A stretch of 50,273 nt of DNA, taken from NCBI GenBank assembly GCA_017609405.1, contig JAFCDZ010000003.1, positions 1 through 50,273 on the forward strand. The letters are read 5' to 3'. The position numbers were made by a program, and so were the translations under genes. The DNA is from Candidatus Pacearchaeota archaeon. GTDB taxonomy: Archaea > Nanobdellota > Nanobdellia > Pacearchaeales > GW2011-AR1. Under the pieces are notes generated by a model. It was not told the DNA's origin. It did no database searches and saw nothing but the letters and a program-made list of their open reading frames with translations. This document shows positions 1-50,273 of the stretch, one piece after another. How positions within the stretch are numbered: the first letter of the stretch is position 1; every line of letters starts with the position of its first letter.

Positions 1-111
1 ACTCTCAGAATCTTTGGCAATTGTCTTTAAAACTTCTTTCATATTAAGAGATTTAACTCTCTTGTTGTCTACAATCTTACCTTCTCTTAAGATTTGGTTA
101 AAGTCAGTCAT
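1..111 (-). CDS. Hypothetical protein, 5' part only (runs off the window edge)
   Basis: ATG at 111 reads MTDFNQILREGKIVDNKRVKSLNMKEVLKTIAKDSES with no stop to position 1; overlaps the end of the upstream small ORF. Confidence 0.5.
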   Translation of the reverse strand, partial: MTDFNQILREGKIVDNKRVKSLNMKEVLKTIAKDSES

Positions 112-241
112 TTTTCTCTAACTCCTTTTTCATGAAATCTTCAACTTTTCGTGAGAGAATTATATGGCGTTCTTCACAGTATCTTTTATATTTTTCGTAA
201 ACTTCCTCATCCAAACTTAAGGCAACTGTTTTTCTACCCAT
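104..241 (-). CDS. Small ribbon-helix-helix (CopG/antitoxin-like) protein, 45 aa
   Basis: Hand-translated MGRKTVALSLDEEVYEKYKRYCEERHIILSRKVEDFMKKELEKND; alternating beta-strand then two helices; TTTATAAA box about 25 nt upstream. Confidence 0.65.
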   Translation of the reverse strand: MGRKTVALSLDEEVYEKYKRYCEERHIILSRKVEDFMKKELEKND

Positions 242-447
242 ATGTATCCATATAGATTCATATATTTATAAATCTTACGCACACTTGTCCAGTAGATAGT
301 GGAAATACTCTTTTTTTATAATTTCCCGCCCACGCCTCGCTTCTGTTTCTTTTTCAGAGAAAGAAGCAAAAATAAAAGCCCTATTCTTTGATATTTTTCT
401 CATTCCAACCATAAACTTTATATATTTATATTTATCAATATATTAAT

Positions 448-711
448 ATGAGGGAATCTCTAAAGATATTCAAGGCATTATGTGATGAGACAAGATTAAA
501 AATAGTTGAATTTCTTCTTAATGGAGAAAAGTGTGTTTGTGAAATTGTTCCGCTTACAGGAAGAACTCAATCAACAGTATCAGTTCATTTATCAAAGCTT
601 GAAAACTTGGGAATTGTTGAGTCAAGAAAAGAAGGAAAAAGCGTTTATTATAAAATTAAAAATAAAAAAGTTAGAAAAATACTCAGAATACTAAACGATA
701 AAATGAATTAA
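448..711 (+). CDS. ArsR/SmtB family transcriptional regulator
   Basis: FKALCDETRLKI, CVCEI metal motif, QSTVSVHL HTH, wing EGKSVYY. Confidence 0.93.
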   Translation: MRESLKIFKALCDETRLKIVEFLLNGEKCVCEIVPLTGRTQSTVSVHLSKLENLGIVESRKEGKSVYYKIKNKKVRKILRILNDKMN

Positions 712-748
712 AGATAATCAAAAATCTAAAATATTATCGGAGGATATC

Positions 749-1789
749 ATGTTGAGAGATGTAGAGTGTAAATGTCAAATCATTAAGAACTTTACACCAT
801 CTTGGTTTGCAAGTGTCATGGGAACAGGAATACTGGCTATTACTAGCTTATTCTATGCCCAGTATGTTCCTTTTCTGAAAAATTTATCTTACCTATTATT
901 TTACTTTAATATTATTCTTTTCTTTACTTTATTAATCCCATGGGGTCTTAGATGGTTATTCTTTAGAAAAGAAGCATTAAGAGATTTGGAGCATCCTGTG
1001 CTCTCAAACTTCTATGCCACAATAGCAATAGGTATGCTTGTTTTAGCAGCAGATTTTATTGTAATCGGCAGAAATATGGAGATAGGAAAGGTATTCTGGT
1101 TTATCGGGACACTTTTCACGATATTCTTCAGCATACTAACACCATACTTAATGTTTAGGGGTGAGCATATTAAACTCGATCATATAAACCCTGCATGGTT
1201 TATTCCTCCAGTTGGGCTTATTGTAATTCCTATTGCAGGAAGTTTAATTATCCCACATGTTTCAGGAATGGTGCAAGAGTTTGTTATATTCCTCAACTAT
1301 TTTGGGTGGGGTGCTGGCTTTTTCATTTATCTTGCTCTATTGGCAATATCAATGTATCGCTTTATTCTTCATCATCCTCTACCAAACACCCTTGCACCAA
1401 CTATCTGGATAAATCTTGGACCTATCGGAGCGGGAACTGTTGCATTGGTTAATCTAATCAAAAATTCATCTTTTATAGTAGTTAAGGAACCTTTCTTTGT
1501 ATTTGGATTTCTATTCTGGGGATTTGGTATCTGGTGGGTTGTAATGGCAATTATATTGACTTTATACTACATCAAAAGGCTGAGTCTTCCCTATGCAATG
1601 TCCTGGTGGGCTTTTACATTTCCTCTTGGAGCATATGTGGCTGCAAGTCATACAATTTCCTCATTATTTAAAATTCAACTAATAGATTACATTGGTTTTT
1701 CCTTATATTGGCTCTTAGTTATTTTCTGGCTGATTACTTTTATAAAAACTTTTATACACGCATATCATGGGACATTGTTTAAGAATTAA
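749..1789 (+). CDS. TDT family (TehA/Ssu1/SLAC1-like) anion transporter
   Basis: FTPSWFASVMGTG, PAWFIPPVG and SWWAFTFPLG motifs; about 10 hydrophobic segments; GGAGG before ATG. Confidence 0.9.
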   Translation: MLRDVECKCQIIKNFTPSWFASVMGTGILAITSLFYAQYVPFLKNLSYLLFYFNIILFFTLLIPWGLRWLFFRKEALRDLEHPVLSNFYATIAIGMLVLAADFIVIGRNMEIGKVFWFIGTLFTIFFSILTPYLMFRGEHIKLDHINPAWFIPPVGLIVIPIAGSLIIPHVSGMVQEFVIFLNYFGWGAGFFIYLALLAISMYRFILHHPLPNTLAPTIWINLGPIGAGTVALVNLIKNSSFIVVKEPFFVFGFLFWGFGIWWVVMAIILTLYYIKRLSLPYAMSWWAFTFPLGAYVAASHTISSLFKIQLIDYIGFSLYWLLVIFWLITFIKTFIHAYHGTLFKN

Positions 1790-1850
1790 TGGTTATGAAG
1801 ATGTTTAAAAATCTGTGATAATATACCTCAAATTAGGATAAGTTTAGAGA

Positions 1851-2204
1851 ATGAAGATAGCATTTGCAAGTGAAGAAAATAAAGGAATTGAAAGCATGTT
1901 AGCACATCATTTTGGAAGATGCCCCTACTATGTTTTTGTTGAAACAGAAAATAAAAAAATAATTTCTATTGATACTAAAGAAAATCCCTTTTTTAATCAA
2001 CATAAGCCTGGAGAAATCCCCCAGTTTATAGCAGAAGAAAAAACAGATACTATAATTGCTGGTGGAATGGGCCCTAAAGCTATTGAATGGTTTGAAAAAT
2101 TAGGAGTAAAAGCAATAACTACCCCTCCAAAAAAAGTAAAAGACATTTTAACAGATTATTTTGCGGGTAAATTAGTTGGAGCAGAATCCTGTAATGTTAG
2201 ATAA
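1851..2204 (+). CDS. NifB/NifX family (FeMo-cofactor-binding domain) protein
   Basis: MKIAF start, HFGRCPYY and GGMGPKA motifs. Confidence 0.88.
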   Translation: MKIAFASEENKGIESMLAHHFGRCPYYVFVETENKKIISIDTKENPFFNQHKPGEIPQFIAEEKTDTIIAGGMGPKAIEWFEKLGVKAITTPPKKVKDILTDYFAGKLVGAESCNVR

Positions 2205-2279
2205 TGTTTTAGATGGAACTGGTTTGATAGATTTGATATAAAAATAGGAAGTAAAAAATAAAGAACAATTAAAACAGAT

Positions 2280-2789
2280 TTATTTTTTATGTAATTCTAA
2301 TAGTTTTCTTGAAGCTTCTTTTAGAACTTTATTAACTTTTTTTGAATTTTTTTTATCCTGTGCAACTTTAAAAAATACTGCCCTAAATTCAATTAGACTT
2401 TCGTAATTCTCCTTAAATGGAAAATTTCCTTTTTCAAAACCTTTTAAGAAATCTATAATATGTTTTAATTCTTCTTTATCTTCACCTATAGTTTCAAGAA
2501 ATTTTATTCCTTCAATAAGATTCTTTAATATTTCTCCTTTTTTTTCTTTTATCTTTTCATAAACTTTTTTTCCTTTATAAGTTATAGAATAAATTTTTTT
2601 ATTTTTGTTTTTTTTACAAGTTACTAATCCCTTTTTTAATAAATCATTCATTAAAGGATATATCGAGCCTGGAGACGGTTTCCAAAATCCTGTTTGACTT
2701 TCGATTTCTTTTATTAACCCTTGCCCGGTGAGACTCTTTTCACCAAGAATTTTTAATACAATTACTTTTAAACCCCCTTTAATTTCCAT
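2280..2789 (-). CDS. PadR family transcriptional regulator
   Basis: WKPSPGSIYP, KIYSITxKG; start moved to the ATG at 2789 (MEIKGGLK). Confidence 0.9.
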   Translation of the reverse strand: MEIKGGLKVIVLKILGEKSLTGQGLIKEIESQTGFWKPSPGSIYPLMNDLLKKGLVTCKKNKNKKIYSITYKGKKVYEKIKEKKGEILKNLIEGIKFLETIGEDKEELKHIIDFLKGFEKGNFPFKENYESLIEFRAVFFKVAQDKKNSKKVNKVLKEASRKLLELHKK

Positions 2790-2795
2790 ATTTAT

Positions 2796-2809
2796 TATTA
2801 GCACCGATA
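2796..2809. promoter_or_regulatory. Candidate PadR operator (imperfect copy)
   Basis: TATTAG-CA-CCGATA between a TTTAAA box and the padR ATG; resembles the perfect palindrome at 4063-4076. Confidence 0.5.
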
Positions 2810-2813
2810 GTTT

Positions 2814-4058
2814 TTAAATTCTTTTAAATTTTTTTATTTTTCTATTTTTATAAATTAATAATGATATTAGGATAATAAGAATTCCTGTAATAATTAAACT
2901 GCCAATTTTTAAGAAATCCTCTGTAATTTTTTTAGATTCATGGACCTTGATAGGAATTGTTTCATCTGAAATTAGCACATTTTCATCATAGACTGTTCTT
3001 ATTTGAATATCTAATAAATAATTTGTTGGAATCGCATCTTTATCCACATTAAATTTAAGAATAGCTGTTCCGGTTTCTTTAGGTTTAAGAGTTCCTATAT
3101 AGTTTGTTTTTTCCTCAAATTCAAACGGCTGATCTGATTTTTCAAATACTTTAATTGAAGTATCTTTTCCTTCTTTTTCACCAATATTTTTAAGCCTAAT
3201 TTTTAGAACAACTGAATCTCCTTGCGCAACTTCTGTTGGTTCTGTTTTAATATCATTAATTAGGAACTGAGGAATGCCATAAACAGGCAAATCAATTTCT
3301 AAATCTTTTGTTTTTTTATCAACTCCTTTTTTATAGTCTAAATGAATTTTTGCATTATATAAATCAGGTTTAAGTATTTTTTCAGTATCAATATAAAAAA
3401 ACGCTTCTTTGGTTCCTCCTGCTTTGATTGTTCCAAGATTTGCAATGTCTGAATAAGAATTAGAAGGTGAAAATCCCGGTGGTAATTCTAATTTAGCTTT
3501 TACATATTTTGCATCGACATCTCCCGTATTTTGAATTTCTACTGTTAGTTTTATATCTTTCATATCTGGTAAGATTGTAGTAGGATCACTTTGTAAATTT
3601 CCGATAATAAATTCTGCTTTATCAGATTTAACTTCTATTTTAAATTCATCTTTGTAATCCTCTTTGTTATCTTTAATTTTAAACTTCATTTTGTAATCAT
3701 CTGAATCAGCATCTTCATCTATTTCAACTCTAAAATTCTTCGTGGCACTTTCCCCTATGTTTAATTCTTCAATATTCCAATCATCATCCCCCACAAGTTT
3801 AAAAGGATACTCTTCATCAAATTTGAATCTCACATTTTCTTTATTTTCATTATCTTCATTTGTTATTGTAACAGTTAAGGTAAATCTTTCCCCTGCAATT
3901 ATATCATCCTCATTATAAGCGTATTCTATATCATATTCGCCAAGATTAACAAAATTAGATCTTGCACCGACTACATTTACACCATTAAGCAAGATAATTC
4001 CGAATAGAAAAACTGTTAAGACTAATTTTATTTCATATTTATTTATTTTGTATTCCAT
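2814..4058 (-). CDS. COG1361-like S-layer/CARDB-repeat membrane-anchored surface protein
   Basis: Signal peptide, three Ig-like repeats (NxG...L..GE), C-terminal TM helix plus basic tail. Confidence 0.8.
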   Translation of the reverse strand: MEYKINKYEIKLVLTVFLFGIILLNGVNVVGARSNFVNLGEYDIEYAYNEDDIIAGERFTLTVTITNEDNENKENVRFKFDEEYPFKLVGDDDWNIEELNIGESATKNFRVEIDEDADSDDYKMKFKIKDNKEDYKDEFKIEVKSDKAEFIIGNLQSDPTTILPDMKDIKLTVEIQNTGDVDAKYVKAKLELPPGFSPSNSYSDIANLGTIKAGGTKEAFFYIDTEKILKPDLYNAKIHLDYKKGVDKKTKDLEIDLPVYGIPQFLINDIKTEPTEVAQGDSVVLKIRLKNIGEKEGKDTSIKVFEKSDQPFEFEEKTNYIGTLKPKETGTAILKFNVDKDAIPTNYLLDIQIRTVYDENVLISDETIPIKVHESKKITEDFLKIGSLIITGILIILISLLIYKNRKIKKFKRI

Positions 4059-4062
4059 ACAT

Positions 4063-4076
4063 TATCGGTTCCGATA
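4063..4076. promoter_or_regulatory. Candidate PadR operator (perfect inverted repeat)
   Basis: TATCGG-TT-CCGATA between TTTATAAA (about 4081-4088) and the ATG at 4058. Confidence 0.6.
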
Positions 4077-4130
4077 GTTATTTATAAATATTTCTCTACT
4101 CTAAAATATAGATTTAAAATAAAAACAGGT

Positions 4131-4385
4131 TTATTTTTTTCTTAATTGTTTTGCTTCTTTCTTTGCTTTTTCTTTTAACCTTTTGTTAGCTTCGTTTTCT
4201 ACTTCTTTTAGGCTAACTAATCCTTTAACTAAAGCTTCCCTTGCTATATCAGAAATTTTTATTAAAGAATCCTTTGTTACGTCTATTGAAGTGTTTCTTG
4301 CTACCACTGCTTTTTTCATCAGATGATAAACCGGTTCTGGAACTTCAAAAGTTATTTTCTTTTTCTTTATCTTTGTTTTTTTCAT
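4131..4385 (-). CDS. Hypothetical basic protein, possibly RHH-like DNA binding
   Basis: MKKTKIKKKKITFEVPEPVYHLMKKAV...SDIAREAL resembles a ribbon-helix-helix; ATG at 4385 preferred. Confidence 0.5.
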   Translation of the reverse strand: MKKTKIKKKKITFEVPEPVYHLMKKAVVARNTSIDVTKDSLIKISDIAREALVKGLVSLKEVENEANKRLKEKAKKEAKQLRKK

Positions 4386-4530
4386 GTTCTTATTCTCCTT
4401 TTTACTTATTATCTTAAAATAAGACAATAAGAGTTTATAAATCTTTCTATTTAATAGTGTTGTTTGGAAAAATATCTATTTTAAAAATTAAAAAAGAAAA
4501 TAAAAAAGAAAATAAAAAATTTAAGAAAAA

Positions 4531-4656
4531 TTAAATTTTTTCTTCTTTATGTAACCACCAAAGCACCCCACCAATAATTACTACAACTGCTACGATTACC
4601 CCTCCTATGACATAAGGGTTGGTTAAACTTATCCCTGCTATCTCGGGTACTGCCAT
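4531..4656 (-). CDS. 41-aa single-pass membrane micropeptide
   Basis: Hand-translated MAVPEIAGISLTNPYVIGGVIVAVVVIIGGVLWWLHKEEKI; starts right after the upstream stop, preceded by GGAGG; raised GC relative to flank. Confidence 0.7.
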   Translation of the reverse strand: MAVPEIAGISLTNPYVIGGVIVAVVVIIGGVLWWLHKEEKI

Positions 4657-4657
4657 T

Positions 4658-5179
4658 TTATTTATTTCCTCCTTTCAATTTTGTTGAATATTCTCTAGCG
4701 ATTTTTCTAAGATTTTCTATATTTAGTGAAGCCACACTTTCCATAGTTTTTGAAAACACTAAAATTCCTTTATCTAATTTTTTATATTCATTTATCATTC
4801 TATGAATATTTTTTTTGATAGCAGCATCTTCTATTTTATTTAAATTTTTAGACAAAGATTCAATTAAGGGTTTAATCTCAGTCTCAAGAAAATTCTTTAT
4901 TATTTTATTAAACCCTTTAATTAAAGAAGCATTTGTGGAATAATAGAATTCTTTGCCTTTTTTAATCGTAAAAATCATATTTAACTCTTTTAGTTTTTTT
5001 AAACTTCTACTAACAAGCCCTCTGCTGTATTGTGTGCCTTTTTCTATCTCTTTTTGTGTTATAGGTTTTGATTTAAATAACAAAAACCCCCATACCTTTC
5101 CGACAGGTTCTCCTATCCCCCATTGTTTGGATATTTTTCCAAATGAAGATAATATCTTTTTTATACTCTTTTCATTCAT
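4658..5179 (-). CDS. GbsR/MarR-like winged-helix regulator
   Basis: WGIGEPVGKVWGFLL, SRGLVSRSLKKL HTH, C-terminal coiled helices. Confidence 0.8.
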   Translation of the reverse strand: MNEKSIKKILSSFGKISKQWGIGEPVGKVWGFLLFKSKPITQKEIEKGTQYSRGLVSRSLKKLKELNMIFTIKKGKEFYYSTNASLIKGFNKIIKNFLETEIKPLIESLSKNLNKIEDAAIKKNIHRMINEYKKLDKGILVFSKTMESVASLNIENLRKIAREYSTKLKGGNK

Positions 5180-6611
5180 CTTTTTCCTCCAAATACTCTT
5201 TTTTCCAAATTGGTTCTGTTTTCTTGTTTAGTTCTTCATCGAATTCTTTTAATGTTCTATTATACTCTTCAGATTCTAATGCCTGTTTTGCATGCTCATC
5301 TTCTGGCTTACTGTTTTTAGTAAGAATCTTGTCTCTAAAATCAATCCAATGGTCTCTAATAGAACAAGGCATCAACCAATTTTTAGGTTTTTTTGTATTA
5401 TTTAATCCATATTCCTGTTGCCACTTTCTTCCTCTAACAAACAGTTCAGAAAATAGAGCATCAGCCAATTTTTTATTTTGCTTATATAATTCCTTAATAT
5501 TGTCCTCATAATATGGAACAAAAACACAGGGCATAATATTCCCATTCCAATCAATATATAGGTAACCTCCATTCCTGCCATAAGCAATACATCCATTTGA
5601 TAAAACTCCAGAATTCCAAAAATCAGCAATGCAATATTTTTTTTCTTTTAATAAATATTCCCATTTTCTATAAAGTTTCACTCTTTGTTCAGCAGTTATC
5701 ATCAATTCTTCTGCATCTTTTGCTTGTCCTATTGGCATTAATTGAAACATCCACATATAACTTGCTCCCAATTCCTGAAAAATAAAATCATAAAATTTAT
5801 CGTCTAAGAGAATATCAATATTTTTTTTAGTTACTGTAATTGAGGCTCCAAATGGAACACCAACTTCTTTTAAATTATCTGCTGCTTCTAAAATTTTTTT
5901 AAAAATTCCTTTTCCCCTTCTTTCATCTGTTTCTTTTTCAAAACCTTCTATTGAAATTGCAGGAGTAACATTTCCTAATTCTGACAATTTCTTAGCATTT
6001 TCTTTATTTATCAAGGTTCCATTAGTATAAACAAGAAAAAACATTTCATCATATTTTTTCCAAATATCAAATAAAGTTTTTCCATTATCTTTATACATAA
6101 AAGGTTCTCCTCCAGAGATAGTCATAAATCTGTTACTCCATTCATTATAAACTTCATCACATATTTTATCTACAATTTCATAAGAAAGGGCAGGAGCATT
6201 AATTGTTGAAGAGGCATAACATCCTATACAATGTAAATTACATTTTTGAGTTGGAGATAAAACTATAAATGAAGGAGGAAGTACACCATATTTTTCTTTA
6301 AATTTTTTGCCTAAATCTCTTTGTATAAAACCATATTTTACAAGAGTATTGATTACTCTTTCTGCAACTTTTTTAGAAATATTGCCTTTATCAAGATTGT
6401 TTAATGTACTATAAAGCATAGCCATCATATATTCATATTTTTTTTCTTGAACTTGCTTTGGAAAATTTTTATTATTTTCAACTAAATCAGAGTGAAATTT
6501 TTTTTCAAATTGTTTTAAAAATTGATTTCTTATTATTGGAGGAGAAAAAACTATTTTTTTTATTAAAAAAGTATACATTCTCTCTTTTGTTTTATTGATT
6601 TGTTCTTTCAT
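5172..6611 (-). CDS. Radical SAM protein with SPASM/twitch-like C-terminal domain
   Basis: CNLHCIGC (CxxxCxxC), SGGEP, YTNGTL, GCIAYG...YIDWNGNIMPCVF, later PC. Confidence 0.92.
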   Translation of the reverse strand: MKEQINKTKERMYTFLIKKIVFSPPIIRNQFLKQFEKKFHSDLVENNKNFPKQVQEKKYEYMMAMLYSTLNNLDKGNISKKVAERVINTLVKYGFIQRDLGKKFKEKYGVLPPSFIVLSPTQKCNLHCIGCYASSTINAPALSYEIVDKICDEVYNEWSNRFMTISGGEPFMYKDNGKTLFDIWKKYDEMFFLVYTNGTLINKENAKKLSELGNVTPAISIEGFEKETDERRGKGIFKKILEAADNLKEVGVPFGASITVTKKNIDILLDDKFYDFIFQELGASYMWMFQLMPIGQAKDAEELMITAEQRVKLYRKWEYLLKEKKYCIADFWNSGVLSNGCIAYGRNGGYLYIDWNGNIMPCVFVPYYEDNIKELYKQNKKLADALFSELFVRGRKWQQEYGLNNTKKPKNWLMPCSIRDHWIDFRDKILTKNSKPEDEHAKQALESEEYNRTLKEFDEELNKKTEPIWKKEYLEEKDE

Positions 6612-6615
6612 TTTA

Positions 6616-6637
6616 CTTTTTACTAAAATGTAAAAAG
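6616..6637. promoter_or_regulatory. Candidate operator for the radical SAM operon
   Basis: Perfect 8-bp inverted repeat CTTTTTAC-TAAAAT-GTAAAAAG between TTTAAA (about 6642-6647) and the ATG at 6611. Confidence 0.5.
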
Positions 6638-6705
6638 ACTATTTAAATTTTTTTATTTTTTACTTTTTTAAGAACTCTTTTATATTCTTTTTTCTTAAAG
6701 ATATT

Positions 6706-7433
6706 ATGAAAAAGCTTATGTATATTTCATTGCTGTTAGGGTTTGTTTTTTTATTTTTATCAATTGATATAACTTTTACAGGAGCAGTTATTGGAACAAG
6801 AATAAAAATTGAGAAGAATGCTCTTTTTATTTTTAGTTTAATCTTTTTTATGGTTTCGCTCATTTTATTTATTAGTGAGAAATCTCTTGAATCTTTGGTT
6901 ATACCAACAGGAACTTTAAAGGCTGATAGAAAAAGAGTTGAAACAGTTATGAGGAGTTATGCAAGAACAAAAGATAAGCCTTATATTCTTATTACTGGGA
7001 AATTCAAAGGGGCAATAGGGGGAGGCCAGAAAAAGAATCTCAACAATATTCAATTTATAAAGAATTAAGAAAGCATTATGGATTACAGCCTAAGGCTCTA
7101 ATTATTGAAGGAAAGTCCAGAGATACCTTAGAAAATTTTCTATACTCAATAAGAAAGCTTAAAAAAAGAGGTGTTAAGCATATGAAAATCGCAACAAATC
7201 CAACACATTATTGGAGATTTAAATTATTTGAAAGAGAGGCAAAAAGAGAGGGGCTTATTGATGATTCTTTTGAAATTGAACCAATTTATACTCCTGAAAC
7301 ATTTAAAGAATTTATTTACGGTGTTTTGGCGTATATTAAGGATTATATTAGAGTAAAATCTGCTGGTTCTTTGGAAAAAGCAGAAAAACAAAAAAGCAGT
7401 AGTTTTGGAAATTTCCTGAAAAATGTTAAATAA
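6706..7433 (+). pseudogene. DUF218/YdcF/ElyC family protein split by a -1 frameshift
   Basis: Frame 0 gives two TMs and ILITG; the -1 frame from about 7000 reads ...IIEGKSRDTLENF...IATNPTHYWR into ORF 7182-7433 (DUF218 motifs). Confidence 0.75.
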
Positions 7434-7543
7434 TTCTGAAAGGAAAAAGTAAAATGTAAAGACTTTTTTAAAAAGAAATATCTCTCTTTATTTAAAGAAC
7501 TCATAAAACAAACATTTTTTAATGCATATGTCTATTATATTTT

Positions 7544-9070
7544 ATGGCAAGTGTGGAGCAAATTATTGGAAAGGTTAACCCCCTTCTTTATGCTGAGAAT
7601 GGGAAGGAATTGTTGAAGAAATATGGCTCTCCTGAAAAAATTCCTGCTTCAGAGATAAAACCAAAATTGCTAAATATCAAGACTGATGAAGGAGATATTG
7701 ACCTCACATATTATTTTGGAAAAGATAGTAATGACCCTGTATCTGAGCATAAACTTGTTTATCAATCTACTGCTGAAGCAATTGAATCAATTTACTTTTT
7801 TATCTTAGATTTACTTCAAGAGGGAGGGTATTCTATTGAAAAGCTTATTGATAATTTTACCTCTACACCAGGGGGCTCACATTTTTCTGAGGTGGGATTA
7901 AAATCTGCAAGGCTTCAAGAAGAAGCGTCTAAGATAATGGGAAATATTAATGTTGTTGTCAAAAGTATCCTGAATATTGTTTATGATTTAAAAGAATTTA
8001 AGATGAGACTACAAGCTTATGATAACCTTCGTTCAAAAGATCCAGAGGTAAGAAAATCTGCTTTACTCTCTTTAAAACAAATTTGGTTAGATAAAGTAGA
8101 TATTCAAAAAGGAAATACCTCTATAAAGATGATGACTTTTGGACAAGGAGGATTTACAACCCTTCTTGATGCTTTTTTAGTTGTTGAGAATGAACATGAT
8201 GTTTCAAAACTTGACTTAAATGATAGGGTAAAAAGGGTTTTATATTCGAGGATTGCTGAGTTTAATATTTGGTTGAAAGAATCTGAGGCAGAGCTTAGAA
8301 AGAGATATGCTCTACAGAAAAGTTATTTGAAAAGCCAGATGAGTAGCTTAAAATTATATATACGATGGGTTAGACCGTATTTAAAAACAATAAATCAACT
8401 TGAGATGAAAGATAGAAAAAGAGATGCTTCATTAATTAATGTTTTTAATACTGTTGTTTTTGAGATTGTTTTATTAGGTAAGAAAAGTGTGAGTATTGAA
8501 AGTGGTATTGCTGAAGGTTTCCTTCCAACATCTTTCTCAAAGATTAAACCAAGAAGAAAATATTATTCTTGTATTCTTGTTAGTTTTAATTTTAGAGGGA
8601 TTCCGAGACAAGGAGCCCCTTTTGTTGGTCGCTCAGAGGTGACTTTTAAAGGATATGCGTTGAATGAAGACGAATTGAAAAAATTGGATGAAGAATTGGA
8701 AAAAGATGACCTTAATGAGGCTTTTAAATTAGTTGAGGAGGCAACTAATGAGAGTATAGAAGCTCTTTTAGAAGAAGTTAAATCTTTTTTAGATGAGAAA
8801 GATGAGAACAATGATTCTGGAAGTTCTGAATCTAATAAAAAGAAGAAAGTTTCTGATGAAGTTTTCAGCCCATTTAAGGGTCTTGTTGAACCTTTTAAAG
8901 GTTTGAAGATTAAAAAAGAAAGTTCTTCAGATAAGACAAAAAATTATCTTGAGGAAGAGTGGTATGAGAAAGAATATCTTCGTCCAATGGCTGCAAATAG
9001 CGCTGTTATGATGGCTTTTAAATTCTTTGAAATTTATAAAAAAGCTCATGGAATGCCTGCATATCCATAA
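7544..9070 (+). CDS. Hypothetical protein (508 aa, largely helical)
   Basis: Long clean ORF; no catalytic motif recognised. Confidence 0.85.
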   Translation: MASVEQIIGKVNPLLYAENGKELLKKYGSPEKIPASEIKPKLLNIKTDEGDIDLTYYFGKDSNDPVSEHKLVYQSTAEAIESIYFFILDLLQEGGYSIEKLIDNFTSTPGGSHFSEVGLKSARLQEEASKIMGNINVVVKSILNIVYDLKEFKMRLQAYDNLRSKDPEVRKSALLSLKQIWLDKVDIQKGNTSIKMMTFGQGGFTTLLDAFLVVENEHDVSKLDLNDRVKRVLYSRIAEFNIWLKESEAELRKRYALQKSYLKSQMSSLKLYIRWVRPYLKTINQLEMKDRKRDASLINVFNTVVFEIVLLGKKSVSIESGIAEGFLPTSFSKIKPRRKYYSCILVSFNFRGIPRQGAPFVGRSEVTFKGYALNEDELKKLDEELEKDDLNEAFKLVEEATNESIEALLEEVKSFLDEKDENNDSGSSESNKKKKVSDEVFSPFKGLVEPFKGLKIKKESSSDKTKNYLEEEWYEKEYLRPMAANSAVMMAFKFFEIYKKAHGMPAYP

Positions 9071-9101
9071 AGAATAAATATCTCTTTTTCTTATTAATAA
9101 T

Positions 9102-9668
9102 ATGAAAAAGAAGAAAGAAGAATCAAACAAAGAAAGCAATTCTGAGGAAGAGGAAACAGAAGAATCTGAAGGAGATATTATAGAGGATTTTCCAGAAGAT
9201 GCTGATTCTGTTGCAGAGGAATTGTCTCCTGATGTTTTGGAGTTTTTAGAGACACGAGGAGGTGTTTCTGCACCTTCTTTAGAAGGAGTTTTAACAGAGC
9301 AAGATGGTGATGTTATAATTGCAGCTCCTTCTCGTTCGAGTGTGGATGAAGGTGAAGAAGAGGTTTCTTATGTAGAGAGAAAAGCAGAACAATATGATGC
9401 TGATGATGCAAATAAAAGGAGTTATGAAAAAAATTTAGAAAAAGGTGTTGGCGAAAGTTATATTCCTTCAGAAATTCAAGCAAGAGAGAATGTTGAATCT
9501 CAAGGATTTTCTCCAATTAAAGAAGAAAAAATAAAGGGGATTGTTCATATGCCAGAGTCTTTAGAACAATCAAGGGAAAAGACACGAGATTATGTTCTTA
9601 GTGAAGATTCAATCCAAAACCCTGATTTAGATAAACCTTTTGAGGATAAGAAATATAAACCCTTATAA
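9102..9668 (+). CDS. Acidic, probably disordered hypothetical protein
   Basis: 188-aa E/D/S-rich ORF co-oriented with its neighbours. Confidence 0.75.
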   Translation: MKKKKEESNKESNSEEEETEESEGDIIEDFPEDADSVAEELSPDVLEFLETRGGVSAPSLEGVLTEQDGDVIIAAPSRSSVDEGEEEVSYVERKAEQYDADDANKRSYEKNLEKGVGESYIPSEIQARENVESQGFSPIKEEKIKGIVHMPESLEQSREKTRDYVLSEDSIQNPDLDKPFEDKKYKPL

Positions 9669-9680
9669 CTATCTTTTTTT

Positions 9681-11480
9681 ATGACAAAAGAGGGATATGA
9701 AATTAAGGATATCTATCAAGGGAGCTATTCTCCTTTTGATACACTTTATTTAGGTTATAATGCTCGATTAAGTGAAATTGGTTCTCCTACAAGTATAAGA
9801 ACTGCAAATCAATTAAAAGAAATAAATCAAAGAATAAGCGAGGGTGTTGTTCCAATAGAGCTTCAGCCATTAAGTAATGATGTTTTTGAGCAAATTCCAA
9901 AGCAAGACCTTAAAGAAGCACAACGTTTGGCTGAATTAACTGGAGCAAAATTATCTCTACATGCTCCAATTATTGATCCTTCTGGTTTTGGTGAGAGAGG
10001 GTGGTCTGAGATTCAAAAGAAAGAAGCTGAAGAAAGATTGAAATCTGTTTTGGAGAGAGCTTTAGATTTAGATAAAAAAGGAAATGTTCCTGTAGTTATT
10101 CATGCTTCTGCTGCTCCAGGTTCTGAATTTATAATGACTCCTGAAGGAAAGAAAGCAGAGAAAATTGTTGCAATTAATCAAGAAACTGGAGAGCTTACAC
10201 AATCTACGCGAGAAATTAAGTATTATCCTCTTGGAGAGAAAGGAGTTACTAAACAGGAGATGACTCCAGAATCAGGAATAAGGAGTATTAATAATACTAA
10301 ATGGGAAAATACTCTTTTAGAGACTGTTAAAGAATTAGAAGATGTTAAAACAATTGTTAAAAGAAATTATCCTGTTGTTAAAGATATTTTAAAAGGTGTT
10401 GCTGAGGGAAGGTATCCTCCTGATGTTTTGAATGATACTGAAAAAAAAGCTATAATTGAACTTCAAAAAGTTGAAGGGGTTTATTTAGAAGACCTTCAAT
10501 TAAAATTAAATTCTATGTTTAATCAGGCATATAAATATTATGATAATCCAAAAGCAAAAAAAGAATTAGAAAAGTTAGCTGAAGAGTATTCAAAAAGAGT
10601 TAAGGAAATATCGAAAAAAATGTCTAAGGTTCCTGCATTGGCTATATCAGACCAAATTAATGCTGTAAATGATTTTATTAGAAATATTAATGTTGTTTCA
10701 AGAGAATATGGAGCTCCTCAAGTTTTTGTTCCAATTGAGAAATTTGCTGTAGAGAAAGCTTCAGATACTTTTGCTAATGCAGCTTTACATGCTTTTGAAA
10801 TTGCAAAGAAAAAGAAAAAAGAGGCACCAGTTCTTGCAATAGAGAATCTCTATCAAGGAATGGCTTTTTCACAATCAGAAGATTTGAAAAAACTTATTGA
10901 AACTTCACAAGAGAAATTTGCAAAAAAATTAGTTAAAAAAGGGTATTCAAAAGATTTTGCAGAAGAACAAGCAAGAAAGATTATTGGAGCAACTCTTGAT
11001 GTTGGTCATCTGAATATTTCAAGGAAAAAAGGGTTTAGTGAGGAAGATTTGAGAGAGGAGGCAAAGAGAATTGCTAAGCATGTTAAACACATTCATCTAA
11101 CAGATAACTTTGGATTTACAGATAGCCATCTTGCACCTGGAATGGGTAATGTTCCTATTAAAGAGATTCTTCAGGAATTGGATAAAGCAGGGGTTAAAGC
11201 AAGAAAAATTGTTGAGGCAGGTGGTTTTGTTATGAATTTTGAGCGTTCGCCTTTGTCTTATACTCTTGAGGCTTTAGGGTCTTCAATCTATGCAGATGGC
11301 CGAGGTCCTTTTTGGAATTATAACACTGGTTTGTTTGAGGGCTATTATGGTGGAATGGGTCCTATTTTACCAAATATAAATTATAGCACTTTTGGAGCAG
11401 GATTTTCACAATTGCCAATGGACTTAGGAGGGTCTAATCAAGGAAGCGGAAGTAGGTTTAGTGGCAGGCCTATGGAATAA
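9681..11480 (+). CDS. Xylose-isomerase-like/AP endonuclease family 2 TIM-barrel protein with a large helical insertion
   Basis: SLHAP, VVIHAS, AIEN, TLDVGH, HIHLTDN, DSHLAPGMG, IVE metal-ligand motifs. Confidence 0.8.
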   Translation: MTKEGYEIKDIYQGSYSPFDTLYLGYNARLSEIGSPTSIRTANQLKEINQRISEGVVPIELQPLSNDVFEQIPKQDLKEAQRLAELTGAKLSLHAPIIDPSGFGERGWSEIQKKEAEERLKSVLERALDLDKKGNVPVVIHASAAPGSEFIMTPEGKKAEKIVAINQETGELTQSTREIKYYPLGEKGVTKQEMTPESGIRSINNTKWENTLLETVKELEDVKTIVKRNYPVVKDILKGVAEGRYPPDVLNDTEKKAIIELQKVEGVYLEDLQLKLNSMFNQAYKYYDNPKAKKELEKLAEEYSKRVKEISKKMSKVPALAISDQINAVNDFIRNINVVSREYGAPQVFVPIEKFAVEKASDTFANAALHAFEIAKKKKKEAPVLAIENLYQGMAFSQSEDLKKLIETSQEKFAKKLVKKGYSKDFAEEQARKIIGATLDVGHLNISRKKGFSEEDLREEAKRIAKHVKHIHLTDNFGFTDSHLAPGMGNVPIKEILQELDKAGVKARKIVEAGGFVMNFERSPLSYTLEALGSSIYADGRGPFWNYNTGLFEGYYGGMGPILPNINYSTFGAGFSQLPMDLGGSNQGSGSRFSGRPME

Positions 11481-11525
11481 TTAACTTTATAAATGATATA
11501 AACCTTTTATTTAAAAAGAGGGAAG

Positions 11526-12377
11526 ATGGCAAGGAAGAGTGTTAAAAAAACAAAAAAGAAAACTTCTGCAAAAAAAACTTCTCAATCTGTAAAAACTCTG
11601 AAATTTGAAGGGGATAGGGATATTGCAATGGATTTTGCTCTAAAAGTTTATAAGAAATTTGATACTGCTGTTAAATCAATTCTCTTGTTTGGTTCTGCTG
11701 CTAAGCACACACAAGAAGCTAATTCAGATATTGATATTGTGATTATTGTTGATGATGCTTCTATTAAGTGGGATACTGAATTAATTGCATGGTACAGAGA
11801 AGAGCTTGAGAAAATACTTGAAAAATGCGATTATGAGAAAACACTTCATATTAATACAATAAAATTAACAACATGGTGGAATGATTTAATTAAAGGAGAC
11901 CCAGTTGTTTTGAATATTCTTAGATATGGTGATGTTTTAGTTGATTCTGGAGGGTTTTTCAAGCCATTAAAGTTGCTTTTGTTGAATGGAATGATTCGTT
12001 CTACTCCTGAGGCAGTTTATGCAGCTCTTTCAAGAGCTCCTGTTAGATTAACAAGAAGTAGAATTGCTGAGTTATCTAGTCTTGAGGAAGTTTACTGGGC
12101 AATGGTTGATACATCTCAGGCAATTTTAATTGCTTTAAATGTTATACCACCTTCACCAGAGCATTTATTTTTTCAATTAAAAGAAAACCTTGTTGATAGA
12201 GGTCTTCTTAAAGAAAAATATCTTCTTTGGTTTAGAGACCTTAGTTTTATACATAAGAAGATAGCTCATAATGAGCTTAAAGACCTTTCAGGAATAAATT
12301 TAGATAGCTGGCGTGATAGAGCAGAAGAATATTTTGAAGTAGTTACTGCACTAATAAAGAAAATTTTGAAGATTTAG
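11526..12377 (+). CDS. Pol-beta-like nucleotidyltransferase fused to a HEPN-like helical domain
   Basis: LFGSAA...SDIDIVIIVDD (GS...DxD); C-terminal helical bundle with KKIAH. Confidence 0.8.
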   Translation: MARKSVKKTKKKTSAKKTSQSVKTLKFEGDRDIAMDFALKVYKKFDTAVKSILLFGSAAKHTQEANSDIDIVIIVDDASIKWDTELIAWYREELEKILEKCDYEKTLHINTIKLTTWWNDLIKGDPVVLNILRYGDVLVDSGGFFKPLKLLLLNGMIRSTPEAVYAALSRAPVRLTRSRIAELSSLEEVYWAMVDTSQAILIALNVIPPSPEHLFFQLKENLVDRGLLKEKYLLWFRDLSFIHKKIAHNELKDLSGINLDSWRDRAEEYFEVVTALIKKILKI

Positions 12378-12382
12378 GTTCT

Positions 12383-13027
12383 TTATTCTTTTGAGTTGTC
12401 TCCAAGCTGTTCGAATACTCCTTCAATTTGTCTTGCTCTTCTTCCAAGGTCTACTTTTTTAGCAATATTTAGTGCTTCTGCTAATAAGTAGTCTCCCATA
12501 AGTAATCCAAGAGCTTGTTGTGCTAAGCTTAATCTTTTTTTGTCCTCATCACTTAATAAATCTTCATCAAGTGTTCCTTCTTCTTTTTTCATTATTTCTT
12601 CAACTACTTCACTATATGACTTCTTTTTCCATTCTTCAGGGATTTCTGGAGGAGTTCTCGTGAATCCTTCTTTTCCATCATATTTTTCTTCTATTAATTC
12701 TTCTATTTCTCCGTATGTTAATTGCTGAATAGTGTTTTGAAATATTTCATTTATTTTTTTAAATGCTTCTTCATATGATGGGTCTGCAAAAGGATTTCCT
12801 TTCCAGGTTCTTTCTTCTCCACCCTCTTTTATTTTTTTTACTATTCCATTATCTTCTCCCCACTCTCGAACTATTTCACCTAATGTTTGTCTGCCCTCAT
12901 CTATACCTGTCTTACCAAAATAATTAAGATATTCTTCATTTCTCCCTTCTGCAAGCTCTCTTGCAGCGATTACTCTTCCATAGTTTCTTATTCTATCTAA
13001 ATTTGCTTCTTTATAATCATCAGCCAT
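12383..13027 (-). CDS. Hypothetical protein
   Basis: 214-aa ORF with TTTATAAA box about 22 nt upstream. Confidence 0.75.
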   Translation of the reverse strand: MADDYKEANLDRIRNYGRVIAARELAEGRNEEYLNYFGKTGIDEGRQTLGEIVREWGEDNGIVKKIKEGGEERTWKGNPFADPSYEEAFKKINEIFQNTIQQLTYGEIEELIEEKYDGKEGFTRTPPEIPEEWKKKSYSEVVEEIMKKEEGTLDEDLLSDEDKKRLSLAQQALGLLMGDYLLAEALNIAKKVDLGRRARQIEGVFEQLGDNSKE

Positions 13028-13094
13028 GATTTATATTAGAATTTAGGGTTTATAAATCTTTCGTTTTTGTTATTACTCTGTAGAAATAACAATT

Positions 13095-13640
13095 TTATTT
13101 CTTTTCAAGGACTTTTGTTACAAATCCTGTTTTACAAGGTAGTTTTGGTTTTATTTTTTTAAGTATCTCTCTTGCTATTTTTTCACCTTTCTCATCAACT
13201 ACTGCTATTGTGAATATTTCTTTTCCTTTTTTTACAATTGCTGCAAGGTTCATTGTTTTTCCAAAAGAAAGCTGCATTCCTGTCTGCATTCTGTCAGCAC
13301 CAGCCCCTGTGAGCATTCTATTTTCTCTTTGTATATGATGTGGGTGAACTTTTACTTGGAAAAAATATTGCTTTGCTAATTGAGCCTCTAATTTTTTATT
13401 TATATATTGTCTGCAAGCTTCTAATGCAAAATCCCTTATCTGAACATCTTCTTTTGAAACTAATGAAACTTCATAAGAAAGTTTTCCTTGCCTATATAAA
13501 TCAGAATTACCCATTTGGAATTTTACTAATTTCTTATTTGGGACTGTTTTTATATATGATTTGCTTCTTTTCTTGCTCTTTCGAGTATAAGGAACAACTC
13601 TGTGTTTTGAATATGCTGATGCTTTTCTTGCTTGTGCCAT
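13095..13640 (-). CDS. rpl10e: 50S ribosomal protein uL16 (L10e)
   Basis: ALEACRQYINK, GAGADRMQTGMQLSFGK, KLP motifs. Confidence 0.96.
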   Translation of the reverse strand: MAQARKASAYSKHRVVPYTRKSKKRSKSYIKTVPNKKLVKFQMGNSDLYRQGKLSYEVSLVSKEDVQIRDFALEACRQYINKKLEAQLAKQYFFQVKVHPHHIQRENRMLTGAGADRMQTGMQLSFGKTMNLAAIVKKGKEIFTIAVVDEKGEKIAREILKKIKPKLPCKTGFVTKVLEKK

Positions 13641-13641
13641 T

Positions 13642-13905
13642 TTATTCTTTTACCTCTACTTCTGTTGTTATTGCTTGCCCTGGAAGACCTTTTTCAAAAA
13701 TAGCTCTTACAAGGCCTTTATTTCCATGAGGAGCAGATATTTTTCCTTTTATTATTTTTCCACTTGGGGTTTTCCATTCTACTTCTTTTCCAACAAATTT
13801 CTCTGCTTTTTCTCTTGAATCAATCCCATTAATTTCAATTATGAAATGTCTCTCATGAACTGTGTGCCTTCCTCTTCTGAATTGTATAACTTTGCCTTTT
13901 GTCAT
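13642..13905 (-). CDS. rpl35ae: 50S ribosomal protein eL33 (L35Ae)
   Basis: FRRG, GKISAPHGNKGLVRAIFEKGLPGQA. Confidence 0.96.
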   Translation of the reverse strand: MTKGKVIQFRRGRHTVHERHFIIEINGIDSREKAEKFVGKEVEWKTPSGKIIKGKISAPHGNKGLVRAIFEKGLPGQAITTEVEVKE

Positions 13906-13964
13906 AATATTCTCATGATAAAATTAGTTTAAAAAGATTATGTTCTTGTAATTTATATAGGTTT

Positions 13965-14309
13965 TTAAAAATATTGAAAATCAAAACCTCTTAATAATGC
14001 TTCTAAACTTTCTTTTGTTTGTTGTTCTAATCTCTTTTGTTTTAAATTTTCAAATCTATCTAAAGGCATAAGAGAATTATCTTCTATTTCAGATGGTAAC
14101 CTATTAATTTTAATTTCCTTTAATTCATCATAAATCTCTTTTTCCCTTCCGTTACCTCTAGATTGATCCAATACATATACTTTCATTCCATCATAGTCTC
14201 TCAATATAATATAAACTTCATCATCTTCTCCAAAAAAAGCAATGAAATATCCTCTTCTAATACTTTGTGTGATTTCAGAAACTTCGACTCTTTCAGATAC
14301 TCCAAACAT
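13965..14309 (-). CDS. Hypothetical protein
   Basis: 114-aa ORF starting 1 nt after the upstream stop. Confidence 0.65.
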   Translation of the reverse strand: MFGVSERVEVSEITQSIRRGYFIAFFGEDDEVYIILRDYDGMKVYVLDQSRGNGREKEIYDELKEIKINRLPSEIEDNSLMPLDRFENLKQKRLEQQTKESLEALLRGFDFQYF

Positions 14310-14310
14310 T

Positions 14311-16086
14311 TTACCTTATTAATTTTATTGTGAAATTTCCGTAATACTGGTTAAGAAGTTTTATTTGAGTATAATTTAAATCAGTTATTCTTTTTTCCTT
14401 GTTTTTTTCAAGTTCTTCAATAACTTCCTCCATATTTGATTTTTCTACTTTATTGCTTATTTTGAGGACATTTTCTTTTTCAATCACAAAAAGATTCTCT
14501 CCAGTTAAGATTAATTCTGCAGTTTCTTTTTGTTCACTTTTAGAATATTCTAATAACATTTTTTTATTTTTGTTTTCTTCTATGTCTTTGATTTGAATAT
14601 ATGTTTGGAGGCCATTAATTAGGTTTGCAGACTCTTTTCTTATCTCATCAACTTTCTGGAATCCAATATTTTTCTTTTTTATTTCTGATTTAGCTTTTAT
14701 TATTTTATTAAGAGCTTCTAATTGTCTTGCTGTGAAGACACCTTTTTTTACAAACTCTTTTTCAAACTCTTCTAAAAGGGCTTTTTTTGTTTTCTTTTTG
14801 AATATTTTTTCAAGAAGTTCAAAAACTTGTTCATATAAATTTTCAATTGTTCTTTCTTCTGCCTTTTTTTCTATTTCTTTTCTTAATTCTTTTAATCTTT
14901 CTAAATACTCTTCAGTATTTTTCAAGAGCCTATCAATTTCTTTTCCACTTATTTCTTTTAATCTTCCATGCTCATAATCTTTGTAAAGCTTTACAACTTC
15001 TGCAAGAGTATCAATGTATTTTTTTTCGAGAATTTTTTCTTTTTTTAAGAAAACTCTTTCCATTTCTTTTACTGTTTGTTTTGGTGTTGGTGGTGCTAAT
15101 CCATACAACATTAAGATTCCTTGGCTTGGGGTTAATGCACTCCAATAAATATCATGAACAAGAATATCCATTAGTGCTCTATGAGCTCTTTTTGTTCCTT
15201 GGTCTCCAGAAGACATAAACATATTTATTGCTTCTGGGCTTGGTTTTAGCTTTCCCATTCTTAGTAGGGCTTTCCATGGAAGGAATGTCCCTCTGTCATG
15301 GAGCGGGAAGCCATCTCTTATGAATGTAAACATAACTGGAACAGCATCTTTTACACTATCCCAGAATTCTGTTAGTAAATATATCTGTGGCTCTAATTTA
15401 TTTTTTGCTCCAGCAAGGAAGGAAGCTTCACTTACCATCTGGTATATTTGAGCTCTTAGTCTTTCCTTTAACTCTATTCTTGACATTCTTTTTACATCTG
15501 TGTCATTGATTATAATGAAAACATCTACATCAGAGGTCTTTGTTGCTTCTCCTCTTACTAAACTTCCTGCAATAACATAACTTACAACATATTTATCAAA
15601 TTTTTTTAATACAAGTGCTTTATGTATTTCTGCTACTCTTAAAGCATCAAGGAAACCAGTGTCATAGATTGGGAAGGATAATCCAATTGCATTTACTAAT
15701 TCAAACCTACTGTCAAGACATGCTTCAAATACATCAACAGGGGTTTTTATCTGTAGCCATATTTTTCTATCTTTTTTTTCTTCTATTTTTCTAATAATAT
15801 CTTCTTTTATTTTTGGGATATCTTTATAATGTTTTTCAGGAATTAACATGTATAGGTGAATGTGTTTCTCTGTTTCTTTTGGAACTTCTTCTTCCTCAAT
15901 AAAAAGGTCTATGCTTTGCGGTGGTAAAATACTAAGAGAAAGGGTGAAAGGATATTTTTTTATAATGTATTTTTTTAATTCTTCAAGTTCTTTTTTTGTT
16001 TTTTCCAATTCATCCTTTGCTTTTATGTTATTTGTCGGAAGCTCTGGTATTTTCGGGTTTTTGTAATTTTCTATCTTTTCATCCAT
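14311..16086 (-). CDS. Nucleotidyltransferase-domain protein (degenerate NTase, NTase, HEPN-like and coiled C-terminus)
   Basis: IAGSLVRG...SDVDVFIIINDTD; PEA and YW...SQ.IL...PP.P motifs shared with 11526-12377. Confidence 0.8.
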   Translation of the reverse strand: MDEKIENYKNPKIPELPTNNIKAKDELEKTKKELEELKKYIIKKYPFTLSLSILPPQSIDLFIEEEEVPKETEKHIHLYMLIPEKHYKDIPKIKEDIIRKIEEKKDRKIWLQIKTPVDVFEACLDSRFELVNAIGLSFPIYDTGFLDALRVAEIHKALVLKKFDKYVVSYVIAGSLVRGEATKTSDVDVFIIINDTDVKRMSRIELKERLRAQIYQMVSEASFLAGAKNKLEPQIYLLTEFWDSVKDAVPVMFTFIRDGFPLHDRGTFLPWKALLRMGKLKPSPEAINMFMSSGDQGTKRAHRALMDILVHDIYWSALTPSQGILMLYGLAPPTPKQTVKEMERVFLKKEKILEKKYIDTLAEVVKLYKDYEHGRLKEISGKEIDRLLKNTEEYLERLKELRKEIEKKAEERTIENLYEQVFELLEKIFKKKTKKALLEEFEKEFVKKGVFTARQLEALNKIIKAKSEIKKKNIGFQKVDEIRKESANLINGLQTYIQIKDIEENKNKKMLLEYSKSEQKETAELILTGENLFVIEKENVLKISNKVEKSNMEEVIEELEKNKEKRITDLNYTQIKLLNQYYGNFTIKLIR

Positions 16087-16241
16087 ATCTTAATTATGGA
16101 TTATGTGTTTTTAAATGTTTTTTATTAAACTTTTGTCCTAAAAAGGATATTATAAAGAAAGGGTTAATATCTAATTACCTTATGGCAAGGTTCAGCAAAG
16201 ATAATCAAAAAAGTACAGAATTCAAATTTTTTAATTAATTT

Positions 16242-19100
16242 TTAAACTTTTAAACTAACAATCTTACTTATTCCTTTATTTATGCTTACTCCGTAAAGTG
16301 CTGTTGCGTTTCTAATTATTTCATCATTATGGGATATTATTATGTATTGTCCTTTTTGAATATATTTTTTTAACCATTCTGCTAATCTGCTTGAGTTTCT
16401 TTTGTCAAGTGCTGCATCAATTTCATCAAGGATATAAAAATAATAAGGTTTTAGTTCCTGTATTGCAAAAATAAGGGATAAAGATACAAGGGTCTGTTCC
16501 CCTCCTGACAATGATGTTACATCAAAATACTTTCCTTGTCCCATTTTAACAACAATGTCAACCCCTCCTTCAAAAGGATTTTTTGAATTTTCTAGTTCGA
16601 GATAGACCTCTCCCTTTGAACTTAATTTTGAGAAATTTTTTGAGAAATGTTCATTAATTGAATTGAATGTGTTAAGGAATGTTTTTTTCTTTTTTACATC
16701 AATTTCATGAATAACTTTTAGAATTTTTTCCTTCTCTTTTTCAATTGTTTCGACTCTTTGTTTAACTGCTTCGTATTCTTTTTTTATCTCTTCATAGACC
16801 TCTAATGCTCTTAAATTTACTGAGCCTATTTTTTCTAAGGCTTCTTTTGTTTTTTGTAGTCTTTTTATAAGAGAGTCCTTTTTATCTCTTATAAATTCTA
16901 TTCCTTGGAATTCAAGCAATTCTTTTTCTAAATTCTCTATCTCTGCATTTATCCTTGCTTCTTCTATTTTTAACATATTACGTTTTTCTTCGTTGCTTCT
17001 TATCTCTGTTTGTATCTTCATTATTTGCCTTTCGTGTTTTCTAATCTCTTCATGAAGGGCATCTCTTTTTTCTATTAATTTTTTGAATTTTTTTGATAAT
17101 TCTTCCTCTTCTTTAAGCATCTTTTCAAGAAGTTTTTCCTTTTTTTCTAAGTCCTTTTTCATTAGTTCTAATTCCTCTTCTGCTTCTTGTTCTTCTCTTT
17201 TTAGTTGTTTTAATGATGCTTCAATTCTATTTTTTTCTCTTCTTTTGAACGCAATTTCAGAATCAAGGTTCTGCTCACTAATTAATGCTATCTCATCAAT
17301 TTCTATTTTTAGTTGCTCGTACTTTTCTTCAACATCTTTATTTTTACTTAGGGATTCTTGGAGAAAAGTTTGTTTTTGTCTTAATTCCCCTATCTCTTTA
17401 AAATCTTGTTTTATTTTTTCTTTTATCTTTTTAATTTGTTCAGTTTTTTCATTTATTATCTTTAATTTAATAATGTCTGACTCTCTTTTTCTTATCTCTT
17501 CTACTACTTCTTTTTCTTTTTCAATCAGTGTTTCTATTTTATTTTTTATTTCCTTAAGTTCTTTTAGATTCCTCTCTTTTTTATTTTCTTGTTCTAATAT
17601 TTGTGGTTCAGTTTCTCTTTTAATTGATGCTATGTGCTCTTCTGTTATCTTGTTCTTGCATAAAGGGCAAACATCTAAGCTTGCAATTTTTTCAATTAAT
17701 TTTTTTAACCTTTCTATCTCGCTTTCAGAAAAATTTATTTCTCTTTTTATTTTTTCTTCCAATTCTTCAAGATTTTTTATTTCCTGATTTAATTTTTCCT
17801 CTTTTATTTTTAGTTCTTTTATTTTCTCTTCAGAAGAATTAATATCAAAAAGTTCTTTGGTTAATGTTTCTATTTGCTCCACTAAAAAATCTGCTTCCTT
17901 GTTTTGTTGCTTCAAAAGAAACTCTTTTTCTTCAATTCTCTCTTTTACAGTTTTTAGTTCTGTTTTTGTTATGTAATATTTTTTTCTCCTTATTTCAAGC
18001 TCTTCAAGCTGTTTTTTCTTTTTTTCAAATTCTTTTTGCTTCATTGAGACTGTTGGTGTGTTTACCTCTAACTCTCTTATTTCATTTTCTAATTCAATGC
18101 TCTTGTTCTCAATGTCTTGTTTTTTGTTTTGTGTTTCAATAAGCTTTGATTCCAGATTTTCTATCCTGACATTTAATCCCGCTATCTCTGCTCTGATATT
18201 AGCAATTTCTCTGTTCAATTGTTCCTGTTCTAATCCAGTTGAACTTTGAATTTTTGAATTAAGTTCATTTATCTTTTCTTTTAGAGAGTTAATTTCTTTT
18301 TCATAAGATATTATTTTTTCTTTTAACTTGTTTATCTTATTGTTATGCAAGTCTATTTCAGAGGTTATCTTTTTACTCTCTTTTTTTCGGTTATTTAAGT
18401 CATGAAATAATATGCTTGCTTTTAATCTTTTTACATCGCTCTCTAATTTTTTGAATCTTAATGCTTGTTGCCTCTCTTTTTCAAGATTATTTAAATAAGA
18501 TGTTCTTTCTCTTAATATTGCAGAGATTTCTTTTAATTTTTCTTCTGTTTTCTCAAGTTCTCTAAGTGCTTTTTCTTTTCTTACTTCATAAACTGAAATT
18601 CCTGATATCTCTTCGATAATTTTTCTCCTTTCTTCCCCTTTCATTTTTGTAAATCTTTGTATCTCTCCTTGGAGAATTATGTTGAATCCATTTGGATCTA
18701 TTCCTGCTTGAGCTAAAAGCATTAAAACTTCTTGTCTTGTTTTTGTCTCATTATTTATCTTGTATGTGCTCTGCCCATTTCGCTTTATTATCCTTTTTAA
18801 GGTGATTTCGTCTCTATCTATTGCAAAAACCCTTCCTTCATTATCAAATACAACTTCTACATAGGCCTCTTTTGCAGGTTTTATTCCCTCTGAACCCATG
18901 AATAAGAGATTCTTTGCTTTTGACGCTCTCATGGATTTTGCACTTAATCTTCCCAGTACAAAACATAAAGCATCAGATATGTTTGATTTTCCTGAGCCAT
19001 TTAGACCAACAATAACATTTATGTTTTTTGTGAATTCAATCTCTGTTTTTTTAGCAAAACTCTTGAAACCTTGCATCACCAACTTTTTAATGTAGGTCAT
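16242..19100 (-). CDS. smc: Smc chromosome segregation ATPase with central CxxC zinc-hook-like motif
   Basis: GFKSF, GLNGSGKSN, IILQGEI, GSVNLRALEVYEE, LSGGE, ILDEIDAALD; CPLC at residues 478-481 of 952; no globular hinge evident. Confidence 0.88.
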   Translation of the reverse strand: MTYIKKLVMQGFKSFAKKTEIEFTKNINVIVGLNGSGKSNISDALCFVLGRLSAKSMRASKAKNLLFMGSEGIKPAKEAYVEVVFDNEGRVFAIDRDEITLKRIIKRNGQSTYKINNETKTRQEVLMLLAQAGIDPNGFNIILQGEIQRFTKMKGEERRKIIEEISGISVYEVRKEKALRELEKTEEKLKEISAILRERTSYLNNLEKERQQALRFKKLESDVKRLKASILFHDLNNRKKESKKITSEIDLHNNKINKLKEKIISYEKEINSLKEKINELNSKIQSSTGLEQEQLNREIANIRAEIAGLNVRIENLESKLIETQNKKQDIENKSIELENEIRELEVNTPTVSMKQKEFEKKKKQLEELEIRRKKYYITKTELKTVKERIEEKEFLLKQQNKEADFLVEQIETLTKELFDINSSEEKIKELKIKEEKLNQEIKNLEELEEKIKREINFSESEIERLKKLIEKIASLDVCPLCKNKITEEHIASIKRETEPQILEQENKKERNLKELKEIKNKIETLIEKEKEVVEEIRKRESDIIKLKIINEKTEQIKKIKEKIKQDFKEIGELRQKQTFLQESLSKNKDVEEKYEQLKIEIDEIALISEQNLDSEIAFKRREKNRIEASLKQLKREEQEAEEELELMKKDLEKKEKLLEKMLKEEEELSKKFKKLIEKRDALHEEIRKHERQIMKIQTEIRSNEEKRNMLKIEEARINAEIENLEKELLEFQGIEFIRDKKDSLIKRLQKTKEALEKIGSVNLRALEVYEEIKKEYEAVKQRVETIEKEKEKILKVIHEIDVKKKKTFLNTFNSINEHFSKNFSKLSSKGEVYLELENSKNPFEGGVDIVVKMGQGKYFDVTSLSGGEQTLVSLSLIFAIQELKPYYFYILDEIDAALDKRNSSRLAEWLKKYIQKGQYIIISHNDEIIRNATALYGVSINKGISKIVSLKV

Positions 19101-19147
19101 GAATAATAAAAGACGAAATTATTTTTAAAGATTGGTGTTTTAAACTC

Positions 19148-19819
19148 TTAAAACAACTTCATCTGCTCTGAATCTCTTTTTGCTCTTTGAAATGTTTCCC
19201 AAGATTTTCTAAATATTCCGTCGTCTTTGTATTTTTGGAGGTATTTTTCAAGAAACTTTGCTGTTATTGGGTCTGAAGCATATCCTGAACCAATTTCAAT
19301 ACCGTATTTTTCTTTTAACTTCTCCATTTCTTCTTCTCTTTTTGTTTTTGCTAAAATAGATGCTGCTGAGACCGGGATATGGTTTTTATCTGCTTTATGC
19401 TCGCAAACTATTTCAAGATTTCTTAAATCATTTATTTTTAATTTTAATTCATCTGTCCAAGAGATTATAGATACTGATGGGCAATCCACAACAACCCTTA
19501 TTTTTTGCTCAGGGTTTCTTTCTATAATTTTGTTGATTATCTCTGCTGTTTTTATTGCCTCAATAGTATTCAGGTTTGTTCTGTTTTCCATGAAGTTATC
19601 CAATTCCTCTGGATGCGTTAGAATTATTTCAAAATCTTCTGCAATTTCTAATATTTTCTCTTTCAAGAATAATCTTCTTTTTTGTGTTAGCTCTTTAGAA
19701 TCCTTTACTCCTAATTTGAATAAATAATCAAAATGTTCTTCTCTGATTAAACAGCCAGCTAAGACCATGGGTCCAATAACAGGCCCTCTTCCAGCATCAT
19801 CAATTCCTAAAACTATCAT
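19148..19819 (-). CDS. rnhB: Ribonuclease HII
   Basis: GIDDAGRGPVIGPMV, VKDSKEL, KAD...VSAASILAK, GSGY; start at MIVLG. Confidence 0.95.
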   Translation of the reverse strand: MIVLGIDDAGRGPVIGPMVLAGCLIREEHFDYLFKLGVKDSKELTQKRRLFLKEKILEIAEDFEIILTHPEELDNFMENRTNLNTIEAIKTAEIINKIIERNPEQKIRVVVDCPSVSIISWTDELKLKINDLRNLEIVCEHKADKNHIPVSAASILAKTKREEEMEKLKEKYGIEIGSGYASDPITAKFLEKYLQKYKDDGIFRKSWETFQRAKRDSEQMKLF

Positions 19820-19901
19820 GGAAGAATTAGATTCTTTTCTTTTAAAAAAGTTTGTTGTCTTTTTTTGCAATTAAAAAATAAAAAAGAAAAAAGGGTGAGA
19901 T

Positions 19902-21110
19902 TTAGTAATAGCTCTCACCCAAGTCTTCTTTTGGCTGTCTTCTTGTTAGTAACACAATTAAAACAGCCACTAAAACAACAAATACAACTGCTAAAATAAC
20001 AGTTATAATTGTTAAAGGGTCTACAGAGTTGTCTTCTTCAGCACTAAGGCTGTAAGCAACTTCATTGATTAAATCGTTGCCTGCGAAAACTTTCACATTA
20101 AAGGTGTAGTCCCCTTCTTTAGCTGCATTTGCTGTAATGGTAATTGACCTGCTTGAACCAGCTGGAACAACTACAAGGCTATCACTAGCACTAACTTCTA
20201 AGTTCTTTGAGCTTTCTGGAACAATTCTATAAACCTTTATGTTGCTTGTAGGGTTTATTAATAATAGCTCAAAGTCTACATTTTCATCTGTTCCAGCTTT
20301 TTTTCTATCTGTTGGAACAATTGTGTTTCCAGGGAATTCATTTTGGATTGTTATTGATTTAACAATTCCCTGTTGTAGGTCGTCTCCACTAACAACAACT
20401 TCCATGTTATAAATTCCAGGTTTTGTGTCATCTGGAATTCTTAAAGAAATTGTTCTGCTTACTGTGTCTGTTTCATCACAGTCTTCATCACAGCTTGGGT
20501 CAATTGGAACAAGGTCTCCTAAATAAGCAGACCTATCTAAACCAAGTGCAGGAATTCTTACTGTTAGATAAAGGTCATTTATGTCATTATATCCTCTATT
20601 TTTCACAACAACATTGACCTTCATGTATTCTCCTGATTTTACAGGACTTTCAACAGAGACTGACTTAATCTCTGCGTTGTATGAAGGTCTCTGCACTCTA
20701 ACAACAAATTCTCTTTCAGTTTTGAAGTCTCCATTCCATATCTTTAAGTTAAGAGTTGCATGGTCTGAAACTTCATCCCATAATTCATATGGAACCTTGA
20801 GAACAAGGCTTTTTCTGTAGCTTATGTTTGCTTCAACGTCAAAAGAAGGTGTTCTGACAACAGCGTCAGTTTTTTCACCTTCTAATTCAGCCTTTATTCT
20901 CACGTCTGTTGCGTTTGTGAGTGCAGTGAAGTACACATCAATTACAACATTACTTCCTGCAGTTACAGACACCTCATTGTGAGTAAATGCATTAACATCA
21001 TCAATATAGACTGAAGAGATGTCTGCTATTTCAGCAGCACTAACTGAAACCATTACAGCCAAGATGCTTACTAGTGCAAAAAGCACTTTACTTATTATTT
21101 TTGTTTCCAT
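19902..21110 (-). CDS. S-layer-like/CARDB-domain surface protein with C-terminal membrane anchor
   Basis: Signal peptide ending VSA, Ig-like repeats (VKNRG...D), C-terminal TM helix and ESYY tail. Confidence 0.75.
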   Translation of the reverse strand: METKIISKVLFALVSILAVMVSVSAAEIADISSVYIDDVNAFTHNEVSVTAGSNVVIDVYFTALTNATDVRIKAELEGEKTDAVVRTPSFDVEANISYRKSLVLKVPYELWDEVSDHATLNLKIWNGDFKTEREFVVRVQRPSYNAEIKSVSVESPVKSGEYMKVNVVVKNRGYNDINDLYLTVRIPALGLDRSAYLGDLVPIDPSCDEDCDETDTVSRTISLRIPDDTKPGIYNMEVVVSGDDLQQGIVKSITIQNEFPGNTIVPTDRKKAGTDENVDFELLLINPTSNIKVYRIVPESSKNLEVSASDSLVVVPAGSSRSITITANAAKEGDYTFNVKVFAGNDLINEVAYSLSAEEDNSVDPLTIITVILAVVFVVLVAVLIVLLTRRQPKEDLGESYY

Positions 21111-21250
21111 CTTGACTTGTTTTTATTATAAAATTTAATTTAACAGAAAACAAAGTTTTCTGTATCTTTATTATCCCTAAATTATTTATAAACTTTATGG
21201 TAACAACAGAATATATTAATTTTAAAGTTACTACTTGTTTGAACAGGTAG

Positions 21251-22027
21251 TTACTTATTTAATTTTTCTAGAATTCTCATTCCTTCAATTGCGTCAGCTA
21301 CTGGAGCAGGAGACTCATTTATTATTGTTATTTCTTTTTTTGGTAAATTCTTAAAAAGAAGCCTCCATTCTCTTGGCTTTGTTATTGTGTGATACTTTTC
21401 ACCTTTTTCTCCATAAACAATTCCTGAGAAATGAATGTGTAATTTTTTTTCTTTTTTGAATAATTCAAATACTTCCCTGAATTTATATTCTCCATATCTT
21501 GCTAATATATGCGCGAAGTCGATACAAGGTCTTATTTTTGTTTCTTTTACTAATTTTGAAATCTCCTCTATTGAGCCGAATACATTTTTTTTACCCATTG
21601 TCTCGACACAGAGTTCTACTTTCCATGAATTCTTTTTACAAATATTTTTCATATCTACAATTGCTCTTTTTATATTCTCAAAAGCTTCTTCTTTTGTTCT
21701 CTTTCCGTAATATCCAGGGTGAAATACAACACACTTTGCTCCAAGATAATTGGCAATTTTACAACAATCTAAAATTCTTTTTTTTGAAGCCTCTATTTTT
21801 TCTTTCTCTTCTGAGTTTAGATTGATATAGTAAGGAGAATGTATGCTTAAGCCTACTCCTAATTTTTTTGCGATTTTTCCAATTCTTATAGCATCTTCTT
21901 TTTTCTTTATATAGATGCTATGGGTAAATGCTATCTCACATGCTTTTATCCCTAATTTAGAATATTCTTTTAGAGTTTTTTCTGCTCTGCTTACTGGGCC
22001 AAGTCCTGCAGGACCAATTCTTATCAT
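21251..22027 (-). CDS. nfo: Endonuclease IV (archaeal type)
   Basis: SIHSPYYINL, VFHPG, ETMGK, CIDFAH, HIHFSG, INESP. Confidence 0.9.
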   Translation of the reverse strand: MIRIGPAGLGPVSRAEKTLKEYSKLGIKACEIAFTHSIYIKKKEDAIRIGKIAKKLGVGLSIHSPYYINLNSEEKEKIEASKKRILDCCKIANYLGAKCVVFHPGYYGKRTKEEAFENIKRAIVDMKNICKKNSWKVELCVETMGKKNVFGSIEEISKLVKETKIRPCIDFAHILARYGEYKFREVFELFKKEKKLHIHFSGIVYGEKGEKYHTITKPREWRLLFKNLPKKEITIINESPAPVADAIEGMRILEKLNK

Positions 22028-22031
22028 CTTC

Positions 22032-22499
22032 TTAGAAAACTTTTGTTATATTATTTAAATTTTCTTCAGAGAACTCTGTGAGTAACAAGTCATATAATTT
22101 TTTTATTATTATGCTTTGCATTTCTTCTTTGAGCCTTCCACTACATCTTTCCAGTTTTGATTCTGGAGGGTCTGTAGAACCCATAGGTGCTGAGCAGACC
22201 ATTTCTTTGTCTACTAATTTAAGTTTTTCTATATTTCCTTTTTTTACTTGTATTACTTTTACTTGTATTTTGCAAAAACCTTCTTCTTTTCCTATTATTC
22301 TATATCTTACAGTTACTCCATTTTTATCAAAAATATATTCTGCAGGAATACATCTCTTTTGTGCATTAACAAAACATTCTGTGCTTTCGCATTTTTTAAA
22401 ACTAATTTCGTTATTTCTTATTAGAGAAATCATAACTAACAGTAAGATAATCATGATTATTGATAGAATACTTATAATTATCACCCTCTTTTTTTCCAT
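22032..22499 (-). CDS. Membrane-anchored Cys-rich hypothetical protein
   Basis: N-terminal TM helix followed by six Cys. Confidence 0.75.
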   Translation of the reverse strand: MEKKRVIIISILSIIMIILLLVMISLIRNNEISFKKCESTECFVNAQKRCIPAEYIFDKNGVTVRYRIIGKEEGFCKIQVKVIQVKKGNIEKLKLVDKEMVCSAPMGSTDPPESKLERCSGRLKEEMQSIIIKKLYDLLLTEFSEENLNNITKVF

Positions 22500-22573
22500 A
22501 TTATTAAAACTTTTAAGGAGTATTTAAATGTTTTTGGTTTCTCGGTTTTATAATAATAAAGTTTTGTGAAAAT

Positions 22574-22863
22574 TTAAAAGGAAAAATATTCAATAAGGAT
22601 TCTGTACCCAAGGTTCTTTTTAGTGCCATGAGGTAAAGGAGTTGATAATATTCTTTTTCGTCTTTTTTCAAATTCTCCATCTGTATAAATTTTTCCCATA
22701 GCAACTCGAGCATTTCCTGGATAATATGGTTTAGCATTTTTAAAAATATGTCTTATTGTTGACTCTATAATTTTAAGAGGTTTTAAATCTGTGTGCAGTG
22801 CTACTCTCCAATTTCGTGGTACATTTCATTTTCTACTTGTTTTTCTAGTATCCTTTTTGGCAT
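22574..22863 (-). pseudogene. Probable small gene interrupted by a -1 frameshift
   Basis: MPKRILEKQVENE (ATG 22863) continues in the -1 frame as NVPRNWRV...GNARVAMGKIYTDGEFEKRRKRILSTPLP to the stop at 22574. Confidence 0.4.
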
Positions 22864-23116
22864 GAATTTATTTGGATTTATTTTCAGTATAAAATGTTTT
22901 GTTAAAATTAGGGCTTTTTTACTTTGCTCCTGTCTTTGTTCCGAACTTTTAATCTTAGATACTTTAAATTAGTTTGAAATTCTTATCGAAATAATTTCAA
23001 TATAAGCGTGAGAGTTTTGAATCACTAAAAAATTGAGTTCTGAGCATATGATTTATTATTAACTTTTTAGTAGTATCTATAAAAAGGTTTATATATTTAT
23101 TATTTTTAATTAAGAT

Positions 23117-23422
23117 ATGGCTAGTCCAGAATCAGAATGCGATCCTAATGACATTTTTGAGTTTGGAAAGGTTGTTGGAGCAATGAAAATTTCCTTAAAA
23201 AGGTCTATAGAAGTTTTTGAATTGGCAGTTTATGATAATGAAAGCAGAAGAGAAGAAGCTGCAAGATTACCTAATCAAATAGAAGAGGTCCGAAAAATAA
23301 TAAGAAAGCTAGGTAACGAATATAATTGGTTGTCTTCTGCAGAAAAAGAAAAAAATTCTTTAAAGGATTTGTTAGGAAGATTAGAAGATCTTGCACTTCC
23401 TTATTATAAATTACCTTTTTAA
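23117..23422 (+). CDS. Hypothetical helical protein
   Basis: 101-aa ORF with TTTATATA box about 22-28 nt upstream. Confidence 0.7.
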   Translation: MASPESECDPNDIFEFGKVVGAMKISLKRSIEVFELAVYDNESRREEAARLPNQIEEVRKIIRKLGNEYNWLSSAEKEKNSLKDLLGRLEDLALPYYKLPF

Positions 23423-23565
23423 TAAATACGATTGTTTTTCAATCTAAAATTACGAGTATTTTTTTAATTATTTCAAAACTTAAAGATACATTTAACTATT
23501 CTATGCTGATTAAATTTAACATCTTTTAACAAAACATTTATAAATGGTTTTTTTCTTATGTTGCT

Positions 23566-24594
23566 ATGGACGATGAAGATAAAGAAGTTAAGGTATCTAA
23601 ATCAAAGGAATTTTTAGACAAATCAAAAGAACATCTTTCTAAAGTTGCTTCAAAAGCTTCTAAAAAAGTTAAGAGGGGAGTTCCTTTTAGTAAATGGCTT
23701 ATGGAAAATCCTTGGAGAACTGCTGCAGGGGTGCTTGCGATTATCACTGTTGTCCTTTATTTTGTTATGGCATCTTCTTCTTGTAGCGGAATTTCAAAAT
23801 CTGAGGCAGGAAATATTATGCTTGATTTATTAAAGTCAAGAGTTGGTGATGCTGTGAAAGTAGATAGTATTAAGGAAATGGGAAATAGTTTATATGAAGT
23901 TGATGTTGTTTATCAAGGAGGAACTGTTCCTCTTTATATTACTTCAGATGGAAAATACATTGTATCAGCTGTTTTGCCTGTGACAACTTTACAAGAAAAT
24001 AAAAATAATAATCCACAAACTCAGGAAATTGAGAAATCAGATAAACCAAAAATTGAGCTTTTTGTGATGACTTATTGTCCTTATGGAACACAGATGGAAA
24101 AAGGAATACTACCTGTTCTTAAAACATTAGGAAATAAAATAGATGCTACCATAAGGTTTGTTCATTACTTTATGCACGGAGATAAAGAAGAGCAAGAAAC
24201 ATACAGACAGCTATGTATAAGAGAAGAGCAACCTTCAAAGTTCCTTGATTATTTATCTTGCTTTTTAGAGGATGGTAATGCATCAAGATGCATGAATAAA
24301 GTTGGAGTAGATATTAATAAGGTAAAGGAATGCGAAGATAATGGAAATGCTAAGAAGTATTATGAGAAAGATTCTGAGCTAAGTCAAAAATATGGTGTTC
24401 AGGGGTCTCCTACTTTGATAATAAATGAAAAAGAGATTTCAAGTGGAAGAAGCTCTTCTGCTTTATTGTCTACAATTTGTTCAGCATTCAATAATGAGCC
24501 ATCAGAGTGTTCAGAAGAACTATCTGCAGAAACACCTTCTCCAGGTTTTGGTTACTCTGAGTCTAGTTCTGGAGCAAGCGGAAGTTGTGGATAA
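23566..24594 (+). CDS. Membrane-anchored DsbA/thioredoxin-fold protein (CPYG site)
   Basis: TM helix, DsbC-like N-domain (YITSDGKY), LFVMTYCPYG, GVQGSPTLIIN cis-Pro loop. Confidence 0.85.
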   Translation: MDDEDKEVKVSKSKEFLDKSKEHLSKVASKASKKVKRGVPFSKWLMENPWRTAAGVLAIITVVLYFVMASSSCSGISKSEAGNIMLDLLKSRVGDAVKVDSIKEMGNSLYEVDVVYQGGTVPLYITSDGKYIVSAVLPVTTLQENKNNNPQTQEIEKSDKPKIELFVMTYCPYGTQMEKGILPVLKTLGNKIDATIRFVHYFMHGDKEEQETYRQLCIREEQPSKFLDYLSCFLEDGNASRCMNKVGVDINKVKECEDNGNAKKYYEKDSELSQKYGVQGSPTLIINEKEISSGRSSSALLSTICSAFNNEPSECSEELSAETPSPGFGYSESSSGASGSCG

Positions 24595-24606
24595 TTCTTT
24601 TTTAAG

Positions 24607-25371
24607 ATGAATCCTGAAATTTCTATCATTATCCCTTGTTATAATGTTGAAGCTTTTCTTGAAGAAACAATTAATTCTTATTTGTCCCAGAGTTTTGACA
24701 ATTTTGAATTAATTCTTATTGATGATGCTTCATTGGATAATACTCGGGAAATAATAAAAAAGTTCGCTGAAAGAGACGAGAGAATTAAATCTGTTTTTTT
24801 ATCAAAAAATATTGGAAAGGCAGGAGCAGTTAATGAAGGATTTAAGTTTGTTAGGGGCGGATATATTTCTATTTTTGATTCTGATGATATTGTTATGCCT
24901 AATAAATTGGCTATGCAGTATGATTTTCTTGAAGAGAATAGCGAAATTGATTTTGTTTATGGAGATTTTATTGTGTTTGATGCAAAAGGGGATAAAAAAA
25001 TTATTGAAGCAGTTGATTTTCGCGATTTAGAAGAGCCTTTGCTTAGATTAAAGACTTTTTTTGCTCATCTAAGAAAAGTTAAATATACTTTTCAAATTCT
25101 CGATGAAAAAAAATTTATTCCAGCTTCTTCTAATTTGTTTAGAAGAAAGATAATTGATGAAGGATTGAAGATGGATGTTAATTTAAGAAATAGTGAAGAT
25201 TATGATTTTTGGTTCCAAATTATTGGAGCAGGATATAAAATAAAAAGAATGCCTTTTATAACTTATAAATATAGGGAACATGAGAATCAAAAATCTAAAA
25301 ATTTAAAAAAAATGGATATTGCGAGAGATTATATTCTTAATAAACTAAAAAAAGGAGAGTATTTTAAATGA
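24607..25371 (+). CDS. Glycosyltransferase family 2
   Basis: SIIIPCYN, IDDAS, FDSDD, EDYDFW, YREH. Confidence 0.93.
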   Translation: MNPEISIIIPCYNVEAFLEETINSYLSQSFDNFELILIDDASLDNTREIIKKFAERDERIKSVFLSKNIGKAGAVNEGFKFVRGGYISIFDSDDIVMPNKLAMQYDFLEENSEIDFVYGDFIVFDAKGDKKIIEAVDFRDLEEPLLRLKTFFAHLRKVKYTFQILDEKKFIPASSNLFRRKIIDEGLKMDVNLRNSEDYDFWFQIIGAGYKIKRMPFITYKYREHENQKSKNLKKMDIARDYILNKLKKGEYFK

Positions 25372-26459
25372 GGGTTTTGATATTTTCCACTATCTTTTTT
25401 CCAGAGGTTTCTGGTCCTTCTGTTTATGTTAGAGAAGTTTCCAAGGTTCTTGCAAAAAAAGGTTTCTCTGTTGATATTCTCTGTCCAGGAGAATATATCT
25501 CTTTTGAGAATTTCGGAAAAATAAAAATTAATAGATTTAAGAAACCAAAGAATGTTAATGGAATTAAGAATTTATATCAATGGTATAAAAATCATTCAGA
25601 AGAAATCCTATCTCTCGTTGGTTTGGATTATGATTTTATTATTACTACAACTCATTTGATGTTAGGAGGATTGAAGAAGCGTTTTCTTAATGCTCAAATT
25701 TTTTGGAAAATCCCCTCTTTGATGCTGTTTTCAGAAGATTTTACGACAAGAAAAGAAATCAATGAAAATATTAAATTAATAAAAGAGCTCTCAAAAGGAG
25801 TTATTCTTATTTTTCCAAGTGAATTTTTGAGAAAAGAATTTTTTATCAAAATAAAAGCAAAAAGGGAATCATATGTCATTCCTAATGGTGTTGACTTCAA
25901 TAGGTTTAAACCAGGTTTTTTAAGAAAAAATTGGGTGATTTATCTTGGACGTTTTTCGAGAGAAAAAAACCTTTCTGTTTTATCAGATGTTTTTAAAGAA
26001 GTTGGGCAGAACTCAAAAATAGTTCTTGTTGGCGAATTAATTGATAACTACAAAAAAATGTTTGAAAGATTAATCTCGTCTCTGGGTAATAGGGTTTTTT
26101 TGTTCAGAAAAACACCTCATCCTGAGAATTATCTGAAAAAATCAAGGATTTTAGTTCTTCCTTCTTTATACGAGTCTTTTGGGAATGTTCTGCTTGAAGC
26201 TATGGCTTGCGGGGTTCCAAGTGTTGCTTTTATGCCTGATGGGGATAAAATTAAAACAGCTTCTAATGAACTTATAATTAATGGTAAAAATGGTTTTCTT
26301 GTTAAAGACAAAAAGGAGATGGCTGAAAAAATAAATCTTCTATTAAAGGATAAAAAACTTTGGAAAAAAATGTCAAAAGATTCTATTAAATTATCTAAAA
26401 AATATTCCTGGGAAAACCATGTTAATAATATTCTGAATATCTTCAAAACCAAAAACTAG
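25368..26459 (+). CDS. Glycosyltransferase family 4
   Basis: IPNGVD, GRFSREKN, PSLYESFGNVLLEAMACG. Confidence 0.93.
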   Translation: MRVLIFSTIFFPEVSGPSVYVREVSKVLAKKGFSVDILCPGEYISFENFGKIKINRFKKPKNVNGIKNLYQWYKNHSEEILSLVGLDYDFIITTTHLMLGGLKKRFLNAQIFWKIPSLMLFSEDFTTRKEINENIKLIKELSKGVILIFPSEFLRKEFFIKIKAKRESYVIPNGVDFNRFKPGFLRKNWVIYLGRFSREKNLSVLSDVFKEVGQNSKIVLVGELIDNYKKMFERLISSLGNRVFLFRKTPHPENYLKKSRILVLPSLYESFGNVLLEAMACGVPSVAFMPDGDKIKTASNELIINGKNGFLVKDKKEMAEKINLLLKDKKLWKKMSKDSIKLSKKYSWENHVNNILNIFKTKN

Positions 26460-27156
26460 AATAACCAACTACAGAAGTTTTTTCTCCTATTATATCCCCA
26501 GAATTTTTGTATTCAATTAATTTTGGTTTCCATTTTTTTATTTTGCATATGTTCATCATAATTAATAATGGAAAAACTCCACAAGCATCTATTTGTTCAG
26601 CTTTTTCTATTTCTAAATTTTCAATTATTTTTATTGTTCTTAAATCTCTTTCAATTGCAGTTTCATAGTCAAAGAAATGAGATAAATCAGTTGAAAAAAC
26701 AAAAATAGTTTTATCATCTTTAAATTTCAGGATTTCTTCTGCTATTTTTTTTGATTGTTCTAAACTTAATTGCCCAACGACTATTGGCAAAATTTTATTT
26801 ATACCTATTTTTTGAAGAAAAGGGATTTGGTTATCTATTGAATGCTCGTAATTTAATCCATGAAGTTCTTTTATCTCAGAATTAATTATCTCTGGCTCTC
26901 CAAAAGGAGTTTTTATTTTTGGAATTTTTGCTATTCCATAAAATCCGAACTGATGTGAAGGTCCAAAAATAATTGCTTTTTCAAATCCTTTGTTTTTTAA
27001 GAGTGCGAAAGCTTTTCCTGCAATTTTTCCAGAGTATTCATATCCTGCATGAGGAACAATAACTCCGTGAATTTCCTTTACTTGTTGTTCAGTTTCTAAA
27101 AATTTTTCCAATAATTCATCTAATTCTTCTTTATTTTTGGGATACCAGTTTAGCAT
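26443..27156 (-). CDS. amrB: AmmeMemoRadiSam system protein B (MEMO1 family)
   Basis: VPHAGYEYSG, GPSH, EHS, STDLSH, CG, YxNSGD, VVGY. Confidence 0.92.
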   Translation of the reverse strand: MLNWYPKNKEELDELLEKFLETEQQVKEIHGVIVPHAGYEYSGKIAGKAFALLKNKGFEKAIIFGPSHQFGFYGIAKIPKIKTPFGEPEIINSEIKELHGLNYEHSIDNQIPFLQKIGINKILPIVVGQLSLEQSKKIAEEILKFKDDKTIFVFSTDLSHFFDYETAIERDLRTIKIIENLEIEKAEQIDACGVFPLLIMMNICKIKKWKPKLIEYKNSGDIIGEKTSVVGYSSFWF

Positions 27157-27190
27157 AATCTATTTAATATCCTTTTGTTTATATATTTTA

Positions 27191-28075
27191 ATGAAAGAAG
27201 CAAAATTATATGTTAGAAAAAAAGGGAATAATGTCCAGTGTCTTGCTTGCCCTCATAAATGCCTAATTTCAGAAGACAATTTTGGAATTTGCGGAGTTAG
27301 AAAAAATGTTAAAGGAAAACTTTTTCTTCTTGTTTATGGGAAGCCGGTTGCTGTTCATGTTGATCCAATAGAAAAGAAACCATTTTATAATTTTCTTCCT
27401 GGAACTTATTCTTATTCTATTGGAACTTTTGGATGCAATTTTAGATGCTCATTTTGTCAGAATTATGATATTTCTCAGTTTAGAGAGTTTTATTTGGATT
27501 TTGAAGAGACAATAAAAAAACTTCCATATGTTTCTCCAAATGAAATTGTAAAAAATGCTTTAAATGAAAACTGCTCATCAATTGCTTACACTTATAATGA
27601 GCCATCAATTTTTGTTGAGTATGTAAGAGATATTGCTGTTTTAGCAAGAAAAGAAGGATTAAAAAATCTTCTTGTAACAAATGGGTATTTTTCAAAAGAA
27701 AGTTTTGAATATGTTTCAAAATATATTGATGCTATGAATGTTGATTTAAAATCTTTTAGAGACGAGTTTTATCAAAAAATTTGTGGAGCAAAATTAAAGC
27801 CTGTTTTAGAGACCATTAAAAGAGCTTATGAAAAAGGAATTCATCTTGAATTAACTACACTTATTATTCCAGAAGAAAATGATTCTGATGACGAGTTAAA
27901 ATCTATTGCTGAGTTTATCGCCTCAATTGATAAAAATATCCCTTGGCATATTTCAAGATTTTTTCCAATGTATAAAATGCAAGATGAACCTATAACTCCT
28001 TTTAAAACTTTAAAGAGAGCAAAAAAAATAGGGCGCTCAGTTGGATTAAAGTATGTTTATATAGGGAATGTTTAG
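27191..28075 (+). CDS. amrS: AmmeMemoRadiSam system radical SAM enzyme
   Basis: CxxCPHxC...GICGVR, DPIEKKP, CNFRCSFCQN, YTYNEP, PWHISRFFP, YVYIGN; start at MKEA. Confidence 0.93.
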   Translation: MKEAKLYVRKKGNNVQCLACPHKCLISEDNFGICGVRKNVKGKLFLLVYGKPVAVHVDPIEKKPFYNFLPGTYSYSIGTFGCNFRCSFCQNYDISQFREFYLDFEETIKKLPYVSPNEIVKNALNENCSSIAYTYNEPSIFVEYVRDIAVLARKEGLKNLLVTNGYFSKESFEYVSKYIDAMNVDLKSFRDEFYQKICGAKLKPVLETIKRAYEKGIHLELTTLIIPEENDSDDELKSIAEFIASIDKNIPWHISRFFPMYKMQDEPITPFKTLKRAKKIGRSVGLKYVYIGNV

Positions 28076-28182
28076 GAAGTCTTAGGGAAAGGGAAGCACC
28101 AAGCACCATCTATTAGCAGAAAATTATCAAAACATCTTTTTACTTCTCTATAACAAGGGGTTCCGGGATGATGAGTTATCAT
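28072..28182 (-). CDS. Candidate 36-aa Cys-containing peptide
   Basis: MITHHPGTPCYREVKRCFDNFLLIDGAWCFPFPKTS; ATGA overlap with the peptidase stop. Confidence 0.35.
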   Translation of the reverse strand: MITHHPGTPCYREVKRCFDNFLLIDGAWCFPFPKTS

Positions 28183-28847
28183 TTTAAATCTTTACCTAAC
28201 ACTTCTTTAAAAAAATTATTCTGTATTTTATCAAAATCTCCAAATACTTCCTTAAAAGCAACAAATTCATTTTTTTCTTTTATTTTTCTAAGAAATTCTA
28301 TAATTCTTTTATCCCCTCCATAATTTTTTGAAAGAAACTTAAAAAATTCTGCTGCTTGTCCATAAGGATGAAATTTTTCCCATAATGATTTATCATAACT
28401 TAATTTTTTTAAATCTCTGACTTTTTCTATCTTAAAATTATAATCCCTAAATGCAAAGTACTGGCATATTCCTTCTTCTATCCATCTAAAAGTGTTTTTA
28501 GGATCAAGCATTCTTTTGATAAAAATGTGGCATAATTCATGCACTATAACTTTTTTGAATTCGTTCTTTGAATGGTTTCTTTTTTCGAACAAATTTTTAT
28601 TTAAAATAAAAAGTCTTCCGTTTTTCGCATAAAAGCCTATAACATACTCAGGAGGTTCTTTATCATACTCTTTGATATAAATATCTATAAATTTCTCTAT
28701 TGAATTCAAAATAGATACTTCTATTTTGTAAGGAGAAATGTTTGTTGGATTAAATTGGAAAACTTCAAGTAAGTAATTAAAAGACCTCTTTATAATTTTT
28801 TTATCTTCTAACTTATCTGAATTAATTATTAAACCTCTCAATGACAT
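28179..28847 (-). CDS. Gluzincin (peptidase MA-like) zinc metallopeptidase domain protein
   Basis: VHELCH (HExxH) and WIEEG third ligand. Confidence 0.8.
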   Translation of the reverse strand: MSLRGLIINSDKLEDKKIIKRSFNYLLEVFQFNPTNISPYKIEVSILNSIEKFIDIYIKEYDKEPPEYVIGFYAKNGRLFILNKNLFEKRNHSKNEFKKVIVHELCHIFIKRMLDPKNTFRWIEEGICQYFAFRDYNFKIEKVRDLKKLSYDKSLWEKFHPYGQAAEFFKFLSKNYGGDKRIIEFLRKIKEKNEFVAFKEVFGDFDKIQNNFFKEVLGKDLK

Positions 28848-28972
28848 TAAAAAGTTGCAGAGATTTTAATTCAGTATAGATTAAATCTCTTTGCATTGTA
28901 TATAGATACTCAACATTTTTTTAAATTTTTTGGTTTTCATAACTATAAAGTTATAATTCCTTATCTCTCTTT

Positions 28973-30079
28973 TCATTCCATCTTCTTCACCAACTCGGCT
29001 ACAATTTCTATATGTGGAGTATGTGGAAAAAAATCAAATAGTGCAATACTTTTGAGTTCATATTCATTAAATTCTTTTAATTCTTCTGAAAATTTTTTTG
29101 GATTGCATGAAACATAAATAATTAATTCTGGAACTCTTTTTTTAATTTCATTTATTGTTTTTTTGTGCATTCCTTTTCTTGGAGGGTCTGTAATAATTAT
29201 TGAATTCTCGTCGAATTTTAATTCTTTTAATTCTTTTGCATCAAGCTCAACAATTTTTGCATTTTTTATTTTGTTTTCTTTTATGTTTTCTTCTGCGTAT
29301 TTTACGCAATCTGGAAAATTTTCAAGTATTAAAACTTCTTTGAATAATTCAGAGTTTATTATTCCAAAGCATCCAACACCACTGTATAAATCAATTAATG
29401 TTTTGTTTTTTGTTTCATATTTTTTTAACAATGAATTTACATATTTGTGCATTTCTTCTGTTAGAGCTGAATTTGTCTGAAAAAAACCTTGTGCTGAAAA
29501 ATAGAAAGTTTTTCCTAGAAATTTTTCTTTTAATTTCCCGTTTCCTTTTATTATTTTGAATTCTTCTGAAATACTTACTGGACTTTTCCTTGGAACATAA
29601 GTTATTAAAATATTTTCAGCTGAAATTTCTTCAGCCAATTTTTTTATTTCTCCTTCTGCTTTTTCAAGCTCTTCAGAATCTTTGTTTAATACAAATGAAA
29701 CAGATGAAGAATAGCGCGGAGCTCTTATCACAATATTTTTTAGAGTTCCTTGTTTTGTTCTCTCATCAAATGGTTTTATTTTATCAACAGATTTTTTTGT
29801 TTGTTTTATTAATTCATTTATTTTTTTATTTGAGATTAAACATTCATCTATATTAATTACTTTATCCCAATTTCCTTTTTCTTTTAATCCTATTCCTTTT
29901 TCTGAAACAGCAAAATCCATACGATTTCTATAGAAAAAAGGCTCTCCTGAAAAAACTTTTATTTCTTTAATTCCAAGAAGCTCTTGTATTTCTTTTTTCT
30001 TTTTTTCAAGTTGCTCTTTGTATTCAATATCTTGATATTTACATCCCCCGCATTTTCCGAAATATTTGCATTTTTCCAT
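28973..30079 (-). CDS. RlmD/TrmA-family RNA (uracil-5)-methyltransferase, 4Fe-4S type, no TRAM domain
   Basis: CKYFGKCGGC, YRNRMDF, FFQTN, DLYSGVG, DPPRKG, YVSCNP, DFFPHTPHIE. Confidence 0.92.
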   Translation of the reverse strand: MEKCKYFGKCGGCKYQDIEYKEQLEKKKKEIQELLGIKEIKVFSGEPFFYRNRMDFAVSEKGIGLKEKGNWDKVINIDECLISNKKINELIKQTKKSVDKIKPFDERTKQGTLKNIVIRAPRYSSSVSFVLNKDSEELEKAEGEIKKLAEEISAENILITYVPRKSPVSISEEFKIIKGNGKLKEKFLGKTFYFSAQGFFQTNSALTEEMHKYVNSLLKKYETKNKTLIDLYSGVGCFGIINSELFKEVLILENFPDCVKYAEENIKENKIKNAKIVELDAKELKELKFDENSIIITDPPRKGMHKKTINEIKKRVPELIIYVSCNPKKFSEELKEFNEYELKSIALFDFFPHTPHIEIVAELVKKME

Positions 30080-30129
30080 TTCATTATTCTTTTTTTAAGC
30101 TTTATAAACTCTTTTTATTTTATTCTAAT

Positions 30130-30657
30130 ATGAAATTAACAGAGTTGGCGAGAAAAACTCTTGAAGCTTCTTTTAATAATGAAAAATTTGAGCCAGATGC
30201 GGAAACAAAGAAAAAATATTCTGAAAAAAGGGCTTGTTTTGTTACACTTACTTTAAATGGAGAGTTAAGAGGTTGTGTCGGAAGTTTGGAAGCACATCAA
30301 GAGCTTTGGAAAGATGTTCAGGATAATGCAATTAATGCAGCTTTTTATGACACCAGATTTTTTCCTTTAACAAAAGAGGAATTAGACAAAATAAAAATTG
30401 AGGTTTCTGTTTTATCTCCTTCTGAGAGAATTGAGTTTAGCTCTCCTCAAGAGCTTTTAGAAAAAATTGATAATAAAATGGGTATTATTTTGAAAAAGAA
30501 TTTTCATACTGCTACTTTTTTGCCTCAAGTTTGGGAGCAAATTCCTGATAAAATAAGATTTTTAGAAGAGCTTAGTTTAAAAGCAGGATTAAATAAAGAT
30601 GCTTGGAAAGATGCTGAAATTTGGTTTTATAGGGTGAGTGTAGAGGAAGAAAGTTAA
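30130..30657 (+). CDS. amrA: AmmeMemoRadiSam system protein A (AMMECR1 family)
   Basis: CFVTL, LRGCVG, AAFxDxRF, IEVSVLS, ATFLPQVW, LSLKAG. Confidence 0.93.
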   Translation: MKLTELARKTLEASFNNEKFEPDAETKKKYSEKRACFVTLTLNGELRGCVGSLEAHQELWKDVQDNAINAAFYDTRFFPLTKEELDKIKIEVSVLSPSERIEFSSPQELLEKIDNKMGIILKKNFHTATFLPQVWEQIPDKIRFLEELSLKAGLNKDAWKDAEIWFYRVSVEEES

Positions 30658-31115
30658 ATAAATTCAAAAGGATTTTCTTCAGAATCACCAAAAATTTTTT
30701 CTAATCTTCTCCGATGTTTCTCAACTTCCTCTAAATTTTGCCTTATTCTCATATCTCTTTCTTGCACCAATCTTCTATCAAGAGAATTTATCCACGAAAA
30801 ATATCTTATTATTTCCCCACTAAGAATCATTTCTATGGAGAAATTTAAATACTCTCCCTTATATCCATTTTTTAATAAAAAATATGTTGCCAAAGCTCCC
30901 CCAATAGTGAGTATATTTGGAATAAATTGCCTCCATACTCTCTCTTTTCTTCTCTCCCTTTTTGTTTCTCTGAGTTTTAACATTAATTTTTCAGGGTCAA
31001 GAATATATTCGCTTAAAAAATTTTCATAATCTCTTTTTATGTCAGTTCCAAGAAAATATTCTTCAAGTTTCCTTAATAATCTCTTTTGATTCATTTTATT
31101 AAATATTCCTGTCAT
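30654..31115 (-). CDS. Hypothetical membrane-associated protein
   Basis: 153-aa ORF with one or two hydrophobic segments. Confidence 0.65.
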   Translation of the reverse strand: MTGIFNKMNQKRLLRKLEEYFLGTDIKRDYENFLSEYILDPEKLMLKLRETKRERRKERVWRQFIPNILTIGGALATYFLLKNGYKGEYLNFSIEMILSGEIIRYFSWINSLDRRLVQERDMRIRQNLEEVEKHRRRLEKIFGDSEENPFEFI

Positions 31116-31332
31116 ATTTTTTATATCCCCTCAATTCTGCTTCTGGTCCAGCTGTTTCATAGCCTTGTGTTTTATATCTTTCAACTAATTGGGCGTATCT
31201 ATTGATTAATTCGTCTCTTTTTACACCAGTAGAATTCCTTATTTCTTCCTTAAGTTTTTTAAATTCTTTTACTGCTTCATCAGGAAGTTGTTTTTCATTA
31301 CATAGCCCTAATATTCTTAATAAAGAGTTCAT
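31099..31332 (-). CDS. Small hypothetical protein
   Basis: 77 aa; ATGA-coupled to the rfcL stop. Confidence 0.6.
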   Translation of the reverse strand: MNSLLRILGLCNEKQLPDEAVKEFKKLKEEIRNSTGVKRDELINRYAQLVERYKTQGYETAGPEAELRGYKKYDRNI

Positions 31333-32513
31333 TTTTCCTCCATTAGATAAGCTATTTCATCTTCATCTAATCTTAATTCTTCTTGGATTTTTTCGTTATT
31401 TTTTATTATCTCCTTTATTATTGGGAATTCTCTCAATGCTCTTTTTACTCCAATATGAACATACTGAGCATATTTCTCTGCAATTTTTTTCTTTTTTTCT
31501 GCTTTTTGATTAGCCATCCACATTTTTAAAACCCTCATTGGATTTTTATATTTTGTAAAGCCTTGTTTTGGTTGTCTTTTTGATGCAGAGATACCATAGC
31601 TTAGAAAAATATTTTCATAAACTAAAAATCTCCAGTATTGTTGTTTATAGATTCTTCCTCTGAAGATGTCTGCTTTGCTTAACATTTCTATGGCTCTTGC
31701 TAATTCTTCTTCTTTATACTCTTCTGGGATATTCTCTTCAATCCATAGGAAAATTCTTTCAAGAGGTTCACTTGTAAAATCAAAAATATTCAATAGCTCC
31801 TCTCTTGGCTTATCTTTAAATATTGTTTTTAATATCTGAAAGATGCTTTCTTCTTTGTTTCTTTCACTCAATTCTTCATGATTTATTTCTTCTACTTTTG
31901 CTATTGTTTGTAAATCATTTATGGCTGCTCTTAAGTCTCCTTTTGCTTTTGCAGCTATGCTTGAAATTATATCAATGTTAATAAACAACCCCTCTTTTTT
32001 TAATATCTGTATCAAGGTATCCTTTATTTCTTTGTAATTTAACTCTTTTAATTCAACAAACTCACAAACTTTTCTTAATTCATTAAATTTCTTGTCCCAG
32101 ATTTTATTTGCAGTGAGTATAACAGGATAATTTGTTGTTTTAATTAATCTTAATAATTCTGTTAGTCCCCCCCTATCAACAGCAGATATTCCATCCACTT
32201 CATCTATTAAAATTAATTTCCCTTTGTTGAAGAAAGATTGTTGATTCATTGAGGGCTTTAATACTTCATCAAGTTTGTTTTTATTTCTTAGATCTGATGC
32301 ATTTAATTCAAATAATTCAAGGTCATTCTCTTTTGCTGCTACATAAGCGATTGTTGTTTTTCCTGTTCCAGGAGGTCCTGCGAGAAGAATTGCTTTTTTT
32401 GCTTTGGGTAATTTGTTGAAGTTTCCTATAAACTCTCTTACTTTTTGAACAGTTTCTTCTTGTCCAACTATTTCTAAAAATTTAGATGGACGATATTTTT
32501 CTACCCAGAGCAT
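31329..32513 (-). CDS. rfcL: Replication factor C large subunit
   Basis: [44 protein letters not shown]. Confidence 0.95.
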   Translation of the reverse strand: MLWVEKYRPSKFLEIVGQEETVQKVREFIGNFNKLPKAKKAILLAGPPGTGKTTIAYVAAKENDLELFELNASDLRNKNKLDEVLKPSMNQQSFFNKGKLILIDEVDGISAVDRGGLTELLRLIKTTNYPVILTANKIWDKKFNELRKVCEFVELKELNYKEIKDTLIQILKKEGLFINIDIISSIAAKAKGDLRAAINDLQTIAKVEEINHEELSERNKEESIFQILKTIFKDKPREELLNIFDFTSEPLERIFLWIEENIPEEYKEEELARAIEMLSKADIFRGRIYKQQYWRFLVYENIFLSYGISASKRQPKQGFTKYKNPMRVLKMWMANQKAEKKKKIAEKYAQYVHIGVKRALREFPIIKEIIKNNEKIQEELRLDEDEIAYLMEEK

Positions 32514-32567
32514 ATCTTAGATAAGTGCCTTTAATTTATAAGGTTTTATGAGGTTTTAGTTATATCT

Positions 32568-33533
32568 TCATTCTTTTCCTAATCCTGCTAAAACAAAGCT
32601 TGCTAAAAGAGCTTCTAATTGAATGAAAGGGTCTGAGCCTTCGACTATTCTAAATTCTATCTCCCCTGTTTTTTCAGTTAATTTGACCTTTATTTCTGGT
32701 TCAACAGGAAGATTCCAAATTTCTTTTTGAATTGCTTTTATTACATCCTGTCCAGAAATAGATTCTTTTAACATTATATCAAGAAGTTTATCTTTTGCTT
32801 CTCTGAAATCTCCTGCTAAAGCGTAATCAAGGACAACTCTTATGTCTTTTGGTTTTGCATTTGAGATAATTGTTCTTACTAATTCAGGAGTTATATTTTG
32901 AGAAATAGATGCTGTTGCCTGTAAGATATTTGTGGCTCTACGACAGTCTCCTTCACTACCCTCATAAATCTCATCAATTGCTTCTGGAGAGATTGTTAAA
33001 TTTTCAGCTTCTGCAATTTTCATAAGATATTTTTCAATATCTTTTTTTTCTAATAATTTAAATCTAAAAATAGCACATCTTGATTGTATTGGGTCAATAA
33101 TTTTGCTTGAATAGTTGCAAGATAAAATAAACCTACATGTTGAAGAATAATTTTCCATTGTTCTTCTTAATGCTTGTTGTGCTTCAGGTGTCAAAGCATC
33201 TGCTTCATCTAAAAAAATTACTTTGAATGAAACTTCACCAATTGACTTTGTTCTTGCAAAATTTTTTACTTTTTCTCTTACAATGTTTATTCCCCTCTCA
33301 TCAGAAGCATTTAGTTCTAAATAATTTTCTCTCCATTTATCTCCGTAAAGAGTTTTAACAATAATCAGAGCCATTGTTGATTTTCCTGTTCCAGCAGGTC
33401 CTGCAAACAATAAATGAGGGATGTTTAGGGAATCTGTTAATGACTTTACTCTTTTTACAACTTCTTCCTGACCTACAACTTCCTCAAAAGTCGATGGTCT
33501 GTATTTTTCAGTCCAGATTTCACTGACAGCCAT
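32568..33533 (-). CDS. rfcS: Replication factor C small subunit
   Basis: WTEKYRP, GPAGTGKS, ELNASDERG, DEADALT, SRC motif; no intein. Confidence 0.97.
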   Translation of the reverse strand: MAVSEIWTEKYRPSTFEEVVGQEEVVKRVKSLTDSLNIPHLLFAGPAGTGKSTMALIIVKTLYGDKWRENYLELNASDERGINIVREKVKNFARTKSIGEVSFKVIFLDEADALTPEAQQALRRTMENYSSTCRFILSCNYSSKIIDPIQSRCAIFRFKLLEKKDIEKYLMKIAEAENLTISPEAIDEIYEGSEGDCRRATNILQATASISQNITPELVRTIISNAKPKDIRVVLDYALAGDFREAKDKLLDIMLKESISGQDVIKAIQKEIWNLPVEPEIKVKLTEKTGEIEFRIVEGSDPFIQLEALLASFVLAGLGKE

Positions 33534-33580
33534 GTTAGAATTAGTTTTCTTTTGCTTATAAATATTGTTGTATTATAAAA

Positions 33581-33697
33581 CTATTTAGCTCTTTCTCTTT
33601 TTAATCTTCTCTTTCTTTTAGCTTTTCTAAGCTTTTTTCTTTGCCATTTCCATCTCATCTGGCCTTTTTTCTTCCATCTCCTTGAGCTTCTTTTCAT
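33581..33697 (-). CDS. rpl41e: Ribosomal protein eL41 (eS32), 38 aa
   Basis: Hand-translated MKRSSRRWKKKGQMRWKWQRKKLRKAKRKRRLKRERAK, the archaeal L41e MRxKWxKK pattern with N-terminal extension. Confidence 0.88.
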   Translation of the reverse strand: MKRSSRRWKKKGQMRWKWQRKKLRKAKRKRRLKRERAK

Positions 33698-33808
33698 AGT
33701 TTGATTTAGATTGTTAGCTTTTAAAGGTTTTTGGTTTCTTAATAGGGTTAGTATTGAAAGAAAAACTCTTCGATAAGTTTATAAAAAAGTGCGAGTATTT
33801 ATCTATAG

Positions 33809-34540
33809 ATGAGATTAAACTTATGGTTAAAAGCGCTTGGAACATACCCTCAAAAGGAATTTGAATATAAATTTAGAAATTCTTTCAGAGGTTTTATTTT
33901 CAATCTTCTAAAAGATACAAAATATTCCAAAGTACATGATGAATCCTTAAAACCTTTTTGCTTTGGAAATTTATATCCAATAAAAAATCAAGAAATTGTT
34001 GAAGGAAAAACTTATAGGGTAACAATCAGCAGCCCGTTCACTAATCTTTTAGAAGAGATATTCTTTAAACTATTTCCAAATCAACAAATAAATCTGGGAG
34101 AAACATCTTTTAATCTTGTTAAAATAACTACTTCATCGAAAAAAATTCGCCCTTTTTCTCTAATTCAGCCAACAAATTTTATTTCATTAAAAGATAAGGA
34201 TGATAAATTTATCTTATTTAATGAAAATCCCTCTAAATTTATAGAAGCTTTAGAAAAGAATCTTCTAAAAAAATATTCTTTTTTTAAAAAAGACAAAATT
34301 CCTCCAAAAAATATTTTTAGCAATATCAAGATTATAGGAGATAGCGAAAATCCTTCTTTTGCATTGCCATTAGAATTGGTAAAAGAAGAAAAGATAATTA
34401 AATTAACTCTTAAAGGTTCAAATGTAAAAATTTTATTTGGAAATATAACAAAAGAGCAAGAGGAATTTTTCAATTTTATGTTTGATTTAGGTTTTGGCTC
34501 TTATAATTCTTATGGTATTGGGTTTATGATAATCCCCTAA
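33809..34540 (+). CDS. cas6: CRISPR-associated endoribonuclease Cas6
   Basis: FRGFIFNLL...H...PFCFG, ISSP, C-terminal G-rich loop GFGSYNSYGIG. Confidence 0.9.
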   Translation: MRLNLWLKALGTYPQKEFEYKFRNSFRGFIFNLLKDTKYSKVHDESLKPFCFGNLYPIKNQEIVEGKTYRVTISSPFTNLLEEIFFKLFPNQQINLGETSFNLVKITTSSKKIRPFSLIQPTNFISLKDKDDKFILFNENPSKFIEALEKNLLKKYSFFKKDKIPPKNIFSNIKIIGDSENPSFALPLELVKEEKIIKLTLKGSNVKILFGNITKEQEEFFNFMFDLGFGSYNSYGIGFMIIP

Positions 34541-34580
34541 CAAAGAAAAGTTTAAATAAATACCATGGTTATTAAAGACA

Positions 34581-36950
34581 ATGGAAATTGATGAGGTTGG
34601 AAATATAACTCTAAGCGAAAAGGAAAAACTAACTTTATCTGCTCTTTTCCATGATTTGGGGAAGTCTTCTTGGAGAAGGCTTCCAGAAGAAGTATTGAGA
34701 ACGAAAAAAGGTATCTTGAATCATGAAGCCCTCAATAAAGATTTTATTGAAAAACTTCCAGAAGGGTTACGATCTTTTAAGGAAATAATAAACGATAAAA
34801 CATCTATTTTAAGAAAGATATATAAAGTAGGAGATTGGATAGCGGCACAACAAAGAGAATCTTTAGATGATGTAAACGAAGAATATTTAAGAGAGAGCGT
34901 TAAAAAAAGACCTTTAAAAAACATCTTTAATAGGGAATATTACTATAGAGATTCCTCCTTATCCACAAAATTTGAAAATTTCTTTGTTAAAAAGGATATA
35001 GAATTTGAAGGTTTTAGAAAAGAATTAGATAAAAAATTTAAAAAAGAAATAAGCTTAGTGAGGTTGAAAGGAATTGACTTTGATGAACTTATAGTCATCT
35101 TAGCTTCTATCATTCAAAAATATACAATCACAATCCCTGAAGGGGCTTATAAAACAGAACCTCTTGTTGATTTATTCACCCATACTAAACTTACAACTGC
35201 TTTAACTATTGCGCTTTATGAATACTATAAAGAAACTGGAGAAAAAGAAAAAATAGAAGAATTATATGAAAAATTAAATGAAATATTTAATAAAATCTTA
35301 GAGATTCAAAAAGAAAAAAAAGAGATTCAAAAAAAGATAAGTGAAACCCTTATGGAAGAAAAAAATACAATTTTTGGAAAATTTAAACCTTTTTTATCAA
35401 TTAGGGGGGATTTGTCTGGAATACAGAACTTCATTTTTAATATAAAAGGGAGTAAAGCATTAAAAAATCTAAAGTGGAGATCTTTTTTTATTTCTTTTTT
35501 AATGGATGTTATATCACAAAATTTAGCAAAAAAACTTGGAATGACTTATTTAAATATCCTTTTTTGTTCTGGAGGAAATTTTGAAATAATCGCGCATAAT
35601 ACAAAAAAAAGTAAAGATATAATTGAAAAATTTGGTGAAGAAATAAATAAATTTCTGTTTGATAAATTTAGGGGGATTTTGTTTTTAGATTTATCTTATG
35701 AAGAATTAAGTGCTTATGATTTCTCATCTGCAAAGAGTAATGAGATTACTTTCCAAGGTAATAGACTTAACAAAAAAAATCGTAAATTTATAGAAATTTT
35801 AGATTTTGTTTTAAAAGGAGATGATGTTAAAACAAGATGTGAAATTTGTGATGCTCCAATTAGTAATAAAAATAATGAAGGGTTATGTAATTTATGTTTA
35901 AAATTAGGCAAATTAAATCCTAAGGAGATCTATGAATTTTTAGATTATAAAAATTTATTAAAAAAATTCTTTGGAAAAAATCCTCTTGAGAAAGATTTGT
36001 TTATAAGAAAAATAAACATTAATAACTTTAATGCATATCCGTTCAAATTTTATGGAGGGATTCCCCCCTACACTAGAGAAAGTGGTAAGAGAGACTATCT
36101 TAATATTGATGATGAGGGAGTAGTAGGGGATTATCTTGGAGCAGCGAAATTAGATGTTGATAATTTGGGAAAATTGTTTAGAAGAGGGGGGGAATCTCTA
36201 ATTAATATTTTTATGAATGAGACTATAAGGTCTCGATTGAGTTTTAATTTATATTGGTTTTTTGAAGGAATAATTTTAGATATTCATAAGGGTAAGAATA
36301 ATGAAAATGAAAAAAATTATCATGAAAAAGTATCAATAATATTCTCAGGGGGGGATGACTTGTTTATTATAGGACAGTGGGATTATGTTCTTGAATTTTT
36401 AAATAGATTATATAAAGAATGGAAAAAATTTGTTGGGTTTAACGAAAAGATAACTCTTTCTGCATCATTTAATATTTTTAGAAAAAAATATCCTATAAAA
36501 AAAATTGCAGAGGAATTAGAAGAAGAATTAGAAAATGCTAAAGAATTTCCGGAAAAAAATAGAATCTCAATAATGAGCAATGTTTTCAGATGGGGCTTAT
36601 TTGAAGAATCTGTTAATAACAAAAGAGAAGATGAATTTAAAATGATTATTAAATTAAAAAAACAATTGGGGAATATACTTAAAAAAGAAAAGAAAAAAGG
36701 ATTTTTAAACAGGATAATTGAAATAACCCTGCAGATAATTAAATCTAAACAAAGAAAGGATTTGCCGAAGATATGGGCTATAAGATACTATGTTTATAGG
36801 TCATTTAAAAAGCTTGATAAAGAAACACGGGAATTTCTAAGGAGTTATGATGGATTTTTAAGAGATTGGTATCTGAATACCGATAAAAATATAAATCCTT
36901 ATGTATTTATTATTTCAGCAAAACTTGTTGAGTTAGAAAGTAGAAAATGA
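34581..36950 (+). CDS. cas10: Type III-A Cas10/Csm1 with HD nuclease and cyclase domains
   Basis: FHDLGK, GDLSGIQNFIF, GGNF, CxxC...CxxC, KLDVDNLG, SGGDDLF. Confidence 0.96.
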   Translation: MEIDEVGNITLSEKEKLTLSALFHDLGKSSWRRLPEEVLRTKKGILNHEALNKDFIEKLPEGLRSFKEIINDKTSILRKIYKVGDWIAAQQRESLDDVNEEYLRESVKKRPLKNIFNREYYYRDSSLSTKFENFFVKKDIEFEGFRKELDKKFKKEISLVRLKGIDFDELIVILASIIQKYTITIPEGAYKTEPLVDLFTHTKLTTALTIALYEYYKETGEKEKIEELYEKLNEIFNKILEIQKEKKEIQKKISETLMEEKNTIFGKFKPFLSIRGDLSGIQNFIFNIKGSKALKNLKWRSFFISFLMDVISQNLAKKLGMTYLNILFCSGGNFEIIAHNTKKSKDIIEKFGEEINKFLFDKFRGILFLDLSYEELSAYDFSSAKSNEITFQGNRLNKKNRKFIEILDFVLKGDDVKTRCEICDAPISNKNNEGLCNLCLKLGKLNPKEIYEFLDYKNLLKKFFGKNPLEKDLFIRKININNFNAYPFKFYGGIPPYTRESGKRDYLNIDDEGVVGDYLGAAKLDVDNLGKLFRRGGESLINIFMNETIRSRLSFNLYWFFEGIILDIHKGKNNENEKNYHEKVSIIFSGGDDLFIIGQWDYVLEFLNRLYKEWKKFVGFNEKITLSASFNIFRKKYPIKKIAEELEEELENAKEFPEKNRISIMSNVFRWGLFEESVNNKREDEFKMIIKLKKQLGNILKKEKKKGFLNRIIEITLQIIKSKQRKDLPKIWAIRYYVYRSFKKLDKETREFLRSYDGFLRDWYLNTDKNINPYVFIISAKLVELESRK

Positions 36951-37333
36951 GAAATAATATGAGTAGGGGCTTACGATATCATGAAAAAATGGACTTAACA
37001 AAAATTTTTGAAGTCGATGAACTTGAGTGTATAGACGTTGCTAAGAAATTTGTTAAAGATAACATAAAAGGAGGTAATAAAAATAAAACAACACAATTAA
37101 GAAAATTTTATGATATCATTGTAAGCTTAGAGGAAGGTAAGGAAAATAAAGATAAACTAGCAAAGTTAAAGATATTACTAGTATACAGTTACGCAAGGAA
37201 AAATATTTCAAAAAGTTTTTATGAGAGTCTTTTGCGATTGATAGATGAAGTTGCAAAAGATACCGAAAAAATTAAAAGATTCAAAGAATTTATGGAAGCA
37301 GTTATAGCATATATGAAAATAGAGGAGAAATAA
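36947..37333 (+). CDS. csm2: Type III-A small subunit Csm2
   Basis: TTQLRKFYD, Y..AR, FMEAVIAY. Confidence 0.94.
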   Translation: MRNNMSRGLRYHEKMDLTKIFEVDELECIDVAKKFVKDNIKGGNKNKTTQLRKFYDIIVSLEEGKENKDKLAKLKILLVYSYARKNISKSFYESLLRLIDEVAKDTEKIKRFKEFMEAVIAYMKIEEK

Positions 37334-37334
37334 G

Positions 37335-37970
37335 ATGGAAAAAGATAATGAAGTGATTGAAAATAAAGGATTACAATATGAGATAAAAAAAGTGGTAATA
37401 ACCGTACTTACAGGACTTCATATTGGTGGAAGTAGAGAAACAAAGATAGGAGGGGTTGATTCCCCTGTAATAAAAATTTATGATGAAGAATTAAATATGG
37501 AACTCCCATATATTCCAGGTAGTTCTTTAAAGGGGAAATTAAGGGCTTTATTAGAAGAATATTATCAAAATAGGGATAAAGAAGAAATCAAATTAACATT
37601 TGGTACTCCTGCTGGAGATAATCAAAATAATTGGCATACGTTAATCTTTAGGGATTTGTTCTTATCTAAAAAAATAATAGAGAGGCTAAAAGAAATGGAT
37701 TATGAACAAAGGTCTGATTTTTTATATGAAGTAAAGTTCGAGAATACAATTAATCGAGAAAGCGGTAAATCAGAAAATTTAAGACAAATTGAGAGAGTAA
37801 ATCCAGGAATAATCTTTGAAGGGGAAATTGTGATAAGATATAAAGATAATGAGGAATTAAATAAGAGTGAGGAAATATTAGATAAAGGTGTTGAATTGCT
37901 TGAAAAAGATTATCTTGGGGGTAATGGGACAAGGGGTTATGGAAGAATAACCATAGAAATAAAGGATTGA
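37335..37970 (+). CDS. csm3: Type III-A Cas7 backbone Csm3
   Basis: TGLHIGG, GGVDSPV (catalytic Asp), PYIPGSSLKGK, ENTINR, R..ERV, YLGGNGTRGYG. Confidence 0.96.
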   Translation: MEKDNEVIENKGLQYEIKKVVITVLTGLHIGGSRETKIGGVDSPVIKIYDEELNMELPYIPGSSLKGKLRALLEEYYQNRDKEEIKLTFGTPAGDNQNNWHTLIFRDLFLSKKIIERLKEMDYEQRSDFLYEVKFENTINRESGKSENLRQIERVNPGIIFEGEIVIRYKDNEELNKSEEILDKGVELLEKDYLGGNGTRGYGRITIEIKD

Positions 37971-37990
37971 TAAATTAGTTAAATTCTAAA

Positions 37991-38965
37991 ATGAAAGTAA
38001 TAAAACTATATCCAAAGAAAGGATCCTTTTTTAGTTTTGGTGGATTTGGTTTTAAAAGGGATTTAATATTTCATTCAGATAGCTTAATCTCTGCATTAGC
38101 TTGGAACAGTGAAAATCCTAAAGAATTTATAGAAAAAATAATTGAAGATAATTTGAGAATATCTTCATTATTTATTGGAATTGAAAAAAATAATAATGAA
38201 ATCTTTTTTATACCAAGACCGATAACTTCAAATAGAGAGATAATTGAGGATGTATTTGGGGGTTTATATTTGAGAGATAGAAAGATCTTTAAGAAAAACG
38301 AGTTCATATCGTTTGGGATTCTGAATAAAATAATAAATGAAAATAGGATTAAAAAAGAAGAGGTAAAATTTATCCACGGAAAAAAATTTATGTGTTTAAA
38401 AGAAGAATTGCCTGTTGAAATTGACAATTTATTTACAATAATTAAAAGAGACAGAATTAAAATTCCAAGGAGTTTTGATAATGGTAAAACCGAATTATTT
38501 AATTTAGAAGGATTCGTTCCTAAAAAAGACGTTTTTTTCTATTTCATTTTAGATGGAAAAACAAACCTCATTGAAAAACCCTTACAGAATTTAATAAATT
38601 CTTCAGGGATTGGAGGGGACATCTCTATAGGGGGAGGGGTTATTGAAAGATATCTAATAAATGAATTCAACTTTTACAAAACTAATAAAATAAACCCTCC
38701 ATTTATGTCTTTATCACTTGTTTATCCGACAGATGAAGAAATAGAAGATATAAAGAAAAATAATTCAGAATATAAATTAATAAATAGAGGAGGTTTTATA
38801 TTTAATTCAGGTTTTAGGAGGAGAACTATTTATATGTTATCTGAAGGATCTGTATTTAACTCGCCCGTTAAAGGAACTATAGAAAAAGTTTATGATAACC
38901 CTCCTTCGGTTAAATTTGGAATCTCTTTTTTAATAAATTTAAATAATCCTAAAAATGAACTATGA
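37991..38965 (+). CDS. csm4: Type III-A Cas5-like Csm4
   Basis: HSDSLISAL, ISSLF, GIGGDISIGGG, SLSLVYP, RGG, EGSVF. Confidence 0.93.
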   Translation: MKVIKLYPKKGSFFSFGGFGFKRDLIFHSDSLISALAWNSENPKEFIEKIIEDNLRISSLFIGIEKNNNEIFFIPRPITSNREIIEDVFGGLYLRDRKIFKKNEFISFGILNKIINENRIKKEEVKFIHGKKFMCLKEELPVEIDNLFTIIKRDRIKIPRSFDNGKTELFNLEGFVPKKDVFFYFILDGKTNLIEKPLQNLINSSGIGGDISIGGGVIERYLINEFNFYKTNKINPPFMSLSLVYPTDEEIEDIKKNNSEYKLINRGGFIFNSGFRRRTIYMLSEGSVFNSPVKGTIEKVYDNPPSVKFGISFLINLNNPKNEL

Positions 38966-39998
38966 AGAATTAAAGATAGAATTAGAAACATTAACCCCTA
39001 TTTCTATAAAGGATGGTGGGGAGAGAGGAGAAATAATTCCTATAGAGTATTATATTGATGGAAACAATTTAATCATAATCGATTTTGATGATTTTATAAA
39101 AAAATTATTAAAAAAGGGTATTGATCTTGAAGAAGTTATAAAATACATTGAAGAAAATATAGATAATCGGTTTGAGATTAATTTTAAAAATCTTGCTGAA
39201 AAATTTGGAATTGCTCCAAGGGATGTGCTAGAAAGATTTATTTTACCCGTAACTAAAAAATTTAAACTAGCCAAACTTGAATTAAATAAATTTGTACTCA
39301 AAACTCAAGGAGGGGAAATTAAAAGAATCCCCTATATTCCGGGAAGTTCAATTAAAGGTGCTATCGATACCCTAAGTGAATTTAAATACCGAAATGAAAT
39401 TTTGAAACTAAAAAGAGATATCAAAGAACAATGGAGAGGGGATAGAAGATACATATGGGAGTATAAAAGAGAGATGAAAAAGTCTTTTAATGGATTATGG
39501 AGGCACATTTTTATAGAGGATGTTTTTTTAGATAAACTCACAAATTATATTGAAGAAACAGGTTATATTTTTCCAAGGAATAAAAAAGTTAGTAGCCTAA
39601 TTTTTCAGGAATTTATTGAAGGAAAAGGAAAATTTAAGATTAAACTTCCTGAAGAAAATATAACGATCCGAACAAAATTTTCTATCAAACAATTAGGATT
39701 CAATAAAGAGGACTTAATTAAATATTCAAAAGAATATTATTCAAGAGTTATACAGATGATAGAACTAATAGTAAAAAAGATTTCTCTAGATGAATCAATA
39801 AAGGAGGATATACTTAAGCAGGTATATTTCCTAAAAGAAGAGGTTTATAACTTAAAGGAGAATGAATTCATATTGAATGTTGGATCAGGAGGCTCAAAAT
39901 ATTCAAAAACATTAAATTTCATAGATGATAATGTAAAAACAATAAAACTTGCTGGAAAAAATTTGTTGGGATGGATAAAATGCAGAATCGTAAATTGA
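38955..39998 (+). CDS. csm5: Type III-A Csm5
   Basis: LETLTPISI, PYIPGSSIKGA, VGSGGSKYSKT, LGW. Confidence 0.92.
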   Translation: MNYEELKIELETLTPISIKDGGERGEIIPIEYYIDGNNLIIIDFDDFIKKLLKKGIDLEEVIKYIEENIDNRFEINFKNLAEKFGIAPRDVLERFILPVTKKFKLAKLELNKFVLKTQGGEIKRIPYIPGSSIKGAIDTLSEFKYRNEILKLKRDIKEQWRGDRRYIWEYKREMKKSFNGLWRHIFIEDVFLDKLTNYIEETGYIFPRNKKVSSLIFQEFIEGKGKFKIKLPEENITIRTKFSIKQLGFNKEDLIKYSKEYYSRVIQMIELIVKKISLDESIKEDILKQVYFLKEEVYNLKENEFILNVGSGGSKYSKTLNFIDDNVKTIKLAGKNLLGWIKCRIVN

Positions 39999-41389
39999 TT
40001 TTGGTTATAACCTTAGGAAATAAGGACATCCAAATAGATGAAAGGAATTTCAAAAAGATAACAAACGTTTTGTTATTAAAAGATATGTTTATTAAACTTA
40101 ATGGGAAATATCTAATAAACAAGAATAATTTTAGGGAATCTACAGAAAGGATTTTAGAAAAGGAAATTTTTGATAATATAAAGGGTTCAATTGAACTGCC
40201 AATAATTTTTCCGTTCTTGGAAAAATTTAGGGATTACTCAAAGATATTCCTTCTTTCTACAGACCAACAAGATAAAAATAAAACAGACACTGTTTATTCA
40301 GCAGAAATAATTAAAAGATATCTTGAAGAAAAAGGTTTTTCTTCTATTGAAATTTTGAAAATTACACATAATCCAACAGACATAAAAGAAAATTTAGAAT
40401 TTATAATAAGAGAAGTCGGATATCTTTTAAAGGAAGAAAATTCTCATATAAGTTTTTTAGCATCTTCTGGAACACCACAATTAAAAGAAGCAATAATGCT
40501 TTTCAAAATATTCAAAAAAAATGTCCGAATTTATGAAGCTTCTAATGGAGAAGTTTATGAAAAAAATAGTGAATATCTTGAAAAATATATTCTATACTCA
40601 AAAATTCTTGATGCTTTAAATTCTTCAAATTACAATCTGATTAATAATTTTAAGGAATTTCTTGGAGAAGATTTTTTAGAAAAGTTTAATGAGCTTTACA
40701 AATATTATTTATTTACTGAGTTACCGAAGGATCCTGATTTAATTAGGGATTATCAAGAAAAACTAAACCTTTTGTTAAGCCATATTTTTGATAGGATAAA
40801 TGCAAGAGAAGGCAATGTCGTTGTCGGAGAGATTTATGTTTTGTTTCAAAATATGATATATCTTTTGTTTCTAAGATTATCTAAGAAATTAGAACTTATA
40901 GAAGGAGGGGAATTAAAATATCTTGGAGAATCTGGAGAAAAAAAAGATAAAATAAAAAAAGTAATGAGGAATTGTTTTGTTGAATGGATGAGGCTTATTT
41001 TTAAACGGCTTGAAATAAACGAGGAAGCATTATTAGATGAAAAGGATATAAAAATAACTGCTTCTGGAAAATTTTTAAAAAAATTTAATGAACTAACTTC
41101 AGAAATAGAGACTGAAAATATTGATAGAAATAGATTTCTTAGGTTGGAGGAGCTTTATGATAAAATAGAAAAAATTCTTTCGCTAAGGAATAGAACAATT
41201 TTAGCTCATGATTTAAGAGGATTCACCCTAAGAGAAATTTTAGAAGAAGCAGATTTTATTAGCGAGAATGAATTAAAAAATTTCCTAATAAAACATTTTG
41301 AGAATATTGTTGGTGTAGGGTTTAGAGATGTATTTTTTGAAAAAAAGGAAGAACTTAAGAAAATTCTCAAAGAAGATATAATGAAATGA
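39971..41389 (+). CDS. Csm6-like CARF-HEPN cyclic-oligoadenylate-activated effector (divergent)
   Basis: TLGNKD, STDQ...DT, NPTD, SSGTPQ CARF motifs; C-terminal RNRTILAH HEPN motif; lies between csm5 and cas1; may start at 39980. Confidence 0.75.
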   Translation: MDKMQNRKLILVITLGNKDIQIDERNFKKITNVLLLKDMFIKLNGKYLINKNNFRESTERILEKEIFDNIKGSIELPIIFPFLEKFRDYSKIFLLSTDQQDKNKTDTVYSAEIIKRYLEEKGFSSIEILKITHNPTDIKENLEFIIREVGYLLKEENSHISFLASSGTPQLKEAIMLFKIFKKNVRIYEASNGEVYEKNSEYLEKYILYSKILDALNSSNYNLINNFKEFLGEDFLEKFNELYKYYLFTELPKDPDLIRDYQEKLNLLLSHIFDRINAREGNVVVGEIYVLFQNMIYLLFLRLSKKLELIEGGELKYLGESGEKKDKIKKVMRNCFVEWMRLIFKRLEINEEALLDEKDIKITASGKFLKKFNELTSEIETENIDRNRFLRLEELYDKIEKILSLRNRTILAHDLRGFTLREILEEADFISENELKNFLIKHFENIVGVGFRDVFFEKKEELKKILKEDIMK

Positions 41390-42378
41390 GGGAGGATCTT
41401 TATATTAACAAACCAGGATTATTAAAAAGAAATGGAAACACTTTAAAATTGGAATCAAAAGATTTTTCAAGATTTTATCCTATTGAAAATATAAACTCAA
41501 TACATATATTTTCAGAGGTAACTATGAATTCTAAATTAATGAGATTTCTGGGAAATAAGATGATACCAATCTATTTTTATAGTTATTATGGAACAAACGT
41601 TGGAAAATTTATTCCAAAAAAGAACCATTTTTCTGGAAAGTTGTTTTTAAAACAAGCGGGTTTTTATAAAAGCTTTGAAAGAATTGAAATTGCTAAAGAG
41701 ATTGTTAAATCTACAATTCTTAATGAAGGGTATCTCTTGAAAAAAAATAAAATAGAAATAGGTGATAAATTGAGTAAGATAATAGGGGAAATTGAAAAAT
41801 GTAGAAAAGTGGATACTCTTCGTGCTTATGAGGGTAACTTTAAGAAATTTTATTTGAAAAAGATTAATAGTCTCATAAGGAAATCTGAGTTTAAATTTAA
41901 GGGGAGGGAAAAAAATCCTCCTACTGATTTATTCAATTCTCTTTTAAGTTTAGGTAATACTTTGCTTTATAATGTTGTTTTAACAGAGATATTAAAAACA
42001 AAAATATCCCCTTTTATTTCATATGTTCATGAACCTTCTGATAATGGATATACCCTTCAATTGGACCTTGCAGATATCTTCAAACCATTATTAGTTGACG
42101 CACTCATTCTTAATTTAATAAATACAGGAACAATAAAAAAAGATAATTTTGAAACAATAGAAAAGAGAGGAATTCAAACATATCGCTTGAATAAGGAAGG
42201 GCTAAGAATATTCATAAATTATTTTTATCAAGGGACAAGGTTTAGATTCTTTTGTAAAAAGAAAAGAAATTATTTTTCTGTAAGATATTTTATAAGGCTT
42301 GATGTTTATAAGATAATTGAATATCTTGAAAAGAAAATTCATAAATTAAACTTTTTTAATTGGGAGAGTATTGAATAA
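41386..42378 (+). CDS. cas1: CRISPR-associated endonuclease Cas1 (I-B-like)
   Basis: G.LKRNGNTL, YEG, R..NPP...NSLLSLGN.LLY, YVHE, LDLADIFKP. Confidence 0.95.
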   Translation: MREDLYINKPGLLKRNGNTLKLESKDFSRFYPIENINSIHIFSEVTMNSKLMRFLGNKMIPIYFYSYYGTNVGKFIPKKNHFSGKLFLKQAGFYKSFERIEIAKEIVKSTILNEGYLLKKNKIEIGDKLSKIIGEIEKCRKVDTLRAYEGNFKKFYLKKINSLIRKSEFKFKGREKNPPTDLFNSLLSLGNTLLYNVVLTEILKTKISPFISYVHEPSDNGYTLQLDLADIFKPLLVDALILNLINTGTIKKDNFETIEKRGIQTYRLNKEGLRIFINYFYQGTRFRFFCKKKRNYFSVRYFIRLDVYKIIEYLEKKIHKLNFFNWESIE

Positions 42379-42644
42379 TGTACATTATTCTTATTTATGA
42401 TGTAAATCAATCAAGAGTGGGAAAGTTTTTAAAGACTTGTAGAAAATACCTTCATTGGATACAGAATTCTGTTTTTGAAGGAGAACTTAGTGATTCAAAG
42501 TTGAAAAAGTTGGAGGAAGAACTCTTAAAGAATACAAAAGGTAATGATTCAATTATCCTTTTTAAATTATGGGCTTCTTATAATATCGTAGAACGCAAAA
42601 TAATTGGAAAAGAAAAAAATAAAATAGATTTTATTGTTGATTGA
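42378..42644 (+). CDS. cas2: CRISPR-associated Cas2
   Basis: YIILIYDV, KYLHWIQNSVFEG, DSIILF. Confidence 0.96.
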   Translation: MYIILIYDVNQSRVGKFLKTCRKYLHWIQNSVFEGELSDSKLKKLEEELLKNTKGNDSIILFKLWASYNIVERKIIGKEKNKIDFIVD

Positions 42645-42744
42645 ATAGTCTATTAGGATATGTGTAATAAATAAAAACCTTTAAAAAACCCCTCTTTTTT
42701 ATATTGATACTCACTTAAAGGTTAAAATTTGGCTATCTCAGCGC
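42645..42744 (+). promoter_or_regulatory. CRISPR leader
   Basis: 100-bp AT-rich non-coding gap between cas2 and the first repeat, with AAAACCTTTAAAAA BRE/TATA-like element. Confidence 0.75.
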
Positions 42745-44397
42745 GTTTAAAAAGAACTATAATAGTATAGAAACGTTTGTTTTGTTTGTTTCCATTTTAT
42801 TTATATTGATATTGTTTAAAAAGAACTATAATAGTATAGAAACTGGAATAGTTCTTTGTAGTTATTCATTTTATATAAGATTGTTTAAAAAGAACTATAA
42901 TAGTATAGAAACCTTTTTTAAGAGTATAAAAATTAATATCTCTTATATCAGTTTAAAAAGAACTATAATAGTATAGAAACTCTTACAGAAGTTATCGAAC
43001 TCCTGCAAAAGGATTGGTTTAAAAAGAACTATAATAGTATAGAAACTTGTTCTACTTGATATTTATGTTTATGACTATTATTGTTTAAAAAGAACTATAA
43101 TAGTATAGAAACATCAAATAAATAAATTATATGAGAATTTTTAAAAAAGTTTAAAAAGAACTATAATAGTATAGAAACAGTTACATAAAATCTGCTTTTT
43201 CCTTTGTAATCCCATTCATGTTTAAAAAGAACTATAATAGTATAGAAACTCCCATTAAAAACATCTAATCTTTTAATTTCCCCGTTTAGTTTAAAAAGAA
43301 CTATAATAGTATAGAAACTTGAATATATACTGATTTCTCTTTTTTATTTAGTTCTTGGTTTAAAAAGAACTATAATAGTATAGAAACTCTTCCCCCACGA
43401 TGCGAACCTCATGGGGTGTTAGTTTAAAAAGAACTATAATAGTATAGAAACTTAAATCATAATCTACACCATAAAGATTTAATAAACTTAGTTTAAAAAG
43501 AACTATAATAGTATAGAAACCTCTTTTCCGATCCACTCTTTCCATTCCATAATGTCATAGTTTAAAAAGAACTATAATAGTATAGAAACCCTTTAAATAT
43601 TCAAAATCATTTTTTGGTTTCCACTCGTTTAAAAAGAACTATAATAGTATAGAAACTTTAAATTTAATTTTTTTAAATCCTCTTCACTGATAATGTTTAA
43701 AAAGAACTATAATAGTATAGAAACTTTGCTCTTGCAATAGCAAGTTTCTTTTTTGAAAATCCTGTTTAAAAAGAACTATAATAGTATAGAAACTGAAATA
43801 TTCAAGCATCTTTATTTCTTCTTCAGTTAAGTTTAAAAAGAACTATAATAGTATAGAAACTTTAATGATGAAAATAATTCATTTATGTTTTTATCAATAG
43901 TTTAAAAAGAACTATAATAGTATAGAAACTCTTTATTATTAGTTTTAAAATGTATCCAATCATTATTAGTTTAAAAAGAACTATAATAGTATAGAAACTC
44001 ATAAACTCCCAATATCTCTAAATAATATTTGCTTGTTTAAAAAGAACTATAATAGTATAGAAACATTTGCCATAGAACCCAAATTTACTTCTCCTTCTCC
44101 TTCTTGTTTAAAAAGAACTATAATAGTATAGAAACCCTAATTTTATAAAGCCAAATCTAAAATAAACTCGTTTATTGTTTAAAAAGAACTATAATAGTAT
44201 AGAAACTTTCTGTATGGCTCATCCTTGTAATCTGAATACTCTAAAGTTTAAAAAGAACTATAATAGTATAGAAACATTTTTTTAAGGTTTGTTGTCTGAC
44301 TAAGAAGTCCAAGTTTAAAAAGAACTATAATAGTATAGAAACCGTTATATATTAGAAAGAATTTATTATTTATAAATAATAGTTTGAAAAGAACTAT
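42745..44397 (+). CRISPR. CRISPR array: 24 identical 30-bp repeats plus a degenerate terminal repeat, 24 spacers of 34-41 nt
   Basis: Repeat GTTTAAAAAGAACTATAATAGTATAGAAAC from 42745 to 44342; degenerate GTTTGAAAAGAACTAT at 44382; orientation from leader, GAAAC 3' end and degenerate end. Confidence 0.98.
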
Positions 44398-44460
44398 TCT
44401 CGTTTCTAATTTATCCGATTAAATAAAAACTTTTTTATACTTCTTTTTTTTATTTTATTC

Positions 44461-45042
44461 ATGAAGGAGAATATTTACGATAAATATAATCTTTTTATTT
44501 TATTAATAACTTCTTTTATCTTGATTTGTTTTGAGATATACTCTTTAGGCAGGAATAGCCATTATAAATATGATTTTATTTTTTTGATGCTGTTGCTTTT
44601 TGGAGTCTATTTTTTCAAAGATAAAATAAAACTCCACCCTTTCCATTATTTTTTATTTTCTATTTTTCTTATTCTTCATAACCTTGGGGTTTTTGGTTTT
44701 TATAGTCGTTTTTATTTTGGTATTGAATATGATTTTTATGTTCACACTTTTTTTGGGATTGTTAGTTCATTGATTCTTTATAGAACTTATAATCTTATTG
44801 GTCCATATAAGGGATGGTTTAAATATATTGTAATTATTGCAGTTGTTCTTGGATTTTCTGCTTTTCATGAATTATTTGAGTATGCTGGAGCAGTTTTGCT
44901 TGGAAAGGGTGAAGGTGTTTTGTTTGTTGGTGCAGGGGATATTGATCCTTGGGATACTCAAAAGGACATGAGAAACAACCTCTTTGGGGCTTTAATTGGT
45001 TTGGGGTTTTATTGGGTGAAATCTAAATTCTCCAAAGGATAG
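44461..45042 (+). CDS. DUF2238/YjdF-like integral membrane protein
   Basis: Multi-TM with H..G, YDFYVH..FG, HELFEY, DTQKDM..N..GA motifs. Confidence 0.78.
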   Translation: MKENIYDKYNLFILLITSFILICFEIYSLGRNSHYKYDFIFLMLLLFGVYFFKDKIKLHPFHYFLFSIFLILHNLGVFGFYSRFYFGIEYDFYVHTFFGIVSSLILYRTYNLIGPYKGWFKYIVIIAVVLGFSAFHELFEYAGAVLLGKGEGVLFVGAGDIDPWDTQKDMRNNLFGALIGLGFYWVKSKFSKG

Positions 45043-45075
45043 TTTTAAAAAATTCTTTTTTTCTTTATGTTATAT

Positions 45076-45148
45076 AGCCCTGTAGTACAGCGGTCAAGTA
45101 TGCGGGATTCTGGCTCCCGTGACCCAGGTTCGAATCCTGGCAGGGCTA
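45076..45148 (+). tRNA. tRNA-Gln (CTG), no intron, CCA not encoded
   Basis: AGCCCTG/CAGGGCT acceptor stem (A1-U72), CGGGA-TTCTGGC-TCCCG anticodon arm, CCAGG-TTCGAAT-CCTGG T-arm. Confidence 0.96.
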
Positions 45149-45224
45149 TTTTTTTAAAAAAACGGAAAAATTGTTGGTATTCTCTTATCAATAAATTTAA
45201 AAACTTTGATATCTTTAAAAAAAC

Positions 45225-45479
45225 ATGGAAAAAGAAGTTGGCAGAGTTTTTGATTATTTTTCTAAAGTAGGTGTTGCAGCAATTAAATTAACAGACTCTC
45301 TTAAGGTGGGGGATAGAATTCATATAAAAGGGAGCACTACTGATTTTGAAACAACAGTTGAAAGCATGCAGATTAATCGGGAAAGTATCTCTGAAGCAAA
45401 TGCTGGAGATGATGTTGGTATAAAAGTTCCTGATAGAGTAAGACCTAATGATAAGGTTTTTGTGATTACTGAGGATTAA
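45225..45479 (+). CDS. Translation-factor-like beta-barrel protein (EF-Tu domain 2/U32 C-terminal-like)
   Basis: VGRVFDYFSKVGVAAI, LKVGDRI, VESMQI, A.AGDDVGIKV..RVR.ND.V. Confidence 0.8.
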   Translation: MEKEVGRVFDYFSKVGVAAIKLTDSLKVGDRIHIKGSTTDFETTVESMQINRESISEANAGDDVGIKVPDRVRPNDKVFVITED

Positions 45480-46626
45480 ATAAGACATAAAACTCTCTTC
45501 CTACGATTTGTTCTTCTCTGAATTCTCTTATAGGAAATTTAATTTCGTTTTTTAATATTTTTAATTTAGTTTTACTACATATTTTATTTATATCACAGCC
45601 AATTCTTTTGTTTTCATTTGTCTTAATTAATGGTGCAGTAAAAGAGATTTTTCCATCTTTCCCTAAACTTTTTTTTAGATTATTTAAAACATTTATTATT
45701 AGATTTTCAAATTTTTTAACAATTTCTTGCGCTTGTTTTTTATTAACTGGTTTTTTTAGTAGAATTCCTAATGAGGGCTCTGTTGCAATACAATTAAATT
45801 TTTCTATTTTTATTTTGGATGAATTCCCCTTTATTAATTTGTATTTTCCAATTTTTTTATACTCTTTTTTTAGCCAATTTATATTTTTTTCAGCGTTTCT
45901 AACTGCTTTTTCATCTATGTCTATTCCAATTACATTTATCTTTTGAATTAATGCTTCTTGTAATATTACTCCTATTCCACAAAAAGGGTCTAGTAATGTT
46001 TGTTTTTCTTTTACTTCTGACAAGTTTATAAGGATCTTTGCTAGTCTTGGGGATATTGCAAGAGCTTCTCTTCTTACTGGTTTTTTCATATCTCTTTTTT
46101 CAATCTCTTTTTGGTTTGAGACTGATTCTATAATCCCAAAGTAATATTTTTTATCTTTGAATAGAAAATAAGAAGTATCATTTGTAATTATTTTTGAAGG
46201 GGTCCCGTAAATTATTTTTTTATTTTGGAGTTTGATTGTTCCTTTAGGTGGATTATAAAGTGCTTTTAATCCCTCTTTTTTAAATTTCTCTTTTATAATT
46301 CTAAGGATTTTATCATGAGATTCTTCGTCTGAGAAATTAAATAAAGTATATTTAAATTTTATTTTTTCATTTTTGTAAATTTCTTCTCTTTTTATTTTTT
46401 CAAGTATGTTTCCAAGATCACCTTCAAATAATGTTTTTCCAATCGCTATTGTTCCGCCTGTTTCATTTATTGTTTGTTCTGGGTTTATTTCTTTATTTAA
46501 TTCAATTAATAAAGCATTTCTTTTAAGAATAAAGCCCTCTTTTTTTATGTTCTTCCTTCTTAGATAAGCAAAGATTTCTGCACAAGATAATTTTGTATTT
46601 CTTCCAAATAAAAATAAATATCTCAT
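45466..46626 (-). CDS. Trm11/TrmG10-like RNA methyltransferase
   Basis: ISPRLAKILINL, LLDPFCGIGVILQEA, GIDID, IATEP. Confidence 0.8.
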   Translation of the reverse strand: MRYLFLFGRNTKLSCAEIFAYLRRKNIKKEGFILKRNALLIELNKEINPEQTINETGGTIAIGKTLFEGDLGNILEKIKREEIYKNEKIKFKYTLFNFSDEESHDKILRIIKEKFKKEGLKALYNPPKGTIKLQNKKIIYGTPSKIITNDTSYFLFKDKKYYFGIIESVSNQKEIEKRDMKKPVRREALAISPRLAKILINLSEVKEKQTLLDPFCGIGVILQEALIQKINVIGIDIDEKAVRNAEKNINWLKKEYKKIGKYKLIKGNSSKIKIEKFNCIATEPSLGILLKKPVNKKQAQEIVKKFENLIINVLNNLKKSLGKDGKISFTAPLIKTNENKRIGCDINKICSKTKLKILKNEIKFPIREFREEQIVGREFYVLFNPQ

Positions 46627-46656
46627 ATCTAATTTAAAAATAATTCATTAATAAAC

Positions 46657-48795
46657 TTATTTCTTCTTTGTTTTCTTAACTTCTTTTATTTCTTTTCCGT
46701 TTGATTTTGAGACTTCTAAAAGGGCTTTATCAAAATCTTCTTTTTTAATCTTCAATTCTTCTTTTTTACCTTTCTTTTGATATACTCTTTTTATTGCGTT
46801 TATTCCAGCGTTTCTACATACTGCTTCTATGTCTGCCCCGCTCCAGCCATCTGTTTTCTCAACATATTCTTCTATTTTTACGTTTTTGTCAAGAGGCATA
46901 TCTCTTGTGTGCACCTTAAATATTTTTTTCCTTGTTTCTTTATCTGGAAGTCCTAATTCTACTATTGAATCTATTCTTCCTGCTCTTAATAATGCAGGGT
47001 CAATTAATTCTTTTCTATTTGTTGCAGCAATTACAATCACTTTTTCAAGTTCTTCAATTCCATCTAGTTCTGTTAATAATTGGTTCACAACTCTATCTGA
47101 GGAATCATTTATTCCTGTTCCTCTATGCTTTGATATGCTATCAAATTCGTCAAAGAATATTATAGCTGGGGCAACTTGTCTCGCTTTTTTAAATATCTCT
47201 CTTACTCTTTTTTCACTTTCTCCCACCCATTTACTTATTAATTCCGGACCTTTTACTGCAATAAAGTTTGCATTTGATTCATTTGCAACAGCTTTTGCCA
47301 ATAAAGTTTTTCCTGTTCCAGGAGGTCCTGCGAGAAGTACTCCTTTTGATGGCTTAATACCTGCTTTTTTAAATAGGTCTGGTCTTAATAATGGAAGTTC
47401 TACTAATTCTCTTAATTTTTCTTTTGCTTCTTCTAGTCCTCCAATATCATCCCATGTCACACTTGGTTTGTTTATTAATACTTCCCTCATTGCAGAGGGC
47501 TCTACTTGTTTCATTGCTTCTATGAAATGTTCTCTTTTTACTTTTATTTTGTCCAATATTTCTGTTGGTATTTTTTCATGAAGTTCTTTTAATTCAGAGA
47601 AATATGGTTTTATTGATTTTAATGCAGCTTCTTTACATAGCACTTCTAAATCTGCACCAGTATATCCAATTGTTCTCTCTGCTAATTCATCAAAATCAAT
47701 ATCTTTATCAAGAGGCATTCCTCTTGTATGTATTTTTAATATTTCTTTTCTCCCTTCTTTGTCTGGAGGGTTGATTCTTATTTCTCTATCAAACCTTCCG
47801 GGCCTTCTCAAAGCAGGGTCAATATCATCTGGTCTGTTTGTTGCAGCCATTACAACTACATGGCCTCTTGATTTTAATCCATCCATTAAAGTTAATAATT
47901 GTGCAACAACTCTTTTTTCAGTTTGGTCTGTTCCTTCACCTCTTTTTGGAGCTATTGAATCTATTTCATCAATAAATATAACTGATGGAGCATTTTTTTC
48001 TGCTTGTTCAAATATGTCTCTTAATTGTTTTTCAGATTCTCCATAATACTTGCTCATTATTTCTGGTCCTGCTATTGAAAAGAAAGCAGAATCAGTCTCA
48101 TTTGCAACAGCTTTTGCCAATAAAGTTTTTCCTGTTCCAGGAGGACCAGATAAGAGAACACCTTTTGGAGCCCCGACACCTAATTTTTCAAATACTTCAG
48201 GATGTTTCATCGGTAATTCTACCATTTCTCGTATTAGTTCTATTTCGTTTTTTAACCCTCCAATATCTTCATAAGTTATTCCTGTTGCTCTTAAATCTCC
48301 AGAGTATGGAGTATCTGAAATTATCAGTTTTGTTGAAGGTGTTATAATGACATTTGTTCTTGGAGTTGTTTTAGATACAACATAGCTTAACCTTGTTCCA
48401 AAAACATCAATTATTATTTTTTGTCCAATTTTAACAGGAGTCCCAAGAAGTTTTGTATGAAAATATTCTGTAGGTTCTTCAGAAAACTTCACTTCTTGTA
48501 AAGGAGATATTGTTACTGATTTTGCTTTTTCTACTTTTGCTGCTGAAACTTTTATTTTATCTCCAATAGATACTCCTAAATTTGACCTCGTAGTTCCATC
48601 CATCCTTATTGTTTTCTCTCCCTTGTTTTTATCCCTCATTGCTTTTGCAATTACTATATTTTTTCCTTTTATCTCTACAACATCACCAGAAACAATTCCA
48701 ATTTCTTCCATTATATCTGAGGGGATTCTAACAATTCCCTTATCTACGTCTTCTTGCAACGCTCCTATTACTTTAAGTTCAACTTCTTTTCCCAT
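46657..48795 (-). CDS. cdc48: CDC48/VAT AAA+ ATPase
   Basis: N-domain, two AAA modules ([26 protein letters not shown]), YEDIGGL/WDDIGGL. Confidence 0.97.
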
Positions 48796-48796
48796 T

Positions 48797-49168
48797 TTAT
48801 TTCATTTTGAAGATTACCTCCAATACCCCATTTTTGAGAGTATATTTTGGTTTTTTAGGTATCACAAAAGAGGGTAATGTTTTTTTTATGAATATTCCTC
48901 TTGAGAGTTTTTCTTTTAGATAGTCTTGAACATCTCCCACATCATCTTTCTTTGCTTTTATTTCTATAAAATTTCCTGTTACTTTTAATTCTATATCTTC
49001 TTCATCATATCCAGGCAATTCGAAAAGTAAATATACATAATCTTCTGTGTTTATTATTGAAATACCTCTTTCGTCTTTCCATCTCACTCTGCGGTGTGCT
49101 GGAGATTGACTACCTCTAAAGAATTCTCTTAAAATTTCTTCAAAGGGGTCGTCACTAAAAAAATCCAT
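48797..49168 (-). CDS. Small heat shock protein (Hsp20)
   Basis: ELPGYDEEDI, KNGVLEV; in operon with cdc48. Confidence 0.87.
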   Translation of the reverse strand: MDFFSDDPFEEILREFFRGSQSPAHRRVRWKDERGISIINTEDYVYLLFELPGYDEEDIELKVTGNFIEIKAKKDDVGDVQDYLKEKLSRGIFIKKTLPSFVIPKKPKYTLKNGVLEVIFKMK

Positions 49169-49169
49169 C

Positions 49170-49598
49170 TTAATTTATTTTTACCTCCCTTTTATCGGGT
49201 TTTTTCTTTGGAATTGTTATTTTTAAAATTCCATTTTTGTAACTTGCTTCGATATTTTCTTTGTCCCCATCTTCAGGGATTGTGATTGTTTTCATGAATC
49301 CAACATAATTACTTGAATAGTATCTTGTTCTTTCATTCTCTTGCTTTTTCTCTGTTTTTTTCTCTGCTCTGATTTGAATTCTGTTGTTAATTATGTCCAT
49401 TTTTATGTTATTTTTTTCAACTCCTGGAAGTTCTACTTCAAATACATATTCTTTTTCATTCTCTTTTAGATTGTAGAAAGCTCTTCGATAATTTCTGTTT
49501 TTTTGATTATTAAATCTTCTTGTAAAATATGAGAACAAAGAATCCATCCTTCTATTAATCCTCTTTATTTCATCCCATAGATTATTATCACTTATCAT
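49170..49598 (-). CDS. Small heat shock protein (Hsp20)
   Basis: ELPGVEKNNI, ASYKNGILKITIPK. Confidence 0.92.
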   Translation of the reverse strand: MISDNNLWDEIKRINRRMDSLFSYFTRRFNNQKNRNYRRAFYNLKENEKEYVFEVELPGVEKNNIKMDIINNRIQIRAEKKTEKKQENERTRYYSSNYVGFMKTITIPEDGDKENIEASYKNGILKITIPKKKPDKREVKIN

Positions 49599-49716
49599 GT
49601 TTTTATTATGCTTTTTCCCTTTTTAAACCTTTCGCTTAATAAAAACGATTTTTATTTAAAAAAGATGTTTTGTAGTAAATAAAAACATTTATAAATATTA
49701 AAAAACTAATTTTTTT

Positions 49717-50118
49717 ATGGTAAAAGTAATCTTAAATAAGGTTAACAAACCTTTAAAATCTAAGAAATTTTCTGAGCAAATTGAGTGGATATGTTCTAGT
49801 CTTGGTTTTATTCAGGGGAGGGATATAGAAAAAACCTCTGTTAAAATTGTCTGCGAACTTCTTAAAGGATTTAAAAAAGAACCCCTTCTTTCTTCTGAAG
49901 AACTTTCAAAAAAACTTCATATAGATCAAGCAAGAATAAATCACCATTTAAGAAAACTTGTTGATTCTGGTTTTTTGATAAGAAGAAAGAGAAAAGTTGG
50001 TTTAAGGGGGGGTAGTATTTTTGAGGCAATTTCAGAACTAAAAAGAGAGGCAGACGCTATCTTTGACGATATTCTGGAAATATCAAAAGAAATTGATAGA
50101 AAATTATTTGGTTTATGA
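49717..50118 (+). CDS. Winged-helix transcriptional regulator
   Basis: SSEELSKKL...INHHLRKLVDSG HTH; divergent from the hsp20 operon. Confidence 0.8.
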   Translation: MVKVILNKVNKPLKSKKFSEQIEWICSSLGFIQGRDIEKTSVKIVCELLKGFKKEPLLSSEELSKKLHIDQARINHHLRKLVDSGFLIRRKRKVGLRGGSIFEAISELKREADAIFDDILEISKEIDRKLFGL

Positions 50119-50273
50119 TTATTTGTTTTAGTACTTTTTCTTTTGAAGTTTTAAAGAAGATTTGTCCGTGGCTAAGAATTCCATGAAACGCCCCGGCCTA
50201 CTCAAGCCTGCACTCGTATTGATATTCTTTTATTTTTAACTATTGTCTCGTGCAAGCTTTCGGATTCGAACTC

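Follow-up and report, generated by a model that had tools for sequence, protein, structure and literature searches.

The stretch of DNA analyzed here (the window, 50,273 nucleotides of contig JAFCDZ010000003.1, assembly GCA_017609405.1, Candidatus Pacearchaeota archaeon) contains a gene, smc, encoding a condensin-type Smc protein of 952 amino acids. According to the list of open reading frames and the translation, the gene spans positions 16242-19100 on the minus strand, and the plus-strand frame of the same interval is riddled with stops. An earlier note on this DNA had named the 952-residue frame, leaving its strand unstated, and had proposed a chimeric condensin in which a Rad50-like zinc hook takes the place of the hinge; the frame is real, and the proposal is supported by the Smc-type head, the missing hinge and a conserved CPxC motif. 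The gene and its parts, from the N-terminus of the protein to the C-terminus, are the following:

16242-19100, minus strand: smc, hinge-less and hook-bearing, 952 codons plus stop (stop codon 16242-16244)
18597-19100, minus strand: ATPase head, N-terminal half, about residues 1-168 (motifs, modeled strands and helices, matches to Smc heads in the PDB)
17679-18596, minus strand: coiled-coil arm, N-terminal strand, about residues 169-474 (AlphaFold2 model; hinged-Smc profile positions 1-457)
17589-17726, minus strand: segment of Rad50 zinc-hook type by sequence, residues 459-504 (PF04423, conservation, fragment model, profile search)
16623-17642, minus strand: coiled-coil arm, C-terminal strand, about residues 487-826 (model, motif; hinged-Smc profile positions 673-1164)
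16245-16622, minus strand: ATPase head, C-terminal half, about residues 827-952 (motifs, model, PDB matches)

The source genome, in 31 contigs and 86.8% complete, encodes no other Smc. The neighbors of smc are genes for RNase HII and a nucleotidyltransferase, and the observation that neither scpA/scpB nor mre11 adjoins it is correct for the window; all three genes lie elsewhere in the genome. ScpA (289 amino acids, 44.6 bits) is encoded on contig C20 and ScpB (122.9 bits) on contig C21, so that the kleisin whose search had been advised is present, as is a separate Rad50 of 683 amino acids with a CPTC motif, whose gene adjoins that of an Mre11-like phosphoesterase. The partner nuclease Mre11/SbcD is usually encoded next to Rad50/SbcC.

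Smc identity and missing hinge

The N-terminal half of the head carries GFKSF (residues 11-15), the Walker A motif GLNGSGKSN (32-40) and the Q-loop LQG (143-145), and the C-terminal motifs comprise GSVNLRALEVYEE (759-771), the signature LSGGE (864-868), the Walker B motif LDEIDAALD (891-899) and SHN (923-925); every Smc head motif quoted in the earlier note was located in the translation, and the head has the Walker A, Q-loop, signature, Walker B and H-loop elements of the ABC type. On the full-length protein, Pfam SMC_N scored 158.9 bits, and the NCBIfam Smc models TIGR02169 (SMC_prok_A) and TIGR02168 gave 534.9 and 520.2 bits, against at most 121.8 bits for the Rad50 models (cut-offs 700-1087) and 113.6 bits for the ASRP model NF045487 (cut-off 300). 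Both Smc scores fall below their curated cut-offs (729.4 and 567.35 bits, respectively), a shortfall that matches the absent hinge positions.

In a search of the PDB, the best match was the Pyrococcus Smc head 5xei (E 2.9e-107), with the Smc C-terminal head chains 3kta_B and 1xew_Y matching at about 1e-32 and Rad50 heads at 2.2e-15 or weaker. A profile built from 13 hinged Smcs of the same class aligned residues 1-454 with its positions 1-457 and residues 448-952 with positions 673-1164 (411 and 368 bits), leaving positions 458-672 with no counterpart in the protein; a Rad50 profile gave 45-57 bits per piece. A head-only tree (444 columns with arms and apex removed, 50 hand-picked rows, Bacillota Smc as root, LG+G4, quick search) united all 18 hook-bearing rows and four apex-less rows in one clade (SH-aLRT 99), located within archaeal Smcs as the sister of the hinged Smcs of the same class. 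The NCBIfam, PDB and profile scores and the tree agree in grouping the head with Smc, not with Rad50, the grouping that the earlier note had named as telling against its proposal. The heads and arms are of Smc type, and the protein is an ortholog by descent of archaeal condensin-type Smc.

The hinge normally links two Smc molecules and is regarded as a hallmark of SMC proteins. No match to SMC_hinge (PF06470) was returned by Pfam at E<=1 in the 952-residue protein, and a local hinge model made from related hinged Smcs matched 0 of 120 listed relatives; the positive control for the hinge, P0147, scored 103.6 bits. The full-length AlphaFold2 monomer model (mean pLDDT 79.6) is helical over residues 169-826, interrupted by short breaks in the N-terminal (210-219, 288-289, 346-354 and 417-423) and C-terminal (587-589, 608-613, 730-740 and 759-764) strands of the arm, and contains no globular middle domain. 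The coiled-coil middle that had been read from the composition is borne out by this model, and the predicted absence of the hinge by the model and both searches. A cryptic hinge was considered and is rejected, as Pfam, the local model, the AlphaFold2 model and a survey of 61 genomes of the order (see below) were all blank.

The apex of the coiled coil

The arm turns at a loop of residues 475-486 (LDVCPLCKNKIT) that includes CPLC (residues 478-481, codons 17658-17669), at the midpoint of the protein as had been claimed; the only other cysteine in the 952 residues is at position 46. A single CPxC motif occurs at the midpoint of 120 of 120 listed relatives, too regularly for a product of chance, and the loss of the motif in orthologs, which would have spoken against a hook, was not observed among these 120. 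In an alignment of 111 relatives of 925-980 amino acids, C478, P479, C481, T486 and H489 are invariant within an apex region otherwise only 27-49% identical to that of the 952-residue Smc. Among the best 150 representatives, 33 have CPxC, none of these 33 has a hinge, and 100 have a hinge without CPxC.

Pfam Rad50_zn_hook (PF04423, cut-off 24.3 bits), which the earlier note had expected to match, did so when the apex was scanned alone (32.2 bits, E 8.1e-8) or as a 120-residue fragment (30.2 bits), but was missed in the full-length Pfam scan, so that the hook was recovered by the fragment and six-frame scans alone; in full-length scans, 14 of 48 family members still pass the cut-off. A profile made from the Smc apex (43 columns, residues 460-502) detected 25 of 30 Rad50 hooks of the class at a domain E<=0.001, the best at 33.6 bits, and no control (0/30 reversed decoys and 0/12 hinged Smcs, the highest at 1.5 bits). 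The Rad50 hooks of the host's own family were the poorest match to this profile, at about 15 bits, and the donor of the hook can therefore not be named. When a profile of eight apex sequences was compared with the PDB, the top match was an unrelated coiled coil (5fiy, E 0.00086), and the Pyrococcus furiosus Rad50 hooks 6zff (E 0.008) and 1l8d (E 0.012) were found with CP-C----T-EH aligned. The Smc apex, the Rad50 hooks of the class and P. furiosus Rad50 have in common the consensus L-D-x-CPxCK-x-x-[IV]-T-x-E-H.

The monomer model of the apex fragment (pLDDT 95.4) is a helical hairpin with the CPLC loop at its turn, in agreement with the full-length model. With this model as query, Foldseek returned nothing at E<=0.001, and Rad50 hooks appeared amid generic coiled coils (5gox_A at rank 16; 1l8d_B at rank 36, E 0.08, target TM 0.78); a single-sequence search of the PDB with the 120-residue apex gave GCN4-type coiled-coil noise alone. 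By E-value, then, the apex matches Rad50 hooks weakly in structure. Judged by its sequence, the apex is a hook of Rad50 type, and the likeness reaches well past the two cysteines.

Distribution in one DPANN order

Hook-type Smc marks a single DPANN order, whose genomes bear the submitter labels Woesearchaeota, Pacearchaeota or Nanoarchaeota. Of 118 genomes sampled from the order, 103 encode it, several in assemblies of one to five contigs, and the 943-956-residue form recurs in many independent contigs and sources, including named GenBank MAGs. SMC_hinge was detected in none of 61 genomes of the order and in 31 of 41 genomes of the class sample, and the sister orders have a hinged Smc of about 1165 amino acids. 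ScpA is present in 49 of 51 genomes of the order. A P-loop pattern search of genome contigs returned mostly bacterial Smcs, with at least six hook-type loci among the matches listed.

Shorter Smcs of about 800 amino acids, lacking the hook region and CxxC, were found in 15 of the 118 sampled genomes and belong to the same clade. These apex-less relatives (781-871 amino acids) have neither hinge nor CxxC, and ScpA is kept in their genomes. Since they fall inside the hook clade, the hook is not indispensable in the lineage, and the case for an essential function of the hook is weaker for it. It is conceivable, albeit doubtful, that the apex of Smc underwent serial reduction, from a hinge (in the sister orders) to a hook (in most members of the order) and then to no apex at all, with shortened arms, in several nested sublineages, ScpA being retained throughout.

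Origin of the hook and relation to known SMC proteins

The architecture, its conservation, the descent of the protein, the presence of its partners and its distribution in the lineage being established, the explanation that we consider very probable is that of an Smc-ScpAB complex whose arms are joined by zinc, the protein being Smc by descent with its hinge swapped for a Rad50-derived hook. In an ancestor of the DPANN order, about 215 residues, namely the globular hinge and the flanking ends of the coiled coil, would have given way to a segment some 40 residues long that bears a hook of Rad50 type, L-D-x-C-P-x-C-K-x-K-I-T-x-E-H. The likeliest source of this segment is a Rad50 gene, from which it would have been copied through recombination between paralogous genes for coiled-coil ATPases. 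Each Smc would fold back on itself into an antiparallel coiled coil of about 300 residues with CPxC at the turn, and two such turns are predicted to hold one zinc ion by four cysteines, as in Rad50. A constitutive, zinc-mediated dimer at the apex would thereby substitute for the hinge, and the Smc heads, driven by ATP and closed by ScpA together with ScpB, would act on DNA like those of other Smc-ScpAB complexes. Zinc binding, dimerization through the hook, preserved condensin function and the Rad50 origin of the segment are the inferred parts of this explanation.

The hook could alternatively have arisen de novo within Smc after deletion of the hinge, as a tight turn that gained two cysteines, without any contribution from Rad50. 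A CxxC at the turn of a coiled coil is a very small motif and is encountered in several SMC-like families, Rad50/SbcC as well as ASRP/ClsN (accessible text of PMC9389158); moreover, the Rad50 hooks of the host's own family are the least similar, and profile comparison did not reveal Rad50-like arm sequence past about 40 residues. Such convergence is nevertheless improbable in view of the extended consensus, in which the likeness to Rad50 hooks exceeds two cysteines, of the apex profile that parts 25 of 30 Rad50 hooks from 42 of 42 controls, and of the Pfam Rad50_zn_hook cut-off being cleared. We grant a slightly smaller chance to the idea that the CPxC turn is a structural cap only, the dimer being formed by packing of the arms, the heads and the kleisin, with a dispensable link at the apex. 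The relatives of 781-871 amino acids, which retain ScpA within the hook clade and lack both hinge and CxxC, are what this idea would lead one to expect, but the five invariant positions in an otherwise divergent apex (n=111) are what one expects where a metal is bound, and in Rad50 this motif has been proven to dimerize through zinc (accessible text of PMC6969161; titles of PDB entries 1l8d and 6zff).

Two further explanations concern the identity and the integrity of the gene, and both are rejected. That the protein is a long Rad50 paralog or an ASRP (ClsN/Sph) is suggested by the hook itself and by the weak scores of 121.8 bits for Rad50 (cut-off 700) and 113.6 bits for ASRP (cut-off 300), yet the scores of the Smc models exceed these four- to fivefold, and the PDB ranking, the profile comparison and the head tree all favor Smc; besides, the genome has a true Rad50 with Mre11 at another locus, and it encodes no second Smc with which its ScpA and ScpB could work. 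The probability left to this identity is very small, and even smaller is that of an assembly or gene-calling artifact by which a canonical smc would have lost its hinge region. A genome in 31 contigs with 86.8% completeness might be prone to misassembly, but the artifact is refuted by the recurrence of the same form across independent contigs, sources and named GenBank MAGs, and in 103 of 118 genomes of the order.

The 952-residue Smc resembles the prokaryotic and archaeal Smc of Smc-ScpAB (TIGR02169/TIGR02168; Pyrococcus 5xei and 4i99) in its head motifs and sequence, in the sequence and length of both strands of the arm, in its position in the tree and in having ScpA and ScpB encoded in the genome, and differs from canonical Smc by the hook in place of the hinge, by a length of 952 instead of about 1165 amino acids and by scores under the NCBIfam cut-offs. 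With Rad50/SbcC it shares a CPxC hook of recognizably similar sequence midway along an antiparallel coiled coil, whereas its heads and arms are not Rad50-like, no Mre11 gene adjoins it and the genome has its own 683-residue Rad50. In the archaeal ASRP proteins of the SMC superfamily (ClsN, Sph1/2), a zinc-hook motif likewise replaces the hinge, as described in the accessible text of Yoshinaga et al. 2022 (PMC9389158), but these form a separate, shorter family of about 600 amino acids (the NCBIfam profile has 593 positions), whose cut-off the 952-residue Smc does not reach. A natural, "hinge-less" SMC was also described in an oceanic Actinobacteria-like clade by Sussfeld et al. 2025, the CXXC being absent according to the authors in the accessible text (PMC12153180); our protein is archaeal, not bacterial, and has a conserved CPxC hook.

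The closest precedent is an engineered one. In the Smc(Zh) construct of Burmann et al. 2017, the P. furiosus Rad50 hook was put in place of the hinge of Bacillus subtilis Smc, and the accessible text reports that it supported normal growth with near-normal alignment of the arms (PMC5344682). The converse swap, yeast Rad50 with the MukB hinge, is described in the accessible text of Tatebe et al. 2020 (PMC6969161). The archaeal Smc presents the same domain swap as Smc(Zh), with the same kind of donor motif, but unlike this laboratory-built protein it is natural, fixed order-wide and conserved under selection. Engineered chimeras alone, and no natural Smc with a hook, were found in the literature covered by our search, from which supplements and most subscription journals were absent; so far, and as far as we could find, a hook-for-hinge Smc had been reported only as a laboratory construct.

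The replacement of the hinge by a hook is fixed across a whole archaeal order in which the kleisin and ScpB are retained, and this natural swap is evidence from evolution that Smc-ScpAB does not depend on the fold of its apex domain to function. Roles as a DNA-binding site and as a DNA gate have been put forward for the hinge. Should the apex-less forms prove functional, Smc-ScpAB would be able to work without any dedicated dimerization domain at the apex, and the hinge would be needed neither as a DNA gate nor as a dimerizer. Surveys baited with the hinge, such as that in the Methods of PMC5344682, and annotation by HMMs will miss or under-score hook-type Smcs. These proteins would be a record of two SMC-superfamily branches exchanging a domain, and they offer ready natural material with which structural and single-molecule work could ask if a hinge is needed for translocation or loop extrusion.

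The smc gene and the Smc identity of its product

The 952-codon smc ORF lies on the minus strand of 16242-19100, where the plus-strand frame is closed, and belongs to a co-directional minus-strand run spanning window positions 12383-22027. The G+C content of the window is ~29%, and the source genome comprises 739,754 bases in 31 contigs with 86.8% completeness. As the earlier note had observed for scpA/scpB and mre11, neither a kleisin nor an Mre11-like gene is found among the window neighbours, which are as follows:

21251-22027, minus strand, AP endonuclease 2 family gene, upstream of smc
19902-21110, minus strand, 402-aa ORF with weak Fn3-like matches, upstream of smc
19148-19870, minus strand, RNase HII, upstream of smc
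14311-16086, minus strand, 591-aa nucleotidyltransferase-domain protein, downstream of smc
minus strand, 114-aa and 214-aa ORFs, downstream of smc
13095-13640, minus strand, ribosomal protein L10e, downstream of smc

The Smc-type head motifs quoted in that note, together with CPLC, were all located as described, and the protein contains only three cysteines (46, 478 and 481):

Smc residues 11-15, GFKSF
Smc residues 32-40, GLNGSGKSN
Smc residues 143-145, LQG
Smc residues 478-481, CPLC
Smc residues 759-771, GSVNLRALEVYEE
Smc residues 864-868, LSGGE
Smc residues 891-899, LDEIDAALD

The proposal that the head is of the Smc rather than the Rad50 type agrees with NCBIfam, PDB and profile scores and with the head tree described below. 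SMC_N from Pfam spans the full protein length (158.9 bits). The top NCBIfam matches are two Smc equivalogs, TIGR02169 (534.9 bits) and TIGR02168 (520.2 bits), both scoring under their curated cut-offs (729.4 and 567.35, respectively), and the runners-up are Rad50 models at no more than 121.8 bits and the archaea-specific SMC-related proteins (ASRP; ClsN/Sph) at 113.6. The best NCBIfam Smc stretch pairs residues 3-472 with positions 1-482 of 1165, ending at the expected hinge start. The closest PDB entries are heads from Pyrococcus and other Smcs (5xei, E 2.9e-107), with Rad50 heads appearing from 2.2e-15. A profile of 13 hinged Smcs from the same taxonomic class aligned in two pieces, positions 1-457 with residues 1-454 (411 bits) and positions 673-1164 with residues 448-952 (368 bits), and the intervening positions 458-672 have no counterpart in the window Smc. 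The separate pieces of a match to a Rad50 profile (30 proteins of the class) scored 45-57 bits, the two hooks coming into register in the middle one.

The apex: loss of the hinge and a Rad50-type hook

SMC_hinge was detected neither in the window Smc (Pfam, E ≤ 1) nor across the genome, and alignment with hinged relatives revealed a ~200-residue hinge block swapped for a short segment around CPxC. The full-length AlphaFold2 model (48 aligned sequences; mean pLDDT 79.6, pTM 0.44) shows helix, briefly interrupted in places, over residues 169-826 and nothing globular between the heads, so that the suspected lack of a hinge is borne out by Pfam, genome scan, alignment and model alike. The helix breaks are near-symmetric about the apex (346-354 with 608-613; 210-219 with 730-740), pairing at ~128 and ~260 residues from it on each arm strand, as would be expected of a folded-back antiparallel arm in this model; their placement is reminiscent of the elbow and joint interruptions in the arms of other SMC proteins. 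The apex fragment 380-580 (201 residues, 8-sequence alignment A2) was modelled with a mean pLDDT of 95.4 as two long helices with a connecting loop (475-486) carrying CPLC.

The match to Rad50_zn_hook anticipated by the earlier note was obtained: the six-frame genome scan placed it at 17589-17726 on the minus strand, i.e. residues 459-504 (32.2 bits, E 8.1e-8, cut-off 24.3), and a 120-aa apex fragment scanned alone scored 30.2 bits, but the full-length Pfam scan of the window Smc did not detect it. In full-length scans, 14 of 48 family members passed.

A search seeded on residues 330-640 (E ≤ 0.001) returned 124 relatives, and each of the best 120 has one CxxC, a CPxC at the midpoint (120/120), as expected if the motif is conserved in orthologues. 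These best 120 of 124 are nearly always 943-956 aa long, and some carry the submitter label Nanoarchaeota or Pacearchaeota ‘chromosome segregation SMC’. Because of the seeding, only relatives alike at the apex were retrievable; identity over the seeded region nevertheless drops to 27% among them. C478, P479, C481, T486 and H489 are invariant in an alignment of 111 relatives (925-980 aa) and likewise in the 48-row alignment A1, a pattern that shows, at the sequence level, strong purifying conservation of the CPxC motif. An exhaustive HMMER search covered 1.84 billion cluster representatives, and hinges were called on the best 150 matches listed using a local hinge model from 12 hinged relatives. 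Among these 150, 33 have a midpoint CPxC without a hinge, 100 a hinge without CPxC and 17 neither, several being fragments; hinge and CPxC never occur together.

Distribution and descent of the hook form

The phylum sample consists of 301 genomes, all of one class, including the unpublished G243 and G244 with one hinged-type row each. One-piece, end-to-end matches to the family profile in open frames of 952-988 aa were restricted to 15 genomes, namely 14/14 of the window's family (own genome included) and the sole sampled genome of a second family in the same order; other matching genomes gave two-piece matches, mostly in ~1140-1270 aa frames among the matches listed (150 of 591). In the order sample (121 genomes at least 70% complete, E ≤ 1e-60), 118 genomes match the family profile, none in a canonical-size frame. 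The match runs through the hook region in 103 of these 118, and the other 15 have frames of ~795-908 aa (or contig-split equivalents) without model positions roughly 400-510. Pfam SMC_hinge is found in 0/61 order genomes at least 85% complete and in 31/41 genomes of the class sample (0/3 of the window's family). ScpA, the kleisin, is present in 49/51 order genomes. Hook-form loci also occur in named GenBank MAGs of Candidatus Woesearchaeota (5) and Candidatus Pacearchaeota (1).

Several size variants were encountered. Long hook-type Smcs of about 1474-1516 aa (proteins P0048, P0076, P0083, P0124, P0128), with frames of ~1490-1516 aa in 8 of the 103 genomes (G325, G327, G344, G346, G385, G389, G397, G402), bear precomputed intein/LAGLIDADG Pfam domains; their family-profile match starts only at 37-38, which places the intein right after the Walker A region. 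The apex-less Smcs of the order (proteins P0138, P0141, P0144, P0145; loci L140-L147 from genomes G332, G328, G305, G303, G310, G334, G304, G340) measure 781-871 aa, with the arm shortened around the former apex; they lack both a hinge and any CxxC, and their genomes retain ScpA. It is this form that the 15 of 118 genomes of the order sample carry. In other families of the class, hinged Smcs can be merely 893-944 aa (L016 in G102, L017 in G254, L018 in G184), a normal hinge on shortened arms, and short length alone is therefore no sign of hinge loss. CPR/Patescibacteria Smcs of 732-771 aa (L045, L049, L051, L059, L061, L062, L079, L082, L099, L100, L101; MAG titles Kaiserbacteria, Saccharibacteria, Parcubacteria, Paceibacterota and others) lack CxxC, and the local model detects no hinge in them, Pfam SMC_hinge being absent in 3/3 scanned. 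In genome G314 (contigs C10, C13, C20), a hook-type Smc is divided between two contigs, and there is a further full-length but divergent match (417 bits, 1000-aa frame), perhaps reflecting another Smc-like gene or contamination. Two single-contig genomes of the same class, G059 and G248 (500-600 kb, 95-98% complete), gave no match to the Smc family profile (E ≤ 1e-20), SMC_hinge or the Rad50 query, and may represent archaea with neither Smc nor Rad50.

The head tree was computed from 444 columns covering heads and head-proximal coil, residues 231-739 (trait included) being removed, with an IQ-TREE quick search under LG+G4 and SH-aLRT support only. Its 50 author-chosen rows comprise the window protein, 13 of 32 new hook-type representatives (full-length, intein-free), four hook loci, four apex-less Smcs, 26 hinged Smcs (two of them from Bacillota, serving as outgroup) and two CPR bacterial Smcs. 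A single clade (support 99) unites the 18 hook rows, the window protein among them, with the four apex-less ones; it falls within archaeal Smcs, adjoining the hinged Smcs of the class. Outside it the hinge is universal, which makes the hook form the derived state. Inside it the apex-less rows occupy scattered positions, one being sister to a hook row (support 99), which suggests, from this tree, that the hook was lost repeatedly and secondarily.

As for the source of the hook, all 30 extracted Rad50 proteins of the class have a single midpoint CxxC, with flanks typically reading L-[DE]-x-CPxC-[KR]-Q-x-[IV]-[ST]-x-E-H, against an Smc hook consensus of L-D-x-CPLCK-x-K-I-T-E-E-H. An Smc apex profile (43 columns, residues 460-502, 111 sequences) matched the hook of 25/30 Rad50s at domain E ≤ 0.001 (top 33.6 bits), and 29/29 positive matches sit on CxxC; among the controls, none of 30 reversed decoys scored above 1.5 bits and none of 12 hinged Smcs above 0.7. 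The weakest Rad50 matches, at ~15 bits, came from the window's own family. The A2 profile (8 sequences) reached the P. furiosus Rad50 hooks 6zff (E 0.008) and 1l8d (E 0.012) with the alignment CP-C----T-EH, its top rank being an unrelated coiled coil. Foldseek ranked 5gox_A 16th and 1l8d_B 36th (E 0.08, target TM 0.78, rmsd 3.3 over 99 columns), surrounded by Smc-arm fragments and generic coiled coils. From these resemblances in sequence, we infer that the hook segment was copied from some Rad50 gene.

Partners, proposed mechanism and precedents

The kleisin and separate Rad50-Mre11 sought in the genome were all located. ScpA is a 289-aa ORF on contig C20 (PF02616, 44.6 bits) and its partner ScpB lies on contig C21 (122.9 bits). 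The Rad50-type protein (683 aa, AAA_23 and SbcC_Walker_B, midpoint CPTC at residue 350) is encoded immediately after a gene for a 388-aa metallophosphoesterase of Mre11-like type, and genes for an aRF1-type release factor and a class I tRNA synthetase flank the pair:

L013:3706-6925 (contig C21 of the window's own genome, G000), minus strand, Rad50-Mre11-like pair

The remaining SMC_N-like matches are only this Rad50-type protein and an ABC transporter; the window Smc is therefore the sole Smc found in this 86.8%-complete genome.

The Rad50 hook, reportedly described by Hopfner et al. in 2002, is said to join two CPxC turns sharing zinc. The present protein combines an Smc head and arm with a Rad50-like CPxC turn at the apex, in a genome encoding ScpA and ScpB. 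By analogy with the Rad50 zinc hook as treated in PMC6969161, two CPxC turns would share one zinc ion and join two Smcs at the apex, and the resulting assembly would work as an Smc-ScpAB complex. That such an Smc could function is made plausible by the engineered B. subtilis Smc(Zh), which, according to PMC5344682, supports near-normal arm alignment and normal growth.

No description of a natural hook-bearing Smc was found in the full-text literature (open-access main texts). The nearest precedents are engineered chimeras (PMC5344682; PMC6969161; review PMC7752040), the ASRP/ClsN proteins, which bear a hook but form a distinct family (PMC9389158), and a ‘hinge-less’ SMC clade of oceanic bacteria that lacks the CXXC motif according to its authors (PMC12153180). 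Hinge alignments served as bait for the survey of sequences in PMC5344682, which would have missed a hook-form Smc.

The sequence observation is confirmed, and the reading of the window protein as a hinge-to-hook chimeric Smc is supported and extends to a natural, lineage-wide Smc variant with a Rad50-type hook in place of the hinge. Such a natural hook-for-hinge Smc matters for research on SMC proteins, and its predicted mode of dimerisation is through zinc.
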